A DNA stretch of 64,000 nucleotides from a virus (lineage: Duplodnaviria > Heunggongvirae > Uroviricota > Caudoviricetes): IMG/VR virus record IMGVR_UViG_3300034355_001008. The stretch is one strand, 5' to 3'. The notes under the pieces were generated by a model. It was given only the letters and a program-made list of their open reading frames with translations, was not told the origin of the DNA and made no database searches. Positions 1 through 64,000 of this stretch are shown in pieces (within the stretch, counting starts at the first letter, position 1; the number at the start of each line of letters is the position of its first letter). The position numbers were made by a program, and so were the translations under genes.

Positions 1-1
1 A

Positions 2-352
2 GAACACGGGCAAGGAAACGTTTCCTTAGATAAAAACAAAGGTCATCTTGTTTCAACAGACCAAGGCGGATCTTTTAATTTTAGAGCACAGGGCGGACAT
101 AAAGATTATGGACATGATATAGCAGAAAAAGATTCTTTGAAAAACCCTAGTATGTCAGAGGGAGCTAAGTTCTTTAATAAAGCAATGGAACATCCTGGAG
201 TTCGAGAACATGTTGTTAACTCATTAAAAAGTATGCACCCAGATAAAGTTCATAAGGCGTTTAAATCCTCTGGATTAAGTAACTGGGAAGAATTACATAA
301 TAATTTTAAACGTAGACATAAAAAACTGCTTGACAATCTAGAATCTTCGTAG
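2..352 (+). CDS. 5'-truncated ORF; C-terminal part of a possible HipA/PI3K-like kinase-fold protein
   Basis: The frame is open from base 2 to the TAG at 350-352 and reads EHGQGNVSLDKNKGHLVSTDQGGSFNFRAQGGHKDYG..., resembling the N..(x)n..D.GGS..FRAQG..K motif of phage kinase-like domains. The tracked ORF (137) is only its tail. Confidence 0.45.
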   Translation, partial: EHGQGNVSLDKNKGHLVSTDQGGSFNFRAQGGHKDYGHDIAEKDSLKNPSMSEGAKFFNKAMEHPGVREHVVNSLKSMHPDKVHKAFKSSGLSNWEELHNNFKRRHKKLLDNLESS

Positions 353-358
353 TATAAT
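330..358 (+). promoter_or_regulatory. sigma70-type (early) promoter
   Basis: Perfect TTGACA (330-335), 17-bp spacer, TATAAT (353-358). Confidence 0.9.
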
Positions 359-391
359 AAATTTATGTTAACTTTGAGTGGGAATTAAATT

Positions 392-748
392 ATGTGGATA
401 TGTACAAATTATGGGTTTTTTAGTGTTGTTAAAGTAAATCCATTATATATAAATGATGGTGATAATGCTGTAAATGAAGTTTTTGCTATTAGAGCTAGAG
501 ATATAAAACATTTACAGCACGGGTTTCCAAATAAAAAAGTTTTTCAATACCCTAACTCAGATTATGGATACAGGGTATATTTGACTGTAGAAGAATTAAA
601 TGAATTTTTGTTAAATGAAGTTCAACAAATAAATTATGCTAACTTTAAAAATTCAGTTAAAGATTCCAAATTACATAAATTCTTTAGTGAGATTTGGTAT
701 TTGGGAGTTTCTATTTTATGCGATAAACCTAATAATCGGAGGGTATAA
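392..748 (+). CDS. hypothetical protein (MWIxTxxGFFSxV family), probably early
   Basis: 118-aa ORF directly behind a consensus sigma70 promoter; no function recognised. Confidence 0.7.
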   Translation: MWICTNYGFFSVVKVNPLYINDGDNAVNEVFAIRARDIKHLQHGFPNKKVFQYPNSDYGYRVYLTVEELNEFLLNEVQQINYANFKNSVKDSKLHKFFSEIWYLGVSILCDKPNNRRV

Positions 749-751
749 ATA
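744..751 (+). promoter_or_regulatory. T4-type late promoter
   Basis: TATAAATA upstream of the cell-wall hydrolase gene. Confidence 0.7.
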
Positions 752-881
752 CTCCTATATCATTAAGTTTTGAAATTTTTTAACAAAATTAGTAGCTTTT
801 CAGGAAAAGATAAGTCCTAATTTCATAATTAAAAGTATTTGCTGGGATTGTATTGGATGCTTTTTAAGGAGAAAAACAAAG

Positions 882-1376
882 ATGTATTCAATTGCGAAAA
901 AGGCGATAATTCTTGCTATTACTCTAATAATAATATCAAAAGCGAGTTTCGCAGAATCGTTATATGACGAATCAGAAAAAACGTGCTTGGCTAAAGTAAT
1001 TTATCATGAAACCAGAGGAGAACCGCTATCTGGTAAAAAAGGTGTAGCTAAAGTTGTCTTAAATCGAAAATCCGATAAACATTTTCCCAAAACAATATGT
1101 TCAGTAGTTAATGAAATTACTACTCGTAAAGGGAGAAAAGTCTGTCAATTTTCATGGGTATGTACCCGACCCAAAATTAAATGGGGTAGTGCTGAGTGGA
1201 AAAATAGTTTAGAATTATCTAATGATATTCTAAGCAACAAGGTTTCTCTTCCAGACTTTGGTTTAAATGTATTGTTCTTCAGAAGTATTAACTGCAGACG
1301 AGGGTTTGGAAAGGGTAATTACAAGCTAGTGTCAAAACTAGGTAAAACTAACTTTTATACAAAGAAGATTGCTTAA
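882..1376 (+). CDS. cell wall hydrolase, SleB/Hydrolase_2 family
   Basis: CLAKVIYHETRGEP..GK..VA.VVLNR and CQFSW motifs; hydrophobic N-terminal signal-like segment; AAGGAG RBS. Confidence 0.88.
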   Translation: MYSIAKKAIILAITLIIISKASFAESLYDESEKTCLAKVIYHETRGEPLSGKKGVAKVVLNRKSDKHFPKTICSVVNEITTRKGRKVCQFSWVCTRPKIKWGSAEWKNSLELSNDILSNKVSLPDFGLNVLFFRSINCRRGFGKGNYKLVSKLGKTNFYTKKIA

Positions 1377-1600
1377 TGGAAAACTTTGAAGAAATGCATA
1401 AATTCTCGAATATTATTTTTGATAAAGTAAAATCGAGTAAACTAGAGTATCTGGATGCAATTGTATCGTACTGCTCAGAAAAAGAATTGGAAGTTGATTC
1501 GATTATATCGCTGATATCTCCAGCTCTTAAATCTAAAATGGAAGAAGAAGCTATTGGGCTGAGGTTGATAAAAAATTCATCTCCGCGCTTGACTTTTTAA
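1376..1600 (+). CDS. gp33: late transcription co-activator gp33
   Basis: YLDAIVSYC...E.DSI..LIS..LK.K.EEEA..LRLIK pattern; gp33-gp59-gp32 synteny. Confidence 0.85.
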   Translation: MENFEEMHKFSNIIFDKVKSSKLEYLDAIVSYCSEKELEVDSIISLISPALKSKMEEEAIGLRLIKNSSPRLTF

Positions 1601-1617
1601 AAGTAGTATAGTATAAT
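1589..1617 (+). promoter_or_regulatory. sigma70-type promoter for gp59/gp32
   Basis: TTGACT (1589-1594), 17-bp spacer, TATAAT (1612-1617). Confidence 0.8.
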
Positions 1618-1637
1618 TATTGAGTAGGTGAAACAAA

Positions 1638-2234
1638 ATGTCAGGATATACAGCTTGTTGCTTATATCGAGCCTTAAAACTACATTTTACAACAGATTAT
1701 GATTTCAATAAGTATAAAGGAAAAGTAAAATATACTCCTGCGCAGTTTGATAAAAATTCACATAAATATGTGTATGAAAAACTTGCAAAGAAATTTAGCG
1801 ATGAGGATCTTAAAAAATTCTTTATCGCTAATTTTTTGCAAAACGAAAACGTATGGGTTCAAGACTTGTTATCGCAGGAAGCATATGAAAATTTCGTAAA
1901 GTTTAATACGAAATGTCAATCATTATCTTATGTATTTGAAGGCGAGTTAATATCAATTTTTGGTGAAGAAAATCATAAATTGTTATTCAAATCAAATAGT
2001 GATGACCTTCCGTTATTGTTAACGAAGTTATTACGAAATGAAGTTTCTCCGGAAACTATATTAATTATGAATGAGTTTTTACATTTTCTACCTAAATGGG
2101 AAGTAAATATTAAAGATGAATTCGTTTGGCCAAAAGTTAAACTTAAATTGTTTAAATATAGGTCGTTTTTAGAGTATGATAAAAGTAAATTCAAAAAGAC
2201 GTTTATTAATACAGTTAAAGAATTTACCGAGTGA
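1638..2234 (+). CDS. gp59: helicase loader gp59
   Basis: Y.ALKLHFTT.YDF.KY.GK N-terminus; synteny with gp32. Confidence 0.9.
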   Translation: MSGYTACCLYRALKLHFTTDYDFNKYKGKVKYTPAQFDKNSHKYVYEKLAKKFSDEDLKKFFIANFLQNENVWVQDLLSQEAYENFVKFNTKCQSLSYVFEGELISIFGEENHKLLFKSNSDDLPLLLTKLLRNEVSPETILIMNEFLHFLPKWEVNIKDEFVWPKVKLKLFKYRSFLEYDKSKFKKTFINTVKEFTE

Positions 2235-2295
2235 AATAAGTTGTGTTAAGTTGTTAATACATTGTTTAAATTAATTGTTAATAAGGTGTTTATAT

Positions 2296-3225
2296 ATGGA
2301 CTTTTCTAAATTAAAAAAATCATCAGGCTCAAACTTAGAAAAAATGGCTAAAGCTGTTGAGCAAATGGCTGGCGGAAATCAAAATAGCGATGCAGATGAA
2401 TACTGGAAATGTGAGTTAGACAAATCTGGTAATGGTTATGCAGTTATTCGCTTTCTTCCAACATCTCCAAAAGATGCGGAATCAGATGGTCTTCCATGGG
2501 CAAAATATTATGATCATGGCTTTCAAGGTCCAGGTGGTTGGTATATCGAGAAATCTTTAACGTCAATCGGTCTTGACGATCCGTTAGGAAAATATAATAG
2601 CGAACTATGGGAATCAGGAATTGAGGCTAACAAGGAGCAAGCACGTAAGCAAAAACGTCGATTGCATTATGTCTCTAACATTTATATTGTTAAAGATACA
2701 AAACATCCTGAACATGAAGGAAAAGTATTTAAATATGTTTATGGTAAGAAAATTTTTGAAAAAATTACTCAAGCTATGAATCCTCAGTTTGAAGATGATA
2801 AACCAATCGATCCATTTGATTTCTGGGCTGGCGCAAACTTTAAATTAAAAATTCGTAAAGTTGACGGTTATCAAAATTACGATTTAGCTGAATTTGATAG
2901 CGCAGGTCCGTTGTTTGAAGATGATGATAAATTAGAAAAACTTTGGAAATCACAATATTCTTTACAAGAATTATTGGAACCTAAAAACTTTAAATCTTAT
3001 GCGGATTTAGATGCTAGGTTAAAAAGAGTTTTAGGTCAAACTAATCAATCAAAATACAAAACTGCTGAAGATTATACAGCAAAATCTCTTGATGAGGTTG
3101 AAGATGAAGTATTTGTACAAAATGTAGTTGAAAAGAAAACTACTGCTTCATTTGCTGCAGCCGTAATTGATGACGAGGAAGATGACGATATGTCATATTT
3201 CTCTAAACTTGTAGGTGATGATTAA
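2296..3225 (+). CDS. gp32: single-stranded DNA-binding protein gp32
   Basis: GNGYAVIRFLP, HGFQGPGGWYIEKSLT, YGKKIF.KI and DPFDFW.GANFKLKIRKV motifs plus acidic C-terminal tail. ATG at 2296 after an AAGG RBS is preferred over the TTG at 2275. Confidence 0.97.
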   Translation: MDFSKLKKSSGSNLEKMAKAVEQMAGGNQNSDADEYWKCELDKSGNGYAVIRFLPTSPKDAESDGLPWAKYYDHGFQGPGGWYIEKSLTSIGLDDPLGKYNSELWESGIEANKEQARKQKRRLHYVSNIYIVKDTKHPEHEGKVFKYVYGKKIFEKITQAMNPQFEDDKPIDPFDFWAGANFKLKIRKVDGYQNYDLAEFDSAGPLFEDDDKLEKLWKSQYSLQELLEPKNFKSYADLDARLKRVLGQTNQSKYKTAEDYTAKSLDEVEDEVFVQNVVEKKTTASFAAAVIDDEEDDDMSYFSKLVGDD

Positions 3226-3230
3226 ATAAG

Positions 3231-3257
3231 AAAGGGAGCTTCGGCTCCCTTTTTTTA
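3231..3257. terminator. bidirectional rho-independent terminator
   Basis: AAAGGGAGC-TTCG-GCTCCCTTT followed by a T run, between the convergent gp32 and tape-measure-like genes. Confidence 0.92.
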
Positions 3258-6200
3258 TGCCATTAATCCACCTTGCGTACTCCACATACTTCCTTCTTCC
3301 ATCATTTTTATAGTTGGATCATCGTTTCTTACCCCAGGAACAGATTTTCCTGTTCCTGCTGGAGCAGGTGGAGGAGGAGTTTGTTGAGCTTGCTGTTGTG
3401 GAGGTGCTGCAGGTTTAGGTGAAGTTTGTCCATTTTGATTTCCTGTTAAATTATTACGTTGTTCGTTTAATGAACTCATTTCTGTGTGAATATCAGATAA
3501 ACGATCTAGTTGTTTATCCATTGTTTCTTTATCAACATTAACTCCAGATTGACCAATTTCATTTCTTTCGTTTTCTAGAGTAGCTTTTTGTCTGTCAATT
3601 TCCGCAACCTGTTCTTCTGTGTCAGTATTTTTTACAGGAGATGCAGTATCTTTTCGACCTTCTAATATGTCACCTGGACCTACTTCTTTGCCATGCCTCA
3701 TATAATATCCAGGTTTTCCTGGAATTGGAGTTGTATGATATTTAGCCAAAGGATCTGGGTTGTTTACTGGATCTTTTTCGTGTGCTTCTGCTGCTTTATC
3801 TAACTCAGTTGGTTGATATTCTTCCGCAGTTCTTGTTGTAACTCCTCCTCCAGTTGTTACTTCTCTATGTTTATTAGTCGTAGTAGTATATTGCGACGTT
3901 TCTATTGTTTCTTTTGGAGAAACATGGTGTTCGTTTGCTGTAGTAACATTTTCCACAGTTTCAACGTATGGGGAAGGGTTTTCTTTGTTTATTCTATTAA
4001 ATTCAATATTATTTCGTTCTCTACTTATTTCACTATTTTTCGCATTTATTTCGTCAACTGTTAGGTTTCCTGGATTTTTAGCAAGTTCTTCTGCTTGTTG
4101 TGCAAGTTCCTCTTCTCTAATTTCATCTGGAGAAGCATTTGACATATCTTTTTTTGGCGCATATCTTGTTGCATGTTCTGTAACAGTTGATGAAGAAGCA
4201 GTTTTTGTCGTTACTTCGTCTTCTGCAGGAACATCATACGGGCTAGATTTTTCCTCTTCTCCTGGAGCTATAAAATATGGATTTCTTGTTCTATCTCCAG
4301 TAAGTTCTACTCCTTTTATTACAGGTTTTGCTGAAGAAGTTTCTTTTTTATCAGGTAAACTTTTACCCATAAGTTTTTCGGCATTTCTTACTCTTTCTGA
4401 AGAATGCCCTCCATGCATACTTGCTGCAGTTATTTCGTATTTTCTTTCAACAGATTTAGCAGCTCCTTCAGCAGTAGTTTGTTTTCGAAGGTCGTTTCCT
4501 GCGCTTTTATGTGAATTATTTAATTCCCAATCTACAAATTCCAACTGATCTTCAAGAGAAGCTCCAACTAAATCTTTATGCATTATTTCTTTAAATTTAG
4601 CTTGGCGATCTGGGTGCCATTGAGCTATCCCTACTGCTTTGCCTCCATCTCCGCGTCTTTCTCCTGATATTACATCTTTGTTAAAATTTCCTGATTCTCC
4701 TTGTAAGTTTCCAACAATTCCTGCAGCTTGTTCTTCTGTATACCCCTTATTCATAAAGAAGTTTTTTGCATATGCTGCTTTATCATCTCCTCCATTTAAT
4801 AACTCAGCTCCAACAACTGCTCCGCCAACTCTTGCTGCTGTTGGAGCAACAGCTTTAGCTGCGCTGCCCGCAGCTTTAGCGCCACCTAAAATTCCTCTTC
4901 CTATTTTTGAGAGTAAGCCAACTTTTTTTGCTGGATTTAGCGCAGAAACAGCAGCTGCGCCTGCAGCTTTAGGGTTAATTTTACCCAATAGTTTTGACCA
5001 GAAACCTTTATCTGCTTCACCCATTCCTCCTTCTTCTCCGCCTAAACCTCCCCCGCCTCCGCCATAAATGGGGGTTGCAGATCCCATTTCATTCTGACGA
5101 GCTTGCATATTTGCAGAATTTAAATCATTTGTAGCATTTTGTTGTGATTGTGATCGCGTTAACGAAGAAACATCTCTAGATATTGAATTAATAGTATCAT
5201 TTGTTTTTGCTAATACATTATAAATTTTATTTAATACTTCAATTGCAGATTTTCCTTGAACGTCTCCGCCACCGAAATGACTTTCACCGATTCTACCAGA
5301 ATCCCCGCCAGAGGGCATTGAATTAAATGTTGACCCAACTGAACCTCCGCCAGTAAATAATGATCCCATCCCTGCACTAATCCCCCTGAATGGATTTGAC
5401 CCCTTTCCAACAGCTGCTCCTAATGCTCCACCTGCTACATCTCCTAATAAATTACCTGCTCCTTTTTTTATATCTTCCCATGCTTCTCCTGGATGATCAA
5501 TTGCATTATCAACCCAATCTACTCCCTTTTGAGCTTTTTCTTGCCATTTGGTTTTTTCTTCGTCAGATAAATTTTCATAATATTCGCCTGCTGGTATTCC
5601 AATAGCAGCACCTAATCCTGCTCCTTTTAATGTAGTTTTACCTAAACTTGCAATTCCACTACCAACAGATTTTGCTCCCTCGACAACCTTTCCGCCAGCC
5701 CAATCTGCGCCCTGAACAATTTTATTTTTAGTCCAATCTGCAACTTTACCAAAAATACTTTGTTCTGGCGGCGGAGTTATTGTTTCTTGAACAGTTTCCG
5801 TCGCTCTTGTTGTGTTACTTCTAAATGGAGTTTCTGTAGCAGTGGAATTTGTTGCAGTTCTTGCTTGCTGCTGTTCTGCTTGCGCTCTTTGAATAGATTC
5901 CTGTGCGCGTTGTTCTCGGGCAGCTGCTCTTGCTGCCCGCTCTGTAGATAATGCTTCGTCTGCTTTATCTGCAGCACTTTTAAATACATTACTTACTTTT
6001 TTTAATGAAGGAATATTTTCGCCAATTACTTCAGCAGCACCCTTAAACAATTTTGGAGCAGCTTTAAATGCAGCTTTACCTGCTGCTCCTCCAAGTGCAG
6101 TAGTAGCAACATCTCCTGCAAAAGATGCTATTGCTCCTCCTTGACCTTTTAATGCTTGGCTATATAATTTTTCTGCACCTTGTCTATCACCAGCAGTTGC

Positions 6201-6425
6201 TGCTTCAACAAATTTCATTGCATCATCAGCGCTGGATATGTATTTTAATTGTTCTTTTTGACTTAAAGTTAAATTATTTAATTTACTTTCTCTTTCAACA
6301 ATCCAATTTCTATCTTTGCTATTTTGACTTACGCGAGAAAATTCATCTTTTGTTTGATTATATGCATTACTTGCATATTCTTTTGCATTATCTAAAAATG
6401 ATGTATCTGAATTATTAGTTGCCAT
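3255..6425 (-). CDS. tape-measure/gp29-like hub protein with phage tail lysozyme (Phage_lysozyme2-like) domain
   Basis: 1056 aa, Ala/Gly-rich and low complexity. Internal GYTEEQAAGIVGNLQGES...GIAQW..DR...QLEFVDWEL muramidase motif. Lies next to the gp26/gp51-like genes. Confidence 0.7.
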   Translation of the reverse strand: MATNNSDTSFLDNAKEYASNAYNQTKDEFSRVSQNSKDRNWIVERESKLNNLTLSQKEQLKYISSADDAMKFVEAATAGDRQGAEKLYSQALKGQGGAIASFAGDVATTALGGAAGKAAFKAAPKLFKGAAEVIGENIPSLKKVSNVFKSAADKADEALSTERAARAAAREQRAQESIQRAQAEQQQARTATNSTATETPFRSNTTRATETVQETITPPPEQSIFGKVADWTKNKIVQGADWAGGKVVEGAKSVGSGIASLGKTTLKGAGLGAAIGIPAGEYYENLSDEEKTKWQEKAQKGVDWVDNAIDHPGEAWEDIKKGAGNLLGDVAGGALGAAVGKGSNPFRGISAGMGSLFTGGGSVGSTFNSMPSGGDSGRIGESHFGGGDVQGKSAIEVLNKIYNVLAKTNDTINSISRDVSSLTRSQSQQNATNDLNSANMQARQNEMGSATPIYGGGGGGLGGEEGGMGEADKGFWSKLLGKINPKAAGAAAVSALNPAKKVGLLSKIGRGILGGAKAAGSAAKAVAPTAARVGGAVVGAELLNGGDDKAAYAKNFFMNKGYTEEQAAGIVGNLQGESGNFNKDVISGERRGDGGKAVGIAQWHPDRQAKFKEIMHKDLVGASLEDQLEFVDWELNNSHKSAGNDLRKQTTAEGAAKSVERKYEITAASMHGGHSSERVRNAEKLMGKSLPDKKETSSAKPVIKGVELTGDRTRNPYFIAPGEEEKSSPYDVPAEDEVTTKTASSSTVTEHATRYAPKKDMSNASPDEIREEELAQQAEELAKNPGNLTVDEINAKNSEISRERNNIEFNRINKENPSPYVETVENVTTANEHHVSPKETIETSQYTTTTNKHREVTTGGGVTTRTAEEYQPTELDKAAEAHEKDPVNNPDPLAKYHTTPIPGKPGYYMRHGKEVGPGDILEGRKDTASPVKNTDTEEQVAEIDRQKATLENERNEIGQSGVNVDKETMDKQLDRLSDIHTEMSSLNEQRNNLTGNQNGQTSPKPAAPPQQQAQQTPPPPAPAGTGKSVPGVRNDDPTIKMMEEGSMWSTQGGLMA

Positions 6426-6632
6426 CTATTGCATATTCCTTTTAGCTTCTTGTTGTTTTCGTCTTTCTTCTTTGTCTTTTAGATACTGCACCAATAAACC
6501 AACATAAACTTCCCTTTCCCAAGGGATCATCTCTTCCAACTCATGTAATCTGTATCCATGATGCTGCATCATGTTAAAATTTGTTTTATAAAAAGTTGTA
6601 AGATCAACATTACCAAGAATTAAATAAAAAAA
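6426..6632 (-). CDS. gp51: gp51-like baseplate/tail assembly ORF (not in the ORF track); probable -1 frameshift extension of the gp26-like gene
   Basis: Open frame FFYLILGNVDLTTFYKTNFNMMQHHGYRLHELEEMIPWEREVYVGLLVQYLKDKEERRKQQEAKRNMQ*. It matches the F..NF.LMQHH.Y.L.E.E.M.PWERE.Y family. The first ATG is only at 6572, and the TAG abuts the ATG at 6425. Confidence 0.8.
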   Translation of the reverse strand, partial: FFYLILGNVDLTTFYKTNFNMMQHHGYRLHELEEMIPWEREVYVGLLVQYLKDKEERRKQQEAKRNMQ

Positions 6633-7345
6633 TCAAAAATATCTCGTACTTCTATAGAATGATCAAATCCGCATTTATTACATTTAATACCTAATTTTTT
6701 AACGATTTTTGGTTCATTTGCAAAAAATTCTTCTATTTTTACATATTTTTCTGGAGGTAATTCTCCAATCCAATCAACAATATTTTGTAATGGAACATCT
6801 TTTGCGCTATAAGCTGAATTATCGTCATAAATAAATTCAACGTTTTTAGCAATTATTTCAAGAATTTGCTGCGGAGTAGGTAATGCATCACCAATAGCAT
6901 CTTTTTCAAATCTTTGATAACGTAATTTTAATCCAACTTTATCTGTTACTTCAATAATAGGAGAAATATCTGGTTTAATTATTTCCAATTCAGTCAAAAG
7001 ATTTAATTCGTGTTCCATAATATTATTACATTTTTTATCTTCTTCTGTTATATTTTCGCATCTATATTTTAATTCAAGGATTTCAGATTCAGATCTTGCT
7101 CGTAATTGATAAAATAAAAATTCAACATCATTTAATGGTAAATCAGCAACTTCTGTTGAATCAACACAACAATTTTGTGCTATTTGAATTATCGCATCAA
7201 CTAATGAATTATTATCTCCTGATTCTTTAGCCATGGCTAGAATCTTTTGTTCTTTTACGTTGTAAGGTCTATATTTTACAGTTAATTCTGATATTGGTAA
7301 TTTAACTGTATATGTTGGCATATCAATTTTTGGTAACAAACTCAT
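6620..7345 (-). CDS. gp26: baseplate hub assembly protein (gp26-like, T4_baseplate family)
   Basis: LPKID.PTY...LP......YRP..VKE.KIL start, CxxC near the C-terminus, ends DFF. Confidence 0.85.
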   Translation of the reverse strand: MSLLPKIDMPTYTVKLPISELTVKYRPYNVKEQKILAMAKESGDNNSLVDAIIQIAQNCCVDSTEVADLPLNDVEFLFYQLRARSESEILELKYRCENITEEDKKCNNIMEHELNLLTELEIIKPDISPIIEVTDKVGLKLRYQRFEKDAIGDALPTPQQILEIIAKNVEFIYDDNSAYSAKDVPLQNIVDWIGELPPEKYVKIEEFFANEPKIVKKLGIKCNKCGFDHSIEVRDIFDFFI

Positions 7346-7362
7346 ATTTTATTAATCCTATT

Positions 7363-8232
7363 TTATCTTAATCCAGATGATATTGTAAAGTTCGACAACC
7401 CAAGATTAGGCAATGTCGATGTCGCAGCTACAGGATTTCCGCTTTTGAAAGCTCCTTTTATGCTATTTATTGTTGCAGCAGTTTGAATTGCTGTTCCTAA
7501 TAATTCTCCTAATGGACCTCGTGAATAGTTCCCAGTTCCTTCTACTGATAAGAAATTGTATGAATATTCTGTGTATGCAAATGTAACATTTAATGATTGG
7601 GCTTCATTTTGAGCTGACCAAGATAATGGTACTTGATTTATTGATACGGGAAATGCATCATATAATGTTACTTCTACCAATGGATCTCCAGTAATAGCAA
7701 AATGTGTAATTTTTACTGTCCCAACATAATCTGCTTTGTATTGTACATTATATGTTGTTTCTTGTACTTTTTTACCTCTATAATTTATAGTTTCTGCTCT
7801 TCCTGTTATAAAAGAAATCCATTTTTGAAAAAATTTTCTAGTAATTTCTACTCCAGATCCTCTTGTATAGAATGCTAATGTAATATCGTTATATCCAGTC
7901 ATAACTGAAAATTTTTCAGTAACTCCATATATTTTCTGTGTTACTGTTGCAGTAGATTCTCCAGGTAATTCTGCAGAATGACATAAAAATGATAAACTTT
8001 TTTCTGATGAACTGCCTCCCGATATAGTAAAATTTCCAGAAGATTGATCGGGGGGTATTTGTGAAAATATTTCAACTTTAAAATATGCAGTTCTACCAAC
8101 ATCATATTTTCTTAATTCAGCTATTCCTTCTGCCATATTATTTTTTGTTGCTGGACCCGACCCATTCATTAAAGTATTAAAACCGCTTTTAATACTTCCG
8201 GCTGTATCTGATAGTGTATCGAAAAATGACAT
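7363..8232 (-). CDS. gp54: baseplate-tail tube initiator (gp54-like, tube fold)
   Basis: LCHSAELPG, Y.DITLAFY and L..AFP.SIN.V.LSW...N....L.VTFAY gp19-like motifs; position between gp2 and gp26. Confidence 0.65.
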   Translation of the reverse strand: MSFFDTLSDTAGSIKSGFNTLMNGSGPATKNNMAEGIAELRKYDVGRTAYFKVEIFSQIPPDQSSGNFTISGGSSSEKSLSFLCHSAELPGESTATVTQKIYGVTEKFSVMTGYNDITLAFYTRGSGVEITRKFFQKWISFITGRAETINYRGKKVQETTYNVQYKADYVGTVKITHFAITGDPLVEVTLYDAFPVSINQVPLSWSAQNEAQSLNVTFAYTEYSYNFLSVEGTGNYSRGPLGELLGTAIQTAATINSIKGAFKSGNPVAATSTLPNLGLSNFTISSGLR

Positions 8233-8244
8233 TATTGTTTTCCT

Positions 8245-8877
8245 CTAAAGTGTCATATCTTGTGTAGCCATAGATTCTTTCCATACATATTGTTTTGATT
8301 TTTTCATAAATGATTCAATTGGAAGAGAAGCTGCGAACCCCCAATCTTCAGGGGGAATTAATTTTATTTCTGATCTAATATTAGATTTTAAATATTGTTT
8401 AAAGCAAGGTTCAAAAAATGCAAATTCTTGAACTCCTTTTAGATTTTCGTATTTAATGTTTAATCTATCTAATTGTCCATCTTTAGTAACTGATTTTTGC
8501 ATTAAATTGCTCAACAAAATTAATCTTGGTTCTGGTGGTAAATAATGTAAATTTAATCCAGTAAATCCGCCTTGATGTATTCCTGTTAAAAAAATTAATG
8601 GAAATGTATCGTAATATGGTAAACTTTTTCTTCCTTTTGGATCATAATGAAACAAATACATTTTACCAACTTCGAACATATTAGTTTTATTAGCGCCAGG
8701 AGCCAATAAATCTTTTTGTTTTGGAATATGTTCTGATTTTTCTTTTGATCCTATACTTTGTAAAGATTTTATTTCATTTTTAAACCACGTTATTGCTTCA
8801 GTAACATTTCTTAACGTAAATTTAAAATGAAATTTTGAATCTAAAGGTTCAGCTGGTCCAGGTTGCATATTATTCAT
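8245..8877 (-). CDS. gp2: DNA end protector protein gp2
   Basis: GKMYLF.YDPK....LPYYD.FPLIF...GF.GLNLHYLP motif. Confidence 0.9.
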   Translation of the reverse strand: MNNMQPGPAEPLDSKFHFKFTLRNVTEAITWFKNEIKSLQSIGSKEKSEHIPKQKDLLAPGANKTNMFEVGKMYLFHYDPKGRKSLPYYDTFPLIFLTGIHQGGFTGLNLHYLPPEPRLILLSNLMQKSVTKDGQLDRLNIKYENLKGVQEFAFFEPCFKQYLKSNIRSEIKLIPPEDWGFAASLPIESFMKKSKQYVWKESMATQDMTL

Positions 8878-9321
8878 TTATAACCCTAAATCCTTTTCTG
8901 TTAATACTTTGAATTCCCATTTTCTATCCATACAATATTCTCTTGCTGCTTTCCATTTAGCTTGATTTATTGCATAGGTGCAAACTTCTGTTATATACTG
9001 TTTAGTTATTCGTTTTTTAACTTCTGGAGCATTTGCTTGATATTCCGGTTTAATCTCTAATAAATATGTTTTAATTCTACCATCAGCTCCTTTTACTTTT
9101 GCCCAAACATCTGGAAAATATCTATGTAGCTTATTATCTACTGGAGATTTATATGGAATAACGCATTCTTCTGATGCCCATTCCAACACTGATGGGTTAT
9201 CGTCCATCCATTTAAATACTCGCAATTCCCATGAAGATCTAGATATTATATTATCCCAATCCCCTTTATATTTTGCTTTGTTCTTTGGAACCCATTTCCT
9301 TGGTTTAGGATATCTACTCAT
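8878..9321 (-). CDS. gp4: head completion nuclease gp4
   Basis: PKN..KYKGD...I..RSSWE, W.SEE..IPY.SPVD...HRYFPD and NQAKW.AA motifs. Confidence 0.93.
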   Translation of the reverse strand: MSRYPKPRKWVPKNKAKYKGDWDNIISRSSWELRVFKWMDDNPSVLEWASEECVIPYKSPVDNKLHRYFPDVWAKVKGADGRIKTYLLEIKPEYQANAPEVKKRITKQYITEVCTYAINQAKWKAAREYCMDRKWEFKVLTEKDLGL

Positions 9322-9351
9322 AAAATAATCAAAAAAGTTTATAAAATAACA

Positions 9352-9368
9352 TATAAATAGTATTTAGT
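9352..9368. promoter_or_regulatory. back-to-back late promoters
   Basis: TATAAATA on + (9352-9359, toward gp48) and ACTAAATA on - (9368-9361, toward gp4) in the divergent intergenic gap. Confidence 0.65.
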
Positions 9369-9394
9369 TAATCCAACAAAAAAGAAATAAAAAT

Positions 9395-10777
9395 ATGTCA
9401 GCAGATCCTAATTCGCCGTTAAAAGCTCTATATGCTAGTAAAAATGATATGCCTGTATTATCATATCCAAATTCATTGGGTAGTTCAAGGCAAGGGCATT
9501 TCATTACATTTTCTGTGTTGATACCAACAAAATCAACATACCAAGAAACTGGGATTGTTTCTTCTAAAGGAGCAGATTATATATCTTCTGGGCATTTTGA
9601 TGCTCTAGCTAATATACAAAAAGTCGCAAATCAAGCATCTTCAGCCGTATCATCTGTTACTGATACAATAGGAGCAGTTGCTAGCGTTGCTAATAAAGCT
9701 CTTAGTACAGCAAATCAACTTGCAGGAACAGCTGCTTCTGTAGTTGGCGTTGTATCTGGAGCAAAAAGTATTATTACTGGAGGTTTTTCTGCTGGTTCCC
9801 CATTAACCGCGTTATCTGGAGTTGTTGGTGGGATAAATGGATTATCTTCAATTGCATCAACAGCAAGTTCAATTCCTGGAGTTTCTAGTTTCTTAAAAGA
9901 TCCAATGGGGTCTGCAACTTCTGCTTTTAATTCTATAAAAGATTTTTTAAATGACCCTGCAAAAGCATTTAGTTCAGCAAGTTCAACCCAACAAGGAAAA
10001 GATCAAACTAATGGTCCAGTTTTTAAACCATCATCTGTTAAACCTAGTGGGTATATAAATTTATACATGCCGGATACCGTTTCTATGAGTCAGCATGCCG
10101 CATATAATGATTTAAAAATGACTGATGCATTAGGTATGACTGGAGGGGTTGCAGAAGGAATGAAGGAAGCCGAAGGAATAAAGAATAGTGCTGCTTCATT
10201 ATATGATTCATTTAAAAACCAAAAAAACGGTTTAATGTCATCAGATACAATAAAAACAATAAAAGAAAATGATTATAAGCCTCTTATGTTAGAAGGAGCT
10301 GGGCAAGCAGCAGGTGCGCTTGGTATTGTAAACGACGGAGCTGCTGTTGGAAAATATCTTTTAAGTAAAGCTGGATATGCAATCAACCCTCAATTTGAAG
10401 TTGTTTTTTCGGCAATGGATATGAGAACATTTCAATTTGACTTTACGTTTACACCAAAAAGCCCAAATGAAGCTGAAACAGTTAGAGAAATCATAAAATT
10501 GTTTAGAAAACACGCTGCTCCTAATTTGTATGGTGGATATGAAGGTAGATATTTTGACGTTCCTTCAGTATTTCAAATTGAATATATGCACCTAGAAAAA
10601 AGAAATGAAAATTTACATAAATTTGCTCCTTGTGTATTAACAAGTATTGTTGTTGATTATGCACCAGAAGTTGGTTGGGTTACATATAATGATGGTATGC
10701 CAGTTAAAACTCGATTGACGTTGATGTTTAAAGAAACTGAAATTTTAACAAGAGATAAAATAGATCAAGGATATTGA
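9395..10777 (+). CDS. gp48: baseplate tail tube cap gp48
   Basis: INLYMP, NP..EV.F.....R.F.F.F.F.PKS..EA..V..II..F..HAAP and CVL..I.VDY.P motifs; carries a long Ser/Ala/Gly insert. Confidence 0.85.
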   Translation: MSADPNSPLKALYASKNDMPVLSYPNSLGSSRQGHFITFSVLIPTKSTYQETGIVSSKGADYISSGHFDALANIQKVANQASSAVSSVTDTIGAVASVANKALSTANQLAGTAASVVGVVSGAKSIITGGFSAGSPLTALSGVVGGINGLSSIASTASSIPGVSSFLKDPMGSATSAFNSIKDFLNDPAKAFSSASSTQQGKDQTNGPVFKPSSVKPSGYINLYMPDTVSMSQHAAYNDLKMTDALGMTGGVAEGMKEAEGIKNSAASLYDSFKNQKNGLMSSDTIKTIKENDYKPLMLEGAGQAAGALGIVNDGAAVGKYLLSKAGYAINPQFEVVFSAMDMRTFQFDFTFTPKSPNEAETVREIIKLFRKHAAPNLYGGYEGRYFDVPSVFQIEYMHLEKRNENLHKFAPCVLTSIVVDYAPEVGWVTYNDGMPVKTRLTLMFKETEILTRDKIDQGY

Positions 10778-10780
10778 TAT

Positions 10781-11920
10781 ATGTCTTCATTTTTTTCAAA
10801 ATATCCATTACTTAATATTAATAGTAAAATTGTAACTGATATTGTTACAAGAATAGCAATTAGACAAAAATATTCAAATAAATTGTCGATGTATTATCCA
10901 TATGATATGCAAGAAGGGGATACTCCAGAAATTATTGCAGCAAAATATTATGGAGATCCTGAGCGTCATTGGATTGTAATGTTAGCCAATGATACAATTA
11001 ATCCGTTTTTTGATTATTCTTTAGATTATCCGGTATTTTCAAAATATCTTATGGATAAGTATAAAAATGAAGGAAATAGTACGAAACAATGGAAAGAAGG
11101 TAATTGGAGAGGTGAATGGGATGCAACTGAATATTATACGATTGATGGCGTTTTATATCCTGCAGGATCAATTACATACAATGAAGGCGGAACATACGAA
11201 TACATATATAATCCCAATACTGGAATTACAATTACAAGCGTAGTCCTTGAAGATGGGCCAAATGATATAGATATTGTTGCTGAATACAATGTAAATGATA
11301 TTATCGTTACAAGTAATACAGCATTTATTTGCACAAATACACACAAACCTGCGCGAATTGGAACGTTTAAAGATGCGTTAGCTAAAAAATATTGGAATAG
11401 AATTTATGATGGGGCTTATTGGAAAGGGGATTGGCAAAATAATATACAATACAATACAGATGATGTTACAACGTATAATGGGATAATTTATATTTGTAAA
11501 CAAAATAATACATCAAATTCTGTTAATGGAATAACTATTTCTAATGCAGATTATTGGAAAACTTACACTAATGGCTTGGAATATACGTTAGTTACAAGAA
11601 ATAAAGATCCATTTGGATATAGAGCAACTATTACTACAACTGATAATATTACAGGAAAAGAAACATCAGAAACTATTTACATTGACGAAAAAGCATATAA
11701 TGGAGGAGGAAATGGATACGATTTCCCCATATTAAATTATGCAACACAAACAAAAGAATCTGAGAATATTGTAATTTCTACTGAAAAACAAAGATTATCT
11801 ATTTATGAATACGAATTAGAACAAAATGAAAATAAACGTACAATTAATTTAATTAGAAAAGAGTATGTTCCACAAATTGAACAAGAATTAAAAGTTTTAA
11901 TGAGAACATATTATGGCTGA
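10781..11920 (+). CDS. gp53: baseplate wedge gp53 with inserted Trp/Tyr-rich modules
   Basis: FFSKYP start, EGDTPEIIA.KYYGD...HWIV...N LysM-like motif, YEYE...NE.KR.I.L ending. Confidence 0.85.
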   Translation: MSSFFSKYPLLNINSKIVTDIVTRIAIRQKYSNKLSMYYPYDMQEGDTPEIIAAKYYGDPERHWIVMLANDTINPFFDYSLDYPVFSKYLMDKYKNEGNSTKQWKEGNWRGEWDATEYYTIDGVLYPAGSITYNEGGTYEYIYNPNTGITITSVVLEDGPNDIDIVAEYNVNDIIVTSNTAFICTNTHKPARIGTFKDALAKKYWNRIYDGAYWKGDWQNNIQYNTDDVTTYNGIIYICKQNNTSNSVNGITISNADYWKTYTNGLEYTLVTRNKDPFGYRATITTTDNITGKETSETIYIDEKAYNGGGNGYDFPILNYATQTKESENIVISTEKQRLSIYEYELEQNENKRTINLIRKEYVPQIEQELKVLMRTYYG

Positions 11921-13268
11921 TGGATTATTACATATACAAGATGTATCAATTGTATCTTGCAAAATTGTTGGCGTTTCTGGACACCCAACTGATGTTTCAG
12001 CTATGGTTGTTGAGATAAATTATTTTGAGGATATTTTTTCTAATTTTGTTAGTGGAGCATTGGTTATAAATGATTCTGTTGGCCTTATTCAAATGTTTCA
12101 ATTTCAAGGACAAGAAGTATTAATTCTTGAAATAGATAAACCTGGACTAGATGATCCATTAAAAAAGACACTTAGGATTTACAAACATAGCGGAAGATCT
12201 CAAACAAAAACTTCAAATGAAAATTATATCATACATTTTTGTTCAGAGGAAGCGTATTTAAATGAACAATACAAAATATCTAAGTCATATAAAAATATGA
12301 TAATTGCGGATATTGTTCATGGTATTTTAGAAAATGATTTAAAAATTAATCCGGACCTTTTAATAAATTTTGATAAAACTTCTGGAGTTCATGATATTTT
12401 AGTTCCAAATTTAAAACCATTTCAAGCAATAAACTGGTTAACAACATTTGCACAAGCTGATCAAGATAAAAATGCAGGAGCATTTTTTCTATTCTACGAA
12501 GATAAATATGGATTTTCTTTTAGATCAGTTTTAAATTTGTATAAACAAAAAACTGCAAGAAAATACAAATACGAAGAAAAGAATTTGAAATCAACACAAA
12601 ATGATTTAATTTCTGACGTCAATAAAGAATTCGTAAATGTTATTGCGTTTGAACATATAAGCGCATTTGATTCTATTTCTGCAGTTAAACAAGGAACGAT
12701 GGCAAGTAAGACAATAACAATCGATCCATTAAGGTTGAAATTTGGAGAAAATGCTCATGATTATAATGAATATACAAAAAACGTCCAATCATTAGACTAT
12801 GCTTCTCTTCCTAATTCAGCAGAAAATAGAATGGGAGATACAATGAATAAAACTGTAGGAGCTGTTAAATTTGTAATATCAACTTCCGGTCAAAGCGAAA
12901 ATAAATATATTAAAGATAAAGAAGTTCCAGTTAATGAGTTTTCTCCAGAAAAAACTACTTCAGTTAGATCTTCGCAGTTATCTCTTATGTGGTCTAATAG
13001 AATAAAAATTATTATTCCTGGAGATATTGGTTTAACTGTTGGTATGATTGTTGATTTTGATAAACCAGAAATAAGCTATAATAATCCACAAAGCAAAGAA
13101 AAAACTTCTGATCCAATTTATTCAGGAAAATATCTTATTACTGCATTAAGACATATAATAACACAAGAAAATAGGTTTACTACGATACTAGAACTATGTA
13201 AAGATTCTTATCCTAATAAAACATTTAAATATGATAATACTAATCCAGGTTGGAAAGAAGTAAGATAA
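11913..13268 (+). CDS. baseplate hub protein (gp27-like)
   Basis: Position between gp53 and gp5; FLFYE...GF.F.S, IPGD..L.VG and SGKYLITALRH motifs typical of hub proteins. Confidence 0.65.
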   Translation: MADGLLHIQDVSIVSCKIVGVSGHPTDVSAMVVEINYFEDIFSNFVSGALVINDSVGLIQMFQFQGQEVLILEIDKPGLDDPLKKTLRIYKHSGRSQTKTSNENYIIHFCSEEAYLNEQYKISKSYKNMIIADIVHGILENDLKINPDLLINFDKTSGVHDILVPNLKPFQAINWLTTFAQADQDKNAGAFFLFYEDKYGFSFRSVLNLYKQKTARKYKYEEKNLKSTQNDLISDVNKEFVNVIAFEHISAFDSISAVKQGTMASKTITIDPLRLKFGENAHDYNEYTKNVQSLDYASLPNSAENRMGDTMNKTVGAVKFVISTSGQSENKYIKDKEVPVNEFSPEKTTSVRSSQLSLMWSNRIKIIIPGDIGLTVGMIVDFDKPEISYNNPQSKEKTSDPIYSGKYLITALRHIITQENRFTTILELCKDSYPNKTFKYDNTNPGWKEVR

Positions 13269-13269
13269 T

Positions 13270-14256
13270 ATGAGTAATAATAGAAGAGGAAATTTCATAG
13301 GCCATAATGGATTCGTTTGGTGGATCGGCGTTATCGAAGATAGAATGGATCCATTAAATCTTGGTCGGTGTAGAGTAAGAATACAAGGATTACACGAAGG
13401 AACAAAAGCGCAAGTTCCAACAAATACATTACCTTGGGCGCAACCATTATTTTCTATTAATGGGTCAACGTCTACTCCTTCTACGCTACAAGAAGGGGAT
13501 TTTGTAATGGGTTTTTTTATGGATGGCGCATCAAGCCAATATCCAATAATTATGGGTATGTTTCATGGAATACCAGAAGATAGCCCTGACAGAGAAAAAG
13601 GTTTTAATGACCCAAGAACTGACGAACAATTAAAAGCTGCTCCGAGAAAACCGCAGACAATTGATTATTCAACTAAAGGTGGCGCAAAAATTACTGAGTA
13701 CCCAGCAGCAAATACTTATCCAAATAGACTTGACCAACCTACTACAAGTAGACTATCAAGGAATGAAAGTATAGATACAACTATTGTTAAAGCAAAAAAT
13801 GATTCTGTTAAAAAAGCTAAAGGACCAAAAGGTGCAACTGCTTGGACTGAACCTAATTCTCCTTATAATACAAAGTATCCATACAATCAAGTTGTAAGCA
13901 CTGAATCAGGACATTATTTCGAGCTTGACGACTCTCCTGGGCATGAACGGATACATTTGTATCATAGAAGCGGAACGTTCTCTGAGACGCATCCAGATGG
14001 TTCACAGGTCGAGAAAATTGTTAAAGATAGATATACTGTTGTATTAAATAATGATAAAGTATCTATTTCTGGAGATTGCTCAGTTACAATTGAAGGAAGT
14101 AATAAAGTTTATATTATTGGTAATTGTGATACAACTATTGATGGGAATTATACTATGACGATTAATGGAAATATGACAACAACTGTTGCTGGAACTATAA
14201 ACCAAACAAGTAGTGGAGCAACTAATATTAAAGGTTCACCAATAAACTTAAACTAA
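13270..14256 (+). CDS. gp5: baseplate spike gp5 (OB-fold plus short beta-helix, no lysozyme domain)
   Basis: F.WW.GV.EDR.DPL.LGR.RVRI.G.H, YPYN.V..TESGH..E.DD.PG.ERI and C-terminal beta-helix repeats. Confidence 0.9.
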   Translation: MSNNRRGNFIGHNGFVWWIGVIEDRMDPLNLGRCRVRIQGLHEGTKAQVPTNTLPWAQPLFSINGSTSTPSTLQEGDFVMGFFMDGASSQYPIIMGMFHGIPEDSPDREKGFNDPRTDEQLKAAPRKPQTIDYSTKGGAKITEYPAANTYPNRLDQPTTSRLSRNESIDTTIVKAKNDSVKKAKGPKGATAWTEPNSPYNTKYPYNQVVSTESGHYFELDDSPGHERIHLYHRSGTFSETHPDGSQVEKIVKDRYTVVLNNDKVSISGDCSVTIEGSNKVYIIGNCDTTIDGNYTMTINGNMTTTVAGTINQTSSGATNIKGSPINLN

Positions 14257-14257
14257 T

Positions 14258-14662
14258 ATGAAATCTACAGAAATAAAAAATTTTAGCGGATATTCTGATT
14301 TGGATATGACATTTCAACCACATCCAGCTAAAAAAGATTTAATGCTTTCCACTGGGGAATTAGCTGTTACTAGGGCGTTGAAAAATTTATTATTGACAAA
14401 TTATTACGAAAAGCCATTTCAGCCAAATTATGGGTCAAATCTTCGTAAATTGTTATTTGAACCAATGAGCCCAATTACATCTTCTGCATTAACAAAAGAA
14501 ATAACTTATGTAATAAAGAATTTTGATTACAGAGTTACATTAACTTCTGTTAACGTTGAAGCGTTATATGATTATAACTCATACCAAGTAACTATATCAT
14601 TTTATATTAATAACTTGGTTCAACCATTTACAGCAGATTTTATTTTATCAAGACTTAGATAA
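14258..14662 (+). CDS. gp25: baseplate wedge gp25
   Basis: YSDLD..F..HP...D...AV...L.NL.LTN.YE.PFQP..GS motif. Confidence 0.92.
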   Translation: MKSTEIKNFSGYSDLDMTFQPHPAKKDLMLSTGELAVTRALKNLLLTNYYEKPFQPNYGSNLRKLLFEPMSPITSSALTKEITYVIKNFDYRVTLTSVNVEALYDYNSYQVTISFYINNLVQPFTADFILSRLR

Positions 14663-14665
14663 ATA
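14658..14665 (+). promoter_or_regulatory. possible late promoter (variant)
   Basis: GATAAATA upstream of gp6. Confidence 0.45.
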
Positions 14666-14691
14666 CTAATAAAAGGATTTAGGGGAAAATA

Positions 14692-16734
14692 ATGGCCAGT
14701 GCCAATTCATCAGTTAATATTGCAGAATTAGATTTTGACGCAATTAAAAATAATTTTAAAAACTATTTGCGCGGTCAAGATAAATTTAATGATTATGATT
14801 TTGAAAGTTCAGTTATTTCTACTGTATTAGATTTACTAGCATATAATACTCATTATAATGCATATTATCTTAATATGGTCGCTAATGAAGCATTTTTAGA
14901 TACTGCAGTAAAACGTGGATCAGTTGTATCTCATGCTAAATTACTTAATTACGTTCCATCTTCAGCAAAAGCATCAATCGCGCATATTGATTTAAAATTT
15001 AATGGAACTACATCGGCTAATTTTACTATTCCAAAATATACTAAATTTTCTTCGCAAGCAATTGATGGCGTGAATTATCCATTTGTTACATTGGAATCGG
15101 TTACAGTAACTGCAAATAATAATACTGCGCAATTTTATTATGTTCCAATATATCAAGGGAACCCAGTAAGATACACATATTCGGTTAATAATTTCCAGAA
15201 TGAATCATCAACCTTTACTATTCCAGATAGCGAAGTTGATACGACATCTCTACAAGTTTTGGTTTATGAATCATCACAGTCGACAGTTTTTACTAAATTT
15301 GAGTTGGCTTCTAACCATTTAACTTTAGATGATACTTCTAAAGTATATTTCCTTCAAGAAGGGTTATCTGGTTTATTTGAAATATATTTTGGTGATGGTA
15401 TTTTAGGTTCTTCATTAAAAACTGGTAATGTTATTGTTATAGAATATTTAACAACTAAAGGTGAAGCTCCAAATGGCGCATATAAATTTACGTTAATGGA
15501 TAAAATCGGTAATTATTCTGGAGTTATTATTACTAGTAGCGGGGATACAGCAACTGGCGGTAGCGCAAAAGAATCGATTGAATCAATTAAATATTCTGCA
15601 CCAAAAGCATATTCTTCTCAAAATAGAGCTGTAAGTAAATCTGATTACCTTGAATTATTAAAAAGAGATAATCCGATAATTCCAATTCAAGCTGTTAATG
15701 TTTGGGGAGGAGAAGATATAGATCCACCTGAATATGGTAAAATTTTTATATGCATTAAACCAACGGGTGGATATAATTTATCTGAATTGCAAAAATATAG
15801 ATTGATTAATGAATACATAAAACCGTTCAGCATAATCACAGCTATACCTGAAATTGTTGATGTAGATTACACATTTATAAGAATAAACACTAATGTATTT
15901 TTTGATAAACAAAAATCTATTTATGATCCTTACCAAATATTAAGTTTAATAAAATTATCTATAATGGATTTTTGTAATACTTCTCTTAATACATTTGATT
16001 CTGTATTCATATTAGCAGATTTGATAACAAAAATTAAAAATACCGATGCAGCAATTATTACATCAGAATCAACTATTTCTTTAGAAAAAAGATTTATTCC
16101 TATATTTGGAACAGACAATTCACATACATTTAATTTTGAAGTCCCGTTGAAAAAAGGAACTTTAGATAGTGGATATTTTGATTGTATTGCATCAAATGGT
16201 TCTTTATACCAAAATGCTAAAATTGAAGAATCTCCATCTGTATTTAACACATTAGAATCAATACAGATAATAAATGGAGGTAGCGGATTTTCTTCTATTC
16301 CAACTATTACAATTTATGGAGATGGAACTGGCGCTACAGCTACAGCGGACGTTACTAACAGTACAATAACTTCGGTTAATATTACATCAGCAGGATTAAA
16401 CTATACCCAAGCTGTTGCAGTTGTTTCTGGAGGCGGAGGAACTGGAGCAGTAATAGTTCCAAATTTAACTGGAAATACAGTTAAATTAAGAAGTTACTAT
16501 TATGTTAATAATATAAAAACAGTTATTCAGGATAATATTGGCCAAATAAACTATTCTAAAGGAACAGTTACATTAAATAATTTTAATGCATATAATATAA
16601 ATAATCTATTAGGATATTTCCCTATTATGGTAACACCGGAATCTACGATATTTTCGTCTACAAAAGATAAAATAATAACTCTAGATATTATGGATGATAC
16701 GTCAATAATTACTAATATACAATCAAAAATTTAA
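14692..16734 (+). CDS. gp6: baseplate wedge gp6
   Basis: LDFD.IK.N...YL..Q..F.DYDFE.S, LAYNTHYNA.Y.NM..NE.FLD.A..R.SVVS.AK and QNRAV...DY motifs. Confidence 0.95.
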   Translation: MASANSSVNIAELDFDAIKNNFKNYLRGQDKFNDYDFESSVISTVLDLLAYNTHYNAYYLNMVANEAFLDTAVKRGSVVSHAKLLNYVPSSAKASIAHIDLKFNGTTSANFTIPKYTKFSSQAIDGVNYPFVTLESVTVTANNNTAQFYYVPIYQGNPVRYTYSVNNFQNESSTFTIPDSEVDTTSLQVLVYESSQSTVFTKFELASNHLTLDDTSKVYFLQEGLSGLFEIYFGDGILGSSLKTGNVIVIEYLTTKGEAPNGAYKFTLMDKIGNYSGVIITSSGDTATGGSAKESIESIKYSAPKAYSSQNRAVSKSDYLELLKRDNPIIPIQAVNVWGGEDIDPPEYGKIFICIKPTGGYNLSELQKYRLINEYIKPFSIITAIPEIVDVDYTFIRINTNVFFDKQKSIYDPYQILSLIKLSIMDFCNTSLNTFDSVFILADLITKIKNTDAAIITSESTISLEKRFIPIFGTDNSHTFNFEVPLKKGTLDSGYFDCIASNGSLYQNAKIEESPSVFNTLESIQIINGGSGFSSIPTITIYGDGTGATATADVTNSTITSVNITSAGLNYTQAVAVVSGGGGTGAVIVPNLTGNTVKLRSYYYVNNIKTVIQDNIGQINYSKGTVTLNNFNAYNINNLLGYFPIMVTPESTIFSSTKDKIITLDIMDDTSIITNIQSKI

Positions 16735-19433
16735 TGTCAACTAAATATTCTACAATTTTTGCTTCTAAACTGCCTGCATTTATTGCAGATGACCCAGCAT
16801 ATTCAAGATTTATCCAATTTTTTGAAGCATATTATAATTGGTTTGATGATACATACGATATTTATGGTCTTGGCGAAAAATTAGATATTGATTCGGGGTT
16901 TGAACAATTTTACCCTTATTTTGCTCAGGATTTTTTGCCGTATTTTCCTGATATCGATACGATAGCAACAGATAAAGTAAAATTAATAAAAATAGCTAAA
17001 GAATTATATAAAGCAAAAGGTATTCCTGATTCGTTTAAATTTTTATTTAGAGCATTATTTAACGTTCACGCGGAAGTATATCCTACAAGTCAATTTATAT
17101 TAAGACCGAGTTATGGAAGATGGTTAGTTCCAAAATCAATAAAAATTAAATCGACGGATTCAAATTTTTTACATATTAATAACTTTAAAATCTTTGGAGA
17201 AACTTCAAAATCTATAGCAACTATAGAACAAAGTAAAGTTAATGGAAAATTTATACAAATTTATATATCAAATATTCAAAGATTGTTTATGTCTGGAGAG
17301 ACTATTACAATATTAGATTATGATAATAACCCTGTGTATTTTTTTAATGGAGAGTATTTCCCTTACACAGATAAGTATCCTGTAGGGTCAGTAAAATTAA
17401 CATCAAAAATTATCGGATCTCTTTCTAATATTGATATCGTTCCGGCTAGAAGAGGTAAATATTATACAGTTGGAGATCCAGTTGTAATTACTGGAGGGCT
17501 TAATACGCAAATAGCCAATCCAATTGGAGCTAAAGCAATAATCTCTGAGATTACAACGGGACAAATTCAAAATATTGTAGTTACAAAAGGGGGATATGGT
17601 TATAGAGTTGCGCCAAATTCATCCGTAATTGTTACTAATGATGTATCAGGAACAGCTGATTGTCAAGTTTCTATTGTTGATGGGTCGTTAGGTTCTAATG
17701 TTGCATATATTTCTAATGATTGTATTGAAAATCAATTATTTGTTAATATTGGTGCTGCTAATTATAATTTTTCCTCTACCGCAAATGCAAACACGCAATT
17801 AAGTAATTTCTTTAATTTAATCGGATATCCAGTATATCCGATAATAGCAATAACCGTGTTAAATGGTGGCGGCGGGTTTACTTCAGAGCCAATTTTAAAT
17901 GTTCAATCAACGTTTACAGCAAATACAAATATTCAAACATATAATCAAAATTTAAAAGATTTAGGAATTTTAGCTAAAATTAAAATTGTTAATCCAGGAA
18001 CTGGATATACCATAAATGATACCATAACAATTTCTGGAGGAGATGGTAATTTTGCGTTTGCAAAAATTAATTCTGTTAATGTATCTTCAGGATCGATAAC
18101 TAGTGTTGGATATTATTATAACGCAAATACTCCTTATGGGTTAGGAGGCATGGGTTATACGAATGATAATTTGCCTATTGTGACCGTTAATTCGCCAACA
18201 GGAGCTAATGCTGTGTTAACTATACCAGCAATATTAGGAACTGGAGTTGAATATACTGTAGAAACTGATAAAATTGGAGCTATCACTAAAATAACTTTAA
18301 CAGAAAACGGAGAAGATTATATAAATGCTCCAAATGTATCTTTGCGTATACAAGATATAGTTGTTTCTGGTTTAGAGTTCGCTTCTGATGTAAATTTAAC
18401 TACATCAATAGTATATCAGGGTAATTATGAGCTACCTACATTTACTGGAAATATAAATTCTATTAATTCAATATATTATAATCCATTAACTTCCGAAAAA
18501 TTATTTTCTATTCAAGTTTACGATTATATTGGAACTATATCTGCGAATAATTCTGCATTATTCGTGCGTAATACAGAAACAAACGAATTTATTGAGTTGA
18601 TAATACAACAAAATTATTCTGATACCAAATTTACTAATGGGATAAAAATATATGGTGATGGTTCTGCTAAAGCTTCAGCTAAATTTTTAAATGGATTAAT
18701 AGAAGATTCTGGAAGATATTTAAATAATGATGGCCAACTTTCTTCATATTCTATAGTTCAAAGCGATATATACAATTTATCTACGTATGTAATTGCAACC
18801 GAAAAAAGTTACGATTCATACAAAACTGTGTTAGAAAATTTAATACATCCAATAGGTAGTAGATTAGTTACTAAGAATTTACTAAAATCAAATACATCAT
18901 ATAGATTAGCGCAAAATTCTGCAGCCCAAATGGGATATTTATTAGCTAATGTAAACTCACTATTAATACAAAACGTAGATTCGTATTATACCAATACAGT
19001 ACAAATTATTACCGATTTAGATATCGATACAATTTTTACAGTTAATACACATATTTATATTTCTGGTCCTACTAACCTTAATGTTTATTCAACAATTGCC
19101 AATATTAATATTGATAGCAATTTATTAACTCTTACTGATTTCGTTCAATATAAATTTCCTAATGTTTATAGCGGTTTTACTCAAGGAAATACTATAATAC
19201 TAACAAATGGTAATAATTATAACATTGATAAATATTCTGTAAATACATTTATTCGCGTAGGAGACGCAATTTCTACTCCAAATAATAGTCCGCAAGAAAT
19301 TATTAATATTTCAAATAATATAATCTATTTTACGAATCAATTAAATTTAAATGGTAATACTTTAAATCCAACAAATATTACAGTAATTAAAGAATTGTTA
19401 TCAAATACTATTACAACTTATACAACGGTGTAA
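16734..19433 (+). CDS. gp7: baseplate wedge initiator (gp7-like)
   Basis: LP.FI..D...F..F.EAYY start, Y.AKG...S..FLFR.LF, QSD.Y....YV and HP.G motifs; position between gp6 and gp8. Confidence 0.65.
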   Translation: MSTKYSTIFASKLPAFIADDPAYSRFIQFFEAYYNWFDDTYDIYGLGEKLDIDSGFEQFYPYFAQDFLPYFPDIDTIATDKVKLIKIAKELYKAKGIPDSFKFLFRALFNVHAEVYPTSQFILRPSYGRWLVPKSIKIKSTDSNFLHINNFKIFGETSKSIATIEQSKVNGKFIQIYISNIQRLFMSGETITILDYDNNPVYFFNGEYFPYTDKYPVGSVKLTSKIIGSLSNIDIVPARRGKYYTVGDPVVITGGLNTQIANPIGAKAIISEITTGQIQNIVVTKGGYGYRVAPNSSVIVTNDVSGTADCQVSIVDGSLGSNVAYISNDCIENQLFVNIGAANYNFSSTANANTQLSNFFNLIGYPVYPIIAITVLNGGGGFTSEPILNVQSTFTANTNIQTYNQNLKDLGILAKIKIVNPGTGYTINDTITISGGDGNFAFAKINSVNVSSGSITSVGYYYNANTPYGLGGMGYTNDNLPIVTVNSPTGANAVLTIPAILGTGVEYTVETDKIGAITKITLTENGEDYINAPNVSLRIQDIVVSGLEFASDVNLTTSIVYQGNYELPTFTGNINSINSIYYNPLTSEKLFSIQVYDYIGTISANNSALFVRNTETNEFIELIIQQNYSDTKFTNGIKIYGDGSAKASAKFLNGLIEDSGRYLNNDGQLSSYSIVQSDIYNLSTYVIATEKSYDSYKTVLENLIHPIGSRLVTKNLLKSNTSYRLAQNSAAQMGYLLANVNSLLIQNVDSYYTNTVQIITDLDIDTIFTVNTHIYISGPTNLNVYSTIANINIDSNLLTLTDFVQYKFPNVYSGFTQGNTIILTNGNNYNIDKYSVNTFIRVGDAISTPNNSPQEIINISNNIIYFTNQLNLNGNTLNPTNITVIKELLSNTITTYTTV

Positions 19434-19435
19434 AT

Positions 19436-20806
19436 ATGAGTCAAGGTTTAATCCCTTATTCCGCATTTTCTAAAGAAATTTTAAAATATTATTATTCTCC
19501 TGAGTTAATATTAAAAAATACAGGTAATGAATTTTTAAATTTATATTGTTTTATCGCAAAAGTTGATCCCTGGGTTAATGAAGAAAGTCCGCCATTACCA
19601 GAAAATTCAGATTTTTATATAAAAAATATACATAAAAATTTAGTAGCAGTTAAAAAGATAAACTCTAACGATATTTGTCCAGTAATAAAAAGAATTGATT
19701 GGAAATCCGGGACAACTTATGGGCAGTATTCTTCTAATAGAATAGGCGAAATTAATTATTATGTTAGAAATTCATATGATCAAGTATTTAAATGTTTATA
19801 TAATGGCGAATCCATAATTCATGTAAATGGAATTGCTTCCACTATTGAACCAATAATAGATTATACTGTCAATTTTACAAGTAATATTATTTTTACTGGA
19901 GATGGATATAAATGGAAATATCTGTATACAATAGATCCAGGAGCAAAATTAAAATTTTTTGATCAAGATTGGATACCATTACCTGTTGCTGAACATAGAA
20001 AATCCTTATCAACAAGCATACTAGGTTCCGGAGATATATCGGTTATCAATATCTATAATAGCGGAAATAATTATATTGATGATTCTGGAAATGGAACTAC
20101 AACAACTATACGCATAGATGGAGATGGAACAGGCGCAACAGCTGCGGCAGTTATATCTGGTAATGTATTATCCCAGATATTAGTAACCAATTCTGGTAAA
20201 AATTACACATATGCTACTGCCAATATAACTGCAAATTTTGGATATAGTGGTAATGGAGCGCAATTGATTGCCGAAGTTTCTCCTATTGGAGGGCATGGTT
20301 ACGATTTAATCTCTGAATTGGGTTGTAAAACAATAATTATCACAACAGAATTTAACCAAACCGAAGGTTCCACTTTACCAACTGATATAGATTATAGACA
20401 GATTGGATTAATTTCTAATCCGGAAATAACTGTTGGCGTAACAGCTCAATTTGCAAATTCTAGCATATATCGTGCAACGCACGATGTTTTATTGGCACAA
20501 GGTTCTGGGGCGTATATCCAAGACGAAATTGTATATCAAGGGCAACTTTTAAATCCAACATACTCAGGAAGAGTTTTAAATTTTGACTCGATAAATAATT
20601 TATTATACCTTATAAATACTCATGGAACGATATCTATAAATCAACCGTTAAATGGTACTACGTCAAAACTTATTCGTTTAGTTTTACAAGAAACAATTGA
20701 ACAATTAATACCATATTCCGGAAATATTTTATACATTGAAAATAGAAAAAAAATACAAAGAACTTCTTCTGGATTAGAACAATTTAGATTAACGCTTAAT
20801 TATTAA
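19436..20806 (+). CDS. gp8: baseplate wedge gp8
   Basis: R.DW.SG..Y, V.KCL.N, GDGY.WKYLYTI, P.GGHG.D...ELG and SGNILYIENR motifs. Confidence 0.88.
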   Translation: MSQGLIPYSAFSKEILKYYYSPELILKNTGNEFLNLYCFIAKVDPWVNEESPPLPENSDFYIKNIHKNLVAVKKINSNDICPVIKRIDWKSGTTYGQYSSNRIGEINYYVRNSYDQVFKCLYNGESIIHVNGIASTIEPIIDYTVNFTSNIIFTGDGYKWKYLYTIDPGAKLKFFDQDWIPLPVAEHRKSLSTSILGSGDISVINIYNSGNNYIDDSGNGTTTTIRIDGDGTGATAAAVISGNVLSQILVTNSGKNYTYATANITANFGYSGNGAQLIAEVSPIGGHGYDLISELGCKTIIITTEFNQTEGSTLPTDIDYRQIGLISNPEITVGVTAQFANSSIYRATHDVLLAQGSGAYIQDEIVYQGQLLNPTYSGRVLNFDSINNLLYLINTHGTISINQPLNGTTSKLIRLVLQETIEQLIPYSGNILYIENRKKIQRTSSGLEQFRLTLNY

Positions 20807-20818
20807 GGTTTAAACGGC

Positions 20819-23800
20819 ATGTTAAATTTCAATACAAAACCATATTATGATGATTTCAATGAAGATAAAAATTTTCATAAAATTTTATTTAAACCTGGAG
20901 TTGCAGTTCAAGCAAGAGAATTGACGCAAGTTCAATCAATATTACAGGATCAAATTGGCAAATTTGGCAAATTTGTGTTGTCAGATGGTTCTATTGTTAG
21001 CGGTGGAAATTATTCTATAGATACAAATGTCAAATCTCTAAATTTAGCAAACATAGGAAATATTGCTACTGATATTCAATATTTTTCTGGAATGTATGTT
21101 ATTGGCGAAACTTCTAAATGTATTAGTTTAATTACTTCTATTGACGTATTAAACTATTATATTACTGTAAAATCTGTCCAAAGTGGACAAAGTAATTATG
21201 CTTCTGGCGAAATATTAAAAATATTTTCTAGAAAAGATGTTGCGTATCAATATATGCAAGATAATTCAATATTATCAGATTATACAGCTACATTAACATC
21301 AGATGCATCTACAACAATTAATAATTGCTTTGGTTCTATAAATTCTACACAATTTACGATTAATTCGTCGATCGTCGATGTTGGAGATGTAATTACTGCA
21401 GAAGTAGATAATTATTCCGTTAATTATATTGTAACCAATGTTAATACAAATTCAATAATTTCCGTTAACAAACAATTAACCAGAGATTATACTAACGTTC
21501 CATTAAAAATAACTAAATTTGCATCAAGAGTTGTATTAGAAGTAAATGTTGATACTGGAGTATATTTTACAAATAATACGTTTGTGAAATCTTTGCCGCA
21601 ATCTATTGTTCCGAATAATAAGACGCAATTTCCATCATGCGTTATTGGATTTGAAATTCTAGAATCCATGGTAGATTTTATAGATGATACGTCATTACTT
21701 GATCCAGCACAAGGTTCATATAACTATACAGCTCCAGGAGCCGATAGATATAAAATTTATTTAAATTTAGTGTCAAAACCATTACTCGGCGGCACAATTG
21801 ATGTGACATATTTAACAACAACCAAATTTATTGAATTGTTAAGAATAAAAGATGGTATTGTTATTTCAGATAATACGGATCCAACTTTAGGAGACCTTGA
21901 ACACGTTTTAGCAAAACAATTATATGATCATGCGGGAAATTTTATTGTTTCTCCTTTTACATTATCATTTAATAATTCTAATTTTGCAAACGAAGAACAA
22001 AAATTAAATTGTAGTATTTCTTCAGGAAAAGCTTATGTATATGGATATCCAATTGATGCCAAATTTCCAACAAATATTCAAGTAGATAAAGCTAGAGAAA
22101 CCGCAAATTCAGGAACGAAAATATCAAATTCTTATTATGGAAATAGTATAAGAATTAAAGATTTAAGCGGATTAATGCCTGCGCCAACTCTTGGCGCAAA
22201 AGTAGCTTTATATTCTACAGCAAAAGGCATAACAACTGCAGATTCTCTATTAGGGTACGCATATATTAGAAATATTGATTATACAACCACAAACGAATAT
22301 GGATTGTATTTGTATAATATGACAGTTCCTAAACAAAATGTAGCAAATATAAAATCAGTATTAGCAATGGGTTCTACAGGATTTTCTGCTAATACAATAT
22401 TAAATACTTCTTCACAAACAGTAATAAAAGACCCATCATTCGATAAATTATTGTTTAAATTAGAATATACTAACCCTGCTTCTGTAAACGTTGCCGACAT
22501 AACTTTAGATTTATTTACAACATTATCAGTTACGTCAAATGTTGCAACGATTTCAACTAATTCTGTATACAAACAATTTCCAGTAGGGGTTTCGCCATCA
22601 CTATCAACTGAAGATAAAAATCAAAATTTCATTGTTGTAACTAAATCTACTAATGGATCATATACAGCAGGCGAATTTGTAGATTTATCTGAAGTTAATA
22701 TTGAAGTTAAATCCGTTGGTGGTGGATATCAAGCTATATTAACATTTAACTCTGGATATTCAGGGCAAATTGACGTAAAATATCCATTAAATTATCTTTC
22801 TACACAAAAGAAAACTAAAACTTTAAATCAAAACCAAGTAGTTAAAGTAAGCGCATCAGTATATCCAACAAGTATTGGGTATTCTGATATTGCTAGATTT
22901 AAAGGAGTTTTTAAAACTAATAATCTTAATGAAACTACATATGCGGGTAATTGGACTAGTGGAGTCATTTATGGAATAAATGACGTTGTTAGACAAGGAC
23001 AAAATTTATTTATTTCCGCGAAAAATTCAAACGTTTCAAACTCTCCTTCCATTAACTCAGAATATTGGAACGTTTTACAAAAAGTTTCTTCTAAATTTAA
23101 AGTTAACAACGGACAAACAGAATATTTGTACGACTTTGGTTCGATTACAGCGAAATCTAGTGCAGATGCTGGAACTGTTTTTGTGTTATTTGATTACTAT
23201 ACACATTCAACAGATGGAGAATTTATTGCCTTTGATTCTTACCCAGTTACATACAATCAAATCCCAACAGTGAATATTAATAATACACAATATTCTCTAA
23301 AAGATTATATTGATTTTAGACCTCGTAGAAAAAATTCAACTAATTTCGATAATATTGAATTCGATGATTATAGGATTCCATCATCAGTTACTGATTCTAA
23401 TTTAACATATAATATGTCTTATTATCTTGGTAGAACTGATAAAATAGTATTAACTAAAGAAGGAGAATTATCTTGGTTAAAAGGCGCTTCTTCATATAAA
23501 AATTGGATTCCGCCAAAAGACTTATCTAATGCAATGACTATTGCAACAATAGAATTTGATCCATATTCCCCAGATATGACTTCTATAAAAATTAAATATG
23601 CAAAACATCGTAGATATACGATGGACGATATTGGTAATTTGGAAACCAGAATACAAAATGTTGAATATTATACTGCATTAAATATTGCAGAAAAAGCTAC
23701 ATTGGCAACAAATATTAACGATCAATATGGGACGAGATTAAAAAATGGATTTATAGTTGATTCATTTACCAATTTTAATATTGTTGATTTAACATATGGC

Positions 23801-26800
23801 AGAAGAAACATTTCTATAGATTTGGAAAATAATTTAGCTCGTCCATCTTTTGGTAGAGGCGAATTTAATTTATATCCATTTTTTGGTACAGGAGAAACCA
23901 AATTAATTAAAAAATCCAATTTAATTGGTTTTAATTATACGGAATCAGAGATTGTTGTTCAAAATCAAGCAACTTCATGGACAAGAGTTAATCAATTTGA
24001 TGTTGTTGCATATAATGGCGATTTATTTTTAGATCCACAAAGAAATATATTTGTTGAAGAAGCTGGAGTGACATATAACATCACTAATGATACAGCTGAT
24101 CTTATGAATGCTTCTGGAATTCCTGGATTAATGTATAATGATTGGAATACATATTTTTCAGCTCACCCATATATTGCGGATCCTACGGCATCAAGCGTTG
24201 CTGTAAATTACAATAATGTAAATTATGATATTAAAACTGTTCTTGATGTAACAAAAACAACAAAAATAGATCTATTATCGCAGAATATAATTCCAAAAAC
24301 TAAATCTATTAATATTAAATTTAATGCAACTGGTTTAGCTCCATATTCGCGTATGTTCTTGTATATTAATGGACATCTAATGAATTCTTCTGTTATTCCG
24401 GATGAAAATCCATTAGGAGTAATAAGTTCAATAAATGTTATTAATCCTGGAAGCGGATATAGTAATTCCGGAGTAACGGCAACTATTTCGGCAACAGCAA
24501 ATACTACAGCGCAATTTAACGTTTTAGTTGTCGGTGGAGCTATCGAATCTGTTACTACAAGTAACCCAGGGAAAGGATATCCACGAAGCGCAAATAATCT
24601 GCTTACAATTACTGGAGCAAATACTAATACTGCAATTGTTCAGGTGTCGACAGCCCCAGTTAAAGGGATGACGTTGTATTCAAATAGATTTGGAACATGT
24701 TCTGGGTTAATACAATTAACTAATGATATAATAAGTTTTGATGCAGGAGAATTATTAATTTCGATTGTAGATACGCCGCATTACAATTTATCAAAAGCCA
24801 TGTCTGTATCAAATGGAACTTTCTATGCAAAAACAAATTATTATCAAACTGTTATAGATTCAATTAGAAAACCATATATTTCTAAAATTGGAAATGTAAC
24901 CCCAAGTCTTCCTAATCAAACTGCAGGAATAATTGCACCTTTAAGCGCCGATTATAAGGTATTTGATTATAGCGTAGATTATGATTCAATAAAATCTGGC
25001 AACATTACAGTTCCTGTATTTTTAAACAAACAACCAAATACAACTGTTACCGTTGCTGTTCTTGTAAACGCGTCAGAAGACATGTCGTCAAATTGTTCAA
25101 TTACTACAAATCATTCTACATTAACATTTACAGAAAATACTTGGTCCACTCCTCAAAATGTAATATTAACATATAATTTAGGAAATAGACGTCAAGTTGG
25201 CGGAGATGAAATCGATACATTTATCGATAATAATTTACCATCTTATATTGAATTTTATTCTACATCTGCTGATCCGCAATACGATTATGGTGGATCAGCA
25301 GTTCCATTAAGATCTTGGTTAAGACCGTTTCCTATAAAAGGAGTTACATCAACCCATTTAGTTCCATACAAAAAATTTGATCCAAATGTAGGTCCTGCCG
25401 CTGAAAAATCATCATATATATCAGTCTCGCCTGTATCAGTATCAAATGTTGCTGGACAATCATTTTTTACAGTAACATATGGAGGAGGAAATGATATTGG
25501 ATGGTGGACTGATTCAATAACTACATATCCATTAAAATTTACTGCAACTGTTGCAAATACTTCAGTTGCGCAAATAACAAATTCAGAATATACCGATTAT
25601 GAATTTTCTAATGTAGTTTCTGGTAACGTGTTAACTGTGTTAAAACCAGATCATCAAATATTGAAATTTACATATTGGCTTGTTGGTTTAAATGTAGGAA
25701 GCACTACTGTTACGGTTACAACCCAATCTCCTAATTCAAATTGGGATGCAATTACAGAAACAGTGCCTATTACTGTTGGCGCAGAATTATTAGCTCCTGA
25801 TCCAGAAATTCGTGTTCATCAAAATGCGCAATTATCATCAACGGATGGGCTTATTTTAAATGCTCCAAGAATTACAACTTCTCTTGGAACTACACAAGTT
25901 ATTGATGTATCAATAAGTAAACGACCAGAATCTAATGTTATTATAACTGCAGCTTCAAATGATATAGTTGGTGGAGGAATAATTTACCAAGTTTCCGAAG
26001 ATGGGTTAACGGCAGTTTCATCAAACACAATTACATTTACCAAAGATACTTGGAATGTAATGAAAACTGTTATTGTAAAAGGTGTAACTAATGCAAATTT
26101 ACATCACGAAACTATAGTAGATTATAATGTTACATTAACTTCATCTAGCGCGAATACTGATTGGAATAATTTGACAACTGTAGTTCCAATGAAAAATAAA
26201 GATTCAGGAAATACTATAAACGTAATTTGGCCAGCTGTTGCTATTACTTGTTATGGGGATAGAACTCAATATAACGATCATAGAGCTGATGTTCCGTTTT
26301 TAATTCAATTAAAAACTCCCCCAGTTGATGGAAACGTCACGGTTACGATGTCTTCATCAGATACAACAAAAGGTGGAACGATATATCCTACCGATCACAC
26401 TAGCATAACTTTAACAGATCAAAATTGGAATTGGGGTAACAATATTCTTAAAATGACAGGAGCAAGTCTTCCTGGATATACTACATCTAAATATTATGCA
26501 ATTTTTGATTATACTGGAGGTATTGGACCAAGAAGTGCTAATTCGTGTTCGTTTGAATTAACAAATGGGTTAATTTATTATCCACCAGAACCGGTACCAT
26601 ATTATCCTCCAGCAACACCATGGCCAACACCAACACCATGGCCAACACCAACACCATGGCCAACACCAACACCAACGCCATCTTTGCCACCTGCAGCTAC
26701 GCCATGGCCAACGCCTACTCCTACGCCTACGCCGACGCCAACGCCTACTCCTACGCCTACGCCGACGCCGACGCCGCTTTTTGCAAAAGAACCAGTTACT

Positions 26801-27850
26801 ACTAGAACCAATACAGTAACTACTGTTGAATATGTTGCGGATAGAACAATTCCAAAAGTTGGGTTAGACCTTGAAATAGGAAGTACGAATATTAATAATA
26901 TTACGTATCTTGATAACGGTGATATCTTAGTAACAATGGCTTCAAGCAATGCGGGTAAATGGAAGGGCGGCGAATATCAGGATGGAGGAAAATGGAGGGA
27001 TGCTACAGGCACTGCGAAATTAGCTTTAACTCCAGACGTATATACAGATATTTCTGATGTTTCCGTAAGCGTTGTTTCTACAGCTTTATTACCAAAAGAT
27101 AGTCCTATGTATGTTGCTCCAAGACCCGCCGCATCGGTAAAAGGAGACATTACTGCTTCGGTTTCTAATGCACAGAAATACGTTGATACTGAGGATTACG
27201 ACGGAATGGAGACAATTCCTGGAGTATTCAACATTAATACGACCGCAGCAATAAAAACTAAAACTAATGACGAGGATCTTGAACTTCCAGGCGTTTCTAA
27301 TTATGTTAATGGGGAAGTAACGTTATTAATATCCGGAGTTAAATTAAAAGCTGATGCGATTAATGTAACTCAAGTTACTACTACATCGACAATTACAGAA
27401 ACTGTTGAAAACGGGAAAGTTATTGCTTCAGAAGAAAAATATGTCGATACAAAATATGACATAGTTCCTGCAAATGCAAACGGTGAAGCTGCCAAAGTAG
27501 CTGCTGCATTAGTAGAGAAACAAGCAGCAGATGCGGCAGCTCTTTTAGCTGTAGAAAATGCTAATAAAGAAGCAGCTGCTGCAAAAGCAGCAATGAACAC
27601 TGTATATGCAGCGACTACTGTTTCTCCCGTAACAATTGTAGAAAGAACCACAACTCTTACAGCGGTAGGGCAATTATCCGCTGATCAAAGCCCAGGATGG
27701 GGAGTTATATCTCCAGATTTTAAAGAAATAGGTCCAGTTATAAATACAGTATCACCACCAGCGCCTGCTGCTGCAGTTGGTTGGTTTACTACTTTTGGTT
27801 ATGCCAGCGAAGAAGAAGCGTACGAAAACTGGTCAAACTGGTCAAATTGA
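20819..27850 (+). CDS. large virion structural protein, VrlC/DUF4815-like N-terminal part with Calx-beta/Ig-like repeats and a PT linker
   Basis: N..PYYDDF...KNF...LF.PG..VQARELTQ.QS.LQ.QI, APGADR.K, RYTM.DI..LE.RI..VEYY and KNGF.VD.F motifs. Confidence 0.8.
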   Translation: MLNFNTKPYYDDFNEDKNFHKILFKPGVAVQARELTQVQSILQDQIGKFGKFVLSDGSIVSGGNYSIDTNVKSLNLANIGNIATDIQYFSGMYVIGETSKCISLITSIDVLNYYITVKSVQSGQSNYASGEILKIFSRKDVAYQYMQDNSILSDYTATLTSDASTTINNCFGSINSTQFTINSSIVDVGDVITAEVDNYSVNYIVTNVNTNSIISVNKQLTRDYTNVPLKITKFASRVVLEVNVDTGVYFTNNTFVKSLPQSIVPNNKTQFPSCVIGFEILESMVDFIDDTSLLDPAQGSYNYTAPGADRYKIYLNLVSKPLLGGTIDVTYLTTTKFIELLRIKDGIVISDNTDPTLGDLEHVLAKQLYDHAGNFIVSPFTLSFNNSNFANEEQKLNCSISSGKAYVYGYPIDAKFPTNIQVDKARETANSGTKISNSYYGNSIRIKDLSGLMPAPTLGAKVALYSTAKGITTADSLLGYAYIRNIDYTTTNEYGLYLYNMTVPKQNVANIKSVLAMGSTGFSANTILNTSSQTVIKDPSFDKLLFKLEYTNPASVNVADITLDLFTTLSVTSNVATISTNSVYKQFPVGVSPSLSTEDKNQNFIVVTKSTNGSYTAGEFVDLSEVNIEVKSVGGGYQAILTFNSGYSGQIDVKYPLNYLSTQKKTKTLNQNQVVKVSASVYPTSIGYSDIARFKGVFKTNNLNETTYAGNWTSGVIYGINDVVRQGQNLFISAKNSNVSNSPSINSEYWNVLQKVSSKFKVNNGQTEYLYDFGSITAKSSADAGTVFVLFDYYTHSTDGEFIAFDSYPVTYNQIPTVNINNTQYSLKDYIDFRPRRKNSTNFDNIEFDDYRIPSSVTDSNLTYNMSYYLGRTDKIVLTKEGELSWLKGASSYKNWIPPKDLSNAMTIATIEFDPYSPDMTSIKIKYAKHRRYTMDDIGNLETRIQNVEYYTALNIAEKATLATNINDQYGTRLKNGFIVDSFTNFNIVDLTYGRRNISIDLENNLARPSFGRGEFNLYPFFGTGETKLIKKSNLIGFNYTESEIVVQNQATSWTRVNQFDVVAYNGDLFLDPQRNIFVEEAGVTYNITNDTADLMNASGIPGLMYNDWNTYFSAHPYIADPTASSVAVNYNNVNYDIKTVLDVTKTTKIDLLSQNIIPKTKSINIKFNATGLAPYSRMFLYINGHLMNSSVIPDENPLGVISSINVINPGSGYSNSGVTATISATANTTAQFNVLVVGGAIESVTTSNPGKGYPRSANNLLTITGANTNTAIVQVSTAPVKGMTLYSNRFGTCSGLIQLTNDIISFDAGELLISIVDTPHYNLSKAMSVSNGTFYAKTNYYQTVIDSIRKPYISKIGNVTPSLPNQTAGIIAPLSADYKVFDYSVDYDSIKSGNITVPVFLNKQPNTTVTVAVLVNASEDMSSNCSITTNHSTLTFTENTWSTPQNVILTYNLGNRRQVGGDEIDTFIDNNLPSYIEFYSTSADPQYDYGGSAVPLRSWLRPFPIKGVTSTHLVPYKKFDPNVGPAAEKSSYISVSPVSVSNVAGQSFFTVTYGGGNDIGWWTDSITTYPLKFTATVANTSVAQITNSEYTDYEFSNVVSGNVLTVLKPDHQILKFTYWLVGLNVGSTTVTVTTQSPNSNWDAITETVPITVGAELLAPDPEIRVHQNAQLSSTDGLILNAPRITTSLGTTQVIDVSISKRPESNVIITAASNDIVGGGIIYQVSEDGLTAVSSNTITFTKDTWNVMKTVIVKGVTNANLHHETIVDYNVTLTSSSANTDWNNLTTVVPMKNKDSGNTINVIWPAVAITCYGDRTQYNDHRADVPFLIQLKTPPVDGNVTVTMSSSDTTKGGTIYPTDHTSITLTDQNWNWGNNILKMTGASLPGYTTSKYYAIFDYTGGIGPRSANSCSFELTNGLIYYPPEPVPYYPPATPWPTPTPWPTPTPWPTPTPTPSLPPAATPWPTPTPTPTPTPTPTPTPTPTPTPLFAKEPVTTRTNTVTTVEYVADRTIPKVGLDLEIGSTNINNITYLDNGDILVTMASSNAGKWKGGEYQDGGKWRDATGTAKLALTPDVYTDISDVSVSVVSTALLPKDSPMYVAPRPAASVKGDITASVSNAQKYVDTEDYDGMETIPGVFNINTTAAIKTKTNDEDLELPGVSNYVNGEVTLLISGVKLKADAINVTQVTTTSTITETVENGKVIASEEKYVDTKYDIVPANANGEAAKVAAALVEKQAADAAALLAVENANKEAAAAKAAMNTVYAATTVSPVTIVERTTTLTAVGQLSADQSPGWGVISPDFKEIGPVINTVSPPAPAAAVGWFTTFGYASEEEAYENWSNWSN
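26605..26775 (+). repeat. Pro-Thr tandem repeat (PTPWPT/PTPT)
   Basis: Tandem CCAACACCATGG and CC(T/G)ACG units encoding a PT linker. Confidence 0.95.
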
Positions 27851-27854
27851 TTTA

Positions 27855-27862
27855 CATAAATA
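27855..27862 (+). promoter_or_regulatory. possible late promoter (variant)
   Basis: CATAAATA followed by a GAAGG RBS in the 21-bp gap before the 27872 ORF. Confidence 0.5.
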
Positions 27863-27871
27863 GAAGGTTTT

Positions 27872-29359
27872 ATGGCAACATTAGATAAAGGTTTAATACA
27901 CGCGTATGTTACGAATAAATTCGTAACATCGCCTTACATAAAAGAAAGAAAATACCCTGATAAAAATGCAGATATAAAATATTTTCCAGAGGAAATTAGT
28001 TATTGGGTTAATCAAATAGTAAATTCTAAATGGGAATTAAGCGTATTCGATTCTGAATTTGAAGCGACGTATTCAATTGATCACGATCGTTCGTTAACTT
28101 ATGCACCGACTTATAATGATTATATTGGACAAACATTTTTAATTGATGCAAAAACATATCCAAAAGGGATGTTTTTATCTAAAATTACAATATTTGTTCG
28201 ACAAGATTCTACAGACGAATCAATAACTCTTGATGTTAGACCATTAGTAAATGGGGTTCCTGGAGATGTAATTCCATTGTCAAAAGTAGTAGTTACGCAA
28301 TCAGGGGATCCACAAACATATGAGTGGGATCCAGCAGTTGATGCAAACGTTCAGTATTCTACAATGGATTTTGAATTTGAATTTCCGCTATATCTTTCTG
28401 CCGGATATTACTGCTTTACATTAAAAACTAATTCGTTTAATTTTTCAGTTTTTATTTCTGAAAATGGTAAAGCAGGTTTAAATTCAGGTAAAATTGTAGT
28501 TAATCCATATTTAGGAGATTTTATTTATTCCAATCAAGGGGTATCATGGGTTATTGATCCAACTAAAGATTTATGTTTTATGTTACATCAAGCTGTTTTT
28601 GACGTTGGCGAGGCAGTTGTATATTTAAACCTCGGCGATCGACCAACATATGATTTTGATACTGTAACATTAGCAACATCAATAAAAGAATTTAGTGAAA
28701 TATCATATATAAGCAAATGCGAAGTCGGTTCTTTTGATTATTATACTGACATTTTAACGCAAATTCCTATGTTATTAAATAGTAATATAAATATGCCATC
28801 GCATTCTAAGTTACACGAAACCAAAGGTTTGCCATTTACATTAACGTTAACAAACACAGATAAAAATTTAACTCCTATTATAGATATAAATGGAACTGGC
28901 GTTAAATTAATTAAAAATTTTATTAACGCATATAGCACAGAAGTATCTGATTCAGAATTGGCTGCATTAACTGGGGCTGCTTATGCTAAATATGTATCAA
29001 AATCCGTAACATTAAATGAAGATTTTGATGCTGATGGTATAACTTTATACGTCGACGTTAACAAACCGGTTGGAACAGATATTGAAGTATTTTGTAGAGT
29101 ATTAAATAGATATGATACTGATTTAGAAATAAACGAAACAATATGGTATAGATTACCCAAAAAATCAAGCGCAACCCCAACATTATTAGCATCAGATTAT
29201 ATTGAAGAACTTTATGAAAATTTAAATATATCTTATGCGGGAATAAATGGAGTTCAATATACATCATTTAATAGATTGCAAGTTAAAATTGTAATGTATT
29301 CAGAGGATTCAGCAAAAGTTCCATCTATTAAAAATTTAAGAGTTATTGCTACTGTATAA
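27872..29359 (+). CDS. virion structural protein; separated C-terminal part of a VrlC/DUF4815-like protein
   Basis: GQTF.I......GMFL..I..F, NG.P...IP.S.V, T.FEF..P.YL..G.Y and KY.SK.V.L motifs; ends P.IKNLR.IA. Confidence 0.72.
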   Translation: MATLDKGLIHAYVTNKFVTSPYIKERKYPDKNADIKYFPEEISYWVNQIVNSKWELSVFDSEFEATYSIDHDRSLTYAPTYNDYIGQTFLIDAKTYPKGMFLSKITIFVRQDSTDESITLDVRPLVNGVPGDVIPLSKVVVTQSGDPQTYEWDPAVDANVQYSTMDFEFEFPLYLSAGYYCFTLKTNSFNFSVFISENGKAGLNSGKIVVNPYLGDFIYSNQGVSWVIDPTKDLCFMLHQAVFDVGEAVVYLNLGDRPTYDFDTVTLATSIKEFSEISYISKCEVGSFDYYTDILTQIPMLLNSNINMPSHSKLHETKGLPFTLTLTNTDKNLTPIIDINGTGVKLIKNFINAYSTEVSDSELAALTGAAYAKYVSKSVTLNEDFDADGITLYVDVNKPVGTDIEVFCRVLNRYDTDLEINETIWYRLPKKSSATPTLLASDYIEELYENLNISYAGINGVQYTSFNRLQVKIVMYSEDSAKVPSIKNLRVIATV

Positions 29360-29603
29360 TATGGAAAAACTAAAAGTTAAAGATGTTCCAGGTTGGGTCA
29401 AAGATCCAACCTCAAAGGCTGTGTTAAATAGCGATATATCTGCCTTAGAAGCGCATAAAGCAAATAGAAAAAAAAATATATTGATAAATAGTATGGAAAA
29501 CGATCTTAATGGCGTAAAAACTGAAATTGAAGAATTAAAATCAGACATTAAAGATATTAAAGATATTTTACTACAGTTTATAAATTCTAAAACTGGATTA
29601 TAA
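29346..29603 (+). CDS. small conserved T4-like coiled-coil hypothetical protein
   Basis: KVKD.PG.VKD..SKAVLN.D start and heptad-rich C-terminus; start probably the second Met (MEKLK). Confidence 0.65.
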   Translation: MLLYNMEKLKVKDVPGWVKDPTSKAVLNSDISALEAHKANRKKNILINSMENDLNGVKTEIEELKSDIKDIKDILLQFINSKTGL

Positions 29604-29606
29604 ATA
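29599..29606 (+). promoter_or_regulatory. T4-type late promoter
   Basis: TATAAATA upstream of the tail fibre gene. Confidence 0.75.
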
Positions 29607-29639
29607 TTGTTGTAAAAATTTATTTTAAGGGAATAACAA

Positions 29640-32600
29640 GTGGCTATATCACCGATTACATATTCTAATACATTTTCTCACTGGATGATAACAACAAATC
29701 AACTAGTGACAAATATGAACAACCTTCTTACCGGAGATTTCTTTAAAAATCTCGGAACATTATATTTAAATTCTCCTAATACTGGTTTATATGTAGCCAA
29801 TTCTTCTATTTTCGGAGGTAATGTTTCAATCTCAGGAACTTCAGGAAACCTTGTCGATATACAAAGCCCAACAATAATGTATGATACGCTTAGTATTTTT
29901 AAAAATATAAGTATATCCGCGTCAGGAAGTATTACTAGTAATACAGTTATTTCTTCTAATAATCTAATTTCGCGAACAGCCACAGTAAATACTTCTTTTG
30001 TTGCTGCTAATTCTATTAATTTATCCGGATTAATTTTAATTTCTGGTAATACAAACTTGTATGGAAATACCTATTCTTCTGGTAACACATATTTAACTGG
30101 ATTAATCTCTGCGTCTGGTAACACAAGTTTAGCTGGAAATACCTATGTATCCGGTAACGCATATTTAACTGGATTAATCTCTGTATCCGGTAATACTGCT
30201 CTATCTGGTAACACATATTTAACTGGATTAATCTCTGCGTCTGGTAACACAAGTTTAGCTGGAAATACCTATGTATCTGGTAACACATATTTAACTGGAT
30301 TAATCTCTGCGTCTGGTAACACAAGTTTAGCTGGAAATACCTATGTATCTGGACTAGTTTCCATTTCAGGTAATACAAATTTATCCGGTAATACAAATTT
30401 ATTAGGAAAAATAAATTTATCTGGAAATACAACTTTATCTGATAATACAACTTTATTTGGCAATACAAGCCTAACTGGAACTATTTCTGCCGTTTTAACG
30501 GGCAATACTAGTTTAACTGGAAATACAGCGTTATCTGGAAATACAAGTTTAACTGGAAATACAAGTTTAACTGGAAATACAAGTTTAACTGGAAATACTT
30601 ATGTAACTGGCAATACTAGTTTAACCGGAAATACAACTTTATCTGGAAATACAAGTTTAACTGGAAATACTTATGTAACTGGCAATACTAGTTTAACCGG
30701 AAATACAACTTTATCTGGAAATACAACTTTATCGGGAAATATATTATTTTATGATACAATAAAATCGGCCAATGCAAATTCAATTTTTACAAATGGTTCA
30801 ATTATTTCAAATACAATTATTGCAAGTAAAAACGTATTTGCCGATATATTAAAAGTAAATAGTACAATTTTAGCCACAAATGCTTCTATAGATTCACTAT
30901 TAACTTCAAATTTATATGTTACTGGAACATTTGTAAATTTTGGATCATCAGTAACAGATTCAAGCCAATATTTATTTCAAGCTAATACTGGATCAACAAC
31001 TAGTGGTAATACTGAAATTATAGTTAATAGATCTACATTACCAAGCGGTGCTAATGCAATACTTAGATGGTATAATGCAGGAAAAGAATGGCAATTAAGA
31101 GATGTTGATAATCCAAATATATTCAATAAAATAACAACTAAAAATGAATTAGATAATGCAAATACATTCTTGTATAATTATATCAATAATAAAATTGCAG
31201 GAAATAATGTTACATTCAGTAGCGATGTTATTATTTCCGGAAGTTTAACTGTAAATGGACCAACGACAACTTTAAATACAAATACATTATCAATTGACGA
31301 TAAAAATATAACATTGGGTGATGTAGTAGCTGTTGCTAATATACAATTATATGCTACTTCTACATCAAATGCAACAGTATTAGTATCTGGGTCAAACAAT
31401 ACTATTGGATTAATTCCAGGTATGATTATTGCGAAAATTAATTCTGGCATTGGTTCTCCAGGAGGAATTGTAACAATTCAAGCTATTGATGCAGCTAATA
31501 ACCAATTGACATTAAGCGCAAATAATGGAAATATTGGAGCGTTTGACGCAAGCATTAATGCAGCCTCAGATAATACTGCCAATGGTGGTGGTATTACTAT
31601 CAAAGGATCTACCGATAAAACTTTTAATTGGATAAATGGAGCTAATGCTTGGACGAGTTCAGAAAATTTAGCATTAATCAGCGGTAAAATTATAACATTA
31701 AATGGTTCATCTAGTGGATTTGTTAATATACAAACAAATTTAAATGCAAACAATGCAACGCTAACTTTGTCCGGGAATACAGGAACGCTAATTTCTACTG
31801 GAGATAGTAATACAGTTACTTCTTCAATGATTTCGGGAAGAACTGGAACCGGAAACACTCTAGTTTTGTCTACTAATGCAATATTAACCACTCCTAGTTT
31901 TTCTTCTGCAAATGGGGTTGCACCATTCTCTGTTGGTTCTAATACTAATATATCAAATCTTAATGCAGATTTGCTTGACGGACAACAGGGAACGTATTAT
32001 ACCGATTTAAGTAGTTTTGCCTTTACTCAGGCGAATACTGGCGTAACAGTTGCTCAATCTGCCTTTGGTCAAGCTAATGCAGCTTTTGGTCAAGCTAATA
32101 CTGGCGTAACAGTTGCTCAAGCAGCTTTTGGTCAAGCCAATGCAGCTTTTGCTGCTGCTAATACTGGGATAGTTGCTCAATCTGCCTTTGGTCAAGCCAA
32201 TGCAGCTTTTGGTCAAGCTAATACTGGCGTAACAGTTGCTCAGGCAGCTTTTAGTAAAGCTAATACTGGCGTAACAGTTGCTCAAGCAGCTTTTGCTGCT
32301 GCTAATACTGGGATAGTTGCTCAATCTGCCTTTGGTCAAGCCAATGCAGCTTTTGGTCAAGCTAATACTGGCGTAACAGTTGCTCAATCTGCCTTTGGTC
32401 AAGCTAATACTGGCGTAACAGTTGCTCAATCTGCCTTTGGTCAAGCTAATACTGGCGTAACAGTTGCTCAAGCAGCTTTTACTAAAGCAAATACAGGTGG
32501 AGTGGCGCTTTCAGATGACTCTTCTAGTAATATAAATCTCAATATATTATCAGCAACCACTTCTTCTGGAACGATAACAACTGCAACTACTTCTAGCGCC

Positions 32601-32912
32601 AAATTATATTTTAATCCTTCTACTGGTACATTAAACTCGACAAATTTTAATTCATTATCAGATAGCACAAAGAAAAATAATATTAACAAAATTGAAAATG
32701 CTCTAGATATTATTAGTAAAATTGATGGAGTTGAATTTGACTTTATAGACTCCAATCAACACTCTTCTGGCGTTATAGCTCAACAATTAGAAACAGTATT
32801 ACCTTTCTTAGTAACTACAGATGAATCCGGCATTAAATCCGTAAACTATTCAGGCCTATTTGGTTATCTAATTGAAGCCATTAAAGAACTAAAATATACT
32901 GTAGGTAAATAA
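29640..32912 (+). CDS. tail fibre protein with C-terminal intramolecular chaperone (peptidase S74-like)
   Basis: GTG start. GNTxLT and AFGQAN repeats, NLNADLLDGQ motif, and C-terminal SD...K.NI..I.NAL....I.GV.F...GVIAQ.LE.V.P.LV...KSVNY..L...LIEAIKEL. Confidence 0.88.
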   Translation: MAISPITYSNTFSHWMITTNQLVTNMNNLLTGDFFKNLGTLYLNSPNTGLYVANSSIFGGNVSISGTSGNLVDIQSPTIMYDTLSIFKNISISASGSITSNTVISSNNLISRTATVNTSFVAANSINLSGLILISGNTNLYGNTYSSGNTYLTGLISASGNTSLAGNTYVSGNAYLTGLISVSGNTALSGNTYLTGLISASGNTSLAGNTYVSGNTYLTGLISASGNTSLAGNTYVSGLVSISGNTNLSGNTNLLGKINLSGNTTLSDNTTLFGNTSLTGTISAVLTGNTSLTGNTALSGNTSLTGNTSLTGNTSLTGNTYVTGNTSLTGNTTLSGNTSLTGNTYVTGNTSLTGNTTLSGNTTLSGNILFYDTIKSANANSIFTNGSIISNTIIASKNVFADILKVNSTILATNASIDSLLTSNLYVTGTFVNFGSSVTDSSQYLFQANTGSTTSGNTEIIVNRSTLPSGANAILRWYNAGKEWQLRDVDNPNIFNKITTKNELDNANTFLYNYINNKIAGNNVTFSSDVIISGSLTVNGPTTTLNTNTLSIDDKNITLGDVVAVANIQLYATSTSNATVLVSGSNNTIGLIPGMIIAKINSGIGSPGGIVTIQAIDAANNQLTLSANNGNIGAFDASINAASDNTANGGGITIKGSTDKTFNWINGANAWTSSENLALISGKIITLNGSSSGFVNIQTNLNANNATLTLSGNTGTLISTGDSNTVTSSMISGRTGTGNTLVLSTNAILTTPSFSSANGVAPFSVGSNTNISNLNADLLDGQQGTYYTDLSSFAFTQANTGVTVAQSAFGQANAAFGQANTGVTVAQAAFGQANAAFAAANTGIVAQSAFGQANAAFGQANTGVTVAQAAFSKANTGVTVAQAAFAAANTGIVAQSAFGQANAAFGQANTGVTVAQSAFGQANTGVTVAQSAFGQANTGVTVAQAAFTKANTGGVALSDDSSSNINLNILSATTSSGTITTATTSSAKLYFNPSTGTLNSTNFNSLSDSTKKNNINKIENALDIISKIDGVEFDFIDSNQHSSGVIAQQLETVLPFLVTTDESGIKSVNYSGLFGYLIEAIKELKYTVGK
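30040..30745 (+). repeat. hexapeptide GNT(S/Y/T)L(T/S/A) repeat tract
   Basis: About 35-40 hexamer-like units, including 72-nt tandem copies at 30207 and 30279 and a further copy at 30081. Confidence 0.9.
32017..32496 (+). repeat. AFGQAN(A/TGVTVAQ) repeat tract
   Basis: Repeated GCCTTTGGTCAAGCTAATACTGGCGTAACAGTTGCTCAA-type units of 7 and 14 codons. Confidence 0.92.
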
Positions 32913-32914
32913 TT

Positions 32915-34072
32915 ATGGCATTTTATTATAGCGAAGGCGATTTACGCGATTCTTATATTACACAAACCGATATAGATAATTTACTTAGCGATTTAGGATC
33001 TTCTTTGTGGGCATGGGGAGGTAACAGCGGATTTACTTATGGAGAGCCGGCAAGTCAGTTCAGTACTACTCCTACATCGAGTCCAATACAAGTTGGGAGT
33101 TTACTGACATGGAAAAATATTGCTTGCGGAAGTTATCATACTGTAGCAACAAAAACTGATGGATCTTTATGGGCTTGGAGGTCAAACAATTATGGAACAT
33201 TAGGATTAGGCGATATCAATTATAGATCAAGTCCAGTACAAGTTGGATCGTTATTGACATGGAAGAATGTGTCTTGTGGAAGGTTCCACACTATGGCTAC
33301 AAAAACAGACGGATCTTTATGGGCTTGGGGAAGTAACCCGAATGGCCAGTTAGGATTAGGCGATCGTACTCATAGATCAAGTCCAGTACAAGTTGGTAGT
33401 TTATTGACCTGGAAGAATGTGTCATGCGGGAGTCAACACACTATGGCCACAAAAACCGATGGATCTTTATGGGCTTGTGGGTATAATGAAAACGGTCAGT
33501 TAGGATTAGGCGATATCAATTATAGATCAAGTCCAGTACAAGTTGGATCTTTATTGGACTGGAAGAATGTGACATGTGGAGCAAGGTACACGATAGCTAC
33601 AAAAATAGATGGGTCTTTGTGGTCTTGGGGGTATAATGGCTACGGTGAGTTAGGAATTAATATTCTTGCCTCTAGATCTAGTCCAGTACAAGTTGGATCT
33701 TTATTAACATGGAATAAAGTGGCATGTGGAGAAAATCACTTTATGGCTATAAAAACAGATGGGTCTTTATGGGCTTGCGGAAATAATTTTAAAGGTCAGT
33801 TAGGTGATTCTTCTTTTCTTCTTACATCAAGTCCAATACAAATTGGAAGTTTATTAACTTGGAAAAATATTGCATGCGGCGAGTTGTACACGATAGCTAC
33901 AAAAACCGATGGATCTTTATGGGCTTGTGGGTATAATGAAAAAGGTCGGTTAGGATTAGGCGATACTACCAATAGATCAAGTCCAGTACAAGTTGGATCT
34001 TTATTGACATGGAATACAGCAGCGTGCGGTTATAATCACACTGAAGTTACGCAAATATCAAAAAATTATTAG
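32915..34072 (+). CDS. RCC1/BLIP-II beta-propeller repeat protein A
   Basis: About seven 50-aa repeats RSSPVQVGSLLTWKNVxCGxxHTxATKTDGSLWAWGxNxxGQLGLGD. Confidence 0.9.
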   Translation: MAFYYSEGDLRDSYITQTDIDNLLSDLGSSLWAWGGNSGFTYGEPASQFSTTPTSSPIQVGSLLTWKNIACGSYHTVATKTDGSLWAWRSNNYGTLGLGDINYRSSPVQVGSLLTWKNVSCGRFHTMATKTDGSLWAWGSNPNGQLGLGDRTHRSSPVQVGSLLTWKNVSCGSQHTMATKTDGSLWACGYNENGQLGLGDINYRSSPVQVGSLLDWKNVTCGARYTIATKIDGSLWSWGYNGYGELGINILASRSSPVQVGSLLTWNKVACGENHFMAIKTDGSLWACGNNFKGQLGDSSFLLTSSPIQIGSLLTWKNIACGELYTIATKTDGSLWACGYNEKGRLGLGDTTNRSSPVQVGSLLTWNTAACGYNHTEVTQISKNY

Positions 34073-34081
34073 GATATAAAC

Positions 34082-34741
34082 ATGTATAATTTAATTAGCA
34101 ATAACACAATTATTTGGGGACCAATTGCATATTCAAAAACTAGATTTGAAGATGCTTTAGAAGAGTTAGGAATCACATATACATTGCCATATTCAATAGA
34201 TGACTATATCGTTATTGACGAAACTACAGGTATTTATCCAACTTTACCGATTATCGCGCCACAGCATGATGCATTTTTTGAAGAATTAGCTGGTCCCACC
34301 TTTATTATAGTAGACAATAAAGTTCAATACACTTACACTAAACAAGATCGCAACCTGGATCATATTAAATCGGATATGCAATCTATAATTGCAGGAAATC
34401 GCTGGAGATATGAAACTGCTGGTATTAACATTTTAGTTCAAGGTAATTTAGTTTGGGTTCCAACTGCTAAAGGAGATAGAGACGTTTTCTTACAATCAAT
34501 GCAATTAGGAATTGATAATGTAAATTGGAAATTTGACAAAATCTGGCTTACAATAACCAATACAGATTTAGCGGAAATCGTTGCAGCTATATTAGCTAAA
34601 GTTCAATCGTGTTTTGATTGGGAATCTGCGAAAAATTTAGAGATTAATGCTTGCGATACTATAATTAAATTGAAACAATTAGAATTAATTAACCCTGAAT
34701 GGGAACCAACTAAAATTGGCAATTTAGGTTTACATGAATAG
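34082..34741 (+). CDS. DUF4376-like tail-fibre-associated protein
   Basis: I...RW..E..GI and NWK.......L...DL..I.......VQ.CFDWE pattern; located in the fibre cluster. Confidence 0.65.
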   Translation: MYNLISNNTIIWGPIAYSKTRFEDALEELGITYTLPYSIDDYIVIDETTGIYPTLPIIAPQHDAFFEELAGPTFIIVDNKVQYTYTKQDRNLDHIKSDMQSIIAGNRWRYETAGINILVQGNLVWVPTAKGDRDVFLQSMQLGIDNVNWKFDKIWLTITNTDLAEIVAAILAKVQSCFDWESAKNLEINACDTIIKLKQLELINPEWEPTKIGNLGLHE

Positions 34742-34756
34742 GTATAGGAGAGAAAC

Positions 34757-35968
34757 GTGGCAATAAATTCTGGTTTTAGAGATGGTGGGTATGGTGAATT
34801 AATTACTAAAGACAAAATGCTTGCAAATTATTCATTTTTGATTCCATCTAATCTTTTAGGCGTCCAGTTAATGTCTTGGGGGTATAATGGTTATGGGCAA
34901 TTAGGATTAGGTGACCGTACCGATAGATTAAGCCCAGTACAAGTTGGATCTTTATTGGACTGGAAGAATGTGTCATGTGGATATCAGTACACTGTAGCTA
35001 CAAAAACCGACGGGTCTTTATGGGCTTGGGGAGGTAACTTTTCTGGATCGTTAGGATTAGGCGATACTACCAATAGATCAAGTCCAGTACAAGTTGGATC
35101 GTTATTGACATGGAAGAATGTGGCAGGAGGAGGTTTTCACACTATGGCCACAAAAACCGACGGGTCTTTATGGGCTTGGGGAAGTAACAATACAGGGAAT
35201 TTAGATTCAGGGCAATTAGGATTAGGAGATAGAATCGATAGATCAAGCCCAGTTCAAGTTGGAAGTTTATACACATGGAATAAGGTAGCGTGCGGCGGAT
35301 CAAATTACACTATGGCCATAAAAACAGACGGATCTTTATGGGCTTGGGGGAGTAATGACAGAGGGCAATTAGGATTAGGTAATGTATCTGGTACATTGAG
35401 CCCAGTACAAGTTGGCAGTTTACTAACTTGGAAGGACGTGTCGTGCGGAGAAAGACACACTATGGCCATAAAAACAGACGGATCTTTATGGGCTTGGGGA
35501 AATAATCAAGGTTATGCCCCTAATTTTTATGGCCAGTTAGGATTAGGTGATACTACTCATAGATCAAGCCCAGTACAAGTTGGATCTTTATTGGACTGGA
35601 AAAACGTGTCATGTGGTGCTTACCATACTATAGCTACAAAAACAGACGGATCTTTATGGGCTTGGGGAGGTAACGACTTCGGGCAGTTAGGTTTAGGCGA
35701 CATCAACGTGTCTAGATCAAGCCCAGTACAAGTTGGGAGTTTACTGACATGGAAAGATGCTAGATGTTCAAGTTTTAATAATATAGCTATAAAAACAGAT
35801 GGGTCTTTATGGGGTTGGGGAAATAATGGTAGCTCCGGAGAATTAGGATTAGGTATTACTGATTACGCTAAATATAGCCCAGTTCAAGTTGGATCTTTAA
35901 AAAACTGGAATAGTTTAGGAACTGGTCTAGGTAGAATTTCAGCGACTATGACTGCTGCAACTTGGTAA
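34757..35968 (+). CDS. RCC1/BLIP-II beta-propeller repeat protein B
   Basis: GTG start with AGGAG RBS; same 50-aa repeat with a few short insertions. Confidence 0.9.
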   Translation: MAINSGFRDGGYGELITKDKMLANYSFLIPSNLLGVQLMSWGYNGYGQLGLGDRTDRLSPVQVGSLLDWKNVSCGYQYTVATKTDGSLWAWGGNFSGSLGLGDTTNRSSPVQVGSLLTWKNVAGGGFHTMATKTDGSLWAWGSNNTGNLDSGQLGLGDRIDRSSPVQVGSLYTWNKVACGGSNYTMAIKTDGSLWAWGSNDRGQLGLGNVSGTLSPVQVGSLLTWKDVSCGERHTMAIKTDGSLWAWGNNQGYAPNFYGQLGLGDTTHRSSPVQVGSLLDWKNVSCGAYHTIATKTDGSLWAWGGNDFGQLGLGDINVSRSSPVQVGSLLTWKDARCSSFNNIAIKTDGSLWGWGNNGSSGELGLGITDYAKYSPVQVGSLKNWNSLGTGLGRISATMTAATW

Positions 35969-35973
35969 CTCAT

Positions 35974-36369
35974 ATGATATTATTAAACAAAATTTACCAA
36001 GACGATTCGTTAGCGGATTTAATCAAAGACTTAGAATTTGAAGATTTCCCTCATGGAAACATTATTCCTGAGTTCGAATATAATCCACCTGGAATTGAAG
36101 ACTTTTTAGAATCTATTTTACAATTTAAACCTGTGATTAGTAATTCTATATTCTTTAAACCTAATACTGGAATGATTATAAATCAACATTTTTCTTTGTA
36201 CATATGTTTGTCTGATGTTATTATGACAACTTATCGTGGTGATGAACAATACAATAAAATAGAAATTAAAAATGGACAAGCAATAATTTTGGAGCCAATG
36301 ATTTATCACAGTTTTGAATCAGAATTATTACAATATATAGAGTTTACAGGAGCAAACAATGCCAAGTAA
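35974..36369 (+). CDS. hypothetical protein, possibly a degenerate 2OG-Fe(II) oxygenase/cupin-like fold
   Basis: Ends G.AIIL.P..YHS, like the last strands of a double-stranded beta-helix; no clear HxD. ATG at 35974 assumed. Confidence 0.4.
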   Translation: MILLNKIYQDDSLADLIKDLEFEDFPHGNIIPEFEYNPPGIEDFLESILQFKPVISNSIFFKPNTGMIINQHFSLYICLSDVIMTTYRGDEQYNKIEIKNGQAIILEPMIYHSFESELLQYIEFTGANNAK

Positions 36370-37510
36370 TTATTTTGCAGAAGGAGTGGATTTAGTCCCT
36401 CAATTAGTAAGTCGAGAATATTATCCTTCTACAATATTACCAAATGGGTTATTCTCTTGTGGAGCTAACGGCTTAGGCCAATTAGGATTAGGCGATAATG
36501 CTATTTCTAGATCTAGCCCCGTACAAATTGGAAGTTTAACAACTTGGAATAAATTAGCATGCGGGAGTCAACACACTTTAGCTACAAAAACCGATGGATC
36601 TTTATGGGCTTGGGGATATAATGAATTTGGTCAGTTAGGATTAGGCGATCGTACTCATAGATCAAGTCCAGTACAAGTTGGATCATTATTGACATGGAAG
36701 AACGTATCATGTGGAGGAAAATATACTTTAGCTACAAAAACCGATGGATCTTTATGGGCTTGCGGATATAACTCTTCTGGAGAGTTAGGATTAGGCGATA
36801 CTACTTCAAGATCAAGTCCAGTACAAGTTGGTAGTTTATTGACCTGGAAGAATGTGGCATGCGGATACTTTCATACAGTAGCTACAAAAACCGATGGGTC
36901 TTTATGGGCTTGGGGATATAACTGGCAAGGGCAATTAGGATTAGGCGATAATATTGCTAGATCAAGTCCAGTTCAAGTTGGATCTTTATTAACTTGGGAT
37001 AAGGTAGCAGGCGGTGGCTACTACGTGTTAGCTACAAAAACCGATGGGTCTTTGTGGGCTTGGGGAGGTAATGAATATGGGCAATTAGGATTAGGCGATA
37101 CTACCTTTAGATCAAGCCCAGTTCAAGTTGGAAATTTATTGACTTGGAATAATCTATCAGGCGGATACTTTCATACAGTAGCTACAAAAACCGATGGGTC
37201 TTTATGGGCTTGGGGAACCAACACCCAAGGTGAGTTAGGATTAATCGATAGAATCAATAGATCAAGCCCAGTACAAGTTGGATCGCTATTAAACTGGAAT
37301 AAAATATCAAACGCGCCTACATCCTTTTCTACTAGAGCTATAAAAACCGATGGGTCTTCATGGGCTTGGGGATATAATGGTTATGGACAATTAGGATTAG
37401 GCGATACTACTTCAAGATCAAGTCCAGTACAAGTTGGTAGTTTATTGACCTGGAAGAATGTGGCATACAGTAATAGCTTCAGTGTAGCCGAAATAAAGTC
37501 CCAGTTTTAA
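36359..37510 (+). CDS. RCC1/BLIP-II beta-propeller repeat protein C
   Basis: Same 50-aa repeat, about seven copies. Confidence 0.9.
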   Translation: MPSNYFAEGVDLVPQLVSREYYPSTILPNGLFSCGANGLGQLGLGDNAISRSSPVQIGSLTTWNKLACGSQHTLATKTDGSLWAWGYNEFGQLGLGDRTHRSSPVQVGSLLTWKNVSCGGKYTLATKTDGSLWACGYNSSGELGLGDTTSRSSPVQVGSLLTWKNVACGYFHTVATKTDGSLWAWGYNWQGQLGLGDNIARSSPVQVGSLLTWDKVAGGGYYVLATKTDGSLWAWGGNEYGQLGLGDTTFRSSPVQVGNLLTWNNLSGGYFHTVATKTDGSLWAWGTNTQGELGLIDRINRSSPVQVGSLLNWNKISNAPTSFSTRAIKTDGSSWAWGYNGYGQLGLGDTTSRSSPVQVGSLLTWKNVAYSNSFSVAEIKSQF

Positions 37511-37548
37511 TATATATAATTATATTATTAACAACAGAGAATTATATT

Positions 37549-38316
37549 ATGAAAGAATACAACTTCATTACGGGATTACCTCGTTCAGGAACTACATTAT
37601 TATCAACAATATTAAATCAAAATCCAGATTTTAATGCATCTATCTCAGGTCCAGTTGCTAGATTTACCAGAGCAATTATTGAACAATCATCTGATCAAGG
37701 TGGTTATAGATTTCAATGCACAGAATTAAAACGTAAAGCAATTATTAAATCTATCTTTGATACATATTTTGAAGGCGATAAAGTACATTTTGATACAAAT
37801 CGTGGATATCCATTAATGTTACCATTATTGAAGGATTTATTTCCTCAAGCTAAGGTAATTGTTTGTGTTAGAGAGATTAGATGGATTTTAGATTCATTCG
37901 AAACGTTGATTAGAAAAAATCCATATACAGCTTCTAGTATGTTTTCCCCTGAAGAAAACGTTAATGTTTATACAAGAACTCAGACATTATTAAGTGATAA
38001 TAGAACTCTTGGGTTTGCGTATCATGCATTAAAACAAGGGTATTTTTCAACAGAACGATCAATGATGTTAATAGTAGATTATGAAAATTTAGCTAAAAAT
38101 CCTAAAGTTGAGATGCAACGAATTTACAAATTTATAGAAAAACCGTATTTCGAACATAATTTTGATGACGTGGAATTTTCATTTGATGAATTTGATGCCG
38201 ATGTTAATATGCCTGGATTACATACTACCAGAAAGAAAGTATCATTTATTAATAGACCATGTATTATTCCGCCAGATATTCAACAGCATGTAAAAGGTAT
38301 GGAATTCTGGAAATAA
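37549..38316 (+). CDS. PAPS-dependent sulfotransferase family protein
   Basis: 5'-PSB loop ITGLPRSGTTLL, 3'-PB-like CVRE...ILDSF, and V.YE.L...P motif. Confidence 0.85.
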   Translation: MKEYNFITGLPRSGTTLLSTILNQNPDFNASISGPVARFTRAIIEQSSDQGGYRFQCTELKRKAIIKSIFDTYFEGDKVHFDTNRGYPLMLPLLKDLFPQAKVIVCVREIRWILDSFETLIRKNPYTASSMFSPEENVNVYTRTQTLLSDNRTLGFAYHALKQGYFSTERSMMLIVDYENLAKNPKVEMQRIYKFIEKPYFEHNFDDVEFSFDEFDADVNMPGLHTTRKKVSFINRPCIIPPDIQQHVKGMEFWK

Positions 38317-38338
38317 CATATAAACGAGAAATTATAGT

Positions 38339-39691
38339 ATGACGTTGTTAGAAATAGCTATGTTTTTGCATGACAATAATAAAAGTAATTTGGCGCGCGA
38401 ATTACTTAAAACTTTTGAATTACATGCATTTACGATAGAGCAAATGGATGAAATTATTGTAATTTACGATAAACTTCATTTTTATCAAGAAGTTATAGAC
38501 TTAGCAATTAGAGAATTAGAGATTGCTACCGAGCAAGAAGAATATTTTATTAAAGTTAATTTAACTCGAGTTTATAATTTATTAAATGAGCCACATAAAT
38601 CATTGGAATTGTCAAACTGGGTGCTTAATAAAACCCCCAATAATGAAGATGTGTTAATTGAAAAGTCTATATCTTTATCATTGTTAAATAATAGGGATGA
38701 AGCTAATAAGCTTTTATTAGAACTTGAACAAAAGTCTAATAATTCAGCAATTCGTAATGCAGTCAAACATAATCTTACCGCATATTATCTATCAAGACAT
38801 GAATTTAATAAAGGGTTGTCTTGTATTTGGGATAACTCTAAACCTAAAGAAACCAATAAATACAATTTCGATTATTGGGATAAAACTCCTATTCAAGATG
38901 CAGTATTATTAATTGAATCTTATGGCGGATATGGCGATGAAATTATTAACATAAGATTTCTTGAAAATATTAAAGCGTTAGGTATGATCCCAGTATGGAA
39001 GACTCATAGAAAAGATATTCGAGATATTATTATTAGAATGGGATATCAAGCAATCGAACACGTGACTGAATTAGACTCAACCAAATATACAGTTTGGTGT
39101 GTTTCTATGAGATTACCGTACCTATTAAATCTAGATGAACATGAAATTGATAAAGGACCTTACTTAACAGCTACTCCTGAATCTATCGAAAAGTTTAAAC
39201 AATATAGAGGTTGCGTTGGTATTAAATATTATGGAGAAATAGGATACGAACATAATTTACATCGAACTCTAGATTTAGACGAATTAGTATCTAATATTTC
39301 GGAACAAGCAGTATTAGTTTCATTACATCAAGAACCAATTCATTCCAACATTAGACCAATAATTGATTTATCGGCTAAATTAAAAACATTTGATGATACT
39401 CTAGGATTAATATATAATTTAGATTATGTCGTTTCCAGCTGTACTTCTGTGCCTCATGCAGCTGGAGCATTAGGAAAAGAAACTTATATTTTTACTCCAA
39501 TATTTGAATACTATCTATGGAGTTCAACAACAGATACATCAACTATCTGGTATAAGAATACGACTCTATTAAGACAAATTAAATGGAAATCATGGGCAGA
39601 ACCAATGAATCAACTCAAATCGAAATTAGAAATCAGACAAGTATATGGAAATTCCACCATTTCCCTACCTAACAATAACAATTTATTATGA
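38339..39691 (+). CDS. TPR-repeat plus GT9-like glycosyltransferase
   Basis: Helical TPR-like N-half. GGYGDEI..IRF (cf. EQG.GD.IQF.R) and LDYVVS.CTSVPHAAGALGK (cf. LDLVI.VDTS.AHLAGALG) motifs. Confidence 0.78.
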   Translation: MTLLEIAMFLHDNNKSNLARELLKTFELHAFTIEQMDEIIVIYDKLHFYQEVIDLAIRELEIATEQEEYFIKVNLTRVYNLLNEPHKSLELSNWVLNKTPNNEDVLIEKSISLSLLNNRDEANKLLLELEQKSNNSAIRNAVKHNLTAYYLSRHEFNKGLSCIWDNSKPKETNKYNFDYWDKTPIQDAVLLIESYGGYGDEIINIRFLENIKALGMIPVWKTHRKDIRDIIIRMGYQAIEHVTELDSTKYTVWCVSMRLPYLLNLDEHEIDKGPYLTATPESIEKFKQYRGCVGIKYYGEIGYEHNLHRTLDLDELVSNISEQAVLVSLHQEPIHSNIRPIIDLSAKLKTFDDTLGLIYNLDYVVSSCTSVPHAAGALGKETYIFTPIFEYYLWSSTTDTSTIWYKNTTLLRQIKWKSWAEPMNQLKSKLEIRQVYGNSTISLPNNNNLL

Positions 39692-40251
39692 TTAAATTAA
39701 ACCTTGGGTGCGGATATAATAAATTAGATGGATATATCAACGTCGATTATGATCAAAATTGTAACCCTGATGTAATAGCAAATTTAGAAACTAAATTACC
39801 GTTCGATGATAATTCTGTTGACGAAATTATTCTTAATCATGTATTAGAACATCTTGGGCAGCAAACAGATACCTTTTTAAATATTATTAAAGAATTTTAT
39901 AGAATTTTAAGCGATCAAGGTCAATTAAAGATTGTAGTTCCGCATCATAATCACGAGAACTTTCACCACGACCCAACACACTGCAGAAAAATTACGCCTG
40001 TTACAATTGATATGTTTAATCAACATAGAAATAAACAAACAATTGAATCTGGGGGTCAGGAAACTACATTAGGGTATCAGTGCAATGTTGATATAGAAGT
40101 ATCACAAGTAGCTTATGATTGTGATACTGATATGTCTAATCATAATATGCAAGAAATTATTGATATATCTAATACATATGGAAATGTATGCAGTCAAGTT
40201 AGAATCAATGCAATTATCCATAAGCCACCAAGATATCATACTCACCAATAG
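39688..40251 (+). CDS. class I SAM-dependent methyltransferase
   Basis: KLNLGCG....GYINVD and LPF.D.SVDEI...HVLEHL motifs. Confidence 0.85.
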   Translation: MIKLNLGCGYNKLDGYINVDYDQNCNPDVIANLETKLPFDDNSVDEIILNHVLEHLGQQTDTFLNIIKEFYRILSDQGQLKIVVPHHNHENFHHDPTHCRKITPVTIDMFNQHRNKQTIESGGQETTLGYQCNVDIEVSQVAYDCDTDMSNHNMQEIIDISNTYGNVCSQVRINAIIHKPPRYHTHQ

Positions 40252-40259
40252 AGAAAAAC

Positions 40260-40661
40260 ATGAAAATTTTAATAATGGGATTACCTAATTCCGGTAAAAC
40301 AACATTAGCAAGGGAATTGGCTAAAATTTTACCAAATTCTGAATGGTTTAATGCAGATGAGATTAGAAAACAGTATAATGATTGGGATTTTAGCGATCAA
40401 GGAAGAATTCGTCAATGTGATAGAATAAAAAGATTAGCCGAGGATTCTAAAGCTGATTATGTTATTTGTGATTTCGTTGCTCCAACTAACGAAATTAGAA
40501 AATATTTTAGAGCAGATTTAATGATATTTATGGATACGATTGATAGATGCGAATACGAGAATACAAATAAAATATTTGAAAAACCAAATAATTTTAACGT
40601 TAGGGTTGATAGTAAGCACGCATATTATTGGGCTACACAAGTAAAAAAAGCATTATTTTAA
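40260..40661 (+). CDS. cysC: adenylylsulfate (APS) kinase-like protein
   Basis: P-loop GLPNSGKTTLA; NAD.IR...NDWDFS..GR.RQ..R resembles DGD.VR....LGFS..DR..N..R. Confidence 0.75.
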   Translation: MKILIMGLPNSGKTTLARELAKILPNSEWFNADEIRKQYNDWDFSDQGRIRQCDRIKRLAEDSKADYVICDFVAPTNEIRKYFRADLMIFMDTIDRCEYENTNKIFEKPNNFNVRVDSKHAYYWATQVKKALF

Positions 40662-40675
40662 AATAATCCTTTTAT

Positions 40676-40683
40676 TATAAATA
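40676..40683 (+). promoter_or_regulatory. T4-type late promoter
   Basis: TATAAATA upstream of gp13. Confidence 0.8.
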
Positions 40684-40714
40684 GATAATAAAGTTTAAAA
40701 TAAAAGGATTTTCC

Positions 40715-41461
40715 ATGGCACATGTTACAACAAGAGATGAATTAAAAGATTATGCTCTAAGAAGATTAGGTGCTCCAGTAATAAAGATAAATGTTGATGA
40801 TAATCAATTAGAAGATAGAATAGATGATGCATTACAATTCTATCAAGATTACCATTATGATGCAACTGAATCTTTTTATTGGATGCATGTAATTACACAA
40901 GAAGATGTTAATCAAAGGTATTTTAATGTCGATCCAGGCATTTTAGGTATTACAAGAGTATTTCCTCTTAATGATACAATTACAAAAAATAATATGTTTG
41001 ATTTAAGATATCAACTTCGCCTCCATGAATTATATGATTTTACATCGACGTCATATACTAATTTCTCTATTACAATGCAACATCTCCAAAATTTAAGCGA
41101 GATGTTTACTGGAGACGTTCCAATTAGATTTCAAAGGCATACTCGTAAGTTATATGTTGATTGGGGTTGGGGTTCTGCTCAAATACCAGTTGGTACTAAT
41201 GTAATTGCAGAAGGATATAAAGCTATTGATCCAGAAACATATGAAAGCGTTTATAATGACCGTTGGCTAAAAGAATACGTTACTTCATTGTTTAAACGTC
41301 AATGGGGTGATAATATGAAAAAATTTGGCGGTATTCAACTTCCAGGTGGATTAACATTAAACGGAAAAGAAACATATGATGAGGCAACAGCAGATATTCA
41401 AAGATTAGAAACTGAAATGCAAGATAGATACGAATTGCCTGTTCAATTTTTAGTTGGATAA
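40715..41461 (+). CDS. gp13: neck protein gp13
   Basis: T.R.ELKDY.LRRLG.PVI.INV.D.Q..DRID.ALQ and KRQWG.N..KF.G.QLPGG..LNG motifs. Confidence 0.95.
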   Translation: MAHVTTRDELKDYALRRLGAPVIKINVDDNQLEDRIDDALQFYQDYHYDATESFYWMHVITQEDVNQRYFNVDPGILGITRVFPLNDTITKNNMFDLRYQLRLHELYDFTSTSYTNFSITMQHLQNLSEMFTGDVPIRFQRHTRKLYVDWGWGSAQIPVGTNVIAEGYKAIDPETYESVYNDRWLKEYVTSLFKRQWGDNMKKFGGIQLPGGLTLNGKETYDEATADIQRLETEMQDRYELPVQFLVG

Positions 41462-41466
41462 ACATT

Positions 41467-42330
41467 ATGCCAAGTAAATATTTTCAGAATTATGGTAAAC
41501 CTGCAGTCGAGATAAATTTAATTGAGGATCTCTACAACGAGGCGATAAATATCCAAGGCTTTAGCGGGTACTATATTCCAAATACGAACGTTGAAGGACG
41601 AGATTTGATCTATGGAGACGATCCTTTAAAGCATTTTGATGACGCGTATAAAATGGATATGTATCTTGTCAATACAATGGATTATGGAGACGAACAGGAT
41701 TTCTTTTCTAAATTTGGATTGGAAGTAAGAAACCAGACTAAAATTCAATTTACCTTTAAAGAATTTATGAAACGAACTAATAATCAGTTCGAAGTTCCAA
41801 AGGAAGGAAATTTAATTTTTATTCCATTTTTTAAAGATTCAGGCGAATTATTTGAAATTAAGTTTGTTAACACATCAAAAGATTTATATACTCTAGGTAG
41901 AATAAGACCATTTTATTACGAATTATCTCTTGAACCGTTCAAATATAATGACGAAAGCCTTGATACTGGTATTGAGTTTATTGATGAAATAGAACTTATT
42001 GAAGCATATAAAACGATAATTGACGTTCAAAATGGAACCGGTAATTACGTGGCTGGCGAAATTATTTATCAAGGAGCTGCAAATAATAAATTAGCTCAAG
42101 CTGAAGTAGTTTCTTGGGATGCAGCAAATACAATATTAGTTGTAATGAATACCAAAGGGGAATTCTCTAACACAGCAGGATCTATTGTTGGTCAAACAAG
42201 TAATTCTAGCTATTTATTAACTGTCGTTGATACGAAAATTCGTGAATCTCAATTCGATAATTTACCAATATTTAATGAAGTTATTGGATTCTTAGACTCA
42301 TCACAAGGTTTTGGTAGTTTAAAATACTAA
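41467..42330 (+). CDS. gp14: neck protein gp14
   Basis: LIEDL..EAI.I.G...YIP, FFSKFGLE.R and P.EG.LI..P motifs. Confidence 0.92.
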   Translation: MPSKYFQNYGKPAVEINLIEDLYNEAINIQGFSGYYIPNTNVEGRDLIYGDDPLKHFDDAYKMDMYLVNTMDYGDEQDFFSKFGLEVRNQTKIQFTFKEFMKRTNNQFEVPKEGNLIFIPFFKDSGELFEIKFVNTSKDLYTLGRIRPFYYELSLEPFKYNDESLDTGIEFIDEIELIEAYKTIIDVQNGTGNYVAGEIIYQGAANNKLAQAEVVSWDAANTILVVMNTKGEFSNTAGSIVGQTSNSSYLLTVVDTKIRESQFDNLPIFNEVIGFLDSSQGFGSLKY

Positions 42331-42339
42331 GGGTAAAAT

Positions 42340-43302
42340 ATGACATATAGATTACAATCAATAAGAAAAACTACCATTGCATTTGCTAGTTTATTTAAAG
42401 ATATTCCATTAATAAAATACGATGATAATGGGATAGAAGTAGAAAGAATGATAGTTCCTATTATCTATGGCGATAAAGAAAAATATGTAAAAAGATTAGA
42501 TATTTCGCGCGAAAAAGTCCAAATAACTTTACCTCGTATTGAATATGGGTTAACGACCATGGAGTATGATGTAGATAGAAAATTAAACCCTGTAAATAAA
42601 TTGATGGGGTGCGCTGGATTAGGAGATACTTATGTTAATTCACCTATTCCATATAATTTTAATTTTGAATTAATATTGTACACAAGAAATATTGAAGATG
42701 CCAATCAAATAATGGAATATATTTTGTCGCATTTTCAACCGGATTATAATATGCGTATCGTTATGGTTCCGGAAGCAGGTATAATTAAAACTATACCCGT
42801 AACATTTAATGGAGATTCCGAAGAAGAAGATTCAACAGGTTCATTTGATTCTCCAGTTAGATCTGTATTTAGAACGTTAACATTTACAGCCAGAAGTTTT
42901 ATTTACCAACCGCCATTAACATATATTCCAATTTTAACTGCGAATACAAATATGTATATTCCTCAAAATTATACTTACATTAATTTAAAATTAATTGATG
43001 GATTCGGTGATTTTGTTGGAGGGGAAAATATATATCAAGGATATAATTATGACACAGCTTCAGCAAAAGCAACAGTGGCTTCATGGGATAAATATACAAA
43101 AATATTATCTGTGTCAAATGTAATAGGCTCATTTACTAAACACGCATTACTAAGAAATGTTGCAGGATCTGCAGAATATTTTATAGGAGAATTACCCGAA
43201 AGCGGATTAGTTTATGCAACATCAATAACTCCAACTCCAAATACTTTTCCACCAATTGGTCCATATGCATTAGATGTAGTAATAATTGATAAAACAATAT
43301 AA
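42340..43302 (+). CDS. gp15: tail sheath stabiliser/terminator gp15
   Basis: IRK..IAF.SLF.DI, VPI.YG.KEK, LPR and PIPYNFNFEL..Y.RN.EDA.QI.E.IL..FQP motifs. Confidence 0.92.
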   Translation: MTYRLQSIRKTTIAFASLFKDIPLIKYDDNGIEVERMIVPIIYGDKEKYVKRLDISREKVQITLPRIEYGLTTMEYDVDRKLNPVNKLMGCAGLGDTYVNSPIPYNFNFELILYTRNIEDANQIMEYILSHFQPDYNMRIVMVPEAGIIKTIPVTFNGDSEEEDSTGSFDSPVRSVFRTLTFTARSFIYQPPLTYIPILTANTNMYIPQNYTYINLKLIDGFGDFVGGENIYQGYNYDTASAKATVASWDKYTKILSVSNVIGSFTKHALLRNVAGSAEYFIGELPESGLVYATSITPTPNTFPPIGPYALDVVIIDKTI

Positions 43303-43305
43303 CTT

Positions 43306-43737
43306 ATGAGTAAATTTAATAGAACGATGGAGGATTTATTTAACGTTCCTTCACCGGTGACAGAAGAAGAAACTGAATTTGCAGAATTTTTACCTGTAGA
43401 ATCAACGCATGACCTTTCAACATTACTCGATCATGATTTAAAAACTGATTACGAAAGAACCCGCGAAAGTATCGATATATTAATATCAAAAGGAACTGAA
43501 GCAATTGATGATATGTTAGCTATTGCTAGGCAATCAGAAAAAGCTCGCGATTTTGAAGTCGCAGGTAATATGATCAAAACTGTTGTTGATGCATCAAAAG
43601 AACTACTAGAAGTTCAAAAGAAAATGCGCGACATTACCGGAAAAAAAGAAACCGTTACACAAAATATAAAAAATGCAGTTTTCGTTGGATCCACAAAAGA
43701 TTTAATAAGATCTATTAAAAATGAGAATACTGAATGA
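43306..43737 (+). CDS. gp16: terminase small subunit gp16
   Basis: DY...R, A...E..R.FEV and NA.FVGST.DL motifs. Confidence 0.9.
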   Translation: MSKFNRTMEDLFNVPSPVTEEETEFAEFLPVESTHDLSTLLDHDLKTDYERTRESIDILISKGTEAIDDMLAIARQSEKARDFEVAGNMIKTVVDASKELLEVQKKMRDITGKKETVTQNIKNAVFVGSTKDLIRSIKNENTE

Positions 43738-45449
43738 TTGATTTTGAAGGCAGTAATAAATTATATTATAGAGATAACCCTAATTTAAGAAGAGCAGGCA
43801 TTGAAAATTGGGAATTTGATGAATTCCAAAGAGATGAGATTAGAAAATGTATTAATAATCCAATATATTTTATTAGAAATTATGTAAAAATTATTAATCT
43901 TGATGAAGGTCTTGTTTATTTTGATATGCATGATTACCAAGAAGAAATGGTTCAAGCATTTCATGAGAATAGATTTTCTATTGTAAGAATTGGTCGACAA
44001 TCAGGTAAAACCACCACATCTGTTGGTTATCTTTTATGGTTATCGCTATTTACTGAAAATTATAACATTGCTATTACTGCCAATAAAAAATCATTAGCTG
44101 TTGAGATTCTATCTAGATACCAATTAGCATATGAAAATTTACCTATGTGGCTACAACAAGGTATTGTTATATGGAATAAAGGTAGTATTGAGTTAGAAAA
44201 TGGTTCTAAGATGTTAGCAGCTTCTACTGCTGCTTCTTCTGTTCGTGGCGGATCATTTAACCTTGTATTTATGGACGAGTTTGCTCACGTTCATAATAAC
44301 TTAGCAGAAGAATTCTTTACTTCAACATATCCTGTAATTTCATCAGGTAAAACTACAAAAATTATTATTGTATCTACTCCTCGTGGTATGAATTTATACT
44401 ACAAAATGTGGATGGATGCAGTAAGTAAAAAGAGTGATTATAAAGCTGTTGATATTCATTGGTCTAGAGTTCCAGGGCGCGATGAAAACTGGAAAGAAAC
44501 TACGATTAGAAATACTTCTGCTCGTCAGTTTAACCAAGAATTTGGTTGCGAATTTTTAGGTTCTACAAATACATTAATCGACGGATCTAAATTACAAACT
44601 CTTGTTGCAATAGATCCATTAGATACAGATGATGAAATATTCTCCGGAATAACAATTCCAAATGAAATGGATGTATTTATTCCTCCAGTTAAAGAATCAT
44701 TTGATGAAGAAACGAAAAAACAAATAGATAAAGATCACATCTATGCAATGACTGTTGACGTTTCAGAAGGGAAAAACTTAGATTATGCCGCATTTTCTAT
44801 TTTTGATGTATCAACAATTCCATATACTCAAGTAGCTACATATAGAAATAATCAATTGCATCCAATGTTATTTCCAGATATTATTAAAATGGCTGGAGAA
44901 TATTACAACAACGCATATGTATTAATTGAGGTAAATAATAATCCAACGGTAGCAGATACTCTATTTCAAGATTTAGAATATGAAAATGTATTAAAAGTTT
45001 ATGCTGGAAATAAAAAAGCTCAACAAATAAGCGAAAACGGTAAAGCAACACAAAATGGCGTCAATATGAGTCCATTAGTAAAACGTGTTGGGTGTACTAC
45101 ATTAAAAACGTTAATTGAAACTGATAAATTACGAATTAATTCTAGCGAAACAATATATGAACTAACTCGATTTATTGCAACAAATAATTCATTTGCAGCT
45201 GAAGAAGGTGCAAATGATGATTTAGCAATGACTCTTGTCATTTTTGCTTGGTTATCTACTCAAAAATTATTTATAGAATTATCTTCTACAGATATTCGCA
45301 AAAGATTACAAATAGAAAATAATTATATTAAAGAAGATGATATTGATGTTCCGCCTATGCCACAATTTAGTAACCCATTAATGGATAGATTTACATTAGA
45401 AGATGGAGATTTATGGGAAACTGTTCAACCTGCAGCATTTTATTATTAA
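43734..45449 (+). CDS. gp17: terminase large subunit gp17
   Basis: Walker A RQSGKTT, Walker B FMDEFAH, motif III VSTPRG, nuclease VDVSEG...DY and DDLAM. Confidence 0.98.
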   Translation: MIDFEGSNKLYYRDNPNLRRAGIENWEFDEFQRDEIRKCINNPIYFIRNYVKIINLDEGLVYFDMHDYQEEMVQAFHENRFSIVRIGRQSGKTTTSVGYLLWLSLFTENYNIAITANKKSLAVEILSRYQLAYENLPMWLQQGIVIWNKGSIELENGSKMLAASTAASSVRGGSFNLVFMDEFAHVHNNLAEEFFTSTYPVISSGKTTKIIIVSTPRGMNLYYKMWMDAVSKKSDYKAVDIHWSRVPGRDENWKETTIRNTSARQFNQEFGCEFLGSTNTLIDGSKLQTLVAIDPLDTDDEIFSGITIPNEMDVFIPPVKESFDEETKKQIDKDHIYAMTVDVSEGKNLDYAAFSIFDVSTIPYTQVATYRNNQLHPMLFPDIIKMAGEYYNNAYVLIEVNNNPTVADTLFQDLEYENVLKVYAGNKKAQQISENGKATQNGVNMSPLVKRVGCTTLKTLIETDKLRINSSETIYELTRFIATNNSFAAEEGANDDLAMTLVIFAWLSTQKLFIELSSTDIRKRLQIENNYIKEDDIDVPPMPQFSNPLMDRFTLEDGDLWETVQPAAFYY

Positions 45450-45466
45450 ACATAAAATACCAAAAT

Positions 45467-45474
45467 TATAAATA
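45467..45474 (+). promoter_or_regulatory. T4-type late promoter
   Basis: TATAAATA upstream of gp18. Confidence 0.85.
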
Positions 45475-45520
45475 CTTGCATGAAAGATATTTTCTATTTT
45501 ACTAACAAGGAGTATAAGTT

Positions 45521-47641
45521 ATGGGATTTCAATTATCGCCAGGAGTAAATGTATCTGAAATAGATTTAACTAACGTCGTTCCAGGCGTAAGTTCTTCTAT
45601 TGGGGCATTTGCTGGGCAATTTAGCTGGGGACCAGCGGCAATTAGAGTATTAGTTGACTCAGAAAACAGATTAGCATCAATTTTCGGAAAACCGAATAAT
45701 AACAATTTTACATCATTTTTTACAGCAGCAAATTTCTTAGCATATACAAACAATCTTAGAGTTGTAAGAGCTATCGATAATTCAAATACATTTAACTCAA
45801 CAAGTATTTCTGATTTTATCGATTTAGGAAATTTAACTGCAACTACAGCTAGTGCAAGCAATAATGTTGTATTTACTGATGAAGTATCATCATATATAAC
45901 GCGCGGCGATACATTTAAAGTAACAACTCCAGGTGGAAATCAATTTACATTAACTGCAAATACAGTTAGCGGTAATACAGTTGTTGTTTATAATAACTTA
46001 GTCGGCGATACTTCTGGGGCTTCTGTTACATTACCAGCATATCAAACTAATGTCAGCATTTCAAATGAAGAAGATTACGAACTAAATTTTGAAGCGGGAT
46101 CAATTACTAAATTTGGTGGATTTTATGGTCGTTATCCTGGAACATTCGGCAATTCATTAACTGTTAGCGTTTGCTCTTCATCAGATTCTTTCTTAAAAAC
46201 CGGATTAACTGCAAATACAACATCAGCAAGTTCTACTGTAATTTTAAATACAGGATATGCTAATACATTCTTATCTTCTGGTGATATTATTACTATTAGC
46301 GGAACAAGTTATGATGTAGTTAGCGTTACTGCAGTAGATGCGCGTACAACATCAGTTGTAATATCTGAACCAATGAGTGCTAATGTAACCAATTTAACAA
46401 CATCAACAAAATGGGCATATGCATCTGCATTTGATTCAGCTCCAGGAACTTCAGTTTATGCAGCAGGAAAAACTTCTGCAAATGATGAAATACATATTAT
46501 TGTTATTGATACCGATGGCAAATTTTCAGGAGAAAGAGATACTGTATTAGAGAAATACTCTCATGTATCTAAAGCTGATGATGCAAGAACAGATGACGGT
46601 TCTCCGAATTATTATGTAACCAAACTTTTTAATGCGTCAAAATATGTTTATGTAGCTGATCACCTTGTTGGATCTTCTAATTGGGGTTCTACTTGCGACA
46701 CAGGTTTAGAATTCGATAAATTAAAAAATTATTCAAGTAAATTATCCGGAGGAACTGATGTTGCTCCAACTACAGCAGATATATATTCCTCTTACGATTT
46801 ATTTGCAAATCCTGACGAAGTTGATATTTCTTTAGTTCTTACTGGAGATAATGATATAACTGTTGTAAATCATGCATTGGATATCGTAAATCAAAGAAAA
46901 GATTGCGTTGCATTTGTTTCTCCAACTAGAGCTGATGCAGTTGAATCTATTAATTTAGATAATATTATTGAATATAGAAATGGGTTAACTCCTTCTACAT
47001 CATATTCAGTATTTGATTCTGGATGGAAATATCAATTTGATAAATACAATAACAAATATCGTTATGTCCCATTAAACGGTGATATTGCTGGATTATGCGC
47101 GAGAACTGATAATATTAGAGATCCATGGTGGTCTCCTGCTGGATTTAATCGCGGTCAAATTTTGAATGCAATTAAATTATCATGGAATCCATCTAAAGCT
47201 CAAAGAGATGAATTGTATAAAAATGGTATTAATCCTGTTGTTGCATTTCCAGGTGAAGGTATTATTTTATATGGCGATAAAACTATGCAAACAAAACCAT
47301 CTGCGTTTGATCGTATTAATGTCCGTAGATTGTTTATCGTTCTTGAAAAAGCAATTGCTATTGCGGCTAAATACTCTCTATTTGAATTTAATGATGCATT
47401 TACAAGAGCTCAATTTGTGTCTATGGTTGAACCATTCTTAAGAGATGTAAAAGGGCGTAGAGGTATTTACGACTTTAAAGTTGTTTGTGATGACACAAAC
47501 AACACAGCTGAAGTTATTGATACAAATAGATTTGTTGGTGATATTTATATTAAACCAGCTAGATCTATTAACTTTATCCAGTTGAATTTCGTAGCAGTTC
47601 GTACTGGCGTTGACTTTACTGAAATTGCAGGCAAATTCTAA
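45521..47641 (+). CDS. gp18: tail sheath protein gp18
   Basis: SPGV...EIDLT, W.SPAG.NRG.I, SAFDRINVRRLF and KPARSINFI.LNFVA motifs. Confidence 0.98.
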   Translation: MGFQLSPGVNVSEIDLTNVVPGVSSSIGAFAGQFSWGPAAIRVLVDSENRLASIFGKPNNNNFTSFFTAANFLAYTNNLRVVRAIDNSNTFNSTSISDFIDLGNLTATTASASNNVVFTDEVSSYITRGDTFKVTTPGGNQFTLTANTVSGNTVVVYNNLVGDTSGASVTLPAYQTNVSISNEEDYELNFEAGSITKFGGFYGRYPGTFGNSLTVSVCSSSDSFLKTGLTANTTSASSTVILNTGYANTFLSSGDIITISGTSYDVVSVTAVDARTTSVVISEPMSANVTNLTTSTKWAYASAFDSAPGTSVYAAGKTSANDEIHIIVIDTDGKFSGERDTVLEKYSHVSKADDARTDDGSPNYYVTKLFNASKYVYVADHLVGSSNWGSTCDTGLEFDKLKNYSSKLSGGTDVAPTTADIYSSYDLFANPDEVDISLVLTGDNDITVVNHALDIVNQRKDCVAFVSPTRADAVESINLDNIIEYRNGLTPSTSYSVFDSGWKYQFDKYNNKYRYVPLNGDIAGLCARTDNIRDPWWSPAGFNRGQILNAIKLSWNPSKAQRDELYKNGINPVVAFPGEGIILYGDKTMQTKPSAFDRINVRRLFIVLEKAIAIAAKYSLFEFNDAFTRAQFVSMVEPFLRDVKGRRGIYDFKVVCDDTNNTAEVIDTNRFVGDIYIKPARSINFIQLNFVAVRTGVDFTEIAGKF

Positions 47642-47652
47642 ATAATGAACTT

Positions 47653-47680
47653 GTGAGCCAGTGATTCGTTACTGGCTCAT
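47653..47680 (+). other. UUCG-capped hairpin between gp18 and gp19
   Basis: TGAGCCAGT-GA-TTCG-TT-ACTGGCTCA; no U-tract on the + strand. Confidence 0.75.
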
Positions 47681-47687
47681 ATAAATA
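47680..47687 (+). promoter_or_regulatory. T4-type late promoter
   Basis: TATAAATA upstream of gp19. Confidence 0.85.
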
Positions 47688-47730
47688 ATTAAAAGAATAA
47701 TTACGATTTTTTAACAAGGAGTATCCAAAC

Positions 47731-48270
47731 ATGGCGTTCAATATTGCAGAATTTAGATCGGCAATGATTGGTGATGGAGCGAGACCTAATTTATTTTCAG
47801 TGTCTTTAACATTTCCAACAGTTGCAAGTTCACCTATTGCATCTCAAAAATTAACATTTATGGCTCATGCAACATCATTACCACCATCAATCGTGGGTGT
47901 TGCTACACAATTTTATTTTGGTCGTCAAGTAAAATTTGCTGGTGATAGACAATTCCCAGATTGGAGTTTGACGATTATTAATGATGAAGATTTTATCGTA
48001 AGAAATGCGTTCGAAAGATGGTCAGATAAATTAAACAGTCATTCACAAAACGTTCGTGCTGCTGGAGCAATTAATTCGCAATTATATTGCGCTGATGCTA
48101 CAGTAACACAATATAGTAAAATTGGAACCCCAATTAAAGCATATAAATTTGTTGGTATGTTCCCTAATACAGTTGATCCTATTCAAGTTGATTGGGGTTC
48201 AAACGATAGAATTGAAGAATTTAATGTGACGTTCTCTTATCAATATTGGGAATCAGATTCTGTAACCTAA
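47731..48270 (+). CDS. gp19: tail tube protein gp19
   Basis: GARPNLF, GR..KFAGDR.F..W..T.INDEDF..R.AFE.W and IEEF.VTF.YQYW motifs. Confidence 0.97.
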   Translation: MAFNIAEFRSAMIGDGARPNLFSVSLTFPTVASSPIASQKLTFMAHATSLPPSIVGVATQFYFGRQVKFAGDRQFPDWSLTIINDEDFIVRNAFERWSDKLNSHSQNVRAAGAINSQLYCADATVTQYSKIGTPIKAYKFVGMFPNTVDPIQVDWGSNDRIEEFNVTFSYQYWESDSVT

Positions 48271-48312
48271 TATATAAGAATATACTATTAATTATTAAAA
48301 AGGTATTTTATT

Positions 48313-49989
48313 TTGGCTAAATTCTCATTATTCGGTTTTAAAATAGGGAAAGATACACCAGCACAGGAAGTGCTACCTTCTTTTTCAGCACCAGTGTTAG
48401 ATGATGGTGCAGTAACTATTACTGCAGCAGCGCATTATGGCACAACTATTGATTTAGATTCAAATTATAAAAATGACGTAGAATTAATCACTAGATATCG
48501 TGAAATGGCTATGCAGCCAGAGATAGAAAGTGCAGTTGATGATATTATTAATGAAGCTATTATCAATGAAGATGGTGTTATTGTAAAATTAAAATTAGAT
48601 AATTTAAAAGTTGCACCAAAAATAAAAAAAGCTATTGAAGATGAATTTGATAATATCTTGACTCTTTTGAATTTTAAACAACTGGGTCAAGATATTTTTA
48701 GAAGATATTATATTGATGGAAGAATGTATTATAATATTATTCTTGATAAAGCAAACCCAAATGCGGGTATTCAAGAATTAAGATATACAGATCCACGAAA
48801 AATTACAAAAATTCGCGAAATTAAAAAAGTAAAAGATCAAACTACTGGATACGATATTGTCGCCGGTTATGTTGAATATTATATCTATTCTGATACTATA
48901 TCAACAAAATCTAATTTAACTAATTCCGGATTAAGAATTGCCCCAGATTCAATGATTTGCGTTACATCAGGGTTATTAGACGCAAAACGATCAATTATAT
49001 TAAGTAATTTACATAAATGCATCAAACCTCTAAATCAACTAAGAATGATTGAAGATGCTAGCGTAATTTACAAAGTATCAAGAGCTCCAGAAAGACGTAT
49101 TTTTTATATTGATGTCGGTAATCTACCTAAAATGAAGGCAGAACAATATCTTAAAGATATTATGACTAAATATAAAAATAAAGTCGTTTATGATGCTACA
49201 ACAGGTGAAATCAGAGATGATAGAAGATTCCTTTCTATGATGGATGATTTCTGGTTACCTAGACGCTCTGATAATAAATCAACAGAAATTACTACATTAC
49301 CATCTTCTGCTGCATTTGATGATATGTCAATGGTAGAATATTTCGAGAAAAAATTATATAAAGCACTTAATGTTCCATTTTCTAGATTAGTTCAACCCGA
49401 TAGTGCATTTGATGTTGGTACAAATCAAGTAATATCCAGAGATGAAATTAAATTTGATAAATTTATTCAAAGATTAAGAAATAAATTTACTGACGTGTTT
49501 GATCAAGCATTAAAAGTTCAATGCCAATTAAAAGGTATTTGCTCTGATGATGAGTTTGATGTATACAAACAAGATTTCGATTATGAATTTGTTAGAGATA
49601 ATAATTATGCTGAAATGAAAGATTCAGAATTATTACAGAATAGATTAAATTTATTGGCAGTTGTTGATCCATATAAAGGCGTTTATTATTCTCAAGCATG
49701 GATCCAAAAAAATATTCTTAAAATGGATGAAGATGAAATTGAAGAAATGCAAAAACAAATTGCACAAGAAATTAAAGATCAAGTATATCCAGACCCAAAA
49801 TTAATGAATGATCCAATGGCAGGTTTAGGCGGAGGAGATGGTGGCGATGATGGGCAAGATCCAAATGCTGATCCAGATGGAGACGGAATACCAAATAGTC
49901 AAGATACTAATGACCAAGATCCATCTATAGGAAGAGCAAACTCTAAACAACAATCCGATAAAACTTCAAAAAACCCATACTATGACTAA
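48313..49989 (+). CDS. gp20: portal protein gp20
   Basis: YR.MA..PE...A.DDI.NE, NQLRM.EDA.VIY...RAPERRIFYIDVGNLPK.KAEQY and DFWLPRR motifs; TTG start. Confidence 0.97.
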   Translation: MAKFSLFGFKIGKDTPAQEVLPSFSAPVLDDGAVTITAAAHYGTTIDLDSNYKNDVELITRYREMAMQPEIESAVDDIINEAIINEDGVIVKLKLDNLKVAPKIKKAIEDEFDNILTLLNFKQLGQDIFRRYYIDGRMYYNIILDKANPNAGIQELRYTDPRKITKIREIKKVKDQTTGYDIVAGYVEYYIYSDTISTKSNLTNSGLRIAPDSMICVTSGLLDAKRSIILSNLHKCIKPLNQLRMIEDASVIYKVSRAPERRIFYIDVGNLPKMKAEQYLKDIMTKYKNKVVYDATTGEIRDDRRFLSMMDDFWLPRRSDNKSTEITTLPSSAAFDDMSMVEYFEKKLYKALNVPFSRLVQPDSAFDVGTNQVISRDEIKFDKFIQRLRNKFTDVFDQALKVQCQLKGICSDDEFDVYKQDFDYEFVRDNNYAEMKDSELLQNRLNLLAVVDPYKGVYYSQAWIQKNILKMDEDEIEEMQKQIAQEIKDQVYPDPKLMNDPMAGLGGGDGGDDGQDPNADPDGDGIPNSQDTNDQDPSIGRANSKQQSDKTSKNPYYD

Positions 49990-50389
49990 TAAGAAAAAAA
50001 TACATAGAGATTTACCGCAAATCTTAATCTTAAAAAGAACTTATATTCAAAGATTCCCTAATGGACAACAAGTTGCTCTTTATCACTCAGAACATTTGGA
50101 TCAATTTGTTACTGTTCCATTAGATGGTTCTCAATTTTCAAATACAACAGAATCAGTATTAGAAAAATTAACTCAAATATCAGAAAATGATGATATTGGA
50201 GTTGTTATTTTTAATGACTCTTCAGAGTTAAATATAAATAAAGAATGCGCTGATGTAATTTTAGATTTTATTAGCAAAAACGAAGAATTAGCAGAACAAT
50301 TACACGTTTCAGATAAAAGTTTCTTAGAAATTTTGGAACAGGCTGCTCAATTACAATCAACAGATTTATCGGAAGAATCTGGTCAATAA
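49982..50389 (+). CDS. conserved protein between portal and protease (prohead core gp67/68 position)
   Basis: P.IL.LKR..I..FPNGQ.VALY.S..L...VTVP pattern; synteny only. Confidence 0.6.
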   Translation: MTNKKKIHRDLPQILILKRTYIQRFPNGQQVALYHSEHLDQFVTVPLDGSQFSNTTESVLEKLTQISENDDIGVVIFNDSSELNINKECADVILDFISKNEELAEQLHVSDKSFLEILEQAAQLQSTDLSEESGQ

Positions 50390-50405
50390 CAGGAGTTAAC
50401 AAACG

Positions 50406-51047
50406 ATGAAATTGTTAAATGAGTTTACCGAAACAGAAGTTCTTGTAGAAGAAACTAACGGTAAAAAGAATCATACTATTAAAGGTTATTTCATTCATTG
50501 TAATGAACAAAATAGAAATGGCAGAGTTTATGTAAAAGAGCATATGCTACCTGAAGTAACAAGATATAAAAGAGATTATATTGATACCCGTAGATCTTTA
50601 GGTGAATTGTCTCACCCAGAAGGACCACAAATTAATCCAGATAAAGTATCTCACCTTATTACTAAATTGGATTTTGATGACCACCGTTGCTACGGTGAAG
50701 CTAAAGTTTTAGATACACCTAATGGAAACATCGTAAAATCTTTTATTGATGCTGGCGTAAATTTTGGCGTATCAACAAGAGGATTGGGTTCTATTAAAGA
50801 ATCTAATGGTATTAAATATGTCCAACCAGATTTTCGTTTAGTAACAGTTGATATTGTATTAGACCCATCAGGTAAAGATTGCTATGTTGAAGGTTTAATG
50901 GAAGGAAAGGAATGGATGTTTGTTGAAGGAAAAGGCTGGGTTGAACAATATTTACAAGAATCAAGAGATACTTTAAGAAAACTTACAGCTAAAGAAGTTG
51001 AACCGATGGCTCTTAAAATCTTCGAAAACTTTTTAAGAAAACTTTAA
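50406..51047 (+). CDS. gp21: prohead protease gp21
   Basis: N.NGR.Y, GEL.HP.GP.IN.D.VSH, TP.G.I...L...GV..GVS.RG.GS and DIV.DPS motifs. Confidence 0.96.
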   Translation: MKLLNEFTETEVLVEETNGKKNHTIKGYFIHCNEQNRNGRVYVKEHMLPEVTRYKRDYIDTRRSLGELSHPEGPQINPDKVSHLITKLDFDDHRCYGEAKVLDTPNGNIVKSFIDAGVNFGVSTRGLGSIKESNGIKYVQPDFRLVTVDIVLDPSGKDCYVEGLMEGKEWMFVEGKGWVEQYLQESRDTLRKLTAKEVEPMALKIFENFLRKL

Positions 51048-51063
51048 TACAAAATTTAATTTA

Positions 51064-51071
51064 TATAAATA
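51064..51071 (+). promoter_or_regulatory. T4-type late promoter
   Basis: TATAAATA upstream of gp22. Confidence 0.85.
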
Positions 51072-51102
51072 ATTATTATAAAAATCTAATAGGAGATATT
51101 TG

Positions 51103-52182
51103 ATGTCACAAGATAAAAATTTAAATCTTTCTGAAGCTGCAATGGATATTCTGAACGGCAATAGAAAAGACAAAGGCGCTAAACAAGATAAATTTGGCGA
51201 AGGCGAAAAATTACATGATACAGTTAATAAAACAACAGGTCATGATGTAGGAAATGCTGATTGGGAAAAATTGAGCGTTGAAGCTCCATCTGCAACTCCT
51301 CCAGGGCAAACACCACCTGTTGGCGCTGAACCAATGAAAAAATTAGCTCCACAACCAGCTGAAGCTTCTTCTAAAGTTGATACAAAAGTAAATCTTCATC
51401 CTAAAAAAGGTGTTAATGAAGAAGGCGAACCAGACGAAGATGAAGAAGAAGTAAACGAAGATATCGCAGCATTAATGGCTGGCGAAAACTTATCAGAAAG
51501 TTTCAAACGTAAAGCATCTGCTATTTTTGAAGCTGCTGTTAAATCTAAAGTTGGCGAATTAGCTGAAGAATTAGAAGCGCATTATGTTGCACAATTCGAA
51601 GAAGCTTATGAAGACATGAAAGAAGATTTTACTGATAAAGTTGATGAATATCTAGATTACGTTACTGAATCTTGGATGGAAGAAAACAAATTAGCAGTTG
51701 AATCAGGCTTAAGAACTGAAATTGCAGAAGGCTTTATTGAGTCTTTGAAAACCGTATTCGAAGAACACTATATCGATATTCCTGAAGAAAAATTCGATGT
51801 AGTAGAAGAATTAGCTTCTAAAGTAGAGGCATTAGAAAAACAAGTTAATGAAGAAATGAATAAAAACATTAACTTGAAACAAAAATTGTCAGAACAAAAG
51901 AAAGTTGAAGCTCTTCACGCAGTATGTGAAGGATTAACATTATCTCAAGCTGAAAAAATTAAAACTATTGCAGAGAGCGTAGAATTTGTAAGCGAAAATG
52001 ATTTTGTTACACAAATGGAAGATATTAAAGAATCTTATTTCTCGGTATCTACTGTTAAACCCGCTTCTATCGAATCTTTAAATGACGTTATTGACTTAAA
52101 TGAAGAAATAAAACCAGCAAAAAGAGTTGACCCAACAATTGCTGCTTATGCTTCACGTATTTCACAAACAATTTTAAAATAA
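51103..52182 (+). CDS. gp22: prohead core scaffold gp22
   Basis: Acidic coiled-coil protein with F..KA..IFEAAV..K, VD.YL.YV...WM.EN..AVE.G.R.EI and M..Y motifs; ATG at 51103 after AGGAG. Confidence 0.93.
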   Translation: MSQDKNLNLSEAAMDILNGNRKDKGAKQDKFGEGEKLHDTVNKTTGHDVGNADWEKLSVEAPSATPPGQTPPVGAEPMKKLAPQPAEASSKVDTKVNLHPKKGVNEEGEPDEDEEEVNEDIAALMAGENLSESFKRKASAIFEAAVKSKVGELAEELEAHYVAQFEEAYEDMKEDFTDKVDEYLDYVTESWMEENKLAVESGLRTEIAEGFIESLKTVFEEHYIDIPEEKFDVVEELASKVEALEKQVNEEMNKNINLKQKLSEQKKVEALHAVCEGLTLSQAEKIKTIAESVEFVSENDFVTQMEDIKESYFSVSTVKPASIESLNDVIDLNEEIKPAKRVDPTIAAYASRISQTILK

Positions 52183-52209
52183 AAATAAAAATTTAAGGAG
52201 TTTATCTAA

Positions 52210-53544
52210 ATGGCTTTATTAAACGAAGAATTGCAAAATAAATGGAGTCCAGTTCTGGATCATCCAGAATTAGCAAAAATTACTGACCCATACAAAAAAG
52301 CAGTTACTGCAATTGTATTGGAAAATCAACAAGCAGCGATGGATTCAGATCGCGAAACATTGATGGAAGGAACACCAACTAATACAACTGGTGGTATTTC
52401 TAACTTCGATCCAATTTTAATCAGTTTAGTACGTCGTGCTTTACCTAACTTGATTGCTTATGACGTAGCTGGCGTTCAACCAATGACTGGTCCTACTGGA
52501 TTAATCTTTGCTTTACGTTCACGTTATGGCGCTCAAGGTAACGGTACATTCCCTAACGGTGGCGGTACTGAAGCATTCTATAACGAAGCTAATACTATCT
52601 TCTCTGGTATTATCGGCACAGGTGGTTCAACTACTACAGGTCAAGCGAATTCAGCTGTTGGAACTTCTGGTCCATTAGCAAATTCATCTTTTGATACTGG
52701 GCAAGCAATGACAACTGCTATGGGTGAAGTATTAGGCGATGGTGCTGGTACTGTATTCGGCGAAATGTCAATTTCAATCGAAAAAGTTACTGTTTCTGCT
52801 AGAACTCGTGCATTGAAAGCTGAATACAGCTTAGAAATGGCTCAAGATTTGAAAGCAATCCATGGTTTGGATGCTGAAACTGAATTATCAAACGTTTTAT
52901 CTACAGAAATTCTTGCTGAGATGAACCGCGAAGTAATTCGTACAATCTATACAGTAGCTAAAGCTGGTGCTCAATTCGGTACAGTTACTCCAGGCGTATT
53001 CGACTTAGATACAGACTCAAATGGTCGTTGGTCAGTTGAAAGATTTAAAGGTTTGATTTATCATATCGAAAGAGAAGCTAATCAAATCGCTAAAACAACT
53101 CGTAGAGGAAAAGGTAACATTTTAATCGTTTCTTCTGACGTTGCTTCTGCTCTAGCTATGGCTGGTGTATTACAATATACTCCTGCGTTATCTGCTGATT
53201 TACAAGTTGATGACACTGGTAATACATATGCTGGTTTGTTACATGGTCGTATCAAAGTTTATATCGACCCTTACTTTGGTGGTTCATACCAAAACGTTGA
53301 ATTATGTACAGTTGGTTATAAAGGTACAAGTCCTTATGACTCTGGTTTATTCTACTGCCCATACGTTCCTTTACAAATGGTTCGTGCAGTTGATCCAGGT
53401 ACTTTCCAACCAAAAATCGGCTTCAAAACTCGTTACGGTTTAGTAGCAAATCCATTCGCTGAAGGTACAACCCAAGGTCAAGGTTTGATTACTCCACGTA
53501 GCAACAACTATTACAGAATCTTTGCTGTTAAAAACTTGATGTAA
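52210..53544 (+). CDS. gp23: major capsid protein gp23
   Basis: KW.PVL, DP.LISLVRR..P.LIAYD..GVQPM.GPTGLIFA.R, RALKAEYS.E.AQDLKA.HGLDAE.EL and FQPKIGFKTRYG motifs. Confidence 0.99.
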   Translation: MALLNEELQNKWSPVLDHPELAKITDPYKKAVTAIVLENQQAAMDSDRETLMEGTPTNTTGGISNFDPILISLVRRALPNLIAYDVAGVQPMTGPTGLIFALRSRYGAQGNGTFPNGGGTEAFYNEANTIFSGIIGTGGSTTTGQANSAVGTSGPLANSSFDTGQAMTTAMGEVLGDGAGTVFGEMSISIEKVTVSARTRALKAEYSLEMAQDLKAIHGLDAETELSNVLSTEILAEMNREVIRTIYTVAKAGAQFGTVTPGVFDLDTDSNGRWSVERFKGLIYHIEREANQIAKTTRRGKGNILIVSSDVASALAMAGVLQYTPALSADLQVDDTGNTYAGLLHGRIKVYIDPYFGGSYQNVELCTVGYKGTSPYDSGLFYCPYVPLQMVRAVDPGTFQPKIGFKTRYGLVANPFAEGTTQGQGLITPRSNNYYRIFAVKNLM

Positions 53545-53570
53545 TTTAGTTGTGTTTCATGGATGAAACA

Positions 53571-53596
53571 AAAAAGGGAGCTTCGGCTCCCTTTTT
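53571..53596. terminator. bidirectional rho-independent terminator
   Basis: AAAAAGGGAGC-TTCG-GCTCCCTTTTT, with the same core as the terminator at 3231. Confidence 0.92.
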
Positions 53597-53608
53597 CTAT
53601 TTGGAAGT

Positions 53609-54418
53609 TTAGAAAAAACTATCTAAACCAAAAGAAGTGGATTTTTGATATTTACCTCCACTAGTATCCCGTAAGCGTAATTCAGCGTGACCTGTAGTTT
53701 CACGGACGTATTTTGTACATAAATCTGGAAATCTACGAACTAAATCGTCAGCACTTTTATCAATACGTTCAAGAGTTCGTTCAACTTGCATTCCTCCATC
53801 TTCAGTATAATATTTGGATATAACAGTAATATTGTCTAATCGCGAAACTGAACCATCAAGAACATAATGTTGAAGAGTTCGCTCAAAATCTTCTTTATCG
53901 CATAATTGAACCATACGATCTTGATGTTTATCGTTAATGCAGCCCCACAGCGACCCAATGCAGTAATATAAACCAGTCTTAGGGGTATAACTCATAAAAA
54001 ACGCATTCGACGCTGCATAGACACCACAGAGCTTATTTTCGTTCTCCTGCATAATATTATACATTGGCTCAAATACTTCTTTATGGATATCTTCAATTGG
54101 CTCCATTTTCTTTTCATCAGCAGGAGCTTTGCGCATAATACTCGATAAATCATCATCAAAATTTACAACAAATTCCCCCTCATCATAATAATTTCTAATA
54201 AAGTTTCTAATTGGTCCCATACCAACAACACCCACAACAATATTTTTGTTATAAATGTTATCTTTTAATGATGTTTCGTATGCAGTCTTTTCGGCATCAT
54301 TAGCAACAAAGATTGTTACTGTACTTGGATCTACATTATATTTCTCCAATACACTTAAAGTTTTATCTCTAAGCGTATCAGATCGTTTATACGAAGGAAT
54401 TGCAATATTCAATTTCAT
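53609..54418 (-). CDS. GT-A glycosyltransferase, TET-associated (TAGT/GREB1-like)
   Basis: IAIPSYKR start, VNFDDD DxD motif, EDFER...Y..DG...R and ..GGMQ motifs; adjacent to a TET/JBP gene. Confidence 0.78.
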   Translation of the reverse strand: MKLNIAIPSYKRSDTLRDKTLSVLEKYNVDPSTVTIFVANDAEKTAYETSLKDNIYNKNIVVGVVGMGPIRNFIRNYYDEGEFVVNFDDDLSSIMRKAPADEKKMEPIEDIHKEVFEPMYNIMQENENKLCGVYAASNAFFMSYTPKTGLYYCIGSLWGCINDKHQDRMVQLCDKEDFERTLQHYVLDGSVSRLDNITVISKYYTEDGGMQVERTLERIDKSADDLVRRFPDLCTKYVRETTGHAELRLRDTSGGKYQKSTSFGLDSFF

Positions 54419-54426
54419 AATCTACC

Positions 54427-55809
54427 TTAAAAAAAGTTATCTAAACTGTTACCGAATCTACGGTCATACAAATCTTTGTGATAGGATTCTAACCAACCTT
54501 TGCCTTGCGGTTGAGCTAACAAATAATCAATCCACTCATCAGATTCCCATAATCCAGGAGTGATGCCATTCCAACGGTATCTTTGGTCTGGATGATCGGG
54601 ATTTAATCTACGACTATCAATAAATTCTCTGCGAGTATTCTCGTAATCATAAGTACCAAGCGTTAACATACCTTCATGGAAAAACGCAATCATACTAATT
54701 CTTTCTGCATCTGGATCTTTTAGTTTTAATTCAGTATTACCATGTAATCCAGCTTGATTATTTACTAATAATAAATCAGTAGGTCTGACATCAACTGCAT
54801 AACCAATTTCCGGAAATACTAAATAACATCCTTCATATTGATCATTATTTGACATAACACAAAGATTAGCGAATCCATCTTCCATATTAGCTGGATCGTA
54901 ATGGCCAGCGGTTCGAAAGTTTTTATTTACTGTAATTGTCGTAAATGGAGTATCTGGTACAACAAATCTTTGATCAATTGATTCTGCAGCTCGTTTTTGA
55001 TTACCATAACGCCATGGCAACATATCCTTAAAACCTTTAGCTAAAGATTGTAAGAATGGATAAGACTTAGAAAACTTTTCTAGATTATCTCTTGTATAGG
55101 TAGTTGGTCTACCAAAAGGAATTCTAGGATATCTATCATACCAACCAGCAATACCAGAATTTACGACATTAGCATAAGTCGTTTTACTAATCAATTTATC
55201 TAATACTCGTTGAGCTTCAGCTTTTGCTTCATCAATAGTTAATGCGCATAATTTATCGATAAAGTCATTAAATACAAATTTCTCAGCTCTAATTTGCTCA
55301 GTCAACCAGACGACACCACGACTATCATCAGATTTAAGATTTTTATACTTGGCTCGTATTAAATCAACATCTGCCTTTGGCGTATATCCGCCGAATACTG
55401 AAGTCGAATTTTTATGTGCAAAGAATTCTAATAAATCAAATTGTTCATCAGTAACCCATTCTCTTCCTGCGCATGTAGCAGTTCTTGGTCCACCAGCCAT
55501 ACCGCGATTTTGAGTTTCAACAGCTGCATCACGTAAACCCGCGTAAGCTGCATCAGCCTCTTCTTTATTAAAGAAATTTTTACGAAACTTAAATACAATA
55601 TTCTTTTCAGATAACCCTTTATGACAAGAATTACATTCCATATTGTTATCACAGTTTTCTTCGGCAGTAAAATCTGCGCAATCTGGAGGAAGATATACAT
55701 CTAAATCTTCTTCAACTAATATTCTATAATGACTTTCATTAAGCCATTTACCAACCAAATCGGGTCTTGGAGTTACCTCTTCCGGTTTTAAAACTACAAC
55801 TTTTACCAT
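54427..55809 (-). CDS. TET/JBP-family 2OG-Fe(II) dioxygenase
   Basis: FTT.TVNKNFRTA.HYD (HxD), G..LVFPE...AVD..P.DLLL, LHGNT (distal His) and ERIS (2OG Arg/Ser). Confidence 0.82.
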   Translation of the reverse strand: MVKVVVLKPEEVTPRPDLVGKWLNESHYRILVEEDLDVYLPPDCADFTAEENCDNNMECNSCHKGLSEKNIVFKFRKNFFNKEEADAAYAGLRDAAVETQNRGMAGGPRTATCAGREWVTDEQFDLLEFFAHKNSTSVFGGYTPKADVDLIRAKYKNLKSDDSRGVVWLTEQIRAEKFVFNDFIDKLCALTIDEAKAEAQRVLDKLISKTTYANVVNSGIAGWYDRYPRIPFGRPTTYTRDNLEKFSKSYPFLQSLAKGFKDMLPWRYGNQKRAAESIDQRFVVPDTPFTTITVNKNFRTAGHYDPANMEDGFANLCVMSNNDQYEGCYLVFPEIGYAVDVRPTDLLLVNNQAGLHGNTELKLKDPDAERISMIAFFHEGMLTLGTYDYENTRREFIDSRRLNPDHPDQRYRWNGITPGLWESDEWIDYLLAQPQGKGWLESYHKDLYDRRFGNSLDNFF

Positions 55810-55838
55810 CTATATCTCCTATTGTAAGATTCAAATAT

Positions 55839-55867
55839 ATTTTACTACATAAATTAAAAAAAGTAAA
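55839..55867 (-). promoter_or_regulatory. sigma70-type promoter for the TET/GT operon
   Basis: On the minus strand: TTTACT (55867-55862), 17-bp spacer, TAAAAT (55844-55839). Confidence 0.65.
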
Positions 55868-55890
55868 GCGTTTTTTTGTATTTAGAATTT

Positions 55891-55898
55891 TATAAATA
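55891..55898 (+). promoter_or_regulatory. T4-type late promoter
   Basis: TATAAATA upstream of gp3. Confidence 0.8.
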
Positions 55899-55925
55899 CA
55901 AGTAAATAAATTATAAGGATTTTTT

Positions 55926-56468
55926 ATGGCTCTTAACGATACAAACATCTGTAATACCGATTTGTTGCAGTCAGCAAAATTTATTTTTACGATTCCTAGA
56001 TTAATGGAAGTTCAATTCTTCTGTCAAGCAGTAAATCTTCCAGGAGTAAATTCCCAAAGCACGGTTCAAGTAAACCCGTTTAGAGATATGGGCGTCCCAG
56101 GAGATAAAATGGAATACGAAGATTTATCTATCGAGTTTCTTATTGATGAGGAATTGAGATCTTGGACTTCGATATATTATTGGATTAAGGGATATACGCA
56201 AGCTGAAGCTTGGGACGATTATGCCAATTTAAATAAATTATCAAAATATAGTCAATATGAATATATAAATACTCCACAATATGCTGACGCGATATTAACA
56301 ACATTATCGCCAGCTTCTGATAAACCAAAGGTAAATATCCATTTTATAGATTTATTTCCAGTTTATCTGTCTGCTATACCGTTTGATGTTAGGGTTAGTT
56401 CTGCAAAAACAATGACAGCAACTGCAACATTTAGGTTTAAAAGGTATGAATTGACTTTAGTTGGCTAG
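55926..56468 (+). CDS. gp3: tail tube terminator/completion protein gp3
   Basis: F.F.I......FFCQ.VNLPG, PGDK..Y..L...FL.DE.L..W and F.DLFP..LS motifs. Confidence 0.88.
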   Translation: MALNDTNICNTDLLQSAKFIFTIPRLMEVQFFCQAVNLPGVNSQSTVQVNPFRDMGVPGDKMEYEDLSIEFLIDEELRSWTSIYYWIKGYTQAEAWDDYANLNKLSKYSQYEYINTPQYADAILTTLSPASDKPKVNIHFIDLFPVYLSAIPFDVRVSSAKTMTATATFRFKRYELTLVG

Positions 56469-56505
56469 CCTATATATTTTTGTAATGTTTACTTGAGAAT
56501 ATAAA

Positions 56506-56946
56506 ATGATAAAACTTGATACAATTATAGAATATTGGAAAATTGATAGTAAAATCGACGAATCAAAACCTCACCAAGAATTAGTTAATACCCCTTTATT
56601 GCACGCGAAATATGTCGAGATTCTTTCTCAGCATAGACTCGCTGCACAGAAAGCAAAATTCGACCATGCAAGGATGAAAAAAGTTCGTAGGGAGTATTAC
56701 CTAGGAAATCTTGCAAAGGAAACCTTAGACGAGTATGGGTGGGATCAGTTCGACTTAAAGATTGGCACCAAAGGTAATATCGATACGTATCTTGAAGCTG
56801 ACGATTTTTTAATAAAAATTCTTGAAAAGAAAGCCTACTATGAGGAATGTATATATGTTTGTGAGGCAATAATTAAAGAGCTCGGTAACAGAACTTGGCA
56901 ATTAAGAGAATATATGACATACACTAGATTCCTAGCTGGAAATTAA
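56506..56946 (+). CDS. uvsY: recombination mediator UvsY
   Basis: W..D..ID....E....P.LH.KY and YY.G motifs; synteny with uvsW. Confidence 0.88.
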   Translation: MIKLDTIIEYWKIDSKIDESKPHQELVNTPLLHAKYVEILSQHRLAAQKAKFDHARMKKVRREYYLGNLAKETLDEYGWDQFDLKIGTKGNIDTYLEADDFLIKILEKKAYYEECIYVCEAIIKELGNRTWQLREYMTYTRFLAGN

Positions 56947-56947
56947 A

Positions 56948-58453
56948 ATGATAATTGAAATTGAAAAACATAACGAAACTTATGCCATCCTAAAATGCGA
57001 CAAAAGTATTGCACAGGAACTAAGCGATTACTTCTCTTTTTTTGCTACTGGATATAAATTTATGCCCAGTTATAAAGCAAGATTATGGGATGGAAAGGTT
57101 CGCCTAGCAAAAATATTACCAAATGGAGATATGGAGTTTTTTATCGGTTTAATCCCTCAATTAGAGGCGTTTGCTAAAGATAGGGACTATACCCTTCAAC
57201 ACAATTATAAAGATAACTACGACCCAGTTACGGACACTGAGTTACACAAATTTATTACTTCATTAGATATCCATTCTAATGGAAAGAAAATTGAGGTTAG
57301 AGATTATCAATTTAAAGGCGTTTTAGATTTCCTTAACGAAAAACGTTTAATGTTATTATCTCCAACGTCATCAGGTAAAAGTTGTATTCTTTATATTATT
57401 GTTAGATTCTTGTTAGCGCATAATAGAAAGAAAGGATTACTGTTGGTTCCAAACACATCATTATGTCATCAACTTACATCAGATTTTGCTGATTACTCAA
57501 GTCATAATAGATGGGATGTAAATAAACATATTCATATGATATTTGCTGGTCAAGATAAAAATGCAGAAAAACATTTATATATTAGCACTTGGCAATCATT
57601 ATTTAATCATAAAAGCCGAACTTATTTTGATCAATTTGATTTTGTGTTATGTGATGAAGCTCATTTAGCATCAGCAAATAGCTTAACAGGTATTGTACAA
57701 AAATGCGTTAATGCCGATTATCGAGTTGGTGTTACTGGAACTTTAAATGGACAAAAAATACATTCATTACAATTAGAAAGTTTATTTGGTCCAGTTAGAA
57801 AGGTTATTACAACTAAACAATTAATGGATAACAAACAAGTAACAAAATTAAATATTAAATGTATTGTTTTAAAATATCCCGAGGAAACTTGTAAGTTATC
57901 AAAAGGATTAAAATATCAACAAGAATTAGAATATTTAATTGCTAATGCCAATAGAAATAAATTTATTAAGAATTTATCATTATCATTAAAAGGAAATACA
58001 TTATTACTTTATCAATATGTTGAAAAACATGGAGATGTGTTATATGAGTTAATTTCTAATTCAAAACATGCTGTTAATAAAAAGATATATTATATTCATG
58101 GTAATATTAAGGCTGAAGAAAGAGAAGAAATTAGAAAGGCAATGGAGACTGAACATAATGTAATTTTAATAGGTTCTGTTGGAACAGTGTCTACTGGAAC
58201 TAATATTAAAAACCTACATAATATTATATTTGCTAGCCCTTCTAAATCTAGAATAAGAAACCTCCAAGCTATTGGTCGCGTTTTACGTTTAAATGAAAAT
58301 AAAGATGAAGCAGTATTATATGACCTTGCTGATGATTTACGGTATAAGAAGCATCAAAATTATACTCTAACACATTTTCAAGAAAGAATCAAGATTTACA
58401 ATGAAGAAAAATTTGATTATAAAATTATTAAAGTGGATATGGAAACATTATGA
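56948..58453 (+). CDS. uvsW: SF2 DNA helicase UvsW
   Basis: FMP.YK...WDGK.RL, RDYQ, SPTSSGKS, DEAH, G.TGT, STG.NIKNLHN.IFASP.KS.IR.LQ.IGR.LR motifs. Confidence 0.97.
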   Translation: MIIEIEKHNETYAILKCDKSIAQELSDYFSFFATGYKFMPSYKARLWDGKVRLAKILPNGDMEFFIGLIPQLEAFAKDRDYTLQHNYKDNYDPVTDTELHKFITSLDIHSNGKKIEVRDYQFKGVLDFLNEKRLMLLSPTSSGKSCILYIIVRFLLAHNRKKGLLLVPNTSLCHQLTSDFADYSSHNRWDVNKHIHMIFAGQDKNAEKHLYISTWQSLFNHKSRTYFDQFDFVLCDEAHLASANSLTGIVQKCVNADYRVGVTGTLNGQKIHSLQLESLFGPVRKVITTKQLMDNKQVTKLNIKCIVLKYPEETCKLSKGLKYQQELEYLIANANRNKFIKNLSLSLKGNTLLLYQYVEKHGDVLYELISNSKHAVNKKIYYIHGNIKAEEREEIRKAMETEHNVILIGSVGTVSTGTNIKNLHNIIFASPSKSRIRNLQAIGRVLRLNENKDEAVLYDLADDLRYKKHQNYTLTHFQERIKIYNEEKFDYKIIKVDMETL

Positions 58454-58827
58454 CCGAAAAATTTGAAATTAAAATTGTTAGATTAAGAACTGGTGAAGAT
58501 TTAATTGGATTCTATCATCAAGATAAAGAAACTAATACTGTAATAATAAAATACCCTAAAACATTCTACCCTACCATTGACATTGAAAATGAAACTGAAG
58601 AAATTATTATGGTTGACTGGATGCCTTTAGAAGCATTTCCTCTACAAGAAGCACCTATTCCAATGGATCACATTTTATTTGTTTCTTATTCATCTATAGA
58701 GTTTGGATATCGATATCTTGATGCTATATTGGATTATCTAGATCCAGAATCAACATTAGCTAAACAAATTAAAGAAACAATAATAGATGAAACAGATATT
58801 CCGCCAGAAGGATCTAGTATTCACTAA
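58450..58827 (+). CDS. conserved T4-like hypothetical protein (possibly Sm-like fold)
   Basis: IKIVRL.TGEDLIG start, typical of the ORF between uvsW and gp55. Confidence 0.6.
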   Translation: MTEKFEIKIVRLRTGEDLIGFYHQDKETNTVIIKYPKTFYPTIDIENETEEIIMVDWMPLEAFPLQEAPIPMDHILFVSYSSIEFGYRYLDAILDYLDPESTLAKQIKETIIDETDIPPEGSSIH

Positions 58828-58831
58828 TTTA

Positions 58832-58926
58832 ATCCTCTTCGAGGATCTGCTACGCAGTAATTCTATTTTGAGACTCTAATGTTTATGGAACGAAGCATCA
58901 GCGAAGTTCCAAACAACACTTAGAGT
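58832..58926. other. cluster of three inverted repeats (structured non-coding element)
   Basis: ATCCTC-TTC-GAGGAT, CTGC-TAC-GCAG, and a 54-nt bulged stem (58873-58926). Confidence 0.6.
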
Positions 58927-59043
58927 ATAATGTAACCTACAAATTTAATTTCGTCAAGCACTTTTTTTCAACTTATTATATTTTAACGAGAAATAGTTCT
59001 TGACGAAAATTCAATCAAATTCCCTGTTCAGAAGAAATAATTC

Positions 59044-59072
59044 TTGCTATTTTATCTATTTCATAGTATAAT
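59044..59072 (+). promoter_or_regulatory. sigma70-type promoter for gp55
   Basis: TTGCTA (59044-59049), 17-bp spacer, TATAAT (59067-59072). Confidence 0.78.
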
Positions 59073-59108
59073 ACTATTAAATAACTGATAATACATGGAG
59101 TAATTGCT

Positions 59109-59774
59109 ATGAAAGAATTAAAATTTGATTTTGCTGACGTTCCAGATTTTACTGAAGAAATACCTTCTTTATTAGAAGATCTTCCGGAAGAAAAACCCGT
59201 TGTTGCTAAAGTAAAACGAAAAAAGGTCACGCGAGAATATATTAATAATGCTGATTTTTGCGCTGCTTTAGAGAAATATAAAGCTGATTGCGCTCTTGCT
59301 AAAGCTGAAGGGAAAATTAAACCTAGAATTCCAAATTATATTGGAGAATGTTTCGTTAAATTATCAGAGGGATTAGCTCGTAGACCTAATTTCTTTGGGT
59401 ATTCATATAAAGATGAAATGATTGCTGATGGAATTGAAAACTGTTTAATGTATTTTGAAAATTTTGATTCAGCAAAAACTAAAAATCCCTTTGCTTATTT
59501 TACTCAGATTCTTTGGTGGTGTTTTGTTCGTAGGATCCAAAAAGAAAAAAAACAGCAGTATATAAAATATAAAGCAACAGAAAATTTCGGTATTCTTGAT
59601 GAAGCTGAGTTATTGGAACTTGGTGAAGGTCAAATTAAACAAATTGAAGTTTATGATAATATGTATGATTTTATTCAAAAATTTGAAGATACTGAATTCA
59701 AAAAAAGCACTAAAAGTCCTGTAGCGAAGAAAAAGAAAAAAGCTAAAGGAATTGAAACTTTCTTGGAGGATTAA
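59109..59774 (+). CDS. gp55: late sigma factor gp55
   Basis: YINN.DF..AL..Y, IG.CF.K...GL..RPNF..Y.Y..EMI.DGIENC..Y..NFD and NPFAYFTQI...F.RRI.KEKKQ motifs. Confidence 0.97.
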   Translation: MKELKFDFADVPDFTEEIPSLLEDLPEEKPVVAKVKRKKVTREYINNADFCAALEKYKADCALAKAEGKIKPRIPNYIGECFVKLSEGLARRPNFFGYSYKDEMIADGIENCLMYFENFDSAKTKNPFAYFTQILWWCFVRRIQKEKKQQYIKYKATENFGILDEAELLELGEGQIKQIEVYDNMYDFIQKFEDTEFKKSTKSPVAKKKKKAKGIETFLED

Positions 59775-60502
59775 TATGGTAATTCAGGAAAATATATTTT
59801 TGCTTTTGCTTTATCGTATTCTTTCTTGGTTTCAATAATACAAATAAATTTTTTACGTTTAATGCCTTTTGTTGATCGATTTTTATTTTCTTTTTTATAT
59901 GCTTTTCTGGGGTTAGTTTCTTTTTTCCGTTGAGTATTAAATGTTAGTCCTGTATACCATCCATCAGGTATTTCATTTTTATGTTTTACTGCAGAATTTA
60001 ATATACCATTAGTAATTCTAATTTTGTTAGACATTGGATTATTTTTACCTGATACGTTTGCATGATTTTTTGATATTTTTTCTTTACTATCATTTGTTCG
60101 CGGTTTATTATAATTTGGATGTTTTTCTCTCGAAACATCTCTACCAAAAAACCCATTTGGCGCAGCATACGCCATGTTAACAAATAATGGATTCTTAACA
60201 ACGTTAAATATTTTTTGTATTTGTAATTCTTTGTAGGTAGCTGATGGTCTAGTTTCGTGATATGATATTATTTCAATAGAAAATAAATGTGGATTAGTTT
60301 TTAATTCTGATTTCCAAATATTTTTATAAATTTTTGATTTTATGGATCCCATATAACCGGATTTAATACTATCAATTGTAGATGAACCGATGTAATTTGA
60401 TGGGATTATATTTGAATTATTTTTTGGTGATAACTTATCGCCTGAGTATGTAATATGATAAACGCAGTATTTTTGTTCAGTATAAGTATTTGTGCTGGAC
60501 AT
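59771..60502 (-). mobile_element. free-standing GIY-YIG homing endonuclease (Seg-like) with NUMOD3-like DNA-binding motifs
   Basis: YCVY...YIGSS...GYMGS catalytic-type N-terminus; HPNY.KPRT.DSKEKIS and G.NNPM motifs. Inserted antisense between gp55 and gp47. ATG at 60502 has an AAAGGAG RBS. Confidence 0.8.
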
Positions 60503-60537
60503 AGTTGTCTCCTTTGATAACACGGTTAATGTTTAGT

Positions 60538-60573
60538 GCTACTGGATATGGGGATATCGCGAGTAGCTTTTTT
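60538..60573. promoter_or_regulatory. hairpin in the HEG 5' leader; terminator-like on the + strand
   Basis: GCTACT-G-GATAT-GGGG-ATATC-GCG-AGTAGC followed by TTTTTT; a minus-strand AATAAATA late-like promoter lies at 60583-60576. Confidence 0.55.
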
Positions 60574-60599
60574 ATTATTTATTATTTTTGGATTTTGTT

Positions 60600-61664
60600 A
60601 TGAGTAAAATAGTTTTTCTTGGTGATTGTCATTTTGGTGCAAGAGGCGACAGTATGTATTTTCATAAGTTTTTTGAAAAATTTTATGATCAGGTATTTTT
60701 TCCTTATCTTATACAAAATAATATAAGCACTGTTATTCAATTAGGGGATTTATTTGATAGAAGAAAATACACGAATCATATAACATTATCTGAAGCTAAT
60801 AATTATTTCTTTTCTAAGTTCGATAAATTTGATATTAAATTAATAACATTACTTGGAAACCACGATTTAGCGTATAAAGAATCATTGAGTATTAGTAGTT
60901 CTGGATTATTTTTAACTCAGTTTAAAAACGTAACTGTTGTAAAAGAACCAACTAAACTTGACAATGGAATTTCTATTATTCCATGGATTTGTAAAGAAAA
61001 TTATCAAGAATGTTTAAATTTTATTAAACAAGATACTTCTACTGTTTGTGTTGGTCATTTTGAAATAGAAGGTTTTAAGATGTACCAAAGTAGTATCCTA
61101 TCGGAGCATGGATTGTCCGCTAAGGCGTTTTCTAATTATGAAAGGGTATTATCCGGTCATTATCATCACGCGTCTAAGAGAGGGAATATCGAGTACATAG
61201 GGACTCCTTATGAGATGACTTGGCAAGATTATGCCGATCCAAAAGGTTTTAGAGTTTTTGACTTAGAAACTAGGGAATTGGAAACTGTACTTAATCCAAA
61301 TTCAATTTTCTATAAGATGGATTATGATGATTCTGGATCTAGTGATGTCACTAATTCCAGTTATCTTGATAAAGAATTTTTATCTAACGTAATTGGTAAA
61401 TATGTTAAGATTCAAGTTAAGGCTAAAACTAATCCATATTTGTTTGATTTATTTGTCGATCAAGTTTATGCGAATAACCCTATAGATGTATCAATTACTG
61501 AAGATGTAGTTGATTTAGAAATTGATGAGGATGTTGATGAAACTGATGATACATTAACAATTACTTACAAATATATTGATAGTATTAATCAACAAGAATT
61601 AGATAAAAACAAATTGAAGACTATGATGTCTAATTTATATACTGAAGCAATGGCGGTTGAATAA
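60600..61664 (+). CDS. gp47: recombination endonuclease gp47 (Mre11/SbcD-like)
   Basis: GDCHFGAR, LGDLFDRRK, GNHD, GHFEI.GF, SGHYH and Y.GTPYE.TW.D motifs; ATG at 60600. Confidence 0.96.
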   Translation: MSKIVFLGDCHFGARGDSMYFHKFFEKFYDQVFFPYLIQNNISTVIQLGDLFDRRKYTNHITLSEANNYFFSKFDKFDIKLITLLGNHDLAYKESLSISSSGLFLTQFKNVTVVKEPTKLDNGISIIPWICKENYQECLNFIKQDTSTVCVGHFEIEGFKMYQSSILSEHGLSAKAFSNYERVLSGHYHHASKRGNIEYIGTPYEMTWQDYADPKGFRVFDLETRELETVLNPNSIFYKMDYDDSGSSDVTNSSYLDKEFLSNVIGKYVKIQVKAKTNPYLFDLFVDQVYANNPIDVSITEDVVDLEIDEDVDETDDTLTITYKYIDSINQQELDKNKLKTMMSNLYTEAMAVE

Positions 61665-63385
61665 TGGTAATTTTTGAAACAATCCGGTTTAAAAACTTTC
61701 TTTCCTATGGAAATAACTTTACTGAAATTGAATTAAATAAAGATAGAACTACTTTATCCACTGGAATTAATGGGCAAGGCAAATCAACATTTATTGATGC
61801 AATTACCTTTGCCCTTTATGGAAAACCTTTTAGAAAAATTAACAAAAGCGGTTTAATAAATTCAATTAATAAATCTGAATTGGTTACTGAAGTTGAGTTT
61901 TCTATTGGTCCAAACAAATATAAAATTATTCGTGGTATTAAACCAAATATTTTTGAAGTTTATTGTAATGGTGATTTAGTTCGCCAAGACGCAAAAGTAA
62001 AAGATTATCAAGAACAATTAGAAAGATATATACTTAAAATGAGTTACAAATCTTTTACTCAAGTTGTTATTCTTGGCTCAGCTAGATATACTCCTTTTAT
62101 GCAGTTATCAGCTGGAGATAGACGCTCTGTTATTGAAGATTTGCTTGATATTCAGATTTTTTCTAACATGAACTCTATTGTTAAAGATAAAGTATCTGGA
62201 ATTAAAGAAACTGTTCAAGATTGTAAATTTAATATTGAATTATTTAAAGACAAAATAGAACTTCAAAAACAAAATATTAAACGTACCAATCAAGTTTCTG
62301 ATGAACTAATTCTTAGAAAAAAAGAATTAATTGCAAATACTTGTGTTGAAGTTGAAGATTTACAGCAAACTATCTCTGAGTTATTGTCTGAAAACGAACG
62401 ACTGGGTCATGAAATTTCTGATATGGATGTCGTTGAAAAAAAGAAAAATAAATTATTATTAATTGAAGGTAAATTGCGCGATAATATATCTAAGGTAGAA
62501 AAAGATAATACATTCTATCATTCAAATGATAATTGTCCAACATGCCGTCAATCTATTAATTCTGCGTTTAAACAGGAAATTATTGAAAAAAATAGCACTA
62601 AATTAATAGAATTAGTTGATGGCGAAAAAAAATTATCTAAGGAATTAAAGGTTGCTACTGATAGATTAGTTGCTATATCCAAGATAAACGCTAAAATTTT
62701 AAAGAATTCAAGTATTTTATCAGAGAAAAATTCAAATATTGTTTCTGCGCAAAAATATATAAAACTAGTTTCTAATGAAATTGATCAACTAAAAGATTCA
62801 TCAAATACCACTGATAATGGTTCAGATAAACTGCAAGAATTAATTGAATCATTAGATGTTTATGTTGAAAAATATGAAGAATATATAAATGAAAAAAGTT
62901 ATTATGATTTTATTTCTGTTATGTTAAAGGACGGAGGAATTAAAACTCGTATAATTAAACAGTATCTTCCTATTTTAAACAAATATATAAATCAGTATTT
63001 GGCTCAATTAGATTTCTTTGTTAATTTTAATATTAATGAAAATTTTGAAGAAGTAATTAAATCTCGTCATAGAGATGAATTTACTTATGCTAATTTCTCT
63101 GAGGGCGAAAAAACTCGATTAGATTTAGCTATTTTATTTTCATTTAGACAGTTAGCTAGATTAAAAAATTCAGTAAATACCAATTTATTAATTCTTGACG
63201 AAATAATGGACGGCAGTCTTGATACTGGGGGTACTGATGTTTTTATGAATTTATTATCATCAGTTGATAAAAGTACAAATATATTTGTTATTAGTCATAA
63301 GTCTGATCAAGTATCAGATAAATTCGATACTGTATTAAAGTTCGAAAAAATAAAAAACTTTTCAAAGATGAAGGTTATACAATGA
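61664..63385 (+). CDS. gp46: recombination ATPase gp46 (Rad50/SbcC-like)
   Basis: FKNFLSYGN, G.NGQGKST Walker A, CPTC zinc hook, FSEGEK.R.DLA signature, LDE..DGSLD and VISH. Confidence 0.97.
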   Translation: MVIFETIRFKNFLSYGNNFTEIELNKDRTTLSTGINGQGKSTFIDAITFALYGKPFRKINKSGLINSINKSELVTEVEFSIGPNKYKIIRGIKPNIFEVYCNGDLVRQDAKVKDYQEQLERYILKMSYKSFTQVVILGSARYTPFMQLSAGDRRSVIEDLLDIQIFSNMNSIVKDKVSGIKETVQDCKFNIELFKDKIELQKQNIKRTNQVSDELILRKKELIANTCVEVEDLQQTISELLSENERLGHEISDMDVVEKKKNKLLLIEGKLRDNISKVEKDNTFYHSNDNCPTCRQSINSAFKQEIIEKNSTKLIELVDGEKKLSKELKVATDRLVAISKINAKILKNSSILSEKNSNIVSAQKYIKLVSNEIDQLKDSSNTTDNGSDKLQELIESLDVYVEKYEEYINEKSYYDFISVMLKDGGIKTRIIKQYLPILNKYINQYLAQLDFFVNFNINENFEEVIKSRHRDEFTYANFSEGEKTRLDLAILFSFRQLARLKNSVNTNLLILDEIMDGSLDTGGTDVFMNLLSSVDKSTNIFVISHKSDQVSDKFDTVLKFEKIKNFSKMKVIQ

Positions 63386-63993
63386 GTGAGTTTATATATA
63401 ATACTGCTGATGTAGTTTCTCAGGCTGCAGCAGTGCCTGAACCTCAATTTCTTGGTTATGAATTATGTGATCAAAAAGATCCAGTTTTAACTACAAAGTT
63501 AAAACACTTCGATTTTACCAATACTGAATTAAATTCTAGCGAAATTGCTTCAAAGTTAATTGCAACATGTAAATTTCATAAAGTATATGGAATTGCTGCA
63601 AATCAATGCGGATTAGAGCATAAAGTATTGGTTGCTGGAGTTGCAGATAATTTTGTTGCATTTTTCAATCCTATTGTTATTGAATCGCATGGCGAAATTT
63701 TACTAGAAGAATCTGATTTGAGTAATATGGGTTTATTAATGGTAGTTAAACGCCCTACTACAGTTATTGTTTCATATCAAGATTTTGAAGGAAATGAAAA
63801 GATGACTAGGTTCGATGGTTTAACTTCAAGAATTATTCAACAAGGAATAGATAGATTAAATGGAATTGATTTTAAAACTAAAGTTTCTAAATTTGTTTTA
63901 GAACGAGCTGAAACTGCTCTAAATAAAAAAATTAAGAAATTCGTAAAGAGTCGCATAATCACGAAAAAGAGAGGTAAAAATGACAAGAAGTAA
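63382..63993 (+). CDS. def: peptide deformylase homologue, catalytically degenerate
   Basis: PDF layout (D..L, GIAANQ.G, F.NP.., V.RP..V.V.YQD..G, LNG..F), but EGCLS reads ESDLS and HExDH reads QGIDR. Confidence 0.8.
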   Translation: MSEFIYNTADVVSQAAAVPEPQFLGYELCDQKDPVLTTKLKHFDFTNTELNSSEIASKLIATCKFHKVYGIAANQCGLEHKVLVAGVADNFVAFFNPIVIESHGEILLEESDLSNMGLLMVVKRPTTVIVSYQDFEGNEKMTRFDGLTSRIIQQGIDRLNGIDFKTKVSKFVLERAETALNKKIKKFVKSRIITKKRGKNDKK

Positions 63994-64000
63994 ATGTCGT
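63980..64000 (+). CDS. start of a 3'-truncated ORF (MTRSKCR...)
   Basis: GAGGT RBS followed by ATG at 63980; the frame runs off the window. Confidence 0.4.

Follow-up and report, generated by a model that had tools for sequence, protein, structure and literature searches.

A candidate programmed -1 frameshift joining gp26-like and gp51-like reading frames in T4-like phages

In long-tailed phages the tape-measure chaperone is, as a rule, produced in two forms by a -1 frameshift, a rule from which the T4-like phages have seemed to depart. The locus described here, on the minus strand of a 64,000-nucleotide stretch from an uncultured phage of the Caudoviricetes (IMG/VR record IMGVR_UViG_3300034355_001008, hereafter the window), raises the question of whether a gp26-like gene and the small gp51-like open reading frame (ORF) that follows it are two genes or one gene with two products. 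Our analysis makes it very likely that the gp26-like gene yields a short and a long protein by programmed -1 frameshifting, with no direct evidence at hand for the fusion protein itself.

The locus and its slip site

The features on which the argument rests are the following, in the order of transcription.

7363..8232, minus strand: tube-fold gene, gp54-like, 289 aa (phrog_45, Pfam Phage_TTP_2), upstream of the gp26-like gene
7345..6620, minus strand: gp26-like gene, short form, 241 aa, with its TAA stop at 6622-6620
6635-6633, minus strand: TGA closing the -1 frame just 5' of the heptamer (from the frame translation)
6632-6626, minus strand: slippery heptamer U_UUU_UUU in X_XXY_YYZ phase, with Phe239 in the P site and Phe240 in the A site
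6626..6426, minus strand: -1-frame extension, 66 codons (6626-6429) plus TAG (6428-6426)
6570..6572, minus strand: first ATG in the -1 frame, 18 codons past the slip site
3255..6425, minus strand: tape-measure-like gene, 1056 aa (Phage_lysozyme2, phrog_9570), downstream of the extension

The gp26-like ORF ends with GAT (6634-6632), TTT (6631-6629), TTT (6628-6626), ATT and TAA (6622-6620). Owing to the TGA at 6635-6633, translation in the -1 frame cannot start 5' of the slip site. After this TGA the -1 frame reads FFYLILGNVDLTTFYKTNFNMMQHHGY... up to the TAG at 6428-6426, which abuts ATG 6425 of the 1056-aa ORF. The long form would be join(7345..6626, 6626..6426), that is 240 + 66 = 306 aa, base 6626 being read twice after the slip, and its predicted tryptic junction peptide in the window is DIFDFFYLILGNVDLTTFYK. 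The ATG at 6572 is the earliest ATG, GTG or TTG in the -1 frame and would open an ORF of 48 aa (6426..6572). No purine-rich Shine-Dalgarno motif was seen in the 24 bases 5' of it (ACTTTTTATAAAACAAATTTTAAC).

An earlier note on the window, made without database searches, had proposed the heptamer, the TGA before it, the abutment of TAG and ATG, the ATG at 6572 and the fusion of 306 aa (240+66), and all of these coordinates held. Its statements that no Shine-Dalgarno motif is evident and that a conserved motif lies upstream of the first ATG held as well. The lambda-like gene order that it described was confirmed in the window and in relatives, the identity of the tape-measure gene being inferred.

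The short form is a whole-length member of the Pfam family PF12322 T4_baseplate (residues 9-240, E 3.6e-47) and it also matches the baseplate hub family phrog_150 (E 3.4e-48). The extension matches phrog_634, "baseplate hub assembly catalyst" (E 1.1e-25), and in addition positions 240-281 of phrog_150, the last ~40 of that family; therefore some members of the gp26 family own this piece as their C-terminus. Upstream, the tube-fold protein matches the tail tube family phrog_45 (E 6e-25) and Phage_TTP_2 (E 1.4e-6), and a syntenic ORF of comparable size lies immediately upstream of the gp26-like gene in 19 of 20 sampled relatives. Downstream, the 1056-aa protein is rich in Ala and Gly, contains an internal tail-lysozyme domain (Phage_lysozyme2, E 2.4e-26) and matches phrog_9570, tail length tape measure protein (E 2.1e-29). 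Pairwise BLAST of this protein against T4 gp29 and against the KVP40 protein revealed no similarity. Without a match to gp29 of T4, its role as the tape-measure protein is inferred from size, position and composition. The order tube-like gene, chaperone, extension and tape-measure-like gene is the same in the window and in the examined relatives. As a separate observation, PF28602 is assigned to long forms in precomputed annotation.

Conservation of the slip site and coding in the -1 frame

The comparison set consisted of 125 complete loci with a gp26-family gene, taken from IMG/VR and from phage records. The motif T_TTT_TTY is present in phase, within the last gp26 codons, at 123 of the 125 loci, which give 76 distinct protein pairs and 29 clusters at 70% identity or 11 at 50%. 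It is retained even in relatives whose gp26 identity is as low as 33%. Two loci lack it: that of T4, in which gp51, with its in-frame extension, is the best match, and that of a single Ackermannviridae phage. Of the 76 distinct pairs, 61 have TTTTTTC as the heptamer and 15 have TTTTTTT, and in 72 exactly one codon separates it from the stop. The first Phe codon of the heptamer is TTT in all of them. The codon preceding the run may be AGT, GAT, AAT, GCT, TCT or TTT; the encoded amino acid varies and the wobble base is invariably T. Carriers include Pelagibacter phage Mosig, cyanophage S-SZBM1, Vibrio phage KVP40, Sinorhizobium phage phiM7 and Stenotrophomonas phage Ps15. Beyond the 125-locus set, the signal was found in Aeromonas phages PX29 and avDM6 and in Rhizobium phage RHph_I34, the latter retaining T_TTT_TTG despite a 0 frame that then reads Phe-Leu. 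Four contigs 91-100% identical to the window, which share its frame relation, are among the 123 loci.

Part of this conservation has a simpler source. The phase of the U-run is partly due to the conserved Phe-Phe pair, only two synonymous sites being free, and with the AT-rich usage of these genes T is expected there about half the time. Elsewhere in the same genes TTT makes up 70.5% of Phe codons and the NNT background is ~73%. By our own arithmetic, T at both free sites has a chance of 0.515 per lineage, which becomes ~7e-4 over the 11 clusters and ~4e-9 over the 29. The last heptamer position is C in 80%, against 29.5% TTC elsewhere in these genes.

Selection on the region between the slip site and the first ATG was assessed in 42 distinct sequences without an ATG in the first 18 post-slip codons. 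The single-base codon differences were distributed among the three frames as follows.

-1 frame: 4079 synonymous, 2735 non-synonymous
0 frame: 1364 synonymous, 4506 non-synonymous
+1 frame: 924 synonymous, 5385 non-synonymous

Third-position variability follows the 0 frame 5' of the heptamer and the -1 frame 3' of it. The codon counts together with this switch show that the 18 codons before ATG 6572 have evolved under coding constraint in the -1 frame only, the frame set by the slip.

The motif pattern used places YYKTNF, the best conserved part of the extension, at index 11 counted from the slip for 58 of the 67 listed sequences and never at another index. In 41 of these sequences the first ATG comes at index 18-19, so that YYKTNF lies upstream of it, and in the clade L012-L014 the first ATG is 32 codons in. 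Residue conservation begins at the first post-slip codon with a fixed spacing to YYKTNF, and most homologues have no start codon ahead of the conserved residues. A minority of relatives (KVP40, phiM7, S-SZBM1) have an ATG 1-4 codons past the slip site, and in relatives of this type a separately initiated small protein remains a possibility. No longer proteins sharing words with the extension were found among 5.8 billion clusters, which is weak evidence. A protein of 305 aa (P0058), considered as a natural in-frame fusion, was rejected as an unrelated read-through at a contig end.

Comparison with T4 gp51 and fold of the short form

In T4, gp26 and gp51 are hub assembly chaperones that are not in the virion (Leiman et al. 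2010, PMC3004832, Table 2), and the same source words the role of each as "essential protein of unknown function". T4 gene 26 (208 aa) and gene 51 (249 aa) lie on opposite strands; their products are ~20% identical and both are full PF12322 members. T4 gp51 matches PF12322 over residues 1-201 (E 3.9e-52) and then continues with ~48 in-frame residues matching phrog_634. In the multiple alignment, the short forms end with x-F-F-x and gp51 runs on in frame from the same point. With hhalign, the short-form family aligned to columns 6-202 of the long form (probability 96.5%, E 8e-10) and the extension family to columns 202-250 of the T4 gp51-type long form (95.7%, E 1e-8). The two segments adjoin each other without a gap, and the short form plus the extension is collinear with gp51 from end to end.

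The number of genes follows two patterns. Complete genomes of Mosig, S-SZBM1, KVP40 and phiM7 each hold one PF12322 gene and that of T4 holds two; the window has a single PF12322 ORF, i.e. no T4-style pair of genes within it. The Phe-Phe pair of T4 gp26 is encoded by GAG TTC TTT, which is non-slippery, and a 58%-identical relative has GAG TTT TTT with a -1 frame that closes at once. The in-frame long form was found in ~1375 records of phages whose hosts are enterobacteria, Acinetobacter and some Aeromonas, and the small -1 ORF in at least 539 records, chiefly of cyanophages, vibriophages and pelagiphages. As T4 possesses separate genes 26 and 51, with gp51 hard-wired as the long form, our frameshift claim is limited to non-Tevenvirinae T4-like phages. 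It is very likely that two solutions exist for making one protein pair, namely one gene with slippage and two genes, the slippage being inferred from sequence.

To place the protein by its fold, an AlphaFold model of the short form (pLDDT 90.3) was aligned against 48,161 PDB representative chains. The three top-ranked chains were the following.

3fgx, Geobacillus Rbstp2171: Z 7.7, rmsd 4.0, 85 aligned residues
3klu, B. subtilis YqbN: Z 6.9, rmsd 4.7, 86 aligned residues
2ob9, HK97 gp13 tail assembly chaperone: Z 6.8, rmsd 4.0, 83 aligned residues

All three superpose on model residues 1-96, and the next unrelated chain reached Z 4.5. These three chains are the known solved structures of tail assembly chaperones (PMC9603447). 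With a model of a T4-type gp51 (pLDDT 91.6), tail assembly chaperone chains were absent from the top 50; the hits listed there were generic ones, to the C-terminal helices and to the middle domain. The extension in this gp51 model is formed by helices 208-221, 226-230 and 234-248 and gave only generic helix-loop-helix matches. A Pfam scan of the short form at E up to 0.1 returned PF12322 only and no tail assembly chaperone family, and a sequence-profile search of the PDB found nothing. We therefore regard the chaperone fold, which is predicted by a model and carries middling Z values (below 8), as good support for a G/GT-like way of working and not as proof of common descent.

Mechanism, rival explanations and known systems

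In the mechanism that we propose, most ribosomes would stop at the TAA at 6622-6620 and release the 241-aa short form. A fraction would slip by -1, with two tRNA-Phe moving in tandem on the UUU-UUU of U_UUU_UUU (6632-6626), and would decode 66 more codons to give the 306-aa long form with its C-terminal helix-loop-helix extension. The separate small "gp51, baseplate hub assembly catalyst" of the databases would then be the extension of this long form. The short form would be the counterpart of T4 gp26 and the long form that of T4 gp51, both being non-structural chaperones needed for assembly of the baseplate hub around the tape-measure protein. Gene position, decoding mechanism and N-terminal fold would together make the pair the T4-superfamily counterpart of lambda G/GT and of P2 E/E+E'. 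That it is the ribosome that slips, how often it does so and which partners each form has are inferences. Likewise, that the chaperones act on the tape measure is inferred, as is the partner of the extension, there being no binding data; when a complex of the extension and the upstream tube-like protein was predicted, the score was 0.00, which gives no evidence either way.

Little was found around the heptamer that might stimulate slipping. Folding of 86 and 181 nt around the site in the window gave z values of -0.27 and -0.15, with no evident downstream RNA structure, and RNAalifold on 63 sequences returned no consensus structure, a hairpin being present in some lineages only. In the S-SZBM1 lineage a strong hairpin lies 5 nt downstream of the slip site (z about -7 to -8). 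A Shine-Dalgarno-like GGAGGG stands ~10 nt upstream in half of the contexts (29 of 58), Glu-Gly codons being a confounder there, and it is absent from the window and its clade. The sole conserved neighbour of the heptamer is the 0-frame stop one codon downstream. Because no stimulatory structure is present in the window or conserved across the family, the efficiency of the slip cannot be guessed.

Three other explanations deserve consideration. The first is that the gp51-like ORF is a separate small gene, whose translation begins at ATG 6572 or at a near-cognate start, or is reinitiated after termination at the gp26 stop, with the U-run being merely the two codons of a conserved Phe pair. Database annotation has it so, some relatives possess an ATG 1-4 codons past the slip site that overlaps the gp26 stop, and Phe-Phe is kept even in T4 gp26. 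Against this, the -1 frame shows purifying selection over the 18 codons ahead of ATG 6572, where the most conserved motif also lies; a Shine-Dalgarno motif is lacking, and in L012-L014 the first ATG is not reached until 32 codons in. Moreover, conservation starts with the first post-slip codon at a fixed distance from the motif, T4 gp51 has the same segment in frame and collinear, and the synonymous sites of the heptamer are invariant, compared with TTC TTT in T4 gp26. We consider a separate gene very unlikely.

The second is transcriptional slippage, in which RNA polymerase adds one U on the T-run, so that a subset of mRNAs would encode the same fusion. The window does have a homopolymer of seven T, an extra U would give an identical fusion, and a selected T at the preceding wobble position would lengthen the run under this model too. 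Against it, characterised slippage sites of bacteria and phages usually need about 8-9 A or T, 61 of the 76 distinct relatives have six T followed by C, the enrichment of C shortens the homopolymer, and in no relative examined does the run go beyond seven. This explanation, too, is held to be most improbable.

The third, an assembly or sequencing error in the homopolymer, with the true gene being one in-frame ORF or the extension a decaying remnant, could be suspected for the error-prone homopolymer of an uncultured phage, but it is practically ruled out by the same frame relation at 123 independent loci, including finished isolate genomes from many laboratories, by the purifying selection on the extension and, weakly, by the lack of a longer protein with the extension's words in the cluster search.

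Programmed ribosomal frameshifting hence remains our preferred reading. The earlier note had suggested that a U-run with a gp51-like ORF in the -1 frame should recur across homologues, and this was looked for and found in 123 of the 125 loci. It had also named homologues with their own upstream start codon as something that would refute the idea; this is mostly not the case, the minority with an ATG 1-4 codons after the slip set apart. The structural comparison with chaperones that it proposed was supportive for the short-form model and was not recovered with the T4 gp51 model. Its broader inference, that gp26/gp51 pairs may be unrecognised frameshifted chaperones, is supported for non-Tevenvirinae T4-like phages and does not extend to T4 itself, which has no frameshift.

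No report of a gp26/gp51 frameshift was found in the full-text literature searched, subscription journals being largely outside that search. In the records that we inspected, the two parts are entered as separate genes or the small ORF is missing. If the frameshift reading is true, at least 539 records mis-annotate or omit a 300-aa product. The same reading explains a tiny "gp51" without start signals in hundreds of genomes of cyanophages, pelagiphages and vibriophages, and it gives T4 gp26 and gp51, whose roles have so far been vague, a place in a known scheme. The two arrangements, one gene with slippage and two genes, form a natural experiment on why the ratio of the chaperone forms matters.

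Perhaps more can be said. In a bolder reading, the gp26/gp51 family would be the missing T4-superfamily counterpart of G/GT; the -1 frameshift would be ancestral across Kyanoviridae, many Straboviridae, Pootjesviridae and their relatives; genes 26 and 51 of T4 would result from a later duplication that hard-wired both products; and a ratio of short to long form set by the slip would control assembly of the hub and tape measure. Taken as a whole, we lean towards this set of proposals by a narrow margin only.

As for known systems, the protein shares PF12322 with T4 gp26 and gp51, the short form of the window resembling gp26 and the short form plus extension resembling gp51. The difference is that T4 has two diverged genes and no slippery site, whereas the Kyanoviridae, KVP40, Aeromonas, Rhizobium and Sinorhizobium phages examined have one gene and a probable frameshift for both forms.

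Regarding the tail assembly chaperones, the -1 frameshift of their genes is conserved (Xu, Hendrix and Duda 2004). Phage P2 E/E+E' frameshifts on a T-run. The solved chaperones HK97 gp13, YqbN and Rbstp2171 are single-domain proteins of ~100-120 aa, with 10-13% identity to that of the window. In comparison with G/GT, the window protein is larger, with ~150 residues past the chaperone-like domain and four nearly invariant Cys, and its extension is short (66 aa) and of helix-loop-helix form. The 0-frame stop one codon past the heptamer is also counted as a difference, and the T4 family acts in hub assembly and not on the tail initiator of a siphophage. The likeness to lambda gpG/gpGT lies in a slippery heptamer near the 3' end of the chaperone gene, a downstream -1-frame ORF that lacks its own start signals, two products of different length with a common N-terminal part, a position between the tube-fold and the tape-measure(-like) genes and an N-terminal chaperone fold, which here is predicted by a model. 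It is therefore very likely, as inferred from sequence and from this predicted fold, that the gp26-like gene is a further case of a frameshifted tail assembly chaperone of the G/GT kind.

Sequence variation at the slippery heptamer

Across the 76 distinct relatives (distinct protein pairs), position 7 of the heptamer makes the second Phe codon TTC in 80%, while TTC accounts for only 29.5% of the codons used for Phe in the remainder of these genes. The base that follows TTTTTTC is G in nearly all cases, which makes Arg the first residue of the extension. In the Rhizobium phage RHph_I34 (Pootjesviridae; L136:3170-3190), the heptamer is T_TTT_TTG, and the 0 frame consequently reads Phe-Leu, not Phe-Phe; the amino acid is altered and the slippery pattern is retained.

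Two loci from Ackermannviridae lack the full heptamer:

L032:3270-3500, Salmonella phage Maynard locus
L135:3140-3340, Vibrio phage 1.255.O locus

The gp26-like gene of Maynard closes with ...GAA ATT TTC ATT TAA, and that of Vibrio phage 1.255.O with ...CTT TTT CGC TAA. Even so, both phages have a -1 ORF that opens at the gp26-like 3′ end and carries a related motif (MPWH), and a slip of a single tRNA on T_TTY may occur there. In Maynard, no tape-measure gene follows.

In the record of Aeromonas phage avDM6, the region 3′ of the gp26-like gene (L137:3253-3417) carries no annotation, and within it lies AGT TTT TTC followed by a conserved -1 extension. The avDM6 annotation is thus devoid of any long form because this region was left unannotated.

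A hairpin downstream of the heptamer

A strong RNA hairpin starting about 5 nt 3′ of the heptamer was found in the cyanophage S-SZBM1 lineage (L002:3002-3060 and L035), with energies of -23.5 to -25.3 kcal/mol and z scores of -7.0 to -8.1 against shuffles. Such a hairpin is missing from most other lineages, that of the window included; any stimulator would therefore be lineage-specific.

The tape-measure-like protein and the cysteines of the gp26-like family

The following features lie within two proteins encoded in the window:

3255-6425, minus strand, tape-measure-like protein, internal Phage_lysozyme2 domain at residues 549-686
6620-7345, minus strand, gp26-like family, four nearly invariant cysteines, C96, C106, C222 and C225

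The tape-measure-like protein also contains long low-complexity stretches, Ala/Gly-rich and Gln/Pro-rich, and neither T4 gp29 nor the KVP40 protein that occupies the corresponding position shows detectable similarity to it. In precomputed annotation, the T4 gp51-type long forms (P0116-P0213) carry PF28602.1 as a second Pfam family beside PF12322; this family is presumed to cover their C-terminal extension.

The four cysteines of the gp26-like family draw a strand pair of the middle region close to the C-terminal hairpin, and the cluster is probably a zinc site. In T4 gp51, the cysteines retained are C85, C88, C185 and C186.
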